Origin: Rhizodiscina lignyota | Taxonomy: Eukaryota | DNA: 64,000 nucleotides | NCBI GenBank assembly: GCA_010015805.1 | Contig: ML978138.1 | Location: forward strand, 310,001-374,000 | Direction: 5' to 3' | Shown: piece by piece, positions 1 through 64,000 of the stretch | Position numbering within the stretch: position 1 is the first letter of the stretch | How the letters are laid out: every line of letters starts with the position of its first letter | Position numbers and translations under genes: made by a program | The notes under the pieces: model-generated | What the model was told of the DNA's origin: nothing | Seen by the model: only the letters and a program-made list of their open reading frames with translations | The model's database searches: none

Positions 1-2266
1 AGAGAGGTATCTTTGGGCCATGCATGAGGCAAGATGCAGTTGGAGATGCAAGACTGCGGCTCAAAATTCCAGGCGGGTCCGTACCCGGGCGGCGGGTAGC
101 TGCGCCCCAAAACCGGTGGATCTTCGGGTGCTTCTCGCCCCCTTTCCCTTCCAAGTTTTCTTCAGCTGGCAGCACGAGTTGAGTATTCTCCAGTCACTTT
201 GCATAGCGGCCTTTGATCTCGATTTCATCATCTCATCGCCTGCATAGGAATGCCTGTATTAATAGCTGATGCCCTACGATAACAGCGGTAAGGGAACGCT
301 CACCTGACACCAGGCACCTGTGACCTCTCCTGCGCCTCGTGCTTGTGTGGAAGCTAACGTGTTCATCTTCACCAGTTGGTTTGGACGCGCTGAAATCTTA
401 ACATCAATCTCCTCTTACTCTCAAGCTCCAATCTCAAGTTTCCTCTTGTGTCTGCTCCGGTTTTATTACATAGCCCTTCTATTTTACCGTCTCGTCTGCG
501 CACCTGATCTTAAGCAAGTTGCAACGATGCTGGGTTATAATTTCGAATCAGAATTCCCAGACGTCGCAGATCACAATTCCGGCATGTCCACTGGAGCGAC
601 AAGTTCACTTCCCGTTCAGTCATATAAGCGTGCCCATGCTTTGGAGTGGTTACACAATCAGGTCGCCGATGCGAACCCGCCAGAGTCGACGTCGACGTCC
701 TTCGCACACCTGGATCGCCGTAAACCCGTCTATATACCGATAGAGGACAACCAGAAAAGCTGGGAAATCTTAAGTTTTGGAAAGATTCCTTTACCCGGAC
801 AAGAAACCACTACTCTCGATTCAGAGGTTGGATACTACTGAATTCGATATATTGCTCGGCGCACAAGTTTCCTCCGGCGAGGGAATTGCGGCAAGCGAGT
901 CACCTGGCTCACTTCAAACCGCCCAAGAATCAGATTGGATACCCTTAGAGTCTTTTGCTCTCGACCGCTCCGAGCTTTTAGAAATTGGCGACTAGCCTGT
1001 GGGCGGCATAGATCACCAATACCTCCATTGGCTGATGTTGTATCACCCCTGCCGCTTGCCTTATACCAACATTTGAGCAGGATGAACCGAAGCAACAGAG
1101 GTATACCTCATTAGGGAAGCCGGGAGGTATCGCAAGGCGAAATATGCTGGTCACGCTACCCGCACGCCCTGGCGGACAATCGTAATACTTTAGGGCGGCG
1201 AAGTAAACAGGCCTTCAGCCCGGCCATACTCACCGAGAAGGTTAACCCACGAAGTCGCGTCTCATCAAAAAACCACCTCATTCCCGCCGTATCCTGACGG
1301 ATTCAGCCAACTGCCAAATTCAGGCACAACATTCTTGGTCTTCGGAAATTGGCAAGAAGACTTGCACATCCTTCGTTAGCCCTATCGTACAGCCGAATCT
1401 CCTATCTGCCTAGATCGACAATTTATCTCTTGCATCATCCCGCCTTCTGCGGGGGTAGGGTTATTGAACCGGCTGGGTAAACGTTAAACCTGCTCGTGCT
1501 TTTCGTGGCATGTGGGGCATCACCCAGCAAAACAAAAGAGTAAGGCAGCATGTCTCTATCAACTATCGAGAACGGTTCTGTTTCCTGATCCATGCGTCCC
1601 ATAGGTTGCTTTCGAGAACCTGGAGAAGCCGAACGAGATATTCATATTTTTATAGCGCCTCAACACGATGTCACGATCAAATTCCTTTGATAAGACATAT
1701 CGCTGTCTTCAAGTTCCAGGAGCAGTGTCCTTACCAGTCAGCTCACGTTCATGTCGCCTTGCCCGCTCCTCCTCTCAATATTCAGATATGACTACATATT
1801 TCGTATTACTTCGATGTTCAAGGTACATAAGGGCGAAGTTTGGACAGAGCTTAGGGTTTCTCCTGCATGTACTTTATATAGTATTAGGCTAGTCCTATAT
1901 AGGGATAGTCTAGCCCAATGAAGCTAGCAACATAGATATCTCAGGAATAGGATTAAATCATCTATCCAGAAAAAGTAGTAGCCGGAATAAGTAATTCACA
2001 GTTGCTCAATCTGCGCTGTATAGATAATCTTTAGAATGGGCTTCTAACGGACTTCTCTCCCATCGATTCAATGCCGGTGTGCTCTTACGTGGTCAAGCAC
2101 GTTTTACAGCCTTCCTCGGTCTTATCGCGGAAAGTTACGATCCATGCAATGTGGAGGTGGGGATATTATTAATTATTCAGAGACGACCTTTCTTACTCCT
2201 GCCATCTAAAGTTGTCATTGCCAATAATAAACCCAAAACCAAAAACGCAAATATATATCAATTACA

Positions 2267-2596
2267 ATGACGATCATCGAACTCCGTATCTACACTACCC
2301 TCCCGGGCCGCATGCCAAACCTTCTCGCCCGCTTCGAGAATCACACAACCAAGATTTGGGAGCGATACGGCATCAAGCAAATTGGGTTCTTCACCACCGT
2401 TGTCGGACCGAACAGCAACGATCTTACCTACATGCTGCAGTGGGACAGCTTGGCCGACCGCGAGCAGAAATGGTCGGCCTTCATGGCGGACAAGGAGTGG
2501 ATCGGTGTGCGTGCGGAGAGTGAAAAGGATGGCCCCATCAACCAAAACGTTTATAGCAGCTTCTTAGCACCAACCGCGTTCTCGGCGCTCAAGTAG
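2267..2596 (+). CDS. NIPSNAP family protein, single domain, intronless
   Basis: 109 aa ORF with ELRIYTTLPGRMPNLLARF...GFFTTVVG...LTYMLQWDSLADREQKWSAFMADKEW...FLAPTAFSALK, the typical NIPSNAP pattern; C-ending codon bias. Confidence 0.9.
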   Translation: MTIIELRIYTTLPGRMPNLLARFENHTTKIWERYGIKQIGFFTTVVGPNSNDLTYMLQWDSLADREQKWSAFMADKEWIGVRAESEKDGPINQNVYSSFLAPTAFSALK

Positions 2597-3438
2597 AGCG
2601 GTGAAAATTGGGGATGAGAAAAGGAGATGGTGCGAAGCTGCGACGTGTCTTGAGACGCTCGAGATACCGTAGGATATTCAACGTATCTTGACTCCTTCTC
2701 TACTTCTTTTCCGCCAATTGTCTGCTGTTCTCCGATACCACAATATCTCAATGTGAATGAGAGCCACTTGCAGAACAGGCTCGTATAGGTCACATGAATC
2801 GTACAATTTTTAAACCGGAGGCTGTAAGTTGCATAAGTTCGTTAGCATAACTTAGCAGACAGTTTTCACAGATTTGGATTGCTACATACTAGAAGCTACC
2901 TTATGTTGAGTAGAAGCTATCTCAAGGCGAAGGTGTTGTGAAAAGTTAAGGTCGGGACTACAGTTTCCTACAGTGCCGCAGTTGGAGTGGCTTACATGGT
3001 GTAGACGCATGCCTTTAAGCGAATCAATCCCATCCAATCGAAGACGCAGTTCGGATTGTAATGGTGTCCTCGTGTGGTCCAACATGGGTCAGCAGTGGGA
3101 CCCGCGCTCATTTGCAGTTGACTCTTGAGAGACTCGGGGTTCCCGCGTCGACTGCTCACTTGCGTAGTCGAAGCTCTTAATCACTCCGCAAGTGCTCAGT
3201 GTCCCTTCCATACATAACATCCCTCTCTGGGCTCTCTAAATGTTTGCATCCATGATATGTACGCCTTTGCGTTCGAAAGCTCGAAGCAGATGGATACATG
3301 TTACTGGCTCAAAGTCCATCGCTCTCTTGCGCGGTCCCTGATGGGCTGAGCCACTTCCTCCGCTGAGCACTGCTTCATTTCTGCACAAATTGGAGAAAAT
3401 CTCATTTGGGAGCTTTAAACATTGTCGAATTCTTAAGC

Positions 3439-5563
3439 ATGTCATCTGAAATATTTCCTGAGCTCGGCGAAGCTCCACGACGAAGAAACTTTTCATCTTT
3501 TGCCTCAGACTCTGCTGCTGAGCTTGTCGACCAGTCATCGGCGAGATATGCCCCTACCGTAACGGAGCGACTTTACTTTCCAAATCGCAATCCCAATGTC
3601 CAACTATACCCCCTAAAGGAATTCGAGCCGCCATCACCCGCTTACAGCCCCAATCGATTAAGATCCTTATCCGTCTGCACCGCGCCACCGACAACAAGCG
3701 TTCGAAGACACCCAGAGACGGTCTCATGGCCGGGTGAGAGCTCAGACTATGGGCCTTACGAGATTGCACTCAGTGGAATTGGGAAGCACTTGCCACTGGA
3801 AAGCTCACAACCTTCCAGTACTCTGCCGTCACTGAGCTGTGATGAGGGGAGCGATGGCTCTGTTGATGGCTCTATTGCTGACGTAGAGCCGTCTGTCGGG
3901 TCCAATGTCATTGGGCAATCTCTTCTTGTCCCTCCTGACACACAGGGTAGCGACAACGAAGATGTTTCGAGGAACAGTGGCATCGAAAAGAGCTCATTGA
4001 GCAAATCCGACAATGCTACTCACTCTGAGCAGTCCTCAAGCTTCTTTGAAACCGTCACAAACATGTGGAAGGCTCTTAGGAATCAGTCCACGTTTGGTTC
4101 TTCTAGTTCTGTCACTCTTGCTAGTCATTCTCACCCGCTTCCGTACCGTGTGAAACCATCCCATATTTCCACTGCGAAGACGAACATCTCCATGAGGCCA
4201 ACATCGCAGAAAATATTCAGATGCCGATGCGGCGCTGTCTTTGAGGACGCTGTGCAGTTTGGGGCCCATCTCCGCCAAGCTCACAATTCATTGCCGGCGC
4301 TGCTGGGGTCAGATCACAAGATAAAAAGACAAAACCAAGAAATAATGGCAGTATCGCCTCCTCCTTCTAACATTTTCGGTTCTCTGCTGGGAGCTTCTGT
4401 TGGGCGCGCCCAAACGGCTGCTCTTGCGAGCCACCCGGCCGCGACCACTTTCACAAGTCATTCATTCACCCCGTCGCCCTCCGGGTATGGGCATGTCCAA
4501 ATTGCCCAGAAGGATATCGATACAGAGGAACCAGGCAAGACGGCAATGAGCGAGCACAGGGCGGCCGGGTCTAGCAACAAAAACAATGCAAGTATTGCAA
4601 ACGCTCACAAAACATCGAAAAGTCACAAGACACATCTTTCGAACGGCCAGCAGGACGATGCAGACTCGAGTGAAGAAGAGTTGCCTGGGCGGAAGAGGCA
4701 GAAGAAGAAGGATACCACAGACTCGGAGGTTTCAAAGCTTGCCTGTCCTCGTTGGAAAGCGCTACGTTGTCCCTTGGATCACCCCTGCGCAAACTGGAAG
4801 GGAGATGACATGTCAGATGTTCTGTACGAGTCGACTTATCGAACTTTAGGCATGCACAGTACTGACATAATATGCAGCAAACACTTACGATGTCGTAACC
4901 ACGTATACCCGGACCAGCCCAACACGCCTCGAAAACGTCCAAATATCTGCGCAGGATGTCATAGAGAGTTTGACTCTTATACCACATATTCGAATCATTA
5001 CGGACGCAACGAGCGCGGAAAGAACAAGATATGCAACGTTTTTAAGCAAGGGCGCGTCGAAAAATGGCAATGGTTATTTGAGTATCTGGACTGTGGCATA
5101 ACAAAACCCGCACCGAGCCCTTGTGCGTCACGCATATACTTTGTACCGCACACTACTGACATTGGCAGATTGGTGTGAAAATGGAATCACGATTGGATCT
5201 GTGCCAGCCTTGATGGAGATAGTGGGTCAAACGGAAAATGCTGGTGGCATCAACGCACAACAGACCCAAGCTCTGCAGCAGCAAATTCAAACTCTGGAGC
5301 AGCAATCGTCTGCTAGTTATGTACTCCTTCACCGCCTGTGGCAACATACGCACTTCACGCTTCTGATGGACCGTAATAACGGCACGCAACTCGCGATAGA
5401 CATCAATGAAGCCGTCGGACCGCTTAATCCGACTCTTTCAGATGCGTTCGAACAGATGAGACAATTCACACAGGAGTCGCCACAGGAGTTCCCACAGGAG
5501 TTCATACAGGAGTATCAAACTTTACTGCCCGGAGCTTGGGGCGAAGATCAGACCGGACAGTGA
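3439..5563 (+). CDS. Hypothetical protein with C2H2-like zinc finger motifs (spliced)
   Basis: Long Ser-rich ORF 3406..5178 (first ATG 3439) with FRCRCGAVF..HLRQAH, LACPRWK..C..KHL..RNH and ICAGCHREF...HY motifs; probably joined by an intron to the Gln-rich ORF ending at 5563. Confidence 0.6.
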
Positions 5564-5817
5564 TGTGTTAAACAGTGGGCGGATATGGGCCATTACTTTA
5601 GAGTGCCTCCGAGGTATATACTGTTCGACATGACGAAACCGAACACAGACATAGACGAGCATCTTATGCTGCTTTATCTTTGATTTTATCTTACAGTGTG
5701 GACACTATCGTAAGATGTATCGGCCATTTTATATGCTGGAACCTCCATCCGAACTCAAATTTCCCATTGACAACGCCCCATCATCTTCCACTTCCGATGG
5801 CACCATACCGTCCAGCT

Positions 5818-6419
5818 CTAGTTGAACGAGCCCGATTCAATTAGATACATCAACACCAGCTTGGTACCAAACATGACACCGACAGAGGCACCCTTCACGA
5901 CCTGGCGTGTTTTCTCATCGGGGACAGCTTTGATCAGGATCGCAAAGCGGGGACACTCATCCCCTTGCGCATCGGTAAAGAAGCAGCGATAGTTATGATC
6001 GAACGTTGCCGGTTTGGTGTCCTCGAACCGGCGAGCGTCATTGATGCCCTCGTCGAGCAACTCCTCGCGCTTGCTTTCGCGGACGAAGAGCGGCTGACCC
6101 GTTGGTGTCTTAATGGGAACTCCCGAGACCTGCAGTTTTCAGCAAGAGCGTGGACTAACCTTGGTCGATGTATATAGACAGTACCCACGATTGACAATTC
6201 GGCAGTCTCATAAACATATTTCTTGAGCGTGAGGCTCGTTTTGAGCTTGTCTTTCTTGGTGGTGAGTCTTTTGCAGAAGGCCGACGCATCCTGCATCACG
6301 GCTGAAGGATTCCTTGCTAAGTCGGTGACCATGTAATGCGCCGTGAGACGGCCATCGCGAGAGACGGTCAGGGCGATGAGTCGACCTGGATCTGGGAGCA
6401 AGGCGTGCGTAATATCCAT
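5818..6419 (-). CDS. Hypothetical protein, 2 exons
   Basis: ATG at 6419 (MDITHALLPDPGR...); a probable intron ending ...GCTGAAAACTGCAG links to the frame of ORF 5818..6060 (VSGVPIKTPTGQPLFVRESKREELLDEGINDARRF...). Confidence 0.5.
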
Positions 6420-6580
6420 GCTGTTTGTAGTACCGGATTTGACCAGACGGGTAGATAGTGATGGACGAGATTGGCTAGAGGAGGCAAACGAAAGTGGATT
6501 TAGAGAAAGAGGAAGCAAGACGACGAGGCTGCGGGTTTTGTAATAGGCAGCAGACTGCTCAATTCCCCATAGCACATCGA

Positions 6581-6774
6581 AATGGACTCCTCAACTGCGT
6601 AGTCATGATGGAGAGCAGACATTACGGGTGCGCAAAAGAAGAGTGTCTTTTGCCAATAAAAGACTGCCCCAATTCCCTGTAGTAGTATATAGAAATAGAC
6701 TCCTCAACTGCGTAGTCATATTGTAATAGAGAACAGACGTTACGACTGCGCAAAAGAGGAATATCTTTCGTCAA
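6581..6774. repeat. Diverged direct repeat of about 76-80 bp, two copies (6581-6656 and 6694-6774)
   Basis: Both copies share GACTCCTCAACTGCGTAGTCAT...CAGAC.TTACG..TGCGCAAAAGA. Confidence 0.85.
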
Positions 6775-7552
6775 ACTAGGAGCTGCACAGAGAGTGTTGC
6801 CACACTGACACATGGCCGTCTGTAAGTGCCGCTGAAGATTCATTCACTGTATTAGATATGTCCTTGAGAGATCAGTAACCGGATATAATATCTGCTGGTG
6901 GATCCTAACCGTTATATGGAGATATTGCTGGAGAATCTAAATTGATGGTATGAGTTGGAAGAGGGTGCCAACTTTCTGGCCTTTGACATGAACTTTTCGT
7001 TACTCCGTTGCGCTTTGGGCAGTGTTTGAAGGACCCCTCGTAGGCTCTTGACACCAGCCTCATTTCTCCTATTCTAATTTCTATTCGTCCTCATTGCCCC
7101 AAGCGGCGGTGATCATTCTGGGCCATTTCCAGGGGTTGCTCGACCAGCATCAACCAACTCCAGCGAACGAGGACGTTGCGTTATGACTGGAAATCAGATA
7201 CAACGGACTGTGAATCAATCACTTAAATGCCCATACACTTACACTCACGAAAGACATCGTGACAGGAGGATGTAACGGGCTCTCTGAGGAGTGAGAGCCT
7301 CTCTTTGCCTAAGGAGTGCACCGGAAATCGCAACAATGCTACTGCCGTGCTGCCTTGCTGCAGTGCAGCTCAGCGGCACAGCAACCACGACACCCAATGA
7401 GGCGATTAAATCATAGATTCCTGCAGCCTTGGGTGACTTGATACATGACGAATGTTTCGCAGTCAACTCAAGACCCCTCAATCTCTCGTCCTTTCGGTCC
7501 ACCCTTCAATTGTCATGCTTCGCAGTAATATCGCAGTTTCCCTGCATATTTC

Positions 7553-10022
7553 ATGACATTGCCTTTCAACCAGACGAGAGGCATAGTGCAAGATTACGAG
7601 CTCTTGGACAGGGCTCAAAATGACCCAAAAGCAACCCGAGATGAAGTTCTCCGCGAATTTGGCAACTTCATCCAGAATGTCTTGCTCCATCTTGAGGAGA
7701 CTAATGGTACCCTTCCAGTTCCACACGATGAGTTTGAAACGAAGCAGATCGTCGACAAGGCTTATCAGGATCTCGATTACTTCTTCAAACATCTGAACCT
7801 GTATACCAATGAAAATCGTCCCAAGTACGTGTCTATTGACGTAGAGACCATCGACGACCTCAGTGCGGAGCCTTTCACCTCATTAGAAGACGCGTGGTTG
7901 TACATCAAATCGCATAAGGATGAATGCAAAAAGAGAGTGTAGTAAGTGCACGCAGGGCAGGATAGCTACCAGACGATATCTAATAGCTTGCAGCATCTGT
8001 TCAAAAGCACAGTCGATTAGCGGAAATCCTAAGGCGACTAGGGCTTTTTTTGCATCAAGCAAGCAACCGAAAAAACAAGAAGTTCTTACAGCAGCAGTCA
8101 TTGCGGCCACCTTCATGATTGTAGCCTCTTCGTTTCCCAGCCTGCCACGGTTACGCTTTAGGGACATCTCTGCATTAGTCGGTGCCGGCAAGGGCGACAA
8201 CAGCAAGCTTTATTTGCGCACACACGATGCGATTCCTCTAGGTAACGTAGTTGAATTTGATCAGAGAAGCCTTCACTCACCTGGTGCTAGATGAGCTTCA
8301 ACAACACTCGCTCTGCTGCGACACCAGCCCGCTTGCGCTAACAACGATCAAAGTTTTGCCGCCATCATCACCGCCTTATTCCCTACCGCCGGCTGTTCAA
8401 TGGTACGAATTTCCAGATGCAATCCCGGACACCGACATTTGCACGGATTTCACAATGCAAATGTGGGAGCCACACGGGATGGCCCCGTCCAGTAGCGCAC
8501 TGTGCGCTCGATGGGGAACTAAGAACTTGAGTAGCGGTGGTTGGGTGTCATTACTGGTCTTTGGAAAGACAGAAATGGCTAAACTCTTCAAAAGCACGAT
8601 GGAGGCAGATGTAAGAAAGAATGGCGATCAGAACAGGGACCTTGAGCACGACTGTTCACCTGTAATGAAATATGTCTACCTTGTTGGGCTCTACGAAGCA
8701 AGGGTATCTCTACGAAACCTAATGGTGCGGCTTGAAGACAAGGTGGGTGTTCTAACATATGAGCTCTCCAATCATAAAGATAGACTCTGACTGGAGTGCA
8801 CAGAAATTCAGAAATACTGCACATCCCACTGTCGGCTATGCCAACGCTTGCCAGCTTGCTATTAACCATCTCAAGTACTACGAGCGGCTAACCGTAGCTC
8901 TACGATGGCAGCTCACAACCTATCTCGAGAAGCTGGCGCTTGATGCGCCAGCCAGCTGGATTACAGAAGCAAAGTCACACTGCAATATTCTGAGGTCTGA
9001 GATAACTGAGAGTCTAGACATTGCGAAGGACATCCGCCAAATGGTTAGTAGAGCTTACATGTAATCTGGACTCATGAAACTGACAATAGTGAGGTGTTGG
9101 AACACATTCTCTTCTCCAAAACAGCAGGGGAAACGTTCTCGCCATACTAGCATCAATCTTCGTCCCCGCGGGCTTTGTAGCAGTAAGCATTACTCATAAA
9201 AAGGTTAAGCTGAAACACCGACCTAATCCGATCGAACAGTCATTCCTCAGCATGAACCAAGCAAATCTTCCCATTGATAATGATAAAGTACATAGCATGG
9301 TCTCCAATAACTTATCACGGGCCGCTTCCAATGGAACCCACCCAAGCAATGGCCAGACTGCGAATAATGGCGGCGTCAATCCTATTGTCGAGGCAATTCA
9401 CAATCTCACGCTGGCTCTCGACAACAATACCGGCAAGAGCAGTTTCCCTTCCGCCACACCCGGTCTATACTTCGGCATCGCTATCCCACTCATAGCATTG
9501 ACAGTGCTTCTACCCCTCGTCTTTGGCCCAGTCGCAACTCTTATCGCGCGCAAGTTCTCGAGGCCAGCACTTCGCAATATCTTCTTCTGGGCCTGGATCA
9601 TGCTATCTTTTATCCTCAACCTTCCTTTCCCGTTGGTCATGTTCCAGGACAATGAGCTGTATGACACATTTATATTTTCACCTTCCCTTTGGGTCACCCA
9701 GCTTGCCATCTTTTCCGGTGCCTTTCTGGTCCATCTCACAGTGTTGGTCCTGTGGTGGCCATCGCTTGGAAGAGGTCGGAAGTGGATTTATATCACTTTC
9801 TGGGTGTATTGGGTCCTTACGTACTATCTTGGATACTTTGCAATTGCGGGTGACTTGGAATACTTTTTAATTTGGTCCACTTATGTTTATCTCAATCCGA
9901 CTGAGGTCATGATCTTGGTCTTCTCTCCTTATATCCTGCTTGCTAGCTACTATGTCTGGAGATGGATTAGACAGCGTAGGCCTGGGTCAACGAGGAGACG
10001 CAAGACTTACTTAAGAGTTTAA
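7553..10022 (+). CDS. Multi-exon membrane protein with a CorA-like C-terminal transmembrane region
   Basis: ORFs 7553, 7920, 8251, 8759 and 9252 can be joined in frame through GT..AG introns; the exon near 9095-9182 encodes QNSRGNVLAILASIFVPAGFVA followed by SFLSMN, as in fungal CorA-like proteins; several further TM helices follow. Confidence 0.6.
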
Positions 10023-10386
10023 GGCCTGTAATGTCTTATAACTACGCAAAAACGGTCACATGGTCCTAAAGTCAAAGGGGACTTGCATAACATTTCTGAT
10101 CGTGGGGAATACCCAAAACTCCGTGGATTAACGAAAGCGAATGAGGCAGAGCAGACACGATGAATGATACTCAAATGGTGACAGAAGAACGCTGGAAGAG
10201 CTGCCAAAAGAGCCGATAAGCTGTTGACTAGACAGAAATACTGGATTCGAACAAGATGGGGCTTGAAGCTTTTCCATTAACTCCTCGCGCGCTGCATTAT
10301 GATTTTTGCATTGTCAGTAGTCGATCCTCTTCTCCATCTGAATCCTCTAGCCAGCATCCGATAACAAATTTCCCCATACTCTACTC

Positions 10387-10724
10387 TCAAATCATGTCGC
10401 CGACGAGTTTATGAAGGAAATGCTGGACCCTGACAAGTGAGCCACGAGTGCCAACCTTGTTGCGCATATCTGGCATCCGCTGGGTGCAGCATTTCAGAAC
10501 TCCCCCGTCGTGCGAACAATCTCCTGCGAATGATTGGCAATCTATTTACCGTCAGTCTTCTGATGGAGACGATGGAAATGGTATGAGCAAGGCTCACATT
10601 GGTCCGTCATGTCTCCCAGCTTCTTGTAACAGTATGTAACACCTCTGTCGCCGCAGGGTATCTTGTCATACGTCTGCGCGGTGACTGTTGCCACAGCAAA
10701 AGCCGCGAGTAAGATTCGAAACAC
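10387..10724 (-). CDS. Small secreted Cys-rich protein (effector-like) starting at GTG; possible pseudogene
   Basis: Signal-peptide-like (V/M)FRILLAAFAVATVTA-Q; intron 10597..10542 (GTGAGC..GACTGAC..TAG) gives in-frame YCQSFAGDCSHDGGVLKCCTQ; 6 Cys; no in-frame ATG upstream; C-terminal end uncertain. Confidence 0.6.
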
Positions 10725-11956
10725 GATCGGTATTGTCGTTTCTTGTGTATCGATCGGGGAATGATTGACCTAGACGTGTAGCTGGGTAAGTACATATGCT
10801 CATCTTCTGGATCCCATACCCGTCAAGAAGCCAAGCTAAAGCGATAACCCTTGCTTTATCACAGAGATCAATCAGAAGTAGGAGTGTCTCAATTGGACTT
10901 CCATTTCCATTACTTGCATTCCAGGACTTGGCGAGGCGTCCAGCCCAGTCTATGCTCTAATGCAAAGCGCGATTTTTTCGTAACCGGTGAGCCGAAAGTG
11001 GAGAGCCAAGGAACTATCGGCGGCGATCTGGATTGATAGAGTAGTGATGTCGATGAGAAGATCTGAAATTGAGGCTTCGCAGTGGCTTGAGCTTGCACCT
11101 ACGTGCCATATCACAGACAAAAGACAAAAGCCAGGAGACACAACAACGCAGACAGCTCTCATATCCCTCGCAAGATGCGGACGTTACATTTGAGATTCAG
11201 CAGTGTTGCTCCGCACAAATTCTTAGAGGGCCAGATCATCTCGGGAAGGCTTCCAACCGTTTCCCGTGGCTTTTGTGAAAGGTCTGGACGACACGCATTG
11301 AATGCAGTTACCCACCATGATTGCTGTTTCCCGGATCGATAGAGCAACTCATTAGTCGAAACTTTACATAAGAATGCCGTCATTGTCAGCGAGGTTACTC
11401 AAGCGTCTCATGCTTAGATCACGAATGGAAAGCTCCCAACTGGTCGGGTCAGATGCGGTAGATTCTTTGTTCGGCGAGGAATGCATCGGTCAGGATGGAG
11501 CTCGTTGGATGTCAGAAGCGTCTTATGAGACATACTACTGCCTCTTGCCAGAGGAGTGAAATTCAGAGATCTCACGACCAGTTACGGCCTGCTCGCGACT
11601 ATTTTGATGTTGGTCGACACACGACGTGAGTGTCAAGTCGCGTCAGTAACGCGCCCCGCTCGACGCTGATCATTGATTGGCCGTTGATCGTTGCCGGGGA
11701 AGGCGCAAAGCATCAACATCCCGGCCGCGGCCTTTGATCTGCTCGAACCCAAAGTTATTCGACTCTTCCACAATACCAACGCCCTCCTCTTGTTCTCCGA
11801 ACGCATCATCCCCGCCTCCATCCACATAAGAGCAGCTTCTACTAAAGAGCATCTCTGCTTCTTCTCTACTGCTACATCTCTTTGCCCTCCGCGACGCCCC
11901 GCGACAATAACTCAACCGCATCTTCCACCAACCACGATAACAGTTTGACCATCATA

Positions 11957-12637
11957 ATGTCGGCCGCTGCAGCAGTCTCCAGCCCAACAAAGGCACCACA
12001 GGCCTCGCAGGCCACGAGCAGCAACAACACAAATGTCACCAAGCGGTATGCTCCTCGCCTCTAGTTGCAACTTTGGTGTGAATTTAATACATCTCGCAGT
12101 CTCCAGTCCGAGCTGATGACACTCATGATGTCTCCCTCCCCCGGAATCTCCGCGTTCCCCAACGAGAACGACCTCCTCAACTGGATCGCGACCATCGAAG
12201 GCCCCTCCGAGACGCCATACGCGGGTCTCACGTTCAAGCTCTCGTTCAAGTTCCCCTCGACGTATCCCTACACCGCGCCCACCGTGACGTTCAAGACGCC
12301 CATCTACCATCCGAACATCGACTTCAGCGGTAGGATCTGCCTGGACATTCTGAAGGAGAAGTGGAGCGCCATCTACAATGTGCAGAGCGTGCTGTTGAGT
12401 CTGCAGAGTCTGCTTGGAGAGCCGAACAAGTAAGATATACTCTCTACCATCGCCACACCCGCCGTGTGGTGGAGCTGTGCGTATTCCTGTGAACAATGAC
12501 TGACTTTGTTCCTCAGCGCGAGCCCTCTGAACGGCCAAGCCGCAGAGCTCTGGGACAAGGACCCCACAGAGTACAAGCGCCTCGTGCTCGCTCGCCACCG
12601 TGACCTCAGCGACGAAGAGCTCCAGGAGGAGCAGTAA
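11957..12637 (+). CDS. UBC11: Ubiquitin-conjugating enzyme E2-C (APC/C E2), 3 exons
   Basis: N-terminal extension, VTKRLQSELMTLMMS, active site HPNIDFSGRICLDILKEKWS, SLLGEPNNASPLNGQAAELW; two canonical introns. Confidence 0.93.
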
Positions 12638-15463
12638 ATCGTCCTTTAGATCCAGTTAGCGTATCCCGAGCACCACCGGCGTCTTTGCATTGGAATGATA
12701 ACGGAAGATACCTGATCATGCGGCACGACAAACGGGATACCATCGAATAAGTGCGATCATTGCGACGGCGTCATGGGCCTGCTTTTTCAGTCTTTCAAGC
12801 ATTCACAGGTTTTGTATCTTGATCATCAGCCGCTGCCACACCGATCCGTTGTGTGGTAGGCCTACATACACATTGGCAAGCTCTTGTAAGGAGGAGTACG
12901 TGGCTTTGTTCAACTTTGGCTTTGACTTTGGCTCCGGCCTTGGCTTTGCGTCGTTAGAGACTGTATTTCTCTCTGGCTCCGGAGATTCTCGGCATTGGGC
13001 TGTGCACTGAATGAGGTGTTGACTCTGCTTCTTTGCTTAATGCATTTCAGTCTCATATTTGGCGTCCCTCGATCCTAATTGTGTCTAAAAACGTCGATCG
13101 ATACCTATGAGGACGTCAAAAATTTCTCAGTCTTCGGATGTGCGCTTCAGATGTGGTTTTCCGCGTGCGTGAATATCAGTCGCCATTGTCATTCTGAACC
13201 TTTCCCCCCATGCGGAGACACGACTTGATGAAACTTGCAAACACGCCCCAGATGATTCCCCCCTGTTTGACCTTCGAAAGGCCGGACCCACGCTCCCCTG
13301 TCCATGGGTAAAATCGAATGTTTCTGGCATAGTCCAAACGTCTGGGACAGCTTAAATCCTGATTGCAGCACTTTAAATATAGCGGGCGGGTTCAAACGCG
13401 AGCTTAAATGCAAGGGTTAAATTGATCCTCTTCTGCTTATGGCACTAAAGACATCTCTTGGCTCCCCATCTATGCATTCAAGCGTCCCAGAAGCCAGATC
13501 AATCCATCGCTAGCCCTGAATGACTTCGATCAGCGTCGATAGGCAAGGCAAGGCAGACTGATGTGAGGACGATATATGGTTCCTGGGTGGCGGTACTCGT
13601 TCTCGGCTGAGGGAAGTCGCGCTTTCTGTATACGGCAGTGCCAAGAGTAGATGAGGCAGCTCTTGACGAGCGCAACTGCTGGATATTGTGACTGGCTACC
13701 GTGACTGGTTTTGCAAATAATGCCACCTGCACAAGCCAATGTTGGACAGTCTTTTCCATTCCCATTCCTCGTGGAAGGCAGTCCTGAATCATCTCGCCAC
13801 CTTCAAGTAAATTGGCGCGCGGCTCCGGTGGCTGGTGTTCTCGTCACGTCGATGTTTCGCGGGCTGTTTCGCGGGCGTTTGACCGTGAGCTATGTCCATG
13901 CGCTGGGGCTGGTGCAGTTCACTTTCACTCAAACTGGGATTTCGTCTAATTTTCAAGAGTCATTTCGGCAAGACACTCATCTACATGAATCCAGAATATG
14001 GACAGGAGATGGCAAAGAGTTCGGGAGTTCGCACGCTCTCACTTCGACATCTAGAACTGCACGGTGACATGCGCTCCAATAAATACACGCACCCAAGCAC
14101 GGCTAGAGCAGCACCCTTGCCGCGCGACGGGAAATCCGAGGCGAGACGCAGGCGGGCCGCAGTGCTAGAGCCTTAGAGGATGCTTCAATTTTTAGGCCTT
14201 AAGCGGCGCGCTTCCGGGACTTGCCTGTGGAGGCTGCAAGGGCGGCGAGGCCCGGCGAGAGCTCGTAGCTGGTCCACTTGGAGCAGAGCATGGAGCAGGA
14301 TGTGATGCCGCGGAGGCCCGAGATCGAGTGATCGCTTCCAGGGCCAGGAAGCGCGTGTGCGGGAGTGGCCTGAGTGGGTGGATGAAGGGTGCCGGCTGAG
14401 TGAGAGATGCGCTGCCTCAGTGCCTGCCGGTGCTGCCAAACATGGCAGCAGAGGGAACGGAGAGGGAAGAGAGGCTCGTATTGAGGGCAGCGAGAACGAG
14501 GTTAATGCGGAGACCAGTGGGTGTAAGACGGGTACGGTAGGGCGGCACTGCTTGGTGTGGTGGTACCTGAGAATGGGTGGTGTCGTACCTGTCTTAAAAT
14601 AGGGCTGAGCGACATTCTGTGCCAGCGCGGCCAGGAAGCTGTCACAGCTTGAAATGAAGCGAGGTGATCAGTGAGCAGGACTGTTTGGTCGATGCGCGTT
14701 TGGAGCGGGCCTTCACCAGCGATTTGCATGCATGGGAAGCGCTGGCCGCAGGAGAGATTGGCATAGGGAGCAGCGACTGCGTGACATACGGCTGTCAAGA
14801 GGTGAAGTCTCTGTCCTCGCATTCTGGCGCTGCTACCGAACGCTCTGAAGGCATGCCGGCGACCCAAATAAGCACCTGCAGCGCCTTTACAAATGCTGCC
14901 ACCAATCACCGGCGCGCTGGGAGTCGACGAGCCAGGTAAAACATCCCAAAGCGCACAAGCACACCCAGACCACCCCTCCATGGCCTCTATGTCAGCAACC
15001 CACCTGCCCATCCACATCCCTTCACCACTCGCTTGTGCTGCAGCGCTGAGGTAGTCCTACAGCACGCCGCCGCTCTTTGTTGGCCACCGGCCACCAGCAA
15101 CACGACTCCCTCCACACTTCTCCGAGCCCACGACATCTCCGCACCTGACGTCTTTCTTCCGTGAACACCTGAGGCGTCGGGAGCGAGTGTTGCCTCACTT
15201 CACTGCTGCTGCTCCGTCTCGGTCTTTGTTCTTTTGACACAGGCACTTGTGACTATCATGTTTGCTTCTGCCATCATGATCGATCGGTTATAGGATCCAC
15301 ATCCTCTGCCTTCACGCTGCTTGCCCGATTGCCTAGCACCGCCCTTCCTACGCCCTGGCAACACTCTCCACCGACACCACTTGCCTGCCACCTCTTCCAC
15401 AATTGACGAGCGAGCACACCTTTTCTACAATACCGAAACCACCAACGAATCGCAGCTGCGGTC

Positions 15464-17606
15464 ATGGCTCCGCTGGGCATTGAGCTATCCGGAGCTCCAG
15501 ATGAGCTCATCGGCACGCCAGAGGCCAAAGCCTCCGCCGTGCAGGTGATGCAGATCGACCTCACCAAGTCAGTGCTGGATGAGCTTCTCCAGTGTACTCG
15601 AAACGGGAAGCCGCCGCACATTCTGTTTGGAAGGAATCCTGTGCGTACCCGAGACACCCTCTCCCACATCATGAGAGACATAGAGGCGTGGTGCACGGAC
15701 TCTGAGCTGAAGACTGACTGAAGACTGACAGAGACTTGAATACGGCGACAAAACCAGAATTCTCGAACACTCTTCAGAGAACTTTCGACATGAACTATAT
15801 CGCTATGAGGAAGGAGAGGAGCAGGAATGGGCGTTCGGCGGCCTCATCAACCATTCGCTGCAGTTGCAGAAGCTGCGAGAGTCGTCCGCGAATTCGGACA
15901 AGGCGTTGGAGAATTTGAAGAGCAGTCTCGCGCACATTCAGGAGCAGAGAGACGCCGAAAAGTACGTTCGATTGTTCTGCTACCGACATTCTTCGTCATC
16001 TCCGCAAATATAGGTCCACATATGCTAACACTGTTGTCACAATAGAACCATCATAGAAACGACATCGCAGGCACCGCCATCAAGGAATAACAAACTGCCC
16101 AAATCAAAAGGCCATCTTCGAACCCCCTCGCTTCTCGCCAATCTCCAGAAATCCTCGTTGCCGAACAGTCCATCCCTCTCCGCACTAAGCTCACCAGCAC
16201 TTGCACCTGCTCCCACATCAATCCCCGAGAGCGAAGCCAAGGCCATGTTTAACGCACTCCGGGCCCCCATCGTTCACCTCCTAGCCGTCAAGCCCGCATC
16301 CCTCGATTCGATTTGCAAGAAGACCAGAGGCAGACTCCAGGACGTAACCAAGGTCATCGAACAGACGGGCAAGAAGGTCAATTCGGACTCCGGCAGCGCC
16401 ACACTCTACGAATTGCACGACAGGTCCTACAAGTTTCTAGATGTCTACAAATTCCGATACAGCGTGGAGGAGCGAGAGACCGCTGTCAAGAATGCCGTCA
16501 GGGCGTTCGACCGCATGAGAGTCAGCAGGGAGGACAATCTGTGGCAGATGCTTCTGCCACAAGAAGAGCGCGGCAAGGGCAAGGTGCTGTCACGTCTGGG
16601 TGATCTCAGTCAAGGACCGCGGAACACGCCGATGATGACGGCGCAGAAGATTGATCGGAAGACGGGCCTGTTGAAGAAGACGGAAGTCAAGAAGGAGCGA
16701 AAGTCCGCGAAGCACGATGACGAGGAGGATAAGGCGCACAAGAGCGAGGGGGGCTCCAAGCTAGCATCGCAGGAGAAGAAAGAGAGGAAGCCAAGAGAAC
16801 CGAGCACGAAGGTACCAAAGTCCAAGGAACCGCGAATGGGCCGCAAGGCAGAACGAAAAGCGGAACTCGAAGCGAGACCGGCAAAGGCCTCCAAAACCAA
16901 CAACGCGCAGCGGCCAGCTCCCCCGGCAAGCAAACCCAAGAATCCATCTCCGCTGAGTAGCTCACCACCGGTCAATGCCTCCGACTTCGAAGACTCCCAC
17001 CCAGTTCACAAGCGCCTACAAGCTGCCGCCTCGCCGGCGAAGAAGCGCAAGGCCGACGAAGCTTCCGACTTGGAAGACTCCCACCTCGCCCCCAAGCGCC
17101 TGCAACAAGCTGCAGCTTCACCCGCGAAGACTGCAGTCTCAGTCTCTCCCGCGAAGAAGCGCAAGGCCGAGGAAGGCGACACGCCTAACACGTCCACGCC
17201 ACCCATCAAAGCTCGAAAACTACACCCTTCTACAGCCCCAATATCCAAGACCGCCGCCTCGACTCCCAACGGCATAACACCCACGTCTACGCCTCGCGTT
17301 AACGGACACTCCCACGGCGCAGTGAAGCCCGCGATCACGAACGGAATGGCAGCTACGACCACGAACGGTGTCCCCGCAACGAGCTCGAGCAGCCAAAGCC
17401 CGAGTCCCCCGCTGACGCTCAGCTGGCGCCAGCAGCTCGATCTGGCACAGAAGTTCAAGCGCTACTATGAGAGGTATGAGAAGCTGTGGCACCAGCTGGC
17501 GGATAGTCCGACCCCACCGAGTGAGCAGGCGAGGGAGGAGCTGATGAGGATGCATGAGCGGTTGGGCGAGATGAAGAGGGAGATTGCTGGCGGCAGAGTG
17601 AGGTGA
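15464..17606 (+). CDS. RNA polymerase II elongation factor ELL-like protein (spliced)
   Basis: N-terminal VMQIDLTKSVLDELL; central ALRAPIVHLLAVKP...LDVYKFRY...AVRAFDRMR; C-terminal occludin/ELL-type LAQKFKRYYERYEKLW...LMRMHERLGEMKREI; introns near 15641 and 15962. Confidence 0.75.
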
Positions 17607-19002
17607 ATGGAGGATAGCGTCAGGATAGCGTCCAGGAGAAATGATGCCTGGAGATACGTGCATGGGTTTCGTCGACATGGAGACATTGGAAGCTCAAAAA
17701 TCGGCGGTGACCGAGTAACGGTGTTCAGACACGAGGATGAAGGGCATGATAATACCGCGGCGACGGTGTACTTCAAGAGGCGACGCAAAATCATCTCGAT
17801 GATGCGTTGGCTGTTGGATAGGTACAGAAGCTTCCAAAATAAGAGAATATTTCTTTCAAGAACGGTGCCATTGTGCATGCAGGGTTTTAGGATTGTTCCA
17901 CGGATACTGATGCCTTCTCGGAACGCTTCCAAACTACTACGAAGACAGTGATATTATATACACCTCAGCGCAGGTTAGGGAGGCTCCAGGTTCGTCGTGT
18001 TCGCAATATTTGGCCGTTAGCTCGCCATCGCGAGGAGTAGTCAGCGAGCGACTCTGCGATCTGGGCTTGCATTTATTATGTCTTCTCTCACCGACCCTCC
18101 TCGACATGCGTTTGTTCTCTTGCGTTTGTTCTCCTTTGCGCTGCTCAGTACAAAGTTGAGATTTCATTTAAGTACTCGTTCGCCTTCTATTCGTCCCACA
18201 TGAGATGATTGTCTTTCGCAGTTCGTATCTCCGCAGTTAGCAAGAGAAGAGGACGCACCGATCACTGACCAGGTGGTCAGAGCATTATCTGAAGAGACAC
18301 GCAGACTCTATGAAAGAGAATGGACTCGGTGCACTTCTCCTCTTTTTCCCACCTATCTCATTGCACTTCTGCATATCGCTGATTCGGTTGACCGGCTGCA
18401 TAGTAATGGACTTGGCGGCTGAATGGACCTGGCTGGGAACTGGAGCGGCCCCGTCATCACAGCCGAAGCCGAAAGTTATCGTTCATTCTGGCAGAGCGCC
18501 CCCTCACTAGGACCATGCTCGTATATACATGAGCAATCTACCGGAATGGAAAGGCCTACCCCAGATTCCCCTTTCGCATGTGTAGCCAAGTCGCCTCTCC
18601 GTACGAAGCCTCCACAAGCTTTGCCTTCCGTGGTGCGCCGGACGCCACCAAAGCCATACACGCTGAGCAACGCGTTAAAATTCTTTTACTCTCAGCCTCG
18701 AGGTAAATGTCTCGGTTCCTGCTCCTCAAATTCAGCCCATCCTGAGCAATGAACTATTACGGATTGGTAGGAGCTGCGTATTGGTAGGAAAAATGGCCTT
18801 GCGGAGCAGTACGAGCTGTGGAGCAATATGGACTGTAGGACAGGACGATATGTTCTCTTTGTGGCTACTGTTTCGTACAGTTGCTGGAGAGCATTGCCTC
18901 CGCTTGATACGGCAGAAGGAGCAGAACTCATGGAGCAGGCACAGTGGCAAACTTCATGTTAGGTAGAGACGACTTTCAAGTGGTGGAATCATTCTCTGTT
19001 GC

Positions 19003-19080
19003 TATTCCTCGTCTCAAAGATATTCTCCATCTCAAAGGAAGATTGCTCGACTCAAAGAGATATTCCTCGCCTCAAAGAGA
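19003..19080 (+). repeat. Four degenerate tandem units of 18-20 bp with an invariant CTCAAAG core, upstream of a TATA box
   Basis: tattcctcgtctcaaaga / tattctccatctcaaaggaa / gattgctcgactcaaagaga / tattcctcgcctcaaagaga. Confidence 0.85.
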
Positions 19081-19123
19081 CTCCCGATTGTATGCTAATT
19101 AGCCGTGAAGACACGGCCTGGGG

Positions 19124-19131
19124 TATATAAA
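19124..19131 (+). promoter_or_regulatory. TATA box of the peptide precursor gene
   Basis: TATATAAA about 120 bp upstream of the ATG at 19247. Confidence 0.65.
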
Positions 19132-19246
19132 CAGACGTCGGTTTGGCACCAGCTAGATCCACCAAGCTGTCAATCACAGTTAATTCCTCGTCTATCAGAA
19201 CAGAATTCCGAATTTGTTCAGACTTTTAAGTCACAAATACATAACA

Positions 19247-19435
19247 ATGAAGAGCTTCTTTGTCGCCGCTATCACCCTCGCCTTCGCGCTTACCATCTCG
19301 GCCGCGCCAGCAGAGAAGGTCGCACGCAACATCCACTACTTTAATAGACGTCAGGCCTGCGGTTGTGACTCTTTCGGCCAGTTTTGCTGCGCGGGAGGAG
19401 ACCAGACGTTTTGCTACGACTCTGATCTTTGCTAA
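19247..19435 (+). CDS. Small secreted Cys-rich prepropeptide (62 aa), candidate RiPP precursor
   Basis: MKSFFVAAITLAFALTISA signal peptide, pro-region APAEKVARNIHYFNRR ending in dibasic RR, core QACGCDSFGQFCCAGGDQTFCYDSDLC; ACAATG start context; TATA box upstream. Confidence 0.85.
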   Translation: MKSFFVAAITLAFALTISAAPAEKVARNIHYFNRRQACGCDSFGQFCCAGGDQTFCYDSDLC

Positions 19436-20213
19436 GGTAACCGGAATAGGGCGTGTCATCACGTACTCATGCTAACAGCACGATAGTAGCTAAGCAGCCT
19501 TATGAGGCTCGGTTTTGTCTGTGGAAGCATAGGGTAGCGGAGAGATGGCGGTGAAGGGAGCCAGTAACCAGATGCTTTACGACACTCTTTGATCAATTCC
19601 AAATGGAGAGGGGGAATCGAAGGTGGCGGAGGGGTGGTAGATAGTACTGGAGGAAGGAGTCAAAAATCACAGATTGAGCTTTCTACTTGCGCGGTGCCTA
19701 TCCTTTCCAGACGTTGGTGTGCAAATGGAGACACCGATGGTTTGCATGATCAGCGATAATAATGGAACGGGCCGGCGGGGGCTTACATACTTGATGCAAG
19801 TGATATAAATCCCTGCACGCACAGCAAGGGAGAAGTCGATGCGTTCCTTCGTCAGCTTCTGTACACTCTCAGGATCCTGCCAGAGCCATTGCCTTACTGA
19901 AATGACTTTCCGAAGCCTTTTAGATATTCCATTAAGCATGTTTGGGGCTCGCACAATGTACCACTGCGATGTTTTTCCGCCTTCTACCCAAAGGAGTTCG
20001 TTTAGAGCTGGCCTCACATCTCCTTGCGCGGTGTTGCGCGGTGCCGCACCCATCCTCTGCTTATGATTTTCCACGTATGGCGATACAGCGGCTAAAGAGA
20101 ATGAGTGAGACATCAATAGTGGAAGTCACTTCACTAAGTAAAGTACATGTTCATAAGTTTTCTCATGTGAACTATTACAATACATTCTTTGCGACTGAGA
20201 CGTCTACAGCGTC

Positions 20214-21172
20214 ATGGGCGGAGACTCGAAAAAATACAGCAAAATTCCCGAAGATGAAGAAGATCAGAATGCTCGATCTCACGACAACCAAGGTCTGATA
20301 TTCTGGCCCGCATGCTCTGCATTTCTGTTCGGACTGTGCTTGCTCCTGTTATTCTTTTTGCAACGAAGCGCCTCCTCTACATGCGTAGTCAGAGACGGAT
20401 GTCGACAGGAGGCAGCTAAGACCGACTTCGGTTTGCAATCCACAATAGCGCGGGCGATGGCAGTGTGCTAATACTGAGAAGAAGCAACAGCCTCTGCAAT
20501 TGAATACCACGAAGTCAAGTTTGGGGGGTTGGTGTTTGCGGACGGGCTGCTTGAGCTAAAGAGTGGAAGCCAAGGTAGTGGTCCATATGTTGGAGCTTCC
20601 TTTGACGAAGTCGACAAGGCTTGGGATGATATACTGAAAGGTTAGCGCCCAGTGCGTCTACATTGTCAACCCCTCCGCTCAGCATTGGAGTAGAACGGTG
20701 GTTCAATTTGACCGCAAGCGAGAAGCAAGAGGTGTTTGGAGACAACTCTGACAGATACCTTGACTTCATTCAGTCAGTATTCAACCATCCCGTGGCATGA
20801 ACGGTGCATAATATTTGGTAGACTGGATGCCTTTCACCTCCTACACTGTATCAACCAACTCCGAAAACACCTCGATGCAGACCACTACTTCCCGGACGGA
20901 CAGACCAATGGTCGTGCTCATCTCGGTATGATCTCCGTCGAGAAGGGTGTGATAGTATCTAACTGATTCCAGATCACTGCCTTGATGTGCTTCGAGAGTC
21001 CGTGATGTGTCACAGTGACCTTACCCCGATTCCATATGTATTCTTTGAGAACAGCCCTCTTTACTACAGCGATTCGATTCGGACGCATACTTGCCGGAAC
21101 TTCGAGAAAATACGCGATTGGATGGTCGAGGAGAGGAGCCCGTTTGAGATTGAGTTTTTCAAACTTGAATAG
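20214..21172 (+). CDS. DUF3328 / UstYa-like oxidase, about 5 exons
   Basis: N-terminal TM anchor, AIEYHEVKF, EVDKAWDDI, two HxxHC motifs (FHLLHCINQLRK; AHLDHCLDVLRESVMCHSDLT, split by intron 20926..20972) and HTCRNFEKIRDW. Confidence 0.93.
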
Positions 21173-21329
21173 GCTGCCGCCAGGAAAGAAGGGTGCGATA
21201 CCTAGAGCGAACGTGTCCTGAGAAGAAGTATATTGTCGATGCACGGATCCGGTTTTCGAGGAGTCGGCGCGCCTCAAGTGTATGAGACATTACACTGCTG
21301 GCTGCTCTGTATGGGGTGTTCTCAAGCAG

Positions 21330-24300
21330 TCAAGCAGGAATGGTTTTGGAGAGGAAACATTGAATGCATAAGCTTCGACAACGGTGCACTTTGTTGAAGA
21401 AAGAGGTAGTATTGCTTACATGAACCTCTCCTCCAGGTTCGATCTGCTGTAGCAAACGGGATATCACACGGGATATGAAATACTGAATTTCACTGAAATT
21501 TGCGCGTTCATTCAAGAAAGGAGATTGATACACCCGAAAACTACTGTTTCGTCCACAGCGCCATATTGCCCTTATTATTCCAGATTGCGTCTGAGCTGAA
21601 ATGAAAGTCTGTTCAAGCGAGAATGATTCGCCGAGATTCCGTAGTAGCATTTTCCACGCCGCGATTATTACCTCTTCCGCCTCTCCTGTTCGCTCCTCTT
21701 TGAGATCTGGGCGGCTCCTCCACATTCGTGATTTTCAGGTAGTTCGTCAAGATGAGATCATCTTCCGCCTCTTCACCTTCTTCCGCCAAAATCATGTATT
21801 GCCCAGCAAGCACCGCGACGTCGCCCGTTCGAACTTGGTCGTCGCGAAGTGCCTCATCGACATGCTCCAGTGGAGAAGCAAAGTATTTGACGTCCTGATT
21901 CTGAAGAGAGATTTCAATCACCGAATCAGAGCGCCAGGTTACGGTCGACACCACTGATGTTATAGCTTTGAAGTCCAAACGTGTCGCTCCCTTACTCGAT
22001 GCTTTGTACTCGTACCAGACACTGGGCACAAGGAATGTGGAGCCAATCTGCTGAATCACCGACGCGATCGGCTCGTCTGAGGCAGTTGGGTCTTGCTGGA
22101 TTTGTTGCCGCATTCTCTCGCTACTCTGGACCTTTTGATCGACTTCGTGCAGTTTCTCCTCTACGTGTTGTAGATTTTGGATTCTGACGCCCGAGAAGTT
22201 GTCCGAGATGCGTTCACGGTAATAATTTACCACACCCTGAACTTCGCGATCGTCTTGTGCCATAATGGATACAGCATCGCTGAGTGTAATCTTACGTCCT
22301 TCGACTTTGTACGCGACAGCCAGAGTCTGTTGGTCAAGACCTGCTGTGTGTTTAGCCAATCGTCCAGAGGTGCGGCACTCTTTCAGCATGCTGATCTCAT
22401 GGGGCCGCCCTCTTTTCGAAAACGCACTGATTGTTCTTCTTCGTCGGATCGGTGCCGAAACGAAGCTGTTGATTTGCTTAATGACAGGGTTAATGAGCTT
22501 GACTGCATCACGCGATGCATCATTGAGGTGAATCTCTTGAATCTCCAAGTCACAGAAATGGTCACGGGAATCGGGGTGAGCTTCTTTGATGGTGTATACC
22601 CCTGCTACTTTGTTAGTCGCACCCACTATTTCCGTCAGAGTCTAACATACCTGGAACGAGGCAAACGATGCGCTCATAATCCGCAGCCCGAATAATGTAT
22701 TTTTCGTCGTTCGTCAGAACTACAGTGATTTCGCCATCGTCGTCTTCCCTGTCGATCATCTGGTCTATTCTAGGTACGTCGTTGAATGTACGCAACGGAC
22801 CAGAGTACTGAAGCCTCGTGAACATCTCCGACGATTTGATGCCAGCTTCAGGCCATTTTACGACCCACGACATCTGGCTCCGACCCAACTAGCTCACGGT
22901 TCCCGGTAGGATGTAATCCAGAGGAAGCATATGGGCAATGAATGCATCCCAACATTTACTAAAGTCAAACTCGTTAGAGTCAACTCGTGGCCATCCTTCG
23001 GGGACAGGAATCATGGACATCATGAAGACCTTGGGGTTGATGGACAGCAATGGGAGCACTTTCAAGAAAAGAAGTTCGACACTGCTGCGATCGGCTTTGA
23101 ATTTATACGTTGACTCCAAGAATAATCGGATGTCGCTCAAGTCGTCGTCGTTGAGAAGCGAAAGCAATAGTGTGAGCATCTGGAGGAATCGGGGACGAAT
23201 GAACTTTTGAGCTGTTCCGTCAACGTCAAGTGTGTTGTAGTATGCAGCGCTCAGTGATATCATTTCCTGAATGCCTTTGCTGGTCGTCAGTGTTTTGAAC
23301 TGCCGCCCTTGCTTTATCCCGTAACGCGTATTTCGGGAGTTGATGATGTAACTGCGGGTGGACAGGCGAAACAACAAAGGACTGCGGTGGAAAAGTCGGC
23401 GAACATCTTCCATCATGCTTTCGAGGAAGGCTTTGGTGTCGTCCAGACTCAGTCTGGGCCACCACGCTGAATCAATATCCTGTAGCTGACTATTAGATTC
23501 ATCAAAGACAGCCCTTCGACTTCGATCAAGGTGCTCTCAAGGTCAAATTCGTCTCGATGTTTGCAAAGATCCTGAACCACTTTGACTTGTTCGCTATCGA
23601 TGGTCACTCCGGCGACCGGCCGGCTACGAGGCGTCAAAGCCAAGCGGCTAAGACGATGCATAGCCTTCTCTGCAATTTCGGCGGTCTTGTCGTTCTGGAT
23701 CACAGAGAGGTCTGGGGTTACCTCGAACTCAGAAAGCAGAGAGCCTGCAGTATTCACCCTCCATACGGAGTCCATCTGGTCTGGATCTCTATTCGTCATC
23801 ATATTCGTTTGCTCCAGTCGGTTGACAGTTGGTCTGTCCGCACCTGGAAGAAAAGACAGTCCGACTTTCAAGATTGGGGCATTTTCAAGGACTTCTCGGA
23901 CAGGCTGGCCACCAGCATAGCTTCTCCTGAAGCCCATGTCCGCAGCCCTTTCGATGCGCTTGATCATCAAATCCGTATCTTCAATGGTTATCATCTCCTT
24001 TTGAATCCCATCCATGACATCAAGAGCAGCCTGCATTGTCCGGTGTCTCTGATCTGCATTGGTCGAAACTAGTGCTAACTCATCAGAGCCGCTGCTGATA
24101 CTGCTATCGTGAGGCCTAGGGTGAGCCGGCTGTATGTGGACGGGTTCAATGCCATTGATTGACAGTGATCCAGCTGCAACATCAAAGCCATCCTCATCAT
24201 GGTTTCGAGCGTTGAGCCTCGAAGGCTCAGAAAGTATCTCATCGTGTGATAGGATCGGCTGGTGATTGGAAGGAAGAGGTCGTCTAGGACCGATACCACT

Positions 24301-24612
24301 GACAGGTCTCTGCTCACTCTCATGGCAGCTTGCACTTTACGGTACCAAGGCGCTAGTCTCCGGCGAGCGAACGAGACTTGTAACGGAGCCCCTTTCCTAT
24401 AACATCGAGAAGTAAATCTTCTGATGCAGGCTAGGCAAGCTACGCCCTGACAACCTCGAATACAACTCCACCGACGCGAGGAAGCTTCTTAGTACTGCCG
24501 GGGCCAACTTTGATCGCGTGGCTTCGCAGACTGTACGCTCGCTGGAAACCAGCTCCTTCGTATAAATGATGGCCTTTACCCGTAGCATTTTCAGCCTTGG
24601 CACTCCTGTCAA
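21330..24612 (-). pseudogene. Large orphan gene of about 1000 codons, spliced and/or degenerate
   Basis: Chain of same-strand ORFs; one clear intron near 22650-22601 (GTATGT..GACTAAC..AG), a probable intron 22897..22808, two in-frame stops near 24337-24399 and frame changes near 23500 and 21725. Confidence 0.5.
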
Positions 24613-25839
24613 ACAAATTTGGTACGTAGTGGTGTTCTCTGGACAAGGCTGATGAAGAGAGTGGTCGGAATGTCTGTTGGAAAATGTTGGAGAGCCACGA
24701 GAGAAAGGGATTACAAGGCTTCGAGCAGGTTGCGGGGTATATTAGAATAAGAAAAGAAAAAGAAAGACAAGAAATGACGGCACATTGGAGCATGTCATGA
24801 TCCAAACATAGATCCGGTCTTCAGCCGTGTCGCTGTGCAGGACAGGCAAGACTACATATGCAAGTGGCCTCATCGCTCATGGTAGCCACCTCAACTGGTC
24901 GACGAAAGACTGGTGTTTCCTTTCTGCTGTCCAGACGGGACTTGACAATGATATGCAGATCTCATGACTGTTCAGATGAGAAACAGGCCGTCTCATCAGG
25001 TGCCATAGAGAATTATGCTCTGGTCCTGTTTGCTGCTGCAGTATCTTCCGTGGTTCTAGAAAACTGCTTGCAGCTCGGCTGACTGTTAGAGCCCTTAAGT
25101 TCGCTGGCCTCTTTGTTCAGCTGGTCGCTTGATGTGACAGCCGACGTGTATACTGCATATTCGAGCCGAGAGGGTGGGTCTAGAATTTAATAATTGGCTA
25201 GATTATAGCCACAGCCTTGTTATTCTTGTCGGGCGCAAACCGTGAGAGGCGTATTTCTGAGCCGCGTTCTTAGCCTGACAGGTGTCTGTCCGAGGAACCG
25301 TGCTGTAGAGTCCGAGTGGCATAGAGTATCTCCATGGAACGATCTGTCGAATAGCTCAATAGAATTTACTGGTTGCAGTACAGCTTAATGTTGCAATATA
25401 TCGTCCAAGTTGGAGCATGGTGCATAAACGCAAGGTAGATGCAGTTCAACAAAGAAGTCAAAATAAGGCTGAGGTTGGTTAAAATAGTGAGGCTGGATGT
25501 AGAGCCGGACTGTTTCATCCGATGTTCGACGCTAGTCATTTTTAGGGAGTGTTCGTAATAGGATTTAGTTCTCCGCGGATCGTGAACTATTTGAGGTCTT
25601 AAGAAATTAGAAGACAGTAGAAGTCAACCTTGGATTAGAAGGACGTCTACAACTCTGTTCGATTATAATGGGGCGCACCCTTTTGACACTGAGACCAGAC
25701 ATGCGCAGGAGCACCCTGGACGTGAGTCCGCGACGCGATCTGTAGATCTAAGATCCCTGAGATGTGATCGACGTCATACATATATATCAATCAATTCCAC
25801 CTCCGGAGCGCTTTCAAGTTATATATCAACATCCACGTA

Positions 25840-26642
25840 ATGTTCGCGCGAACACGAACCTTGTTAGCGCAGGTATCAGACAGATTCACCCCGCTGATAA
25901 TGGCCAGCCTCAATGGTATGTCCTGCGGCCTCTTACCTTCCGATATCCAAATGCTCTCAAATTAGATGGGTTTGGGATGCTCGAATGCTCGATGGGACTT
26001 GGAGACATCGGTTGAAGATACAATTGCTAATCTCTCGACCCAGTCTTCAGGAGGCCGTTGACAATGCACTCCACAGAGCCAATGACGGGGTACATGCGTA
26101 CGGGATACTGCGAAGTTCCGGCTAGCGATTTTGGCAATCATTCCGTCGCTGGTATGTGCACATTCTCTCTTACCTTCTTCTTGGAGTCCATTGCTATGAT
26201 CCGGACCAAATTGTACTTGTTCATGTCGCTTTGCGTTTGGCCACGAGTTTCGAGAGGAACTAACAAAGCCACAGGTATCATGACTAAGGAGTTTCTCGAC
26301 TTTAGTGCATCCCAGGGCAATGATCTCCGCACTGTGGGCCTGACCGAAGGTTGTAGGTGGTGTCTCTGCGCGTCAAGGTGGAGGGACGCATTTCTGGCGA
26401 GGAGGGATGATAACGATAAGATTGTCCCGAAGTCAGTTCGATCACCATGATTCGGACGAACATTTACATGCAATGAAATGGCTGATGTGGTATACAGGGT
26501 TGTCCTGAGCGCCACGAATGAGAAAGCTCTTAGATCAGTTGACCTGGAGGACTTGAGAAAGTTTGCTGTCGATCAAGGCGCCGCCAATGGAGTCGATGGT
26601 GTGAATGGTATCAACGGTATCAACGGTGTGAATGGACATTGA
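25840..26642 (+). CDS. DUF2237 family protein, 4 exons
   Basis: SLNVFRRPLTMHSTEPMTGYMRTGYC...GNHSVAG...FLDFSASQGNDLRTVGLTEGCRWCLCASRW...VPKVVLSATNEKAL; in-frame ATGs at 25840 and 25900. Confidence 0.88.
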
Positions 26643-26780
26643 TATACAAGAAAGGACAACTCAAATAACCACCCGAGGTACACGGTGAACGCTTCAAATT
26701 ACCGCCAGAACGAACCGAACAATTGAGACAAGCACACTGAACTTTTTGCATCTTACAATCCATCGCGGCCTACATCACCC

Positions 26781-28200
26781 TCACATATCTCCCCATGGAA
26801 CCGTCAACGGAGCAGGAATCTGTCCCATTTTGGCCAACGGGTCCGTGTTGTTGTAAGAATGCTTCTTGCGCTCTGCTGTAGACATCTTCGTAATGTCAAA
26901 CTGGTTTCCACCTACAGTCTTCTTGCCCCTGACAGTGCGCCCGTAAGAGGTCATGAATCTCTTCCACTGTTGTACTTCAGTATCTGGTAGCATGATAGTG
27001 CGGCCGAGAACTCACCTTGGCCTGAAAGCCGAACTTCCCACCCACGTCTTTAGCATTTGGAGCTCTGTAGACAAGATCCTTCCCTTTCTTGCCAGCTTTA
27101 CTTTCGCCCCAGCGCTCAACCGTCTTTTCAATATTATGCATTCCTTCAATCGGAATATTAAGCTTTTTGGAGTATGCCACAACCTAATTCGGCCAGATGT
27201 CTGCTCCATCCCAGTCACACGCACGGATTTGGTCGCTGTGTGCTCCATAAGGCCAGAAAACCATAAGGCTAAGACCAGGGGCACGTTTCTAACGGCCTTT
27301 GCTCCATCCGCCAGCAATCCCGCTCGCTCCATCTGATGTAACGTCTCCAGCAAGGCCAGGCCGAGAAGGTACAGTGTCCTGCACATTCTGTCACCATCGT
27401 CAAGCATGGCCCAGCCGCTTAGGTCACCACAGTTCCAGTACCATGCTCAAGCCTCAATGTAGGCCCACATCTTGAGTGCGGACCGTTCTCCATCCTTCTT
27501 CGAGTACTCGTCATTCCAAGCCACGAGCGCGTTCTCGATGATTTCCTGCACTCCATATCCGTAAAAGTCATTGTAGATGTACATGCTCATTATATCCGGG
27601 TTGCACTTTTGTTCAGCAAGTTGCATGTTGGTCCACAGCGCATCGGCAATGGTCGAGATAATCCACTTGTAACCAGGAAAGTCGTCGGCAGGCTTCTTAT
27701 TGTATTCCTCGGCTTCGGCTTTAAGGGTGTCCTTATCTCGCAGGTAATTGTCCATCTCATCTTCGTCGAGTTCGCGCTCACGGTCGAAACCTGGGCGAGG
27801 TGAAGTGAGGTATTTGAGGCCCGATGTGGTAGCTAGAGGCTGAGTTGCGGAGCTCACACCACTTCAGATTGCAGGCGTAGCCATGTCGCTGTTGCCAGTA
27901 GAAGTACCACTGCTCCCCTGAATTTGTTGGGTCCATTGCGTCGACTAAGTCGTTCTTCAGCGCGTCGAGGTCGTCGGCAGAGATGCCTGGGGCTTCCGAG
28001 CCCTTCTTCCCAGGCTGTGCGGCTAGAGCTCTGGCATTATACTTCTCTACAATCTTCTCAATGATTTGCTCCGAAATGAGATGCGCCGCTTCGTTCTCTT
28101 TCCCAGCAGTTTTAGTTCGCTTGGGCGTCTGCTGAGCCTCAGCTGGGCTGGAGGACGCGTTGGGATCTGCGTCAGCGAGTGAGCGTTTGGCGCGAGGCAT
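26781..28200 (-). pseudogene. Fungal hypothetical protein gene with premature stops and a frameshift
   Basis: Protein-like reading (YIYNDFYGYGVQEIIEN...MWAYIEA*AWYWNCGDLSGWAMLDDGD...DIWPN*VVAYSKK...GGNQFDITKMSTAERKKHSY) broken by in-frame TGA 27447-27449, a TAG near 27185 and a frame change near 27240. Confidence 0.6.
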
Positions 28201-28457
28201 TGGACGCGTTCAAGACGTCAATTAGGGGAATGCAGATTTTATAAAGCTGGTGCAAGAAGACGGCGGATCAGGTAAATGGATTCACGGTGTGAAATGATCG
28301 TCAGGGTTGATTGTTGAGCGACGAGTATGACGCCACAGGCACGAGCTTGGCTTGGCATTCTCCACTCCAGAAACGCGAAAATGGAACGCTTCACGTGACT
28401 GTTCTTCTTTTTTGATATTCGAAATGGGCAGCTTCCAAGGTTTGTACTTGGCCGATA

Positions 28458-29423
28458 TCATCTTGACAGTTCATCAATAATCGCATGGCCCTCAGGGCCC
28501 AAAACAAGCATGCTGAGTCCGCTTGCAATGTCCCCACTCCTTCCATCGAAGAACATATCCACCTCATCTTCAATTAGCTGCATGTTCTCGTCCAGATCTT
28601 CCGTTGTACGACAGATATAAATCGTTCTCATGCCTCTACACCCAATGATGAGATACTGGACACATGAAACTCCAATGATCTGTCACGACTTACACTTTCT
28701 TTGCCGCTCTAAGGTCATACGCGTGAGCGGCGACCATTGCGCAGTTTTCGGGCTTCAGTTGCATCAGCTCTAAAGCCTTTAAGTAGATTGCGGGGTCCGG
28801 CTGAGTAAAAGTCATTATTTCTGCTCTCTCAGTGATTCTACTGACGCTATACTTTGGAGTGGCCAAGGAGCTGCGAGGAGAACGCGCTATGAAATGGGAT
28901 GCCGGACGATTTGAGTATGTCCAACTGCAGCCGAGTAGTGCCATTTGCAAGGACTACACTATCTATATGGTCATTGAGACTGCACTGAAACAGTTGATTG
29001 GACTCACACGAAATAGTGCCTGCGCAGCCGGTTAAGCGCCGGAATCACATCTGGCCATGCTGTTCCGTGTGAGTTACGATTTACGTTCACCGTTGCAGCA
29101 TTACCTCTTTGCACATGCCACTGTGCTACGAGATCTTTGCGGAGTGAATTGTCCCAAGTCTGAAGGTTGACGCCGTTGGCCTCGAGGAGCCGGTCTAGGA
29201 CTCGGCGATGCGTAACGTCAATGTCCTCGGGGCCTTCGCCCCTGGAAAACCGGGCATGAATTTCATCAAAGAAGCCAGCCCTCCAGTCTGTTGCTAGTTG
29301 CAGAAGATCTAAACCTGGCACATTCGGGGCAAATAGAAAGGCTGACATAATAGAGGACTGCCAGTCACAGCATGTGCCCATCAGGTCGAAGACCAGGGCC
29401 TTCAAGTCTTTGTCGCCCAACAT
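28458..29423 (-). CDS. Haloacid dehalogenase-like hydrolase (type II HAD), spliced
   Basis: KALVFDLMGTCCDW motif I, AWPDVIPALNRLR, PDPAIYLKALELM...MVAAHAYDLRAAKK, last exon GMRTIYICRTTED. Confidence 0.88.
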
Positions 29424-30192
29424 AGTTGTTGGGGTGTGGGCGATCTCTTTTCCACAATGAGCTTTGAATATTTGCGCATTCGCTTTAGGCTTTTCCGGAA
29501 TTGTAAGATAGGGCAGGGAGACGCAATGACAGAAACACGGATTCGGGGAGTCAAGAAGGACGAATCTTTAGAGCACACGACACATACGAGCTGCAGGAAA
29601 GCCTTTACCCCACTGATCCTCAGAAGATCTTATGCACTGGTATGTGCATGATTGACAGGCAGTTCTGCAGTAGGGTTCTTGACAGGACAGATGAGTGGAA
29701 GTGATGAGCAAATGTTGAGAGGCCTTTCTTGGCACGTGCATTTCTTCCAAGATTCGCCATTCGGCGAATTTCCAGGGGTTCCTCCTTCTCCGCTCTCAAC
29801 ATCACTCGCGCCTGTCACGCACCGGAACTTCCCAAGTTCAAAAAGCAAACAATGAGAGATGCTCCGTGAAGATTTGAGACTAATGAAGACAAGTTTTCCG
29901 ATTGCTCGCTTACTTCAAAGCTTCGCTTGTCGAGCGTGATGCACTCGTGCCCAATATGCCTTGATCAAGCTTAGGCTTTGGTACACCAAGGTGTCACTGC
30001 ACCGAAGCGATTCTTCAAATCCTCTTTCAAATACAACCGAAGAAAATGAAGGTAACCCTTGTCAGGTCTAGTTGCAATGCTGGTGAAGAACCTCAAGAAA
30101 CAATTCGGCCGCTTCTGTTAGTAGCCGTCCCTCTTATCGAACGCCATTTATCCTGTAAGCTCCTGAGAAATCCACCAAACCCGCAGTTGACG

Positions 30193-31118
30193 TTACGCAG
30201 CTATCCACCGACCCATGCCATGATTATCCGATGCCAAAAAGGCCTCGCACTCTTGCAGCTCCTCGTCGGTCTCGTGCTCATGGAGAGCATGCTCATCGGG
30301 GCGGAACACATTGCTGCTCCCCTCGTACAATCCAGGGGCGGTAATACCCTCGAACATCGCCCGTTCCAGCTCGAACTTGATCCCGCTCGTCCCAAACCCT
30401 TCTGCTACTTGCTTCCGAACCACGCTCATCAGGACGTTCCGTGGCAGCTTTTGCAGTAGCTCTGGTGGCACCTTCGGCTTCATGTATGCCGCGTCTTCGA
30501 AGTACTTCGGCCATCCGTACACGACACACGCGGTGATGCACCTAATGAGCGGGCTGTCATGAGGAAGTCGTTCGTATGCGGAAAGGCCAGCCACTATCTC
30601 AATGCTGTTGCGCTTGCCCAGCACCACTTCATCTTGAAGTAGAGCCATTACAAGACTCCGCAGGCGGCGGACGTCGTAATCATGCGCCAACGTGTAGACT
30701 GCTATGAGATCATGTTGACACAAATTGTTGTAGAAGTTGTTGCATGTTGGAACGTAATCCGGATAGTCTGGTGAGCTGGCGTGTGCGAGACGTTGGTTAC
30801 TAGACAGAGTACCGGTACACAGCCAGTCCTTGAATGTCTGAACAGTTCGTGGGGATGAAGGTGTCATGAAGAGGTTCTTCGCGATATCTTCTTTGTATTT
30901 GCAAAAGTATTCCGAGAAGTGGCAGAGTAAAGCTTTATGGATTTGAATCGCCTGTGTCTTTCCGCAGGAGTCGTAGAAGCCGAGATAAACGTGTTCGAGG
31001 TCACACTTTGCTCTGAAGGTGTGGGTCAGAAGTCATTATACCGCACACAAAACGGAGCTTACAGAATTTGAGCTCGAATGCCCATGGCATCTTTCACGGG
31101 ATCCTTTAAAGTCGACAT
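30193..31118 (-). CDS. BTB/POZ domain protein, paralog 1 (one intron)
   Basis: ATG 31118; intron GTAAGC..CTGAC..CAG; IHKALLCHFSEYF, FKDWLCTG, LIAVYTLAHDYDVRRLR, C-terminal ALHEH..EELQEC. Confidence 0.75.
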
Positions 31119-31656
31119 GACGCGGGTGCAGGGAAGAAAGGACTGTCGAACAGCGAATTGTTTGAATCGTAGATGTTTTAAAGTAGAGCACAGCAAAGGA
31201 TTCGCCATTTTTCGCGTGTGAAGTTCCGATTATAAGCGACAATTTAAAGGTGAGGTTTCGTTGGCAAGTGTTTCGAGGGACACACCTGACTGGAGCATGT
31301 GCTGGCACTGCGTCGTGAACACTTGGCAAGCGCACACGATTCAATTGACCATTTTCATATATTTAAAAGTTTATTTGAATTTAGCTAACATTTGCAAGAC
31401 AAAATATCGTGGAATACCTGAGACAAGTGCCCGCACTCGAGAGTGATAAAGAAGTTAGCCGCCTTTCCGGCTTTGGCGCCTGAGGCGAGTAGATCTTGCA
31501 CTTCAAGGGAAGCGAAGACCATCTCTGAAAGCTTAGTACTACGTGTTTAGGAGTAGATATAACATTTCGTATCATCGAAAACCCATTGTACTTTATTAGT
31601 TACAGAGAGGTAATACATTAAAGTTATTCAGTATTTTGAAAGGCCGACTTCAGTTT

Positions 31657-32667
31657 TTAGTCAGATAGGAGCCAATACAATTGGGCTGGTGCCTTCCATC
31701 TGGCATCGCACTCTTCTTCCTCAGCCGTGGTAACATGCTCATGGAATGCATACCGTTCCTCATCCAATTTGCCGTCGTTGCCCTGGCCACGGTTTGTACA
31801 TTTGCCGTATTCTCCTCCTGGAATTACCGCAATGTCGATTTTTCTGGGAGGGCGAGAGAATCTGGAAGACGACGCCAACAAAGTTGCGGCATGATAGCTC
31901 ACCCCTTCAAGCAGAATAGTCACCGGCAGTTGTCGAAGTAGTTCCTGCGGAACTACAAGCTGCGCACTCATGGGATCCATATATTTCCTCCAGCCTCTGA
32001 TAATGAAAATGCTGAAGAGTTTGCACAATCCGCTATTTTCGGGGAGCTTCTCAAATGCACTGAGGGCAGCCGTAACCTCCGGAGCGTCGTCCGGTCCACC
32101 GTCCGGTCCACTGAACAACACCTAGAGGAGACATTGTATATTGCTCCGCAGAGCTCGAATGCTGTAAATGTCCGCAAAGATGTAGAGTTTCACCATATCA
32201 TGGAGGCACACATTCTTGTGGAAGGATTTACAAGTAGGGTCGTATCCTTGAATTTCCGACGAGTGTTCGCGGCGCTGGATGTGGGATAGGCATCCTGTAT
32301 AAAGCCATGATACGAAGATTGCGAGAGTGCGAGACGAAAGATCGACGTCGAATGTTCGTTTCCTGGATTCGGAGAAACCCCCATCTAAGGCATTCTTGAA
32401 GTACTCTGAGAAGTGGCAGAGCAAGGTCTTGTGAGTCACGGCTTCGCTCAGGTCCTCTTTGTCCCCTAGTTGCTCAGTGATGCGCAGCGTAATGAGGGTC
32501 TGATCCTGCTTTCCAAGGAGGTCTCCGCGGGTCAACTGCGCTGCTTTGGTTTCGTCCATCTGGCTGGCTACGTGGTTCAATTGTGCGCTTTCGGATCTGT
32601 CCAACAGTCCGTCCACATCAGGCAACGTATCTTGAGTTTTGACTCTTTTGGCGGCACGGCCTGGCAT
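31657..32667 (-). pseudogene. BTB/POZ domain protein, paralog 2, with in-frame TAG at 32122-32124
   Basis: THKTLLCHFSEYFKNALDGGFSES, LYIFADIYSIRALRSNIQCLL*VLFSG; the paralog at 33661 has DIRCVLQALFTG at the same position; the frame continues to YAFHEH. Confidence 0.8.
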
Positions 32668-33660
32668 TACGCAGTTTCGTGCTTGCGATTAACAATGCTG
32701 TATAGAGTAAGATATTCGTAAATGTTGCGCCTTCGCAATCTAGGTTCGCCGAGCAGATGGCTGGGTGAAACGTACCTGCAATGCTCAAGGCTTAAATAGT
32801 TTAGTCCTGGTGAGGAGGCGGCACGCAATACTCCGGGCTCGAATCAGGGTCGTTCCGATTTGAATTCCACAAATGGACGATGTTACTTCGAGACACAGTG
32901 GGAGGAGTCCATGTGAGAGAGGTCGCGTTCGAACTTCGAAGACCTAAGGAACCCCTGAGGCGCGTTGGCGTTCTCGTGAGTCGCGACGCATAACGGGTGT
33001 GGCGTCGGAAACCCTAAATTAAATTACTTTGTACTAGGATACGCCTTGAGCACTGGCGCTTATCAATTTCCAGACTTCTGAGAAGTTTCTGATATACCTA
33101 TTGAGCAACCATCGTGTGGAAGGGAACAGTTCCAAACGCTTGAGATGTGCAAAGATCAGGGGCAGCGCGGGGATGATGAGATCCGCGATCGTGCCCTCCC
33201 AACTTCGAAAATCGCAGACCTCTCGCAGGCGACCGTCTGCACTTGCTAGTGAGGTGCAAATGCAGATGAACTTATTCAACCAGTATCTCGATATTAATCT
33301 GCCATTATAGTGCCGTGCGGAGCACGATGGTTGACTTGTAGGCTTCCAAAAGTCTTCTGAGAATCGGTATCAGATGTTTCATGATTGATGACCTCCGTCG
33401 TGAATTTCACGTTGTCCTTCCAATCATTGCGCCACACTCACTCAAACCTTTCACTTGGACATACGGAGTCCGAGGTAACATCCCTCTACAGTTCGCTGAT
33501 CTCACAGAAAGCAGTGAATGTAAACACACCTACCACTGATCGGCTTCCATTCAGTAGTCCGCACTGGGAGTCACACGCAACACCTGACCTGGGATACAAA
33601 AACTCAACATCTACTTCTCTCTCCTTCACTCCACTTCGAAAAGCCTCCCCACCTGCAACC

Positions 33661-34530
33661 ATGGCAGCGCCTTCCAAGGACTCAGAAGCAGACGATCCTG
33701 GTCGTGCAGTCCTTCTTTGCAATTCAGATCAGACTTTCGTCACGCTACGCCCAGTTTATGAGCAGACAAATGGTCAAAGTGAAGCTGTTGTTCACAAGGT
33801 CCTGCTCTGTCACTTTTCTGAGAATATCAAGAAGCTGTGTGATGAACGTCCTACTAGCGACCGCAAACCATGTTTCACCGTCCCACTCACATCTCGCACG
33901 CTCGCGATTTTCTTGTCTTGGATTTATACCAGCTCTTTCGCTCATGTGAAGCGTCGCAACTGCGCGTCACCGAATCTCTTTGAAGAACTGCTCTGGGATC
34001 ATGGCTACTACAGTTCTTGCAAGTACTTCCACAATAACGTGTGTCAACATGACCTGCTAGAGCTCTACATCTTTGCCCATGCCTACAACGTCCGGGCCTT
34101 ACGGAGCGACATCCGCTGTGTCCTACAAGCCTTATTTACTGGACAATACGAGACACCAGGTATCGGCGCGGCTCTCGTTACATTTGACAGGCTTCCAGAG
34201 AGCAATGGACTGCACAAGCTCTTCAGCGCGTTCGTCATCAGAAATTGGCGAACCTACTTGCAAACAGCCGCAGGTGCTCGAGAGGAATCTCCACCTACAA
34301 AGCAGTTAGAAGAACTTCCCAAACAGATTTTGGTGCAAGGCATGGAGTATCATGCTACCGGCTTGGATGAAATGGTGAAGGTTCCTGGTGGAATCTCATC
34401 CCCAAAGTCACCTCGGGCGACGGCCGTAGAGAAGCAGGCACGGTACGCATTTCACGAGCACAAGGGCAAGAATGAGGAGCAAAACTGCGATAAGAGGTGG
34501 GCTTGCCCCAGCTCTTGCTGGAAGGAATGA
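33661..34530 (+). CDS. BTB/POZ domain protein, paralog 3
   Basis: VHKVLLCHFSE, TLAIFLSWIYT, LLELYIFAHAYNVRALRSDI, RYAFHEH..EEQNCD; ATG at 33661. Confidence 0.8.
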   Translation: MAAPSKDSEADDPGRAVLLCNSDQTFVTLRPVYEQTNGQSEAVVHKVLLCHFSENIKKLCDERPTSDRKPCFTVPLTSRTLAIFLSWIYTSSFAHVKRRNCASPNLFEELLWDHGYYSSCKYFHNNVCQHDLLELYIFAHAYNVRALRSDIRCVLQALFTGQYETPGIGAALVTFDRLPESNGLHKLFSAFVIRNWRTYLQTAAGAREESPPTKQLEELPKQILVQGMEYHATGLDEMVKVPGGISSPKSPRATAVEKQARYAFHEHKGKNEEQNCDKRWACPSSCWKE

Positions 34531-35579
34531 ATTGATAACTGGATGAAAACAATGACTTCTGTTTACTTTCGGTGGAGGCAGAAGTATGGCAAGTTTTGTT
34601 ATAACTGCACAGACGGGTTTCCGCGGACATGGCCATGGGCTCCTCGAGGCTGCTCGCGCGAAGGATGGATCACTCGAGGGGGTTAAATGTCCAACTACTC
34701 ACTTCGGATAAATACAGAAATGATCAAGAAGTGAATTTCAGGTTCTGGTGCATGGCTGTCTCTCAAGAGTCTCAGCATACATCTTACAATCTGAATCTCA
34801 CGTAAATCAAAATGGACTATTGTAAGCCGGGCACTATAACGGCTGATTTGTATCAAGCGATTGGTCAAAGTCCTACTATCGACATCTCAGTAGAGAGTGG
34901 AAAATATCGCACTGCCAACAATCTGAGATTGCCTAAGCTTGTTCGGGTGGCACGAGTGGAGAGTCAGAGAGAGCATGGCGGAATCATAGCTACGAAGAAT
35001 ATGAGCGAGTCGAAGTCGGCTCATCCATACGCCGTCGGGATGGTAGTGACTCCGAGAATAAGAATTTGGCAAACTCCACGGACCATGGAAAAGGGCTGAG
35101 ATAGGATCTTGCGAAGGGACTAGCATCTATCCAGCAGATGTAAAGGCACAGGATAGGCGGATTTTCGCGGCAAAACGCCGGCCTAACGTAGGCTTGCGTT
35201 TACTCCCTGGGCCTGGATACTACTCTAGTGTCTGTAGATGCTGTCAGGCACCACACGGTGCAGCTTTGTTATTCCTTAAGGAGGTTAGCTGGATGATGAC
35301 TACAGAATTATCGTCAGCGTAATGGAACTCTTGCACTTTTGATCTCGGGCCTAGGAACAGCACTGTCTCTTTTGAGCTTGAACAGGCATAAGCTCGCGAT
35401 GATGGACCCTCTGCATTCACATGCCCCGGCCTGTCGCTTCCATGGCATCTCGCTGACCATCAGCTTTCAAACGAAATCAGCACCCCTTTGATACCTCCGT
35501 ATAACAATGAAGCTCCTGTAACGGTCTTGCGATTGACGTCGCCAAGCGCTCCATTATCGCCCTGTTCTTTTTCTTCAGC

Positions 35580-37397
35580 ATGGCGGACCAATTCATGGCT
35601 TATGGATATCCAGACCCGGTCGAGCTCAATCTGCCCTATCAAGACCCACCGAAACCTCAGAATCCAGCCCTCAAAGGGACGGTCCTCGGCTTTGCAGGCA
35701 GTCTGATAGCTTCTGTATCACCACTTGCCAAGTTCTTTTACACCAATGCGGGGTTCAGCAAGCAGCTCGGTGAGGTGAAGGAGTACGACGATGCGATTGC
35801 GACCTACAACCCTTTCGTCGTATCTCAGAACCGTGGCAGCCATGTCACGGAGACCACCGAGCCAACGGACCTGTCATCATACAGAGGAAAGACAAGAGCA
35901 GAGAAGGGTCACAAATACTACAGCAGTCTAGATTACTACGATGCCTATAAATCTGGCAGCACGACTCCAACTGCTGTCATCGAAAGCCTCCTCCCTCTGG
36001 TCCGCCGCGACGTAGCAAATCCAACCAAGCATTCCACTGCATTCACCTCCTGCAAGCCAGACATCGTCCTCGCCGCGGCCAATGCTTCGACCAAACGATG
36101 GAAGAGCGGAACGCCGCTTGGCATACTCGATGGTGTCCCGATTGCTATGAAGGACGACTTAGCGCTCAAAGGATATGCGACAACAATGGGCTGCAAATTT
36201 GAACATGTGGCGGAGTGCAAGGAGACAAGTTGGTGCATACAACAGTTACTAGACGCAGGGGCAATCATAATCGGGAAGAACGTCATGCACGAGCTGGGAA
36301 GCGACACGTCCGGCAACAATCCACACTGGGGCACTGCTCTGAACCCGTACAATGACAAGTATTACTGTGGAGGCAGCACGACTGGAGGTTGCTACAGTAT
36401 TGCCGCGGGTCTGGTGCCTCTCGTTCAGGGCAGCGACGCGGGCGGGTCAGTTCGTGTCCCAGCAAGCTTTTGTGGCCTATACAGCTTGAAGACGTCACAC
36501 GGCCGCGTCTCCATACGGCCGTCTCTCAATGCTGTGCCGAGCAATTGCGTTTTCAGCCCCCTTGCAGCGACGATGGCAGATTTAGAGGTCTCATTTCGTC
36601 TCATGGCCAAACCGGATCCACATGAACCCTTCTCCAAGCTTTTCCCTGCTCCGACTCGCGCCGCGGTAGACCGCCCAAAAACCATCGGTATCTTCAAAGA
36701 ATGGTTCGATGCAGCTGATCCGGCTGTCACGAAACTCTGCTACAAGGCAATTAACTACTTGAAAGAGAAGAAGGGTTACGAGGTGATCAACATCACGCTC
36801 CCGTATGTTCACCAGACTCAACTCGCCCACGCCATGACCACTCTCGCCGAAATGTACTCAGCTTTTGGCAAGTATATCAGCCAGGTGTCCGGACAAGACA
36901 AGATCCTTCTCTCTGTTGCGGCGAACACTCCTGCCTCGGATTTCCTTGCGGCACAGAAGGTTCGAACAGTGATGATGCAACATCTGGCGCACTTGTTCAA
37001 GAAACATCCTGGTCTCGTTATCGCAACGCCTACCGTACCAAATGTTGGATGGCCAATCGGGAAAGGAGACATCAATTCTAGCGGTTCCGGTATGATGGAT
37101 GGGAATTTGTCGATACGCATGATGATGTACATTTTCCTGGCAAACTTCTGCGGGCTGCCAGCGCTGCAGATGCCCGTTGGCTACGCCGATGCCGCACAAG
37201 GAGAAGGCAAGATCCCGGTCGGGTTGATGGGCAATGGAGAGTGGGGTAGCGATGATGAGTTGCTCGAGTTTGGGTTCGATGGTGAAGAGTATCTGAATGA
37301 CGAGAAGGAGGGTGGTGGAAGGCAAATGCCAGGTAATTGGGTTGATGTCTTGAGTTTGGGAAAAGATGATGCGAAGGCGACGCAGAGTGGTTTATAA
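35580..37397 (+). CDS. Amidase signature family protein
   Basis: LDGVPIAMKD (Lys), GKNVMHELG, CGGSTTGG, QGSDAGGSVRVPASFCGLYSLKTSHGR, N..GLPAL.MPVG. Confidence 0.95.
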   Translation: MADQFMAYGYPDPVELNLPYQDPPKPQNPALKGTVLGFAGSLIASVSPLAKFFYTNAGFSKQLGEVKEYDDAIATYNPFVVSQNRGSHVTETTEPTDLSSYRGKTRAEKGHKYYSSLDYYDAYKSGSTTPTAVIESLLPLVRRDVANPTKHSTAFTSCKPDIVLAAANASTKRWKSGTPLGILDGVPIAMKDDLALKGYATTMGCKFEHVAECKETSWCIQQLLDAGAIIIGKNVMHELGSDTSGNNPHWGTALNPYNDKYYCGGSTTGGCYSIAAGLVPLVQGSDAGGSVRVPASFCGLYSLKTSHGRVSIRPSLNAVPSNCVFSPLAATMADLEVSFRLMAKPDPHEPFSKLFPAPTRAAVDRPKTIGIFKEWFDAADPAVTKLCYKAINYLKEKKGYEVINITLPYVHQTQLAHAMTTLAEMYSAFGKYISQVSGQDKILLSVAANTPASDFLAAQKVRTVMMQHLAHLFKKHPGLVIATPTVPNVGWPIGKGDINSSGSGMMDGNLSIRMMMYIFLANFCGLPALQMPVGYADAAQGEGKIPVGLMGNGEWGSDDELLEFGFDGEEYLNDEKEGGGRQMPGNWVDVLSLGKDDAKATQSGL

Positions 37398-37832
37398 GTT
37401 AAGGAGAGACTATGTAAGATGATATCCAGCTTCTCTCAATCTAATCCCAGCCCATGCATCGAACGGATCTAGAATCGTCTCCTCAAAGTCTTGAGCTTCA
37501 AGTCTCCCTTGATTTGCTTATGTAACATCATACAAGTGCAGAAGCGAATCTAACATTCACCCACCACTCTTTAATAGTAATAGCGAATACTCGAAGGATT
37601 CTGCAAGTGATGTCACTCTTTGGGCGTCAACTTCATTGTTTCCAGGCTTCACCGGTTTGGTTCGCTCGGTCTTGCCAAACCATTACACAATATTTACCGC
37701 AAACACGACGTGACAACACCTTCCCATCGTCACTGTCCGCGCTTAGAATAATTCTTCGTTGGCCTTTTACCCACTCCACCTTCTTTGTTTCTTTCAAAGC
37801 GAATTCATATAGCTTTCAACAACAGCGTGGCC

Positions 37833-39425
37833 ATGGCCGAAACGAACGGAGCCAACGGCTCACAGACAACTTCCCTCGCACAGCCAAATCACGACAGTCC
37901 GCCGAACCACGATGAGCAGCCAAACAGTCACGAGCAGCAAAATGATCACGGCAGCATGAAGGACCTCGAGGATATGGACAAGGACGAGCTTAACGCGGAC
38001 ATCGCACGATCTATGGAGCCTCTTAAAGGGCCTGGAGTAGAGATCGATACGCATGCCTACGATGATGCCGACGAGAGGAATCTCAACGCAGAAATCGTGC
38101 GACTTCAGGCGCGACTTAAAGAGCTGGATGGAGAATCTACTGCTACAGAAATAGAACTTGTATCACAACCAGACCTGTCCAATGAAGAGCAGCTGGAGCA
38201 GCCGAACCATGCTCAACAGCGAAATCGTGACGATGCAGATTCTGACCAAGAATCCACTTCTACGGTAGTGTACGGCCAGGAACCTTACGCAACTTATGAA
38301 GGCAAAGTCCTCAAACTCTGTCACACCCTGTGGCCCGACATTCCCGCAGACCACGTAAAGGCCGAGCGACTGAAGGGCGGAGGCTACAATCGCATCATTG
38401 GGATATCACAGCAGAGTACTTCAACCGGTGAGACTGAGGATCTCATATTCCGCATTGCTCGTTTCGACTACTTCGACATGGAAACTGATATTGCCACGAT
38501 CGGCCTTGTGATGCGGTCTACGTCAATTCCAGTTCCAGACATAATATCCCACGACCCATCTGTGGACAACATTCTGGGAGCACCTTATAGTATACAGCGT
38601 CGACTCCCAGGAAGAAACCTTGACGATGCCTGGCCTACCCTCTCGCACAAGCAGAGAATACTTGTAACGGAACAAGTCTGTCAGATCCTTACTGAACTAC
38701 AAAGCAAACCGTACCCTTGCTCGGGCAAACTGGATCCAGCGTCTGTTATGGGGAACAACTCTGCCTTGATCTCATTTATGAAACTCCACGCTGGAGAATC
38801 CGACGGTCCACGGGAAATTTTGCCTTCTGAGCCCGATCAGAAATACTCCGAATTCCTTACAATGCAGTTCAAACGCTGGAAAAATACAGACATCCTTCTC
38901 TGCCCAACAAATCCTGCGGACTACTTTGATGAGTTGACGGCAGTTGTCGAGGAAATGGAATCCTCAGGTCTTTTCGACGATGCTGGATACTACCTCTGTC
39001 ATTTGGACTTTCAGCCCCGGAATATTCTTGTTTCAACGGCAGATGGTGATCAAGCCGCCATCACTGGCGTTCTTGACTGGGATCTTGCGGTTTTCGCCCC
39101 GAATTTTATGGGCTGTATGCCTCCCGAGTGGATTTGGCGGTGGGAGCACCTTGAAGACCACAACGAGAACGACGATAGCGGAAGCCACTTGGTATCATCA
39201 GATCCAGAAGCACAGGAACTAAAACACATATTCGAGAATGGTGTTAGCACAAAGTACTTGGCATTTGCTTTCCGTGACGAATATCGCTTGGCCCGGAAAG
39301 TCTGCCGAATTGCCATGGAAGGCATGCGCTCTGACGACACTTGGAAGGGATATGACGAGATTCTAAAGTTGTGGCCTCAACTGTCAGACCAACTGGGCGT
39401 GCCGTGCAATGAAAGCGGGAGATAG
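37833..39425 (+). CDS. APH / phosphotransferase family (kinase-like) protein, copy 1
   Basis: LKGGGYNRIIGI, IPVPDIISHD, YSIQRRLPG, catalytic-type LCHLDFQPRNILV, ITGVLDWD; ATG at 37833. Confidence 0.9.
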   Translation: MAETNGANGSQTTSLAQPNHDSPPNHDEQPNSHEQQNDHGSMKDLEDMDKDELNADIARSMEPLKGPGVEIDTHAYDDADERNLNAEIVRLQARLKELDGESTATEIELVSQPDLSNEEQLEQPNHAQQRNRDDADSDQESTSTVVYGQEPYATYEGKVLKLCHTLWPDIPADHVKAERLKGGGYNRIIGISQQSTSTGETEDLIFRIARFDYFDMETDIATIGLVMRSTSIPVPDIISHDPSVDNILGAPYSIQRRLPGRNLDDAWPTLSHKQRILVTEQVCQILTELQSKPYPCSGKLDPASVMGNNSALISFMKLHAGESDGPREILPSEPDQKYSEFLTMQFKRWKNTDILLCPTNPADYFDELTAVVEEMESSGLFDDAGYYLCHLDFQPRNILVSTADGDQAAITGVLDWDLAVFAPNFMGCMPPEWIWRWEHLEDHNENDDSGSHLVSSDPEAQELKHIFENGVSTKYLAFAFRDEYRLARKVCRIAMEGMRSDDTWKGYDEILKLWPQLSDQLGVPCNESGR

Positions 39426-39673
39426 GGACACTTGTGCAGTTGTGAGTTACACTGTCAGTCCACGAGACTCCAGCCTATGGCGCTGAAGCAGGCTCCGCGC
39501 CTACAGTTTTATTGAGGCTGCATGTATACTATTCTTTTCCTTCTGTATAAATATCTCATTTCCAGTACCTTTCATTCAGTTAGAGTACTCGGGCCAAAGG
39601 TTAAATTCCAATCCAGGAATCCCTCGTCGATGAAACACTTTGAAGGTTAAATATCGAGTCCTCGAAGCTCAAA

Positions 39674-39979
39674 ATGGTTACTACACACCACTGTCCCATC
39701 AAGCGTAATTGCCGCAGGGAGGCCATACCCAAGGCACACTGCACGATCCATCAGAGAGTGTGCCAGATTCATGTGATTCCTCACCTGAAGGCCGAGACGT
39801 GCCGATCATGCAAGAGGGAAAGTGAGAAGAAGAAGAGGGAGGCCGAAGAGAAGAAGAAGAAGGATGCAGGAAAGAAGTTCACCAATACGAAGAAGGTGGA
39901 AGTGTACCACTCTTCACTCCAGGACCCAGGTAACAGCACCTTAGACCTAATCAAGGATGGACCGCGATACGAAGTGTAA
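39674..39979 (+). CDS. Small Cys/His-rich putative zinc-binding protein with Lys-rich tail, copy 1
   Basis: HHCPIKRNCR..CTIHQRVCQIH...HLKAETCRSC; AAAATG context; TATAAATA near 39545; homologous to 42457..42639. Confidence 0.75.
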   Translation: MVTTHHCPIKRNCRREAIPKAHCTIHQRVCQIHVIPHLKAETCRSCKRESEKKKREAEEKKKKDAGKKFTNTKKVEVYHSSLQDPGNSTLDLIKDGPRYEV

Positions 39980-40432
39980 TGCTTCACAACCAGTCAGTCT
40001 CGAGCAGCACAGTGTTTAGGAAATGAAGAACCTGATTCATTATTGTTCAATTCTTTGAACTTCTCAGCAGAATGCCTGTGCGTTTTATGCATTTTGTTTA
40101 TTACGAAATATCTCGCAGAATCTCTTTGTTCCATGAATGTCTGCGCAGCAAGCAATCCGATCAATGCTCTTTGTCGCTTTACAATGTTTGGCTCTTTGTG
40201 CTTTAAACCGCATCTCTGTTAAACAGTGCCCAGCGCACGATGCAACAGTTATAATACCGCTGACGCGATTTTTCGTGATATTCACGAATTAAGCAACAAC
40301 AACTTATCAACATCAACACCCCATCACCCTCTCTTCACTACCCAACCATACCCTATTTCTTTCATTGAGCATTCAAATCTACCGGACCAGCGCATCTGAT
40401 TATCTGATTTCATTCCACGTCTCACAGTCACA

Positions 40433-41836
40433 ATGATAGAAGACGTCCCAATGGCAGAGGACACTCCACATATTGTACCGGAAGACACAGAACATCTCAA
40501 TTGTCAGGCAGACGCATCATCAGAAGCTGGATCTGACGGCAGGTCTGATTCAGGCTCGGATGAAGTCTCGGAGTCATCGACAATAGTCTACGAGCATGAA
40601 TCTTTCGAAACATTCCAACATCGCGTGAAGCGTTTCTGCAGTACGCAATGGCCGAACGCCACAGAGGACTGTTTTGAAATCTCGCGACTCGATGGTGGAG
40701 CCTTCAACCGTGTCATCGGTATCAAGTACACGAATCCCGTCACGGAGCAGAGCGAGGAGTATGTCCTTCGGATTCCGCGATTCGAGTCCGCCCCGCTAGA
40801 ATACGAAGTTGCCGACTTCGTGTTTGCTGCTAAATCAACAGGACTTCCTGTGCCGGAAGTCATTGCATACGACTTGACAGAAAACAATTCATTGAAGACA
40901 CGGTACAGCATCCAGCGCCGTATCCCCGGCCAGTCCCTGTATGAGGTATACCCGACGCTCAACCCGTCGCAGAAGACATCTGTGGCAAAGGCGATGGCCC
41001 AGGTAATTACCAAACTGCAGTCAAAGGTTTACTCCAGATTCGGGCGTATCGATCCTACGCCAGTGCTGGCAGGAACTGAGAGCGACCTCAAAAAAGTGTT
41101 TCGATTTGAAGTCCCGGCGCGCCAATCCTGGAATGCTGGGGTCGACGAGCGAATTCCATCCGCGCCTCAGGCCGTGTTTGAGCTGCTGCTGGACCTATTT
41201 GAGCGCTGGAAGGCGTACGACATCAGTATCTGCCCCGTTGACGATTGCGAGCGACTCAACAAGCTGATCGATATGACAAAGCAAATGGAGGAGCTTGGCA
41301 TGTTCAAAGATCAACCCGTGGCCTTCTGCCATCTGGACTTGGAGCCGCGGAACATACTGGTGACCGTCCTGAATGACACTGAAGTCGTCATTGAGGGCAT
41401 CCTCGACTGGGACTCAGCCGTCTTCGCGCCTCGTTTCATGGCGTGCAAGGTCCCGTTCTGGCTTTGGCGTTGGGATGATGAGGATGACGATACCGATGAG
41501 CGAAATGCGAACAAGCCGTTCATAGACGAGCTCGATTTGGAGATAAAGCGGACTTTTGAGGGTGCAATCGGTCAGCGATTTCTCTACCTCGCCTATCCTC
41601 GGAAGTTTCAAATTGCCCGCAAGCTGTTCATTCTTGCGACGGAGGGCATGAGGAGCACTGGAGCTCTAAACGAGGCGGACGAGCTCATCGAAGAGTGGTC
41701 TGAGCTCCACATCGAACTCCTCAATCCTGTTAAGGAGATGCTCATATCGAAAGATGGCTTTCCCAGTCTGGGTGCGTTCTTGAAGAGGAAACGCCAGATT
41801 CTGTTGCAGGAAATAACTCGATGTTCAATTATGTAG
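40433..41836 (+). CDS. APH / phosphotransferase family (kinase-like) protein, copy 2
   Basis: LDGGAFNRVIGI, LPVPEVIAYD, YSIQRRIPG, FCHLDLEPRNILV, IEGILDWD; colinear with copy 1. Confidence 0.9.
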   Translation: MIEDVPMAEDTPHIVPEDTEHLNCQADASSEAGSDGRSDSGSDEVSESSTIVYEHESFETFQHRVKRFCSTQWPNATEDCFEISRLDGGAFNRVIGIKYTNPVTEQSEEYVLRIPRFESAPLEYEVADFVFAAKSTGLPVPEVIAYDLTENNSLKTRYSIQRRIPGQSLYEVYPTLNPSQKTSVAKAMAQVITKLQSKVYSRFGRIDPTPVLAGTESDLKKVFRFEVPARQSWNAGVDERIPSAPQAVFELLLDLFERWKAYDISICPVDDCERLNKLIDMTKQMEELGMFKDQPVAFCHLDLEPRNILVTVLNDTEVVIEGILDWDSAVFAPRFMACKVPFWLWRWDDEDDDTDERNANKPFIDELDLEIKRTFEGAIGQRFLYLAYPRKFQIARKLFILATEGMRSTGALNEADELIEEWSELHIELLNPVKEMLISKDGFPSLGAFLKRKRQILLQEITRCSIM

Positions 41837-42456
41837 CGTCCAATTTTATTGGGTCAGGACGGTAGGCCGAATTTCATAGGTCAATCTGGGCCCGCGACAA
41901 AATCCATCATGTCAGAAAGTCCTTCCATGAGGTAGTATTTGTATTCAGGAACTGTAACTTCATTAGACGTAACTCAAAATGCATTGACAGTTGATCTACT
42001 TGCAAGTATCATAATCGGAGACCCCGAAAGTGGTCCAGACAGTGGTCCCCAATATCCGCCCTCCAAATCTTGCTGCCAACTCCAGGGCACCAAAATCAGT
42101 GTCAAATTGAAATCCAAGGTCAGAAGGCGAATTCAGAAGACCATTCAATCTCGAAGTCAAGATCAGACGTCAAGCATTCTGAGAACATCGACAAAGACTT
42201 AAGAAGCATGAGAAATCCCAAAGGAAATCCACCTCACCAATACGAAAGCCATGAATTTCCGTTCAGCATCCAGAAACAATGTCGAGTTCGACAGCTCTTT
42301 ATGTGAGAAAACAAAGGACAACTCACTTTACGAAAGATAGATAAAACTCGCTACTTGTGTCTTGTTCCATACGCATCCAAAATCCAAATTTAGCTCCAGG
42401 AGCGATTCGTCACGACAAGACATCGAAACAAACTCATAGAAACCCCATCTACAATC

Positions 42457-42639
42457 ATGCCTGGAAACGGTAGAAAGAGCACGAAACACCACTGTCCAAT
42501 CGGTCGGAACTGCAGGTACGTTGGTAGCGTCTGCAAGAAGCACCAAACCATTTGCGAAACCCATAACCAGACGCATCTGAAGACCGAGGATTGCCCCTTC
42601 TGCGCGAAAATAGCCTTCTTTACAGCAAGAAGAGCGTAA
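42457..42639 (+). CDS. Small Cys/His-rich putative zinc-binding protein, copy 2
   Basis: HHCPIGRNCR..CKKHQTICETH...HLKTEDCPFC, matching the motif of 39674..39979. Confidence 0.75.
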   Translation: MPGNGRKSTKHHCPIGRNCRYVGSVCKKHQTICETHNQTHLKTEDCPFCAKIAFFTARRA

Positions 42640-42942
42640 GCGTAAGTATTGTAAGTATGAGATACCAGGTCGCTGGTTTGAGACCGACCTTGTAAACAGG
42701 GAGGCTGCTTGAGAAGGAATGATAACGGCCCAGAAGAGACAGAATTGGCAGAAACAGAATAGACTAAGACGAGAACGAAAGACCGCACGTTAGTCATATT
42801 CAAGCAGAGAAACATATCTCTTTGAAATCAAATTTTTGTTTCCCAAGTTTAACCTAGCTTTGTGACGCCTCGCTAATGCTCCATGTAAATGGCTCGGTGA
42901 ATTGCAAATCTGCAAATCATCGTTTGCTGTCGCTTAAACCTC

Positions 42943-44064
42943 TTATCTTGTCCCTCTTGCTCCTGTTGGCGCACCTTCTCTGCGCCGCTGCAACACGCGC
43001 CCTATTGCATCTCTCACTTCCGGTGTCGCCCTGATCGTATTCTGGACGAGCCAGTTTTGAAGCTGACTCCGGACGTCTTTCTCCGCAGCCTCATCTCCGG
43101 CAAACGGGGTCAGCTCCAAACCCAGTAACCTCCCCACTTCTTGATCGTTATGCTTCGCAAGCGAGTCCAGTCGATCGAGCTGCTGCTGGAGACGAACAGC
43201 CTCATTCCCAGATTGCAGTCCTGACTTTAGTAACGGTGTGACTTGCGCCAGTGCAATGAAGAATGTGATTGAGAGCTTGCGAGCGAGGGATATTGCTTCG
43301 AATGGTAGATAAGGTGGACGAACTCGAAGGGTTTCGAAAATCGGGTTTATCGCGTTGGTGAGGATGCCCGGCCATGTTGTTCGGGTGACGGAAAATGCTT
43401 CGAAGACAAACAAGCACGCGACGGTAAGAAATCGCCAATATTTTCCAGATTCCATGTATCCCAGATAATTCAAGAGGGCCATGAAAAATGTGCTTCCAAT
43501 GTAGTATGGAATGATCTGAGTTGCGCCAGCAGTCAGATAGTCTTTGATCGTGATACAGTGCTTCCAATCCATCATTGTTGGCCCAAATCGATCGTATGCA
43601 AACCTTTTTGCGGGATCGACTAAAACATCGCTGGCTTGGCGCAAATGAATGAAGAAGGCCTCCGCTAAAGGGTTGTCGTTGGACGCTTTGTCCGGGTGAT
43701 ATGATGCCAGCAGCCTCCTGGTTCTCGACCTTATCCTCTTCTCTTCCGCGTCATATGAAACGCCAAGATCTCTATAGAAGTTTCCTTCTCGTTGTATTTG
43801 CCAGTCCGCTTCGTAAATGTTATAGAGTAAGTACAGGAGGATAACGCAGATTTGTATTATTCGACGGTGCTTGATCCATTTCGGGCTCCCTGGTTGCGGC
43901 TTTGGCTCTCCAGCGCGTATAAAGATGCCGTAAAGTGTCGTTTGTACCCAACCTGATACTAGCTGTATGAAGCTGGTCAGCGTTGCGCTCGACGAGGAGT
44001 GAACTTTTGGACATCTTACATTTGGCAAGAAATACCACCCCGCATAAGACAGGACCTGCGACAT
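42943..44064 (-). CDS. Membrane-associated DnaJ-domain protein
   Basis: NFYRDLGV...YHPDK...VLVDPAKRFAYDRFG J-domain flanked by TM segments; short in-frame 5-prime intron. Confidence 0.9.
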   Translation of the reverse strand: MSQVLSYAGWYFLPNVRCPKVHSSSSATLTSFIQLVSGWVQTTLYGIFIRAGEPKPQPGSPKWIKHRRIIQICVILLYLLYNIYEADWQIQREGNFYRDLGVSYDAEEKRIRSRTRRLLASYHPDKASNDNPLAEAFFIHLRQASDVLVDPAKRFAYDRFGPTMMDWKHCITIKDYLTAGATQIIPYYIGSTFFMALLNYLGYMESGKYWRFLTVACLFVFEAFSVTRTTWPGILTNAINPIFETLRVRPPYLPFEAISLARKLSITFFIALAQVTPLLKSGLQSGNEAVRLQQQLDRLDSLAKHNDQEVGRLLGLELTPFAGDEAAEKDVRSQLQNWLVQNTIRATPEVRDAIGRVLQRRREGAPTGARGTR

Positions 44065-44364
44065 ATTCTAGGCAGATCGAGCGTCAGAAAATATGTAAAA
44101 GAGAGAGAAAACAAGGTGGTCCAGGTGAAGTAGGTATCGTGAGTTGTTGCTTATGGAGGAAGTCGACAAGTTTCCACATCGAGGTTGACGCGCCGGGGTT
44201 AAGATCGCGTTCCCTCGGTTTCGGCATGTTCCGCTAGCTCCCGCAGACCCTGGCCAAAAAAGTTCTACACTTCTCATTGTCGCATCGACAATACGGCAAT
44301 TTTACATAAATGTTCGAGTACTTGGAGGTGCTGGCTCCCTCATCATCAATTCCTTCTTGATATA

Positions 44365-45429
44365 ATGGCATCCGCAGTTTCCTCTACAACGCTAGACCCG
44401 CAGAAGAAAGACAAATCCAAGAAACGGAAGGAAAAGCATAAAGACAACGACAACGATCAATCAGAGCACAAGAGGAGCTCCAAGAAGAGACGACGTGAAG
44501 ATGGCGATGGCGCTGATGTTGAAGAATTGAGAGAGTCATCTCCACCAAAAAGGCCGAAGATTCCATCATCAACTGGCGGCGACTACAAAATATCAGCATC
44601 GGGGCAAAATAGAACGAAGAGTCCCATTTCCGAGCAAACCGTGTCCTTCTACCTTCCTCTGTCGCCAATTGCTCAACGATATCCACTCGAGGGCTTATGC
44701 GCTGAACATTTGTCGCCTCTGATTCTCACATACTACCCCCCTCTCGAAGCAGTAATACTCTCCTATCGAAATGTTCGACTCTCAGAATACCCACCCACGG
44801 GAACCACACTCGACAGTGCTGAAGACACTATGCCGCTGGCGAAATCAATGGACGAATATGCAGTTAGTTTTGTCTGGGCGACAGTGGACATGCTGCTGTT
44901 GAAGCCGAGGAAAGGCGTATACCTTGATGCGGCCGTCAATCTACAAAACGAAAGTCATCTGGGCCTGATATGCTGGAATCTGTTCGGCGCAACCATAGAC
45001 CGCAACCACCTACCAAAGGACTGGAAATGGAGAGAACCAGATACTCGACATGAACGTCTCAACGACCTTCCGAATGGAGACAATTGGCAGGGTGCCGATG
45101 AGCATGGCTATTTCGTTGATGGAAGCGGCGATAAAGTGTCTGGGACGATCTCGTTTCGTGTCCGCAACTTTGAAGCATTGCCAGCTGGAGACAACGACCG
45201 AGGATTTTTTTCCATCGAGGGGACGTTGTTGAACAGGGAGGAGGAAAGAGAACAGGAAGAGATGGAGAGTGAGAGCACGGCCTCGAAGCAGAATAGAAGC
45301 GGTCAGACAAAGCGGCAACACTCGCCATTTGTCGATGCAACGCAGGATCTTGGCTCAATGCCATACGAAGGATTTCCAAAACGCACTGGTGAAAAGATGC
45401 GCAAGGGAAAGCATAGAATAAGATACTAG
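44365..45429 (+). CDS. RPA43: RNA polymerase I subunit RPA43
   Basis: SFYLPLSP...HLSPLILTYYPPLEAVILSYRNV...FVWATVDMLLLKP...VNLQNESHLGLICWNLFGATI...FFSIEGTL. Confidence 0.85.
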   Translation: MASAVSSTTLDPQKKDKSKKRKEKHKDNDNDQSEHKRSSKKRRREDGDGADVEELRESSPPKRPKIPSSTGGDYKISASGQNRTKSPISEQTVSFYLPLSPIAQRYPLEGLCAEHLSPLILTYYPPLEAVILSYRNVRLSEYPPTGTTLDSAEDTMPLAKSMDEYAVSFVWATVDMLLLKPRKGVYLDAAVNLQNESHLGLICWNLFGATIDRNHLPKDWKWREPDTRHERLNDLPNGDNWQGADEHGYFVDGSGDKVSGTISFRVRNFEALPAGDNDRGFFSIEGTLLNREEEREQEEMESESTASKQNRSGQTKRQHSPFVDATQDLGSMPYEGFPKRTGEKMRKGKHRIRY

Positions 45430-45803
45430 ATGCGTTAGAAAAGCTACTTTTAAACATATTACTCAATTAATTTTTTTGAGCATTTTGCATATATCAATGA
45501 TGTGTGTGACACAAATAGCTGAGCCCTGGCTACAACATATCGAACCGTGAGGATGCATGTCCTCGTTAGTCAATACAGACCATGCAAACTAAAGCTGCGA
45601 ATTTCAGGTGAATGTGTACTCCCATGTATGCTCCCTCATAGTATGCCAAAAATCAACTATCACGTCTTGTAAGCATTTTTATTTAACCCGATCTCCTTAT
45701 CTGTGATAGGATAAGATAAGATCTAGGCTGCCCCCACTAATTTTTGCACTAGCGGCCCGCGCCCGCGTAAATAAAACCCAGGCCAAGCTGCAAGCTTCCT
45801 TCC

Positions 45804-45862
45804 ACCTCTCCACAGCACCACGAACCTCTCCACAGCACCACGAACACCTCACAGCATCCACC
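45804..45862 (+). repeat. 20-bp tandem repeat (2 exact copies plus 1 degenerate) in the leader of the coilin-like gene
   Basis: acctctccacagcaccacga twice, followed by acacctcacagcatccacc. Confidence 0.8.
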
Positions 45863-45899
45863 CACAAATTCAAGCATGCGCTAAGCGCACGCGTCTACC

Positions 45900-48800
45900 A
45901 TGAGGATTCGTGTTACCGTTCACCGCCATGGCCTGGCAAAGGTCAAATTACTTTTCCCAATCCCCGAAGACGAGCGACACGACGTTGCAACCATTTCCCA
46001 GCTTCTGAAGAAAATCAACGAGACCATTCCACTCGAGTCAGAAAACTGGGGACTGGAAGACTACGTCGTGCTAGTTGGAGAGTTCGAGTGCCAGCACTTT
46101 GCCAAGATCGAAGAGGTTCTCAACCATGATGATGCAGTCCGGTGTGTTCACTCGCTTCACTCTCTTCACAACATTCACTGCGTCACCGCCCACTCCCAAA
46201 CACATAGCACTGCTTCGGTGGATTGTGTTTTTTGGCAACTGTGACCAAGATCTAACATACAAATAGCATTCGCCCTCTCACAACAACTGAGGTACGCGCT
46301 CGAACGCGCTCTGGTCGCCATCAAGTCAACTCCAGCGGTGTCCACCTGATCGATGGCGTACCTTACGGAAGAGCATATCAGAATCGCATTGATCGCCCTG
46401 CCGTCAACATTCCTACTGCAAATCAAGGCGTTCGAACCCTCGAAGCTCCCCGCGGTGCCCAGGAACTGGCCGAAGATGAAGTCATAGGAGACCTAGGACA
46501 ACTCCTTACAAGTAGAGCCCATCGTGATACGGAGCTAGATGAAGATGATGACGATGAAAATGACGATGAAGATTTCAGTCTGGACATGGATGACGATGAG
46601 GATGAGGATGAGGAAGATAGCGAGGCTGATGAAGACTTTGATGTCGACATGAACACTGAGGAGAATGACCTAGGCAAGCTACAGTCGGCCCCGTCTGAGA
46701 GCAGTGACACAAGCGAGAAGAAGCGAAAGAAGACCATCCGCTTCAACAAAATTGTCGATGTCGGACCACACGAACAGCAGAGGCTTACCGGTTCATCGGA
46801 TGAGGATGATGAGAGCGATAGCGATGAAGAGTCCTCATCGAGCGACGAGTCTTCCTCTGAGGAAGACAGCTCCAGCGAAGTCTCTTCAGAACCCTCTGTA
46901 GAGTCCAGCAACGATCAGCGATCCAAGAAGCAGAAGCTCGAGCATGGACAAAAGTTCGTCAAATCTTCCAACCTTTCCAAGCGCAATGCCTCCGATACAC
47001 CACCACTGTCGACATCTGAGGAAATGGATGCTGGAGAGCAACCAAAGAAGGCGACGAAGCCACTGGTGCCTTGGCGTGAAGGTTCGAGTACTACGCAAGG
47101 TCGCAACAGGCGTAGAAGGTATCTGAACCAGATCAAGAGTCTCCAGGCTATTGGACACCTGCCTCCTGGAGCCACCAAAATGGACCTAGACAATTACCTC
47201 TCTGAGCGCGCCTCGGGGAACTTCCAAAGGCGATTCCTCCATGATGAGCGTGACGAAAATGTCAACGAGGCTCTTTCTGATGCGGACTTGCACGGTCGCG
47301 AAGCTGCCGATCAGCTTATGAAGGATGCGTTCGCTTCTGCTGCATCAAACAGAGCTGGCGAGCCAGAGGCTACGATCGCCTCTGTTGAACCAAATGAAGC
47401 TGAAGAACCAGATACTACGAGAACTGAAGGCAATGGCGATTCCGAACTTGTCGACAAGCCTACAGACAATGACTCTGTTGACGCGATACTTGCTGCTGTG
47501 GAGAACGAATTGCTCGCAGGGGTGGCGGCAGTCACGAATAAGCGACCAAAAAGCCCAGACTCCTCTCCCAAGCAACCGGAGAAACGCGCACGTCTCGACG
47601 TCGCCGCATCTCAACGGATCGTTTTTGGCTCCCTTGGGATGAAGGCTCCAAAAACGAAGGAGGAAGAAGAGAAAGTCAGGGCAAAGCTCGCCAGGATAGG
47701 TCAGCTGAAGGGAACTAACTCTTGCTCTTCAAGTTCTTCTACACTTACCTCAGGGCAAGGCGACTCGGCTACCTCTACGACGCTGGATCATGAGGACGCT
47801 GACATGATCGGCTACTCACAGGATGAGTGGAAAGCGAAAGTGCGTCTTTCCGCAATTGAATGCGTCAATCCAAATTTACTACTCTCGCAGCCTCCGTTTC
47901 CGTTCCACCAATCCTGGGATAAAAAGCAGAAGAAGCAGAAGAAGCATGGGAGGAAGTATTATGGTCAACATCTGCCCAGTGAAGGCGTGTTCTACAATGG
48001 CGGAGCAAACACCAATGAAGACTACTACGAAGAAGACTACGAAGATGATGATGAAAACTACGACGAGAACCACGATGAGAATCATGACAAGGGCGACCAC
48101 GAGGAGGCCCCAAAGAAAGGTCCTGTCCGCCTTATCTTCGACGAGTCTGGAGAGCCAGTGCGCACAGAAGAGATCGCCCCGACAGGCATCTTCGCGGTAG
48201 ATCACACAAGGAGACAGAGACTAGGCAAGAAGAAAACATATGGCGGCAGCACGACGTCTGATGGCAGGTTCATTTGGAACCCAAATTTGACCCCTGTTAG
48301 TAACAGTTGTGCAGACGTGTTTCCTGAATTCAACTATGACGATAACCAGACTAGCAATGGCAGCGGCCCGACAGAGAATGGCAAGTTCATTAAAAATTCA
48401 AACCGGGTCCCGGTTAGTAACAGTCGCGCGGACTTGTTCCGCCAACTCAACGACAAAGAAGGCGACGAACCCCCTCCCAAGGACATGGAAGGCTTCCCGG
48501 CATTGCCGTCCGACCCATCCTCCATGCCTGCACTCCAGCCGGCCGATTGCAAGGAGGGCATGTACATCATCTTCACGCAGCTCGAGTGCAACGCAGACAC
48601 CAAATGGGAGCCCACCATCTCCCCACTGCGCTGCGCGAGGATCGACCGCGTCGATGAGGGCGAATCTTCCGTGCACCTTCTCCTCAAGCTCTCGCCGGAA
48701 TGCAGGAGGGATCCCGAGGCTCGCAAGAAGTACGAGGAGCGTCAAAACTGGAGTGGCAGAAGTCCCTACGACAAGTTTGGCACCACTGATGACGACGAGG

Positions 48801-48916
48801 ATGAGGAGTTGGAGAACGCTGGAGTCAAGGTGGTTGAGTTCGGCGAATTGACAAACGTGCGCATCCTGGGTGCCGTTGAGGAAGCAGCAGCAGAGGCGGC
48901 GGGTGCGGAGCAGTAG
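45900..48916 (+). CDS. Coilin-like nuclear protein (one intron, about 46142-46267)
   Basis: N-terminal MRIRVTVHRHGL..., acidic/Ser tracts, TQGRNRRRR, C-terminal Tudor-like GMYIIFTQLEC...WEPTISPLRCARI...VEFGELTNVRIL resembling the coilin C-terminus. Confidence 0.6.
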
Positions 48917-49901
48917 ATTGAACATTGCTTCTGAGTCATACATCGAGAGGAAGCAGTCAGTGAAAAGGAACTCGATATTGATGAAGACCGACACAAAAAC
49001 TTCGATAGGGTAAATCAAATTTACCTTTGCATTACTGATCCATCTATGCCTAATCGCCTGTGACGCTCACTCTACTCACTAAATTCATCAATTTCCCCAC
49101 GTCCTCGGCGTTTCATTGAGTAGATTCCGTGATTATGGGCACGTGCTCGAGTAAAAGTAGAGCTTCACTATATCACGACTGTAAGACTTAGTACACAAAC
49201 CTCTCCAAGCCCGTATGCGTGGTATTGAAGACCGATATTGGTGGAGCAACTTCGTCCAGGCGGAACATAGACCGACTATGCACTAGGCAAGTTCTAAAGG
49301 AGATCTGAATAAGAGCAAGCCCTTCTCATAAATTGATGGATTTCCCAAAGTTCGTGATGCTGTGACGAACAGCTCCAGAGCTAATTGAATACATGTTCAA
49401 AGTGTGGCCCCAGCTGAGATATTCTAAATAAGATTTAGATAAATGAGCCTCTACGAACCTACGCGCTTTAGGTTGAAGGGTAATACCGCCAAGAACTTGA
49501 ACGCTCGCTTGAAATCCATCGTCTGTACTCGGTCTGACCTTTTGAGCAGTCTCTCTTCGAATACGCAGACGAGATTAAGCAGGCATACTTTCTGTTGAAT
49601 TCGTAGTCTCGTAGATTCCCCAAGTTCGTGAAGAATTCAAACTTAACATCGACTATACATACGATAACAGCAGAACAACTAGTCCACTGAAGGCGAGGCA
49701 GAGCTTCAGGACTTAGAAATTTGGCGGGCCGATGTTTTGATTCTGGAATTCTGATTGGTTGATTTCAAAGATCACGTAAAGAAAGTGATCGGGGCAACTT
49801 TACCCGAAATCCGTAAGTCTTGGCGCCGAATCTCGAATTTCTTTCGTTCAAACCTCGAATTCTCAGTCTTCACCAGTTGTGCATTCTCACACGCAAATCG
49901 C

Positions 49902-50567
49902 ATGGACGCATCCGCCTACCTCAAAAGCCACGGCTGGCGAGGCTCCGGCTATTCTCTCGATCACTCTGATCGAGGACTGAAGAAGCCCTTACTCGTCTCT
50001 CACAAAATCGATGTCTTGGGCGTGGGGAAGAAGAAGCATAACCACTCTGATCAATGGTGGATGCGCGCTTTTGATGAGACTTTGAAGGCGCTTGGTACGG
50101 GGCAAACGGTGCGGAGTGTTCTCATTGTCGCAAACTTTCATGATTTTATTTGCTCGAGTATTAGTTGGACATTATACTGACGAAAACTGTTGTAGACCAC
50201 TTTAGACTCCATCCGCAAGAATGGGATGAATAGAGGAAGCCTTTATGGGTTCTTCGTTAGAGGCGAAGCGTTACAGGGAACATTCAGCGATTCTCCTTCA
50301 CCACTGGAGAATACCTCTCGTGAGAGTTCTGTCGGGATCAAACTTGCAAATGATACGCCGGTCGTTGCTTCGTGCATTGAAGACAAAAGGAAAAGAAAGG
50401 AAAAGAAAGAGCTGCGCAGCCGTCGCAGACAAAAGAAGTTGGAGATGAAGAGAAGACAATACATTGCGAGAGCTGAAAAGAAAGGCATGACACTTGAGGC
50501 GTATACCGAGAGACGCAAGGCCAAGAGAACGGAGCGCAGGACAGCGAGCACAGCAAAGCCTGTCTGA
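49902..50567 (+). CDS. TMA23: TMA23-like nucleolar protein with G-patch-like N-terminus, 2 exons
   Basis: MDASAYLKSHGWRG...GLKKPLLVSHK...GVG...DQWWMRAFDETLKAL, LYGFFVRGEALQGT, Lys-rich C-terminus; intron about 50109-50195. Confidence 0.75.
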
Positions 50568-50805
50568 TGCTATGACAGCGTCAATACAATCTCTCTCTGC
50601 GCCTGCCCTTTGGCACTGGGGTCTCCATATCGCAAGAATGGGCACGCGACCAAGAGCGAAGTGGGAAAGCACGATGAAGAGAAAGGCGAGCACGCTCGTC
50701 CAGAGCTCTCGCCTTTCCATTTCACTCGTCATCCAGTTACCACACAGCATCTAAACATCCTCACCGCACCATGCGAACCCGTTTGAATGGGCTGCTTCGG
50801 AACAT

Positions 50806-52159
50806 TTGAATACCGTACCGAGGACAATTGTCCCATGCCAACATCTCCTTTCTCGGCATATTCATCGTGGCCTTTCCCTTCGGCCTTCCCCTCCCATGGG
50901 AGATAACTGCAGGGGCCTTCTGGCGCACAGTCGAATTGCGTCGGCCTACCTCTCCTCCCCATCACCGACTCGAACGCAAAGTCGAATCCGGTCGGCCCGC
51001 GTCGACGCCTCACCGACTCGAACTGTGACTTACTCGATACGATCATACTCGCTGGGCTCATTGGAGGCGGCTATTGTCGAAGGAGAATCAGGGCAATCAA
51101 TAGACCAATCGACAGAGCAGCGAACAGTGCGGCCGTCGGAGCCACAAACAGAGCAACTCACAGCGCGAAGGAGGAAGGCGAAGAAGCGGAACAAGAGGAT
51201 CGCAAGCTATGTCTTGTGGTCTCTTTCTATCCTTCTCCTGCTTTTTATGTTACTCCTCATCATCATCGGCTCAGTTATGCCACATGAACACCACAAATTG
51301 ACCTACAATTACATCGAAACGCTCACCAACGCGTTGCCACAAGTAGGCGTCACACTTGCGGTTGCTCTAATCGGCGAGGGACTCAGCTTTCCTATAACGC
51401 CATACCTGAATGTCCACAATCGCTGGGCTCTGTTCACCATCAAGTGGATGACCCCTCCCTTGGTCGCCCAGCTCATCACGCAAAGCATCAATCTTCAACG
51501 GGATAACCGCATCGCTGAACAGTACAAAGGGAGCCGCACCTGATACCTGCGCCGTCGCTACGGTCGTCGTTTATCACGGCAACTTGATGATCTGTGCGGC
51601 AATCTCCATGAGCTGGGCTCATGCACAATGGCCAGGTCTCGGCGCCGAAATTGGACTCAAACTTTCTTCCACGCTGTTTAGCACAATATTAGCCTTGTGT
51701 TCTGGCTGGACTTGGACAAATGGTCGGATTCTCGAGCGAGTTATCATCCACGTCAACACTAAAATTGACTTTGGACCTGCTACCCATCAGTCATATGATG
51801 CCGAAATTGTCAGTTGGGCTTTCGGAGCTGGCGGTTACGCGGTTGCTTGGCAGCTAGACGCTAGCGATATTGCGGTTATCCACTACAGTGTAATGTCGCT
51901 GAATGGTATTGTGAAGGATGCGATGGTGCAGTATCATCAAATGGTCGAGTTGATGCGTGGCGCTCTGAGCACGGACAATGATACCCTGGTAGGACAGGTT
52001 GTGGTTCCTGAGTATGCTGCTTGCGATGTATATGGCAATATCTTCATACCCGTTAGTTTGCTGTGGAAGACTACCGCTCTTCTTCTCTCTCACTGGGTCG
52101 TGTGGATTGGGCAACTGGGCTTTAATGTAGCTTTCCTTGAGGGAGGCCGAAACATTTAA
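50806..52159 (+). CDS. Hypothetical multi-TM protein, split into two frames near 51540 (frameshift or two genes)
   Basis: Adjacent hydrophobic ORFs 50806..51543 and 51584..52159 in different frames; no convincing intron seen; start uncertain. Confidence 0.4.
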
Positions 52160-53173
52160 TTCTCATAAACTCATCCCATCCGAAATCATCCCATAAATCC
52201 ACTGCGATTGCCGAATATTCAATACTTGGCAGCGTCTATCCTGCCACTTTCCGCTCGGTGCCCAACAGCCGACGCAATCGATCTGGTGCGACTCGTCTTT
52301 CCCCCGATCGGGTCTCCTTCATCGGTACCAAATGTGCTCTTAGACGTCTGCCGCTAGGGTAGGCGCGCGTATATTGGGACACGCCGTCGGATCTGGCCTG
52401 CACGATGTTCTGCATCACGAAAGGTCGTTCCGGGTTACACAAGGGCAGCTTATCCTCCTGTCAAATATTATCCGAACAACGTACGACATGCTCCCGAGAA
52501 TCCGGTAGCTCCGTAGCACTGCATGGCCACCTCCTTTCGACAAAGCGACATAGTGACGTCTCCGCGTGGTCGAGGGGGTACAATCGGCCTCATGGCACGG
52601 CTGTTCGCATTGACAGCTTCACGGCGGCGCGCAGTTGTAACACAGTCAGGCACTGAGGTGTTTGCACACTTGCTTGATAACCTCATGCCATCACCATTCG
52701 ATTCTTTCAGATCAAAATATTCGCATGGCATCAACGACGCAGGAGATGTCAGGCCTCCCCCCCGGCTGCCTAAAACCCCGGTAGGCAAGCGAAGTATATC
52801 AGCCCAGCACCTTCTTTGTGCAACCAGTAACGGCAAAAGGGAGCGTTCCTGTTGGCTGGAGCGTGCAAAGCCTTCTTGAATTAATGCGAGGATCGTGGGC
52901 AATTGACGGTGTGGGTTTGCTCTCTTATTCGAACCCTGGGAGAGATGGTTGAATAGGCGTCCATCTGATGGGGTACATATACACGAGGAGAGCCCAGCCG
53001 TAGTGCGAGTTTTCGATTCCATCCATCCTGTAGTATCATTATCTCGTATACGGCACAACGAAGAGCCTCATTTGCTGTCCAAGATAGCCCGATACCTCTT
53101 TTTCACAATCACCCTCTCTGACCAATTGCCACCTCCTCCGGACCTAAGTCCGTCTTCCCAAAGAAGGTTTAAA

Positions 53174-53335
53174 ATGTGCGACTGGCGCCGAGTCGTCTTC
53201 TCTTGTGGTCATGTTGACTACGAGAAAATCCGGTCCTGCCACGCGACCCGCTCTCCAGGTTATCGTCGTTGCGTCATTGTGTACAAGGATGACAATTGCG
53301 TCGAGATGGCTTGCAGTAAATGCAAACACTGTTGA
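53174..53335 (+). CDS. 53-aa Cys-rich putative zinc-binding microprotein
   Basis: AAAATG context; MCDWRRVVFSCGH...C...C...C...CSKC..C pattern. Confidence 0.55.
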   Translation: MCDWRRVVFSCGHVDYEKIRSCHATRSPGYRRCVIVYKDDNCVEMACSKCKHC

Positions 53336-53459
53336 GAGCGGCTAGTCTATGGGACTAGTCGCAAAATGATGGACGAATGTACTGTTTTTGTGAGTTCGTT
53401 CCCGATCACGATCGAAGATATGCCACTGACGGTACCCACGGCCAGTTGCTGGCTGGCGT

Positions 53460-54722
53460 TCAGGTTTCTTTTGGAAGCTTTCCCGGTTGTCCGCTCAGGA
53501 TCCATGGTCTACGACCCCAAAAATCATCTTTGATGATGTCGATATGCTCAACGGCAATCTTGGCTTTCGCTTTCGTCTTTCTGTCTTTCTCCGCGGCGGA
53601 CTTGGAGAGCTTCTGCGGAGCATCAGTACTGTCTGTATGCCCCTCATGAAATTGCGGATTGGGTTTTGGGGCCACCGAGGCTGAAGATTGATCAACCAGA
53701 GGATTAATTTCATACTACGTTTTGCATTAGACAGGAGCATTAGACACGGCGTTGGTTGCTGTTGTTACCTCTCTAAAGACGACACTTCCCTTCTTGAAAA
53801 TTTCGGGCTCGTTGTTGTAGTTGATACCAAAGCGGGAAAAGAGTATTTCATTCTTGTCAGACGACAGTGTGCCTTGGAGTTCTTTCTCCGCGTCTTTTGC
53901 GTCCATGCCGCCTTGCTGAATGAGCGTCCAGAACGTTGTATTGTAGAGATTATTAATATGGCCTGCGAGTATCACCAATTAGATTCAGAATGTCAATGGA
54001 AACCATCCATATAATCAGACTCACAGTCAACCTGTCTCCAACTCATGTAATCTCTCAGGTTGCGCACACTGGGATACACGACCGCTCTGCCATCGAAGCT
54101 GGGCAAAGGCGGCGAGAGGGGAGTCGACGGGAAATATGTTTGCCACAAATGAACGTAGTACGATGTAAAAGTAGAGACGATCGTTGTCGTGAGTTTGCTT
54201 GAACGTTGCAATTAGCCTCCTACCTCCTGCCATCTCAATGCCTGCATACTCAGGGTACACTCACCTCGCTCGTCGTTCGAACAGCACGCAGTCTTTATGA
54301 AATACGAAGCTAAAAGAGGTCAAAAGTCAATTATTGAAATTCCGATTCGTTAGAAGCCGCGACATGTCACCTTACCTGTACTCATCACTAACCCCATATC
54401 CCACTACCAAATCCGGCAGCTCTTTCATGACTCCTACCGCTGCGGCATTCATGAGGTCCAGCGCCCTTCGATCGTTCGGTTTTCCGAACTCATATTTCGC
54501 CGAGAGCCTAGATTTACAAAGTCAGCTCGTCTGATAGTGTTGCGGGAGGATACGAACTGACTTGTGGAATCCACGTCCGTCGATGCGGACAACGATCCAC
54601 GTGTTCGGCAGTAGGCAGTCTGGCTGCTCGAAAGCGCGCACATATTCGTATCTGTTGAACTTCTATTAGTGATCGGCTCTTGGTAGATATTCTTAAGAGT
54701 TACAGTACTTGGAATTTGCCAT
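53460..54722 (-). CDS. THG1: tRNA(His) guanylyltransferase, multi-exon
   Basis: [13 protein letters not shown]...[73 protein letters not shown]. Confidence 0.95.
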
Positions 54723-55696
54723 TCTCTCGGCGTCGGGTCGGAGATGTCACTTGGGAAGATGTCAAATTGTGAGCTTGAATGGTAGGCTCTTACACTTCGA
54801 CGTATCCTAAGCGAGGCTTGGAAAGTTTGGTTCTATGATCTTTGGAATTTATATACATAACAATAGCATACCGTTTAAATTTTGTACGCTTTGTTTATTT
54901 AGAGGTCATACATCATAATTGTTCAGTATCTTGACAGCTACGGCAAACGTTTTCGTCACCATTGAGGCTAGGTCCAGTCGCTTGACTCAACCCGAGAACC
55001 AGTCACGCAAGCACGAAATCAGCTCGAGGTATTTGCACATATTTTTAATTTACTAGTCTTTCGGATCTATTCCTTTATCCGTCCGCCAACGGCCGTATCA
55101 TGCCATCATCCCCAACGCATTCACCTTTTCGCGCACACCATTCCTTCCTCACCTCCCCATATCATGCCCGCGAACCAAGGCGAAGCTGCAGTTCGTTTTT
55201 CAATTTTGATGCCATCGAGGCCAAGAAGCAGAAACCCAGACGACCTGATGTTCTTCTGAAACAAAAAGGAAAAGAAAAGCCCAGTTTCGTCAATTTTGGC
55301 GGGCAACTCCGAGACGCCTCCATGTATGCAAAATGCTTCGAAGCCCCTCCCACAACGAACATTAACGCCACGCTCGAAAAAAATTCAAATGTCCCTTCGT
55401 GGAAACAAAAAAAGGGAACCAAAATCCCCCCCAGTCGCAGAAAATTCTATTTTCTTTTTGCTGGTCCTCATGCAGAGAAACTGTTGGTACAATTCTTGAT
55501 TGGAAAAGGCGTGAACGCGCTGCGCAATTTTCGACGGCGGCTGTGTTCTCGATCGCTTGGAAGGAGAGTTCTACAGCTGCCATGAGAACGCGAAAATTAG
55601 TAAGAAAAGCTCTTGTGTGTACCAAAGTAACATAATGTACAAGCGCTTACAGGTGATTCTTCTTCCATGCATGTGTTATGCGTAGTCGAGGAATCA

Positions 55697-58600
55697 TCAC
55701 TGCTGCGGTGATGACGGCGAGTATTTCGGGCTCGTCGGAGAGTAGTTTGGTGAGGTTGGAGAATATTTCGGCGAAGTGGACGTGTAACCAGCACCAGACG
55801 GAGACGATGGAGAGTAGACCGGCGAAGATGGCGAGTACGCCTGTGGAGCTGGGCTCGTCGGGCTGTACGTCGGCGACGTGGGACTGTACTTGGGAGACGT
55901 CGGAGAAGTCGGAGAACGTCGGTCGCTGCCAGCAGAGAATTGCGGGCTCGAAGGCGAGTAGACCGGGGACGTGGGACTGTATGTTGGCGACGTAGGGCTG
56001 TACTTGGTCGACCCTTGTGCCGGAGAAGTCGGGCTGTAGCTTGGCGATGCAGGTGAGTATGCTGGGGACGTTGGAGAGTAGTGCGGCGAACTTGGAGACC
56101 CCGAGGCTCCAAAGGTAGGCGAGCTGGGCGAATAAGTCGGAGAGGAAGGTGTGAAGCTCGGGCTGCCTTGGTAGGCAGGCGACTGAGGACTGAACGCTGG
56201 GCTTGTGAGGGCCATGCCTGGAGAGCTTGGCGAGTATGCAGGCGAAGCTGGAGAGAAGCCTGGAGAAGTGGGGCTGCCAGTATTGAAGGGGCTGGTTGGG
56301 TTGTAGGCAGGGCTAGTGCTGCCTGGGAACGGACTGAAACCGCCACTATCACCGAAGCCACCCGGACCGCCATAAGAAGTGAAGCCTCCAGCATCCGGAC
56401 CATGGGCTTGCGCCATCGGTGAGAATGATGCACCATAATCTGGACCACCAAAACCGCCTTCGTGAGAAGGAGATCCCATCTCGTAAGGCGTGGCGGCACC
56501 TGTGTCAGCATATTGAGCAGAAATGGGCGCAATTCCAGGAGCAAGGCCGAAGCGCGCATTGTCGGATGTCGCCGTGTCGAGCATGTTCTGATCCAAGAGG
56601 ACCTCCATCTCTCCGGTGCCCAGAGGTGCAAGCTGTCCAAGCATGACGTTCTCCGAAATACCGCGGCAGTCATCCAATTCGCCGGCGGCCGCTGCTTCGA
56701 GCAGAATCTCGACAGTCTCCTCGAAGGAGCAGCGCATCAGAGCACCAGTGTCTGCACGGTTAATCCCGTGACGGGTAATTGCCATGAGGTGACCACGAGA
56801 AGTCATGACGTCGACCAAAAGCTGCAAGTGGCGCTGGTTGACGTACGAACCGTCAAACGACAGCACCTGGTGCAACTCGCGCATGAGAGCCGCTCGAGTG
56901 GCCTCAATACCGAAAACGTTGAGAATCTCAATGAAGGAATTGCAGTAGGTACGGTGAGGATCAACGCCTTCAACTGTAAGCACCTCCTTCAAAGCGGTAC
57001 CGCTCGTATCCAGATACCACTCCTTGCAGAGTGGATCGCTCTTGCTCATGCTCAGCGAGCCATCTTCGACCTCACGGATCTTCTCCTTTGAGTTGATGAA
57101 AGCACGCGAAATGCCTGTAACACCCCTCAGTGTGATGCTATCAAGCATGTGCGTTTCGAGTCGCCTCAGCATCATGTCTTCGTCGAACGTCTCATCATCT
57201 CCGTCGTCACCCTTCATAGATTCCTGGTTCGTCATTCGCACACGAATGACTTGCTCATCGGCATTGTTGTCGCTGAAGATTACTGCCAGGTCCTGTCCGA
57301 ACTGCTCCTTAATCTTGCCAGCAACGTCGGAGACCGTCAAGCTCTTGTCCAATAGCCTACGGCGACTGAGGACAATACGCAGCATCCACTTGGACTGGCG
57401 ACCGGGGTCATCGGCTGTATCATCAGGGATGATGAAGTAGGACTCAACCATATCCTTGTCGGAATCGATGACGGTGTCTTGAATATCTGGATCGTAGTAG
57501 ATCTCCGTCATCTCAGTTACGGTGCGGAGAGTGGTATGCTCGACCATAGAGCGCAGCTTCTTCGCGTTCTCCTGTTCGCCAGCTCTATCCGGAGTTTGGT
57601 AGACGGTCATGGATGGCGTCTTAATGTTCGTGGCAACGTTGAGAATCTCCTTGAGACGTGGCACACCCAAAGTCACGTTCTTGGAGGACACACCAGCAAA
57701 ATGGAAGGTGTTCAAGGTCATCTGCGTGGCGGGCTCTCCAATGGATTGAGCTGCAAGGACACCAACCATCTCTCCTGGATTGACGATGGCTCGGTTGAAG
57801 CGGTTCTCGATATCACCAAGAACGTTCTCGAATGCGAGCTTGTTGAGAGAGTGCTCGACGACGACACGCTTGAAAGCCAAGCGAGACCGAAGCAGAATCT
57901 TGAAAAGCTTGGTCGCGGACTCCTGTGCCTCCTTTGCAATCTCAGAGTCGCCTCGGACGACGATGAGCCGTTCAAGCAGCTCCTTCACCTTGGGGATGAC
58001 GTCCGCAGGATGCAAGTCGCTACGAGAGCCCTCCTTAATGCGGAACTTGGTCCTCGCTGTCTCGATGATGCGCATAATGTTCAAAGGCAGGTAGACTTGC
58101 TCTTCAACATTTGTATTTCTCCACTCACGCATCCATTTGCGGTCAGCTTTGAGTTGCTCGTATTCCTCATCGAGGAAGTTCTGGACTGTAATGTCACCGT
58201 CGATCTCACCAGCTTGCTCGAGCAGCTCCGGTCCAATGGAGAATGCCGGATCCATGACGTCCATGCGGAACTTCTTATCGAAGGCCTTGTCCGAACAAAT
58301 CATGATGTCGATATTTTGCGACTCAATGTGCTGGCCGTCGAGACCATCCTCTCCATAAACGAACTGGACAACATCGCCAAGAGAGTTACGAACGGTACCA
58401 TCGTATTTGCACATGACATCTTCGAGCGCTTTCACAAGACGTCGCTGAATGTAACCAGTCTCCGCGGTCTTCACAGCAGTATCAATGAGACCTTCACGAC
58501 CAGCCATAGCGTGGAAGAAAAACTCGGATGGGGTCAACCCGCGGAGATACGAGTTTTCGACGAACCCACGAGACTCTGGCGAGTAGTCATCCTTGGTGAA

Positions 58601-61174
58601 GTGTGGCAGGGTTCGATATTTGAAACCGAAAGGAATACGCTTGCCTTCGACTGACTGCTGTCCGACAAGAGCTGACATCTGAGAGATGTTGATGGCAGAA
58701 CCCTTGGAACCGGCCCTGGCCATTTGAATGGCGTTGTTCAAGTCTTTCAAGTTCCTCTCGGTCCTGGTACCAGCATTGTCACGCGCGCTGTTGAGGGCTT
58801 TGGAGACCTTGCTCTCGAATGTTTCACGAATGTTCATGCCCGGAAGCGGCTCAAGTTCGTTTGCCGTCGCCTGCTTGGTGATGGTCTCCACTTCTTCCTT
58901 CTGCTCCCTGACAGCAGAGACGATCTGTTCAGTGGTCTTGGCATCTGGAATGGTATCACCAACACCAATACTGAAGCCGTTGTGCAGCAGCCAGTAATTG
59001 ACAATGCGCTGAGTGCCATTGAAGAAGTTCACAGCAGCTTCCCAGCCCTTCTCGTTGAAGATTAGGTGAACGACACCACCACCGCTCGCACCAACTGACT
59101 TCTTGTTGAACATGCCGTACATGAGCTCACCGCCATGGACAAGAAGACCGTCATCGTTGGCCGGGGAGAGGCCTTCGCTGCTGCCGCGCTTAAGGTTCAG
59201 GCCAGAAGGCAGAGCCAAACTGATGATTTGCTTGCCAGTCCAGCGAGGACGCGGCTTCAGGATCGCGGGCTGAGGAATAACACCGTCCCAATCAGGCACC
59301 CACATAAGAATATTCATCACCTGTTCCTTGGTCAAGAACACGTCGCGGCGGCAGAGCTTGTAGATGCCGGCAAGTGTATCCTGGACGATACCCATGAGAG
59401 GGCCGTTGCGCTGTGGAGAGACGATGTTGAGAGGCACCATGCAAAGCTGCATTACTTCAGCACGCGTCTCCTCGCTCTGTGGAACGTGCAAGTTCATCTC
59501 GTCACCGTCGAAATCGGCGTTGTATGGAGAGGTAACGGAGAGATTGAGACGGAAGGTAGAGTATGGCATGACGCGGACGCGGTGGCCCATCATGGACTCT
59601 TTGTGAAGAGACGGCTGACGGTTGAAGATAATAAAGTCACCATCAACGATGTGGCGCTCCACCTTCCAACCATACTGCAATCTGATGTCCGAGACGCGCT
59701 TGTGATAGCGTAGATCGATGCGCTCGCCGGTGTCTCGAATGACATACTTCGCTCCTGGATGGGTATTCGGACCATTCTTCACCAATTCGTGCAACTTGGC
59801 AATATTGTACGGCGTGACTGTCTCGGGATAGGTCAAGATACGTGCCGTGCTGCGAGGAACGCCAACTTCGTCGAGTGAGAGGTTGGGGTCACCAGTGATG
59901 ACAGTACGCGCGGAGAAGTCCACACGCTTTCCCATCAAGTTGCCACGCAGACGACCTTCCTTGCCCTTGAGACGAGAGCGGATGGTCTTGAGCGGACGAC
60001 CAGACTTCTGCAAAGCTTGCGGCTGACCAGCAATGTTGTTGTCCATGTAGGTTGCCACATGGTATTGGAGAAGGGTTTCGAACTCGCTTACAACGTGCTG
60101 TGGTGAGCCTTCCTGTTCGCATCGCTTGACGTTGGAGTTTGCTCGGACGATATCGCTCAGCTTGTAGGTAAGGTCGTCCTCGCCACGCATGCCTTGACCA
60201 GTTCCATCCACGGAGATACTCGGACGAACGGGTGGAGGAGGGACTGGCAGGACAGTGATGACCATCCACTCAGGCCTAGCGTAGTGCCTGTTCAAACCAA
60301 GCTTGCCCATGTCTTCCTCGGAGATGTTCTTAAAGACGTTCAATGCCATCTGAGGTGTGATCTGCTTCTTCTCCGGCCCACGGCCCTCGTCATCCTCGTC
60401 AGACTTTGGCATCTTCCACGTTCCGATCAGCTTCAGGCCCTCCTTGCGAATCTCGGGGTGAATGTTGCCACAGCCACCATGCTTGATCTTCGGCTTCGAC
60501 TTCTGCGCAGCAATGTCGTCAAATTCGTCCTTTTCATCTTCAACGGCGTCCATGGCGCAAACTTTCTTGGCCTTACAAGCGCGATGGACCATGTCGAATC
60601 GCTTCTTGGGATCGCGAAATCGGAGAGCGTCCTTAAATTTAGGGTCGCTCTATTAAGTCACGGTGAGCATAGAGCATTCAAAACTGTCACCTTAACAAAA
60701 GGAAACGAACCTCATCAGACAAGATCTTGCCACAGTTGTGACATACGCATTCCAGCAATTTCTTGATCTTGGTGATGAAACCTAGGCCAGTCAGCAACTG
60801 TTCATTCGTTAGAAGGCATTTCAGTACATACCAACATGAAAAACTGGCACAGCCAGTTCGATATGGCCGAAGTGGCCAACACACTCCTGCATGTTCTCAC
60901 CGCAAGTGCCGCATTGAAAGGAACGATCGATAGTGCCGAGTCTCGGGTCGTTCAAGCCAGATTCACGCGGGCGCTGCTTTTGTTCATCCTTTCCGTAGGT
61001 TAGCATAATCTTGAGTCCAATATTGTAGGGAAGGAAGTGGCATACCATAGTCTCAGGATACAGGATCTGGCACACGCTCATTCCCTTGATCTCTTCTGGG
61101 TTGAGCAGGCCAAACTGGACTTCCTGGATGGTGCGCAGCGGCGCCTGCGAGTATGCAAAGTTGAGGTTCGCCAT
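55697..61174 (-). CDS. RPB1: RNA polymerase II largest subunit
   Basis: [10 protein letters not shown] active site, [27 protein letters not shown]-terminal heptad-like repeats; 5-prime exons at 60650-61174. Confidence 0.99.
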
Positions 61175-61838
61175 GGTTGCTGTTTAGTGAAAGGTCGTTC
61201 GAGAGGAAGGTTTTAAGATCGTTGGCGATGTCGCGGAGTCGCGTGTTCGTGTTTTGAATCGCAAGTTGTGGGAGAGGAGGCGCTTCACTCGACCGCCACC
61301 TGACGAAAACACCACCGATTCGAGCAACTTGTGCTGCGCTTCCGAAGAGCCTCAAATGCACTCAATGAAACCTCCTGACGCGATCTACCGACTATTCGAA
61401 GAGGCACTCGAAGCGCTCAACGCGCTGGCCGCGCGGCGGCGTGAATGTGTGGACGTGAGAACCCGTTGCGACCGACGCGGGTGGCTGGCTTCGAGCGCGG
61501 CGTGCGAAAGAGCGGAAACTCACTTCAAGCGAATGAAGCAAGCCGACTGAGCAGAGCAAGGTGGTTTGCGCGATGCTGCTCAGCTAAAGATACGTCGTCG
61601 GCGGGTTGACGGTGGTAGATGTTCTGGTGAGCGTGGTGTCGGGAAGGGGAGAAGGCTTTGTTCTCCCCAGCCTGCGGCAACGCCAAGCCGCGCTAGCCCG
61701 TTTACATCCTAGGGGCGAAGAGCCTCAATGTCAAACCAGACGCGACTCACAAACGAGCCTACACGCGACTCCAACGTCACCGTCACTGCGAGCGCTGAGA
61801 ATGCTCCTCGCTGCAACAGCTTCTCATCAGGATTCAAG

Positions 61839-63384
61839 ATGAATCTGAGTCTTTCTGACTCTTCGTTCTTCCTCAAGGACAGACCGGAAGTTCTGGTTGG
61901 CAGGCTTCGTGAGCGTTCTCGAACCTTACTTTAGCCGCACGCACTGACTCGCTTTCCAGGCAGCGGCCACTCCACTGTGATCAAGTTCAGTCACCGTGGT
62001 AAGCATCCAATTCACGTGCTGTACGGGCAGAAGACGCCACTAACCGTAAAATATAGGCGATTTTCTTGCGTCCGGTCGACTCGATGGCACCGTTGTTGTC
62101 TTTGACGTGGAGACCAGTGGAGTCGCGCGCAAGTTGAGGGGCCACACCCGTCAAGTCCAATCGCTCAGTTGGTCGTCCGATGATCGATATCTACTCACAG
62201 CATCTCATGACTGGAAGTGCATTCTCTGGGACTTGCAAGATGGCTCAAGGCTTCGAACGGTCCGGTTCGAGGCTCCCGTCTTCATCGCAGAGCTTCATCC
62301 CAAGAATCATTTCCTCTTCGTGATTGCGCTCTTTGAAGACCAACCTCAACTCGTCGACGTCTCCTCCGAAACGCCTTTGAAACGTACCACCCCTTCCACC
62401 CCGAAGCGGTCCCAGGCGGACAAAGAGAGCGGAGGCGAGAAACAAGCCGCGCAAGATGCGAAGAATACCACTACCGTCGCTACTTTCACGAGCAACGGCG
62501 ACCACATACTATCTGGCACGAACAAGGGCTGGTTGAATGTTATTGATACGGCGACCTGCAAGACCTTCTACTCGACCCATCTGACGAACAGCATTGTAAT
62601 CTACATCAGACTCAATGGCAAAGGAGAAACAATACTCGTCAACTCCAGCGATCGATGTGTACGCACGATCAAGCTTCCTAATTTCAGTTCTGATGGATTC
62701 GACTGGGACAATCTGAGGTTAGAGGTTGAACACAAATTCCAGGATCAAATCAATCGGCAGTCATGGAATCATGCTTGCTTCAGTCCAGCAGACGGCGAGT
62801 ATGCAGCTATGACATCCTACATGAACCACATCATCTACTTATGGGAGCGTGCCGAAAAAGGAAGTTTAGTCGCGGTGTTGGAAGGACCAAAGGAGGAGCT
62901 GTCAGTCGTGGAATGGCATCCCAATAAGACTTTTGTTGCGGCCATTGGCGTGGACTCCGGTCGCATATACCTCTGGGCGACACCCACGCCTCAGCGATGG
63001 TCGGCACTTGCGCCAGACTTTGTCGAAGTGGAAGAGAACGTGGAGTACGTCGAGCGCGAAGACGAATTCGATATCCATCCGATCGAAGAGGTTCACAAGC
63101 GACGTTTAGACGCGGAAGATGAAGAGGTGGATGTTCTTACCACCGAGCCTGCCAAGGCGGAGTCTGTCGATGGGCAATTCCGGATGCCTGTGCTGCTGGA
63201 TATCGAGGCAAGCGACAGCGAGGACGAAATGATAGCGATTGGTGCGGGCCAGTTCCGTAGGAAGAGCCCCGGGGCTGGACGAGATTGGGGCGATGAAGGG
63301 AGCAACGCTCCGAGTGGAGACGAGCGAAAGGTGAATGGTGCTGTGAGAGGCACCAACGGAAACAAGAGACGAAGAGCCGAGTGA
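61839..63384 (+). CDS. SWD1: COMPASS/Set1 complex WD40 subunit Swd1 (RBBP5)
   Basis: MNLSLSD start, GVARKLRGHTRQVQSLSWS, WD40 repeats, WSALAPDFVEVEENVEYVEREDEFD; two 5-prime introns; head-to-head with RPB1. Confidence 0.95.
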
Positions 63385-64000
63385 TTGAACATTCAATCGA
63401 TCGGTTGATTTCCTCGGTATGTTACTGACATTGCAAAGCAACATATCTCTCTTCCTTCTCCGTCGCCTACCAGGCGAGTAGGAATACTTAAACAAAACAC
63501 AGAGAAGATCTGCTGCGACAAACTGCTCTAGCAGTGGTGCAGTCCAGGATGGCAGAGAGACAGCTAGGTATCTTTTTGATTTGCCTGCATATACGACTTA
63601 AGACTCGACATTTGGCACGAATGTGCCTTGGTATGGGTCCAGCAGATGTTCATTGGAGATGAGCATGGTGGCTAAATTGGGCATCATCCGCTGCAATGGG
63701 TAGTTGGTTGGGGAATTCATCCCCACGAGATATATTCGAACGAGATCCAATGACAGACGATTATGAATGACACTTCAATCTGAGTTACAAAATCGGCCAT
63801 GTCTACGCTGGTAGAGCGGCTACGCGATCAAAAGTGTTTCGAACTCGTCCACAGCCACACTTAGATACCTGAACGACTTCTTTCGGCGATACTTCACCGA
63901 ACCTCAGCACGCCAACCCACACAGCCAGCAGCAGATCAGACACTTCCCCGAAAAGGCCACAACTGAACCACCGGTTTTTAATTCGATACTAGACACGCAC

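Follow-up and report, generated by a model that had tools for sequence, protein, structure and literature searches.

The systems described so far that most resemble the locus studied here are the dikaritins (ustiloxin, phomopsin, asperipin-2a, victorin and epichloecyclin), in which a precursor carrying a signal peptide and a Kex2-type site is likewise accompanied by a neighboring DUF3328/UstYa gene. A Tyr residue in the putative core is common to both, and asperipin-2a also uses one DUF3328 protein (PMC7329392). The architecture of the precursors is different. Dikaritin precursors include repeated short linear cores located between Kex2 sites, whereas the candidate precursor ends in a single 27-residue core that has six Cys. 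Furthermore, unlike dikaritin clusters, the locus has no tyrosinase, methyltransferase, transporter or reductase gene nearby, although such genes are not universal in dikaritins. Judged by the repeated cores, the locus falls outside the dikaritin clusters, although it may function in the same way.

Binuclear copper, O2-dependent activity and a homodimeric state are reported as properties of the DUF3328 family (PMC12435403). One of its members, CctR, is described as a copper enzyme with a membrane anchor and a luminal location, and acts on a non-ribosomal cyclic peptide (PMC12435403). CctR and other DUF3328 copper enzymes share an N-terminal anchor, two HxxHC motifs and a conserved C-terminal Cys (PMC12435403) with the oxidase encoded in the window, the whole 64-kb stretch of DNA that was analyzed. 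The window oxidase differs from CctR in that it belongs to a separate, narrow clade and has a deletion of about 8 residues before the first motif. Polyketide and non-ribosomal pathways also employ DUF3328 proteins, and there are reports of conserved DUF3328 clusters in which no precursor is recognizable (PMC12048977). Many DUF3328 genes have no repeat precursor, an absence that the same survey calls a mystery and for which it suggests single cores (PMC12048977).

Disulfide-bridged fungal RiPPs are few (PMC10840396). One of them, acalitide, resembles the candidate in being a disulfide peptide of about 30 residues made from a single-core fungal precursor (81 aa), but it is closed head to tail by the peptidase AcaB and has two disulfides and a hydrophobic core; the pathway as described in that report names no DUF3328 protein (PMC10840396). 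An acalitide-type peptidase was not recognized at 4-34 kb of the window, and could lie elsewhere. The signal-pro-RR-core layout and the C-C-CC-C-C order of the precursor are also those of knottin-like Avr9, PAF-like and defensin-like proteins (PMC9632046). The candidate departs from such small secreted Cys-rich proteins by a first Cys gap of one residue, an acidic core lacking Lys and Arg, and a predicted beta-meander with no significant match among solved structures. Small secreted Cys-rich proteins of this kind are not known to require an oxidase. The literature searched, in which few subscription journals were covered, yielded neither a disulfide-folded substrate of the DUF3328 family nor a pair formed by a DUF3328 enzyme and a disulfide-rich single-core peptide.

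The initial annotation had proposed a 62-aa precursor with a signal peptide, an RR site and a six-Cys core, and all these elements were confirmed in the ORF at positions 19247-19435 (+). All features of the peptide and oxidase genes given below are on the same strand. The predicted signal peptide (residues 1-19, positions 19247-19303) was recognized by a hydrophobicity filter, and cleavage would occur after A19. It is followed by a 16-residue pro-segment (19304-19351) that contains His-Tyr-Phe and ends in R34-R35, a putative Kex2 site at which the precursor may be cleaved, and by the 27-residue acidic core Q36-C62 with the stop codon (19352-19435). The precursor has a single RR and a single core, and repeat searches of the ORF found no internal repeats. 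A TATA box (19124-19129) lies 123 nt ahead of the start codon, which has an A at -3, and a putative intron-like element of 42 nt with a GT donor, a CTAAC branch and an AG is located in the 3′ UTR, 2 nt past the stop codon (19437-19478). The GC3 of the ORF was 0.68, compared with 0.63 for Rpb1 and 0.71 for the ELL-like gene. When the window was searched with a crude strict filter (signal peptide, [KR]R and six or more Cys, even in number), 1 ORF was retained as opposed to none in 100 Markov-shuffled windows, a rarity that is overstated because the filter was composed after the ORF had been seen; a relaxed filter retained 2 ORFs against a shuffled mean of 0.99. The TATA box, start context, codon use and filter result make the ORF look like a gene. 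A contig from run X1 was identical to the window across 17500-23000, and gives no independent confirmation because it probably is the window's own source. A short way ahead of the TATA box is an array of three to four imperfect direct repeats of 20-28 nt (19003-19088, +; period 20, 4.0 copies, score 79), which is possibly regulatory and may include transcription-factor sites.

The core begins with Q36 at nucleotide 19352, and its Cys residues, at 38, 40, 47, 48, 56 and 62, have the spacing C-x-C-x6-CC-x7-C-x5-C, both as originally claimed. The reported three Phe and one Tyr were also correct, and there are four acidic residues and no Lys or Arg residues. The charge computed for the core was near -4.3, and the acidic character would speak against a classical cationic antifungal peptide. 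The computed mass of the 27-mer was 2836.93 Da with three disulfides and 2819.90 Da with pyroglutamate. The C-C-CC-C-C order is knottin-like, and a single-sequence AlphaFold2 model of residues 32-62 predicted a meander of three antiparallel strands (best pLDDT 84.3, pTM 0.44; the four other models, 58.5-78.2). The best matches of this model among solved structures (Foldseek E 2.4; Z 3.1, rmsd 1.9 over 31 residues) were unrelated large proteins. The full-length precursor was modeled with low confidence (pLDDT 60.7), with a helix over residues 3-35, and its structural matches were generic helices only.

A word search of 5.8 billion proteins found no homologue of the peptide, its exact sequence was missing from a 15-billion-protein collection, and no relatives were present in the PDB sequences, Pfam and prokaryote contigs searched. 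The ESM Atlas also gave no relative, its top row (0.81, an ascomycete cluster) being under the lead threshold. Comparison of the peptide with 1.84 billion representatives by phmmer produced two matches (E 4e-5 and 7e-5) in proteins of 499 and 2830 aa. They were rejected as relatives: both proteins are long and share a short Cys stretch only, and the 499-aa one, which was inspected, is unrelated and repetitive. A likeness between the peptide and the Penicillium bubble protein received no support from the PDB sequence and fold searches, an absence that does not exclude it.

The ATG of the oxidase gene is located 778 nt past the peptide ORF on the same strand, close to the distance of about 780 bp first reported. 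The gene was modeled as five exons separated by four GT-AG introns of 47-60 nt and encodes 249 aa. Exon 1 (20214-20430) specifies a cytosolic N-terminus and, by inspection, a hydrophobic anchor at about residues 27-49; the alignment of the homologue P0042 with the oxidase begins at residue 8. Exon 2 occupies 20491-20640 and exon 3 occupies 20694-20772, the latter with junction peptides that match annotated homologues. Exon 4 (20822-20925) includes the first HxxHC motif (H154, H157, C158) and H182, while exon 5 (20973-21172) includes H185, C186, C196, C224 and the stop codon, so that intron 4 interrupts the second motif. In the spliced model both motifs, at residues 154-158 and 182-186, are intact, as had been claimed. 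Seven placements of intron 3 leave the frame open; six of them fail to give the junction found in the homologues and were discarded, and one reproduces that of the Coniochaeta sp. 2T2.1 and Trichoderma proteins, whose annotation is independent. The two frames bearing exons 5 and 4 matched Pfam UstYa (PF11807) with 58.5 and 26.8 bits, respectively, against a cut-off of 25. All four His and the invariant or nearly invariant Cys of a 36-sequence alignment are kept in the oxidase, and C196 and C224 fall in columns invariant in 36 of 36 homologues. Judged by its score, two HxxHC motifs, N-terminal anchor and C-terminal Cys, the oxidase is a DUF3328/UstYa member, and by analogy with CctR as described it would be a membrane-anchored, luminal binuclear-copper enzyme using O2 (PMC12435403). 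Both the peptide gene and the oxidase gene are taken to be real, and both are probably unannotated.

The DNA between the two genes contains a second TATA at 19804, followed by a 75-aa ORF (19839-20066, +), an arrangement that may represent the oxidase promoter with an upstream ORF. We do not take this ORF for a second precursor because it did not pass the signal-peptide filter and matched no Pfam family. A 12-nt GC-rich word present in three copies upstream of the oxidase (19687-19698 and 20024-20045) is absent from the peptide promoter.

The phylogenetic tree comprised 37 rows, after leaving out proteins under 150 aa and two unrelated matches. The window oxidase and nine Coniochaeta, Trichoderma and Logan proteins formed one group with support 100/100; their identity to the window oxidase was 46-61%, as opposed to 28-40% for the other tree rows, and the branch of the window oxidase itself was flagged as long. 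The relatives in the well-annotated Trichoderma and Coniochaeta genomes are full-length or nearly so, the T. reesei orthologue being TRIREDRAFT_112133 (EGR44516.1), and the clade proteins listed all lack a functional name. Other oxidases of the clade are KAB5528940.1, KAB5562719.1, PTB71266.1, PTB62103.1, EHK24158.1, KAL7815104.1 and KAL7952135.1. A stretch of about 8 residues immediately ahead of the first HxxHC is missing in all clade members and present in some form in the six outgroup rows shown; speculatively, this deletion could suit a bulkier substrate. Published T. reesei supplements were consulted for ids 112131-112135 as a gene-order look-up, and 112134 alone was found. This id, the next number after that of the orthologue, is filed there under lipid metabolism and detoxification (PMC5425790, supplements). 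In the Trichoderma models P0005, P0006, P0041 and P0043 part of one HxxHC is missing exactly at the positions of intron 3 or 4, gaps that are probably mis-spliced annotations and not real losses.

The clade search identified three loci in metagenome contigs (L001, L002 and L003), and none in prokaryote or viral contigs. Introns 3 and 4 are at the same codons in L001, L002 and the window gene. L001, a member of the clade, includes only about 540 nt upstream of the oxidase gene, where 778 nt would be needed, and no similar peptide ORF is found therein. An 11-nt identity between this upstream DNA and the window intergenic DNA (E 0.33) was treated as chance. In the L001 orthologue (543-1549), the donor of intron 2 is GC-like, and the reading frame appears to be shifted both near the 5′ end and at intron 2; this orthologue is possibly a pseudogene or an assembly error. 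L002, which is Trichoderma-like, starts inside the oxidase gene, and its downstream neighbor is FAD-enzyme-like by weak matches; this gene differs from that of the window, which indicates that the oxidase does not belong to a large cluster of fixed composition. L003 falls outside the clade (42%), and none of its listed ORFs is similar to the peptide.

The surroundings of the two genes were scanned with Pfam (E 0.001) using the 120 stop-to-stop frames that have 80 aa or more and are completely contained in 4-34 kb, a scan in which short exons would be missed. None of the 120 matched a tyrosinase, methyltransferase, transporter, peptidase, NRPS or PKS, in agreement with the initial statement that no transporter or tailoring gene is recognizable nearby. 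The families recognized were a ubiquitin-conjugating enzyme, DUF2237, a HAD hydrolase, a BTB protein, a winged-helix domain and the oxidase. Thrice-repeated 5-mers are confined to the Rpb1 tail, and no repeat-core precursor was found in the window, where an intron-split one could be missed. A second DUF3328 gene was not detected in the window by tblastn. Upstream, the neighbor is an ELL-like gene ending at 17606, a label assigned by reading, for which Pfam gave a weak winged-helix match only. Downstream and convergent are three successive long frames without a family match (23449-24336, 22889-23536 and 21613-22641, the last two being separated by a short piece) that together span 21613-24400 (-). 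They have the appearance of a single long gene interrupted by a frameshift and an in-frame stop; a candidate intron at 22650-22605 may account for one of the breaks. No match was found in Pfam, PDB or viral contigs, and the stretch might represent an orphan gene in decay or an endogenized virus-like sequence.

Two readings of the peptide-oxidase adjacency are about equally likely. The likelihoods attached to these and to the two other readings considered below are our estimates and were not computed. The first is the two-gene system of the initial annotation, a cassette in which the folded six-Cys core is oxidized by the neighboring DUF3328 enzyme, which we regard as a serious possibility that falls somewhat short of an even chance. 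The components of that proposal stood, since both genes look real and intact and are immediate, co-oriented neighbors, with no rival repeat precursor found in the window; the pairing itself, which we find plausible and cheaply testable, is inferred from one locus. The precursor would enter the ER by its signal peptide and form three disulfides. In the Golgi, Kex2 would cut after R34-R35 and release a 27-residue acidic mini-protein, the N-terminal Gln of which may cyclize to pyroglutamate. The DUF3328 oxidase, membrane-anchored and luminal by family analogy, would then oxidize the 27-mer during secretion, and the likeliest modification would affect Tyr57 or one of the three Phe, by hydroxylation or cross-linking. 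The role of the peptide as substrate is, like its expression, Kex2 cleavage and disulfides, what we infer from the locus. The pairing is favored by the observation that the 64 kb contain no other such peptide ORF and no other DUF3328 gene, and that the two are adjacent and co-oriented, 778 nt apart. As judged by their sequences, both products would enter the secretory pathway, and the precursor would travel through the lumen, where CctR is located. With neither a repeat precursor nor a tailoring gene nearby, the six-Cys peptide is the only local candidate substrate. The reported mean distance between DUF3328 genes and their repeat precursors is 3.09 genes (PMC7329392). Against the pairing, the adjacency is known from a single locus in one genome, and a homologue of the peptide was undetected, yet relatives of the oxidase 46-61% identical to it exist in well-annotated genomes. 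This last point is a weak counter-argument because short genes are often unannotated.

The second reading, which comes close to an even chance, is that the peptide is an ordinary member of the small secreted Cys-rich proteins, its pro-domain being removed by Kex2, and lies by accident beside an oxidase whose substrate is encoded elsewhere. The peptide would be complete once its disulfides form, and the oxidase would act on the product of a distant repeat precursor or on a non-ribosomal metabolite. Both gene types gather in variable regions, and the long broken ORF of unknown kind that flanks the locus fits a region of this type. Small secreted Cys-rich proteins are numerous in such fungi, with 231 reported in M. 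fijiensis (PMC5006380) and knottin-, PAF- and defensin-like families described in V. inaequalis (PMC9632046). The core is predicted to fold compactly, which would make an enzyme unnecessary, and members of the oxidase clade were detected in at least three lineages, in contrast to the peptide, for which no relative was detected. The promoters of the two genes share no word beyond chance; the longest had 11 nt, a length reached by 53 of 289 control pairs. In addition, scanning many genomes selects such adjacencies. Accidental proximity is less easily reconciled with the fact that the 64 kb contain a single peptide ORF of this kind and a single DUF3328 gene, side by side and in the same orientation, and with the lack of any other local substrate or cluster among those looked for.

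The two genes could also be a true pair in which the substrate is the His-Tyr-Phe pro-segment (residues 28-33), cyclized like a dikaritin core, the Cys part being a folded follower or a second product. We consider this unlikely. Tyr is enriched in the cores of DUF3328-linked precursors (65.6% vs. 38.2%; PMC7329392), and the segment would be unstructured after signal cleavage and has the length of a dikaritin core. Nonetheless, the stretch between R27 and R34-R35, offered as the alternative substrate in the initial annotation, is the weaker candidate because R27 follows Ala and not Lys or Arg, leaving no canonical Kex2 site at its N-terminus. Kex2 is specific for dibasic sites. The signal-pro-RR-Cys core arrangement, which is the usual layout of a discarded pro-domain, also speaks against the pro-segment, and no peptidase was recognized nearby. 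It is very improbable that the small ORF lacks expression as a gene or that the locus is decaying: the exact peptide is missing from the large protein collection and the L001 orthologue appears frameshifted, an indication that the clade decays in places, but the TATA box, start context, codon use, signal peptide, RR, six Cys and 3′ UTR intron-like element coincide, and the frame of the oxidase is intact.

Beyond the two-gene cassette at this locus, the narrow DUF3328 clade of this fungus, Trichoderma and Coniochaeta might be dedicated to single-core, disulfide-folded mini-proteins and oxidize the pre-folded scaffold, an extension that we put forward more tentatively than the cassette itself. 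If true, there would be a two-gene class of fungal RiPPs invisible to repeat-based mining, and some seemingly ordinary small secreted Cys-rich proteins would carry unseen modifications made by copper enzymes. Should the pairing hold, short Cys-rich genes without repeats must be included in genome mining, and copper enzymes capable of modifying folded disulfide peptides would make useful tools; should it fail, the locus would add one more unannotated small secreted protein. The locus offers a concrete and cheap test, with a 27-residue product of defined masses and one enzyme that has a T. reesei orthologue.

Other genes were observed farther downstream in the window. An intron-containing DUF2237 gene, whose family is described as conserved in bacteria, is located at 26031-26640 (+). 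An amidase gene at 35.5-37.4 kb is followed by two tandem genes for APH-family phosphotransferases (37752-41836, +).
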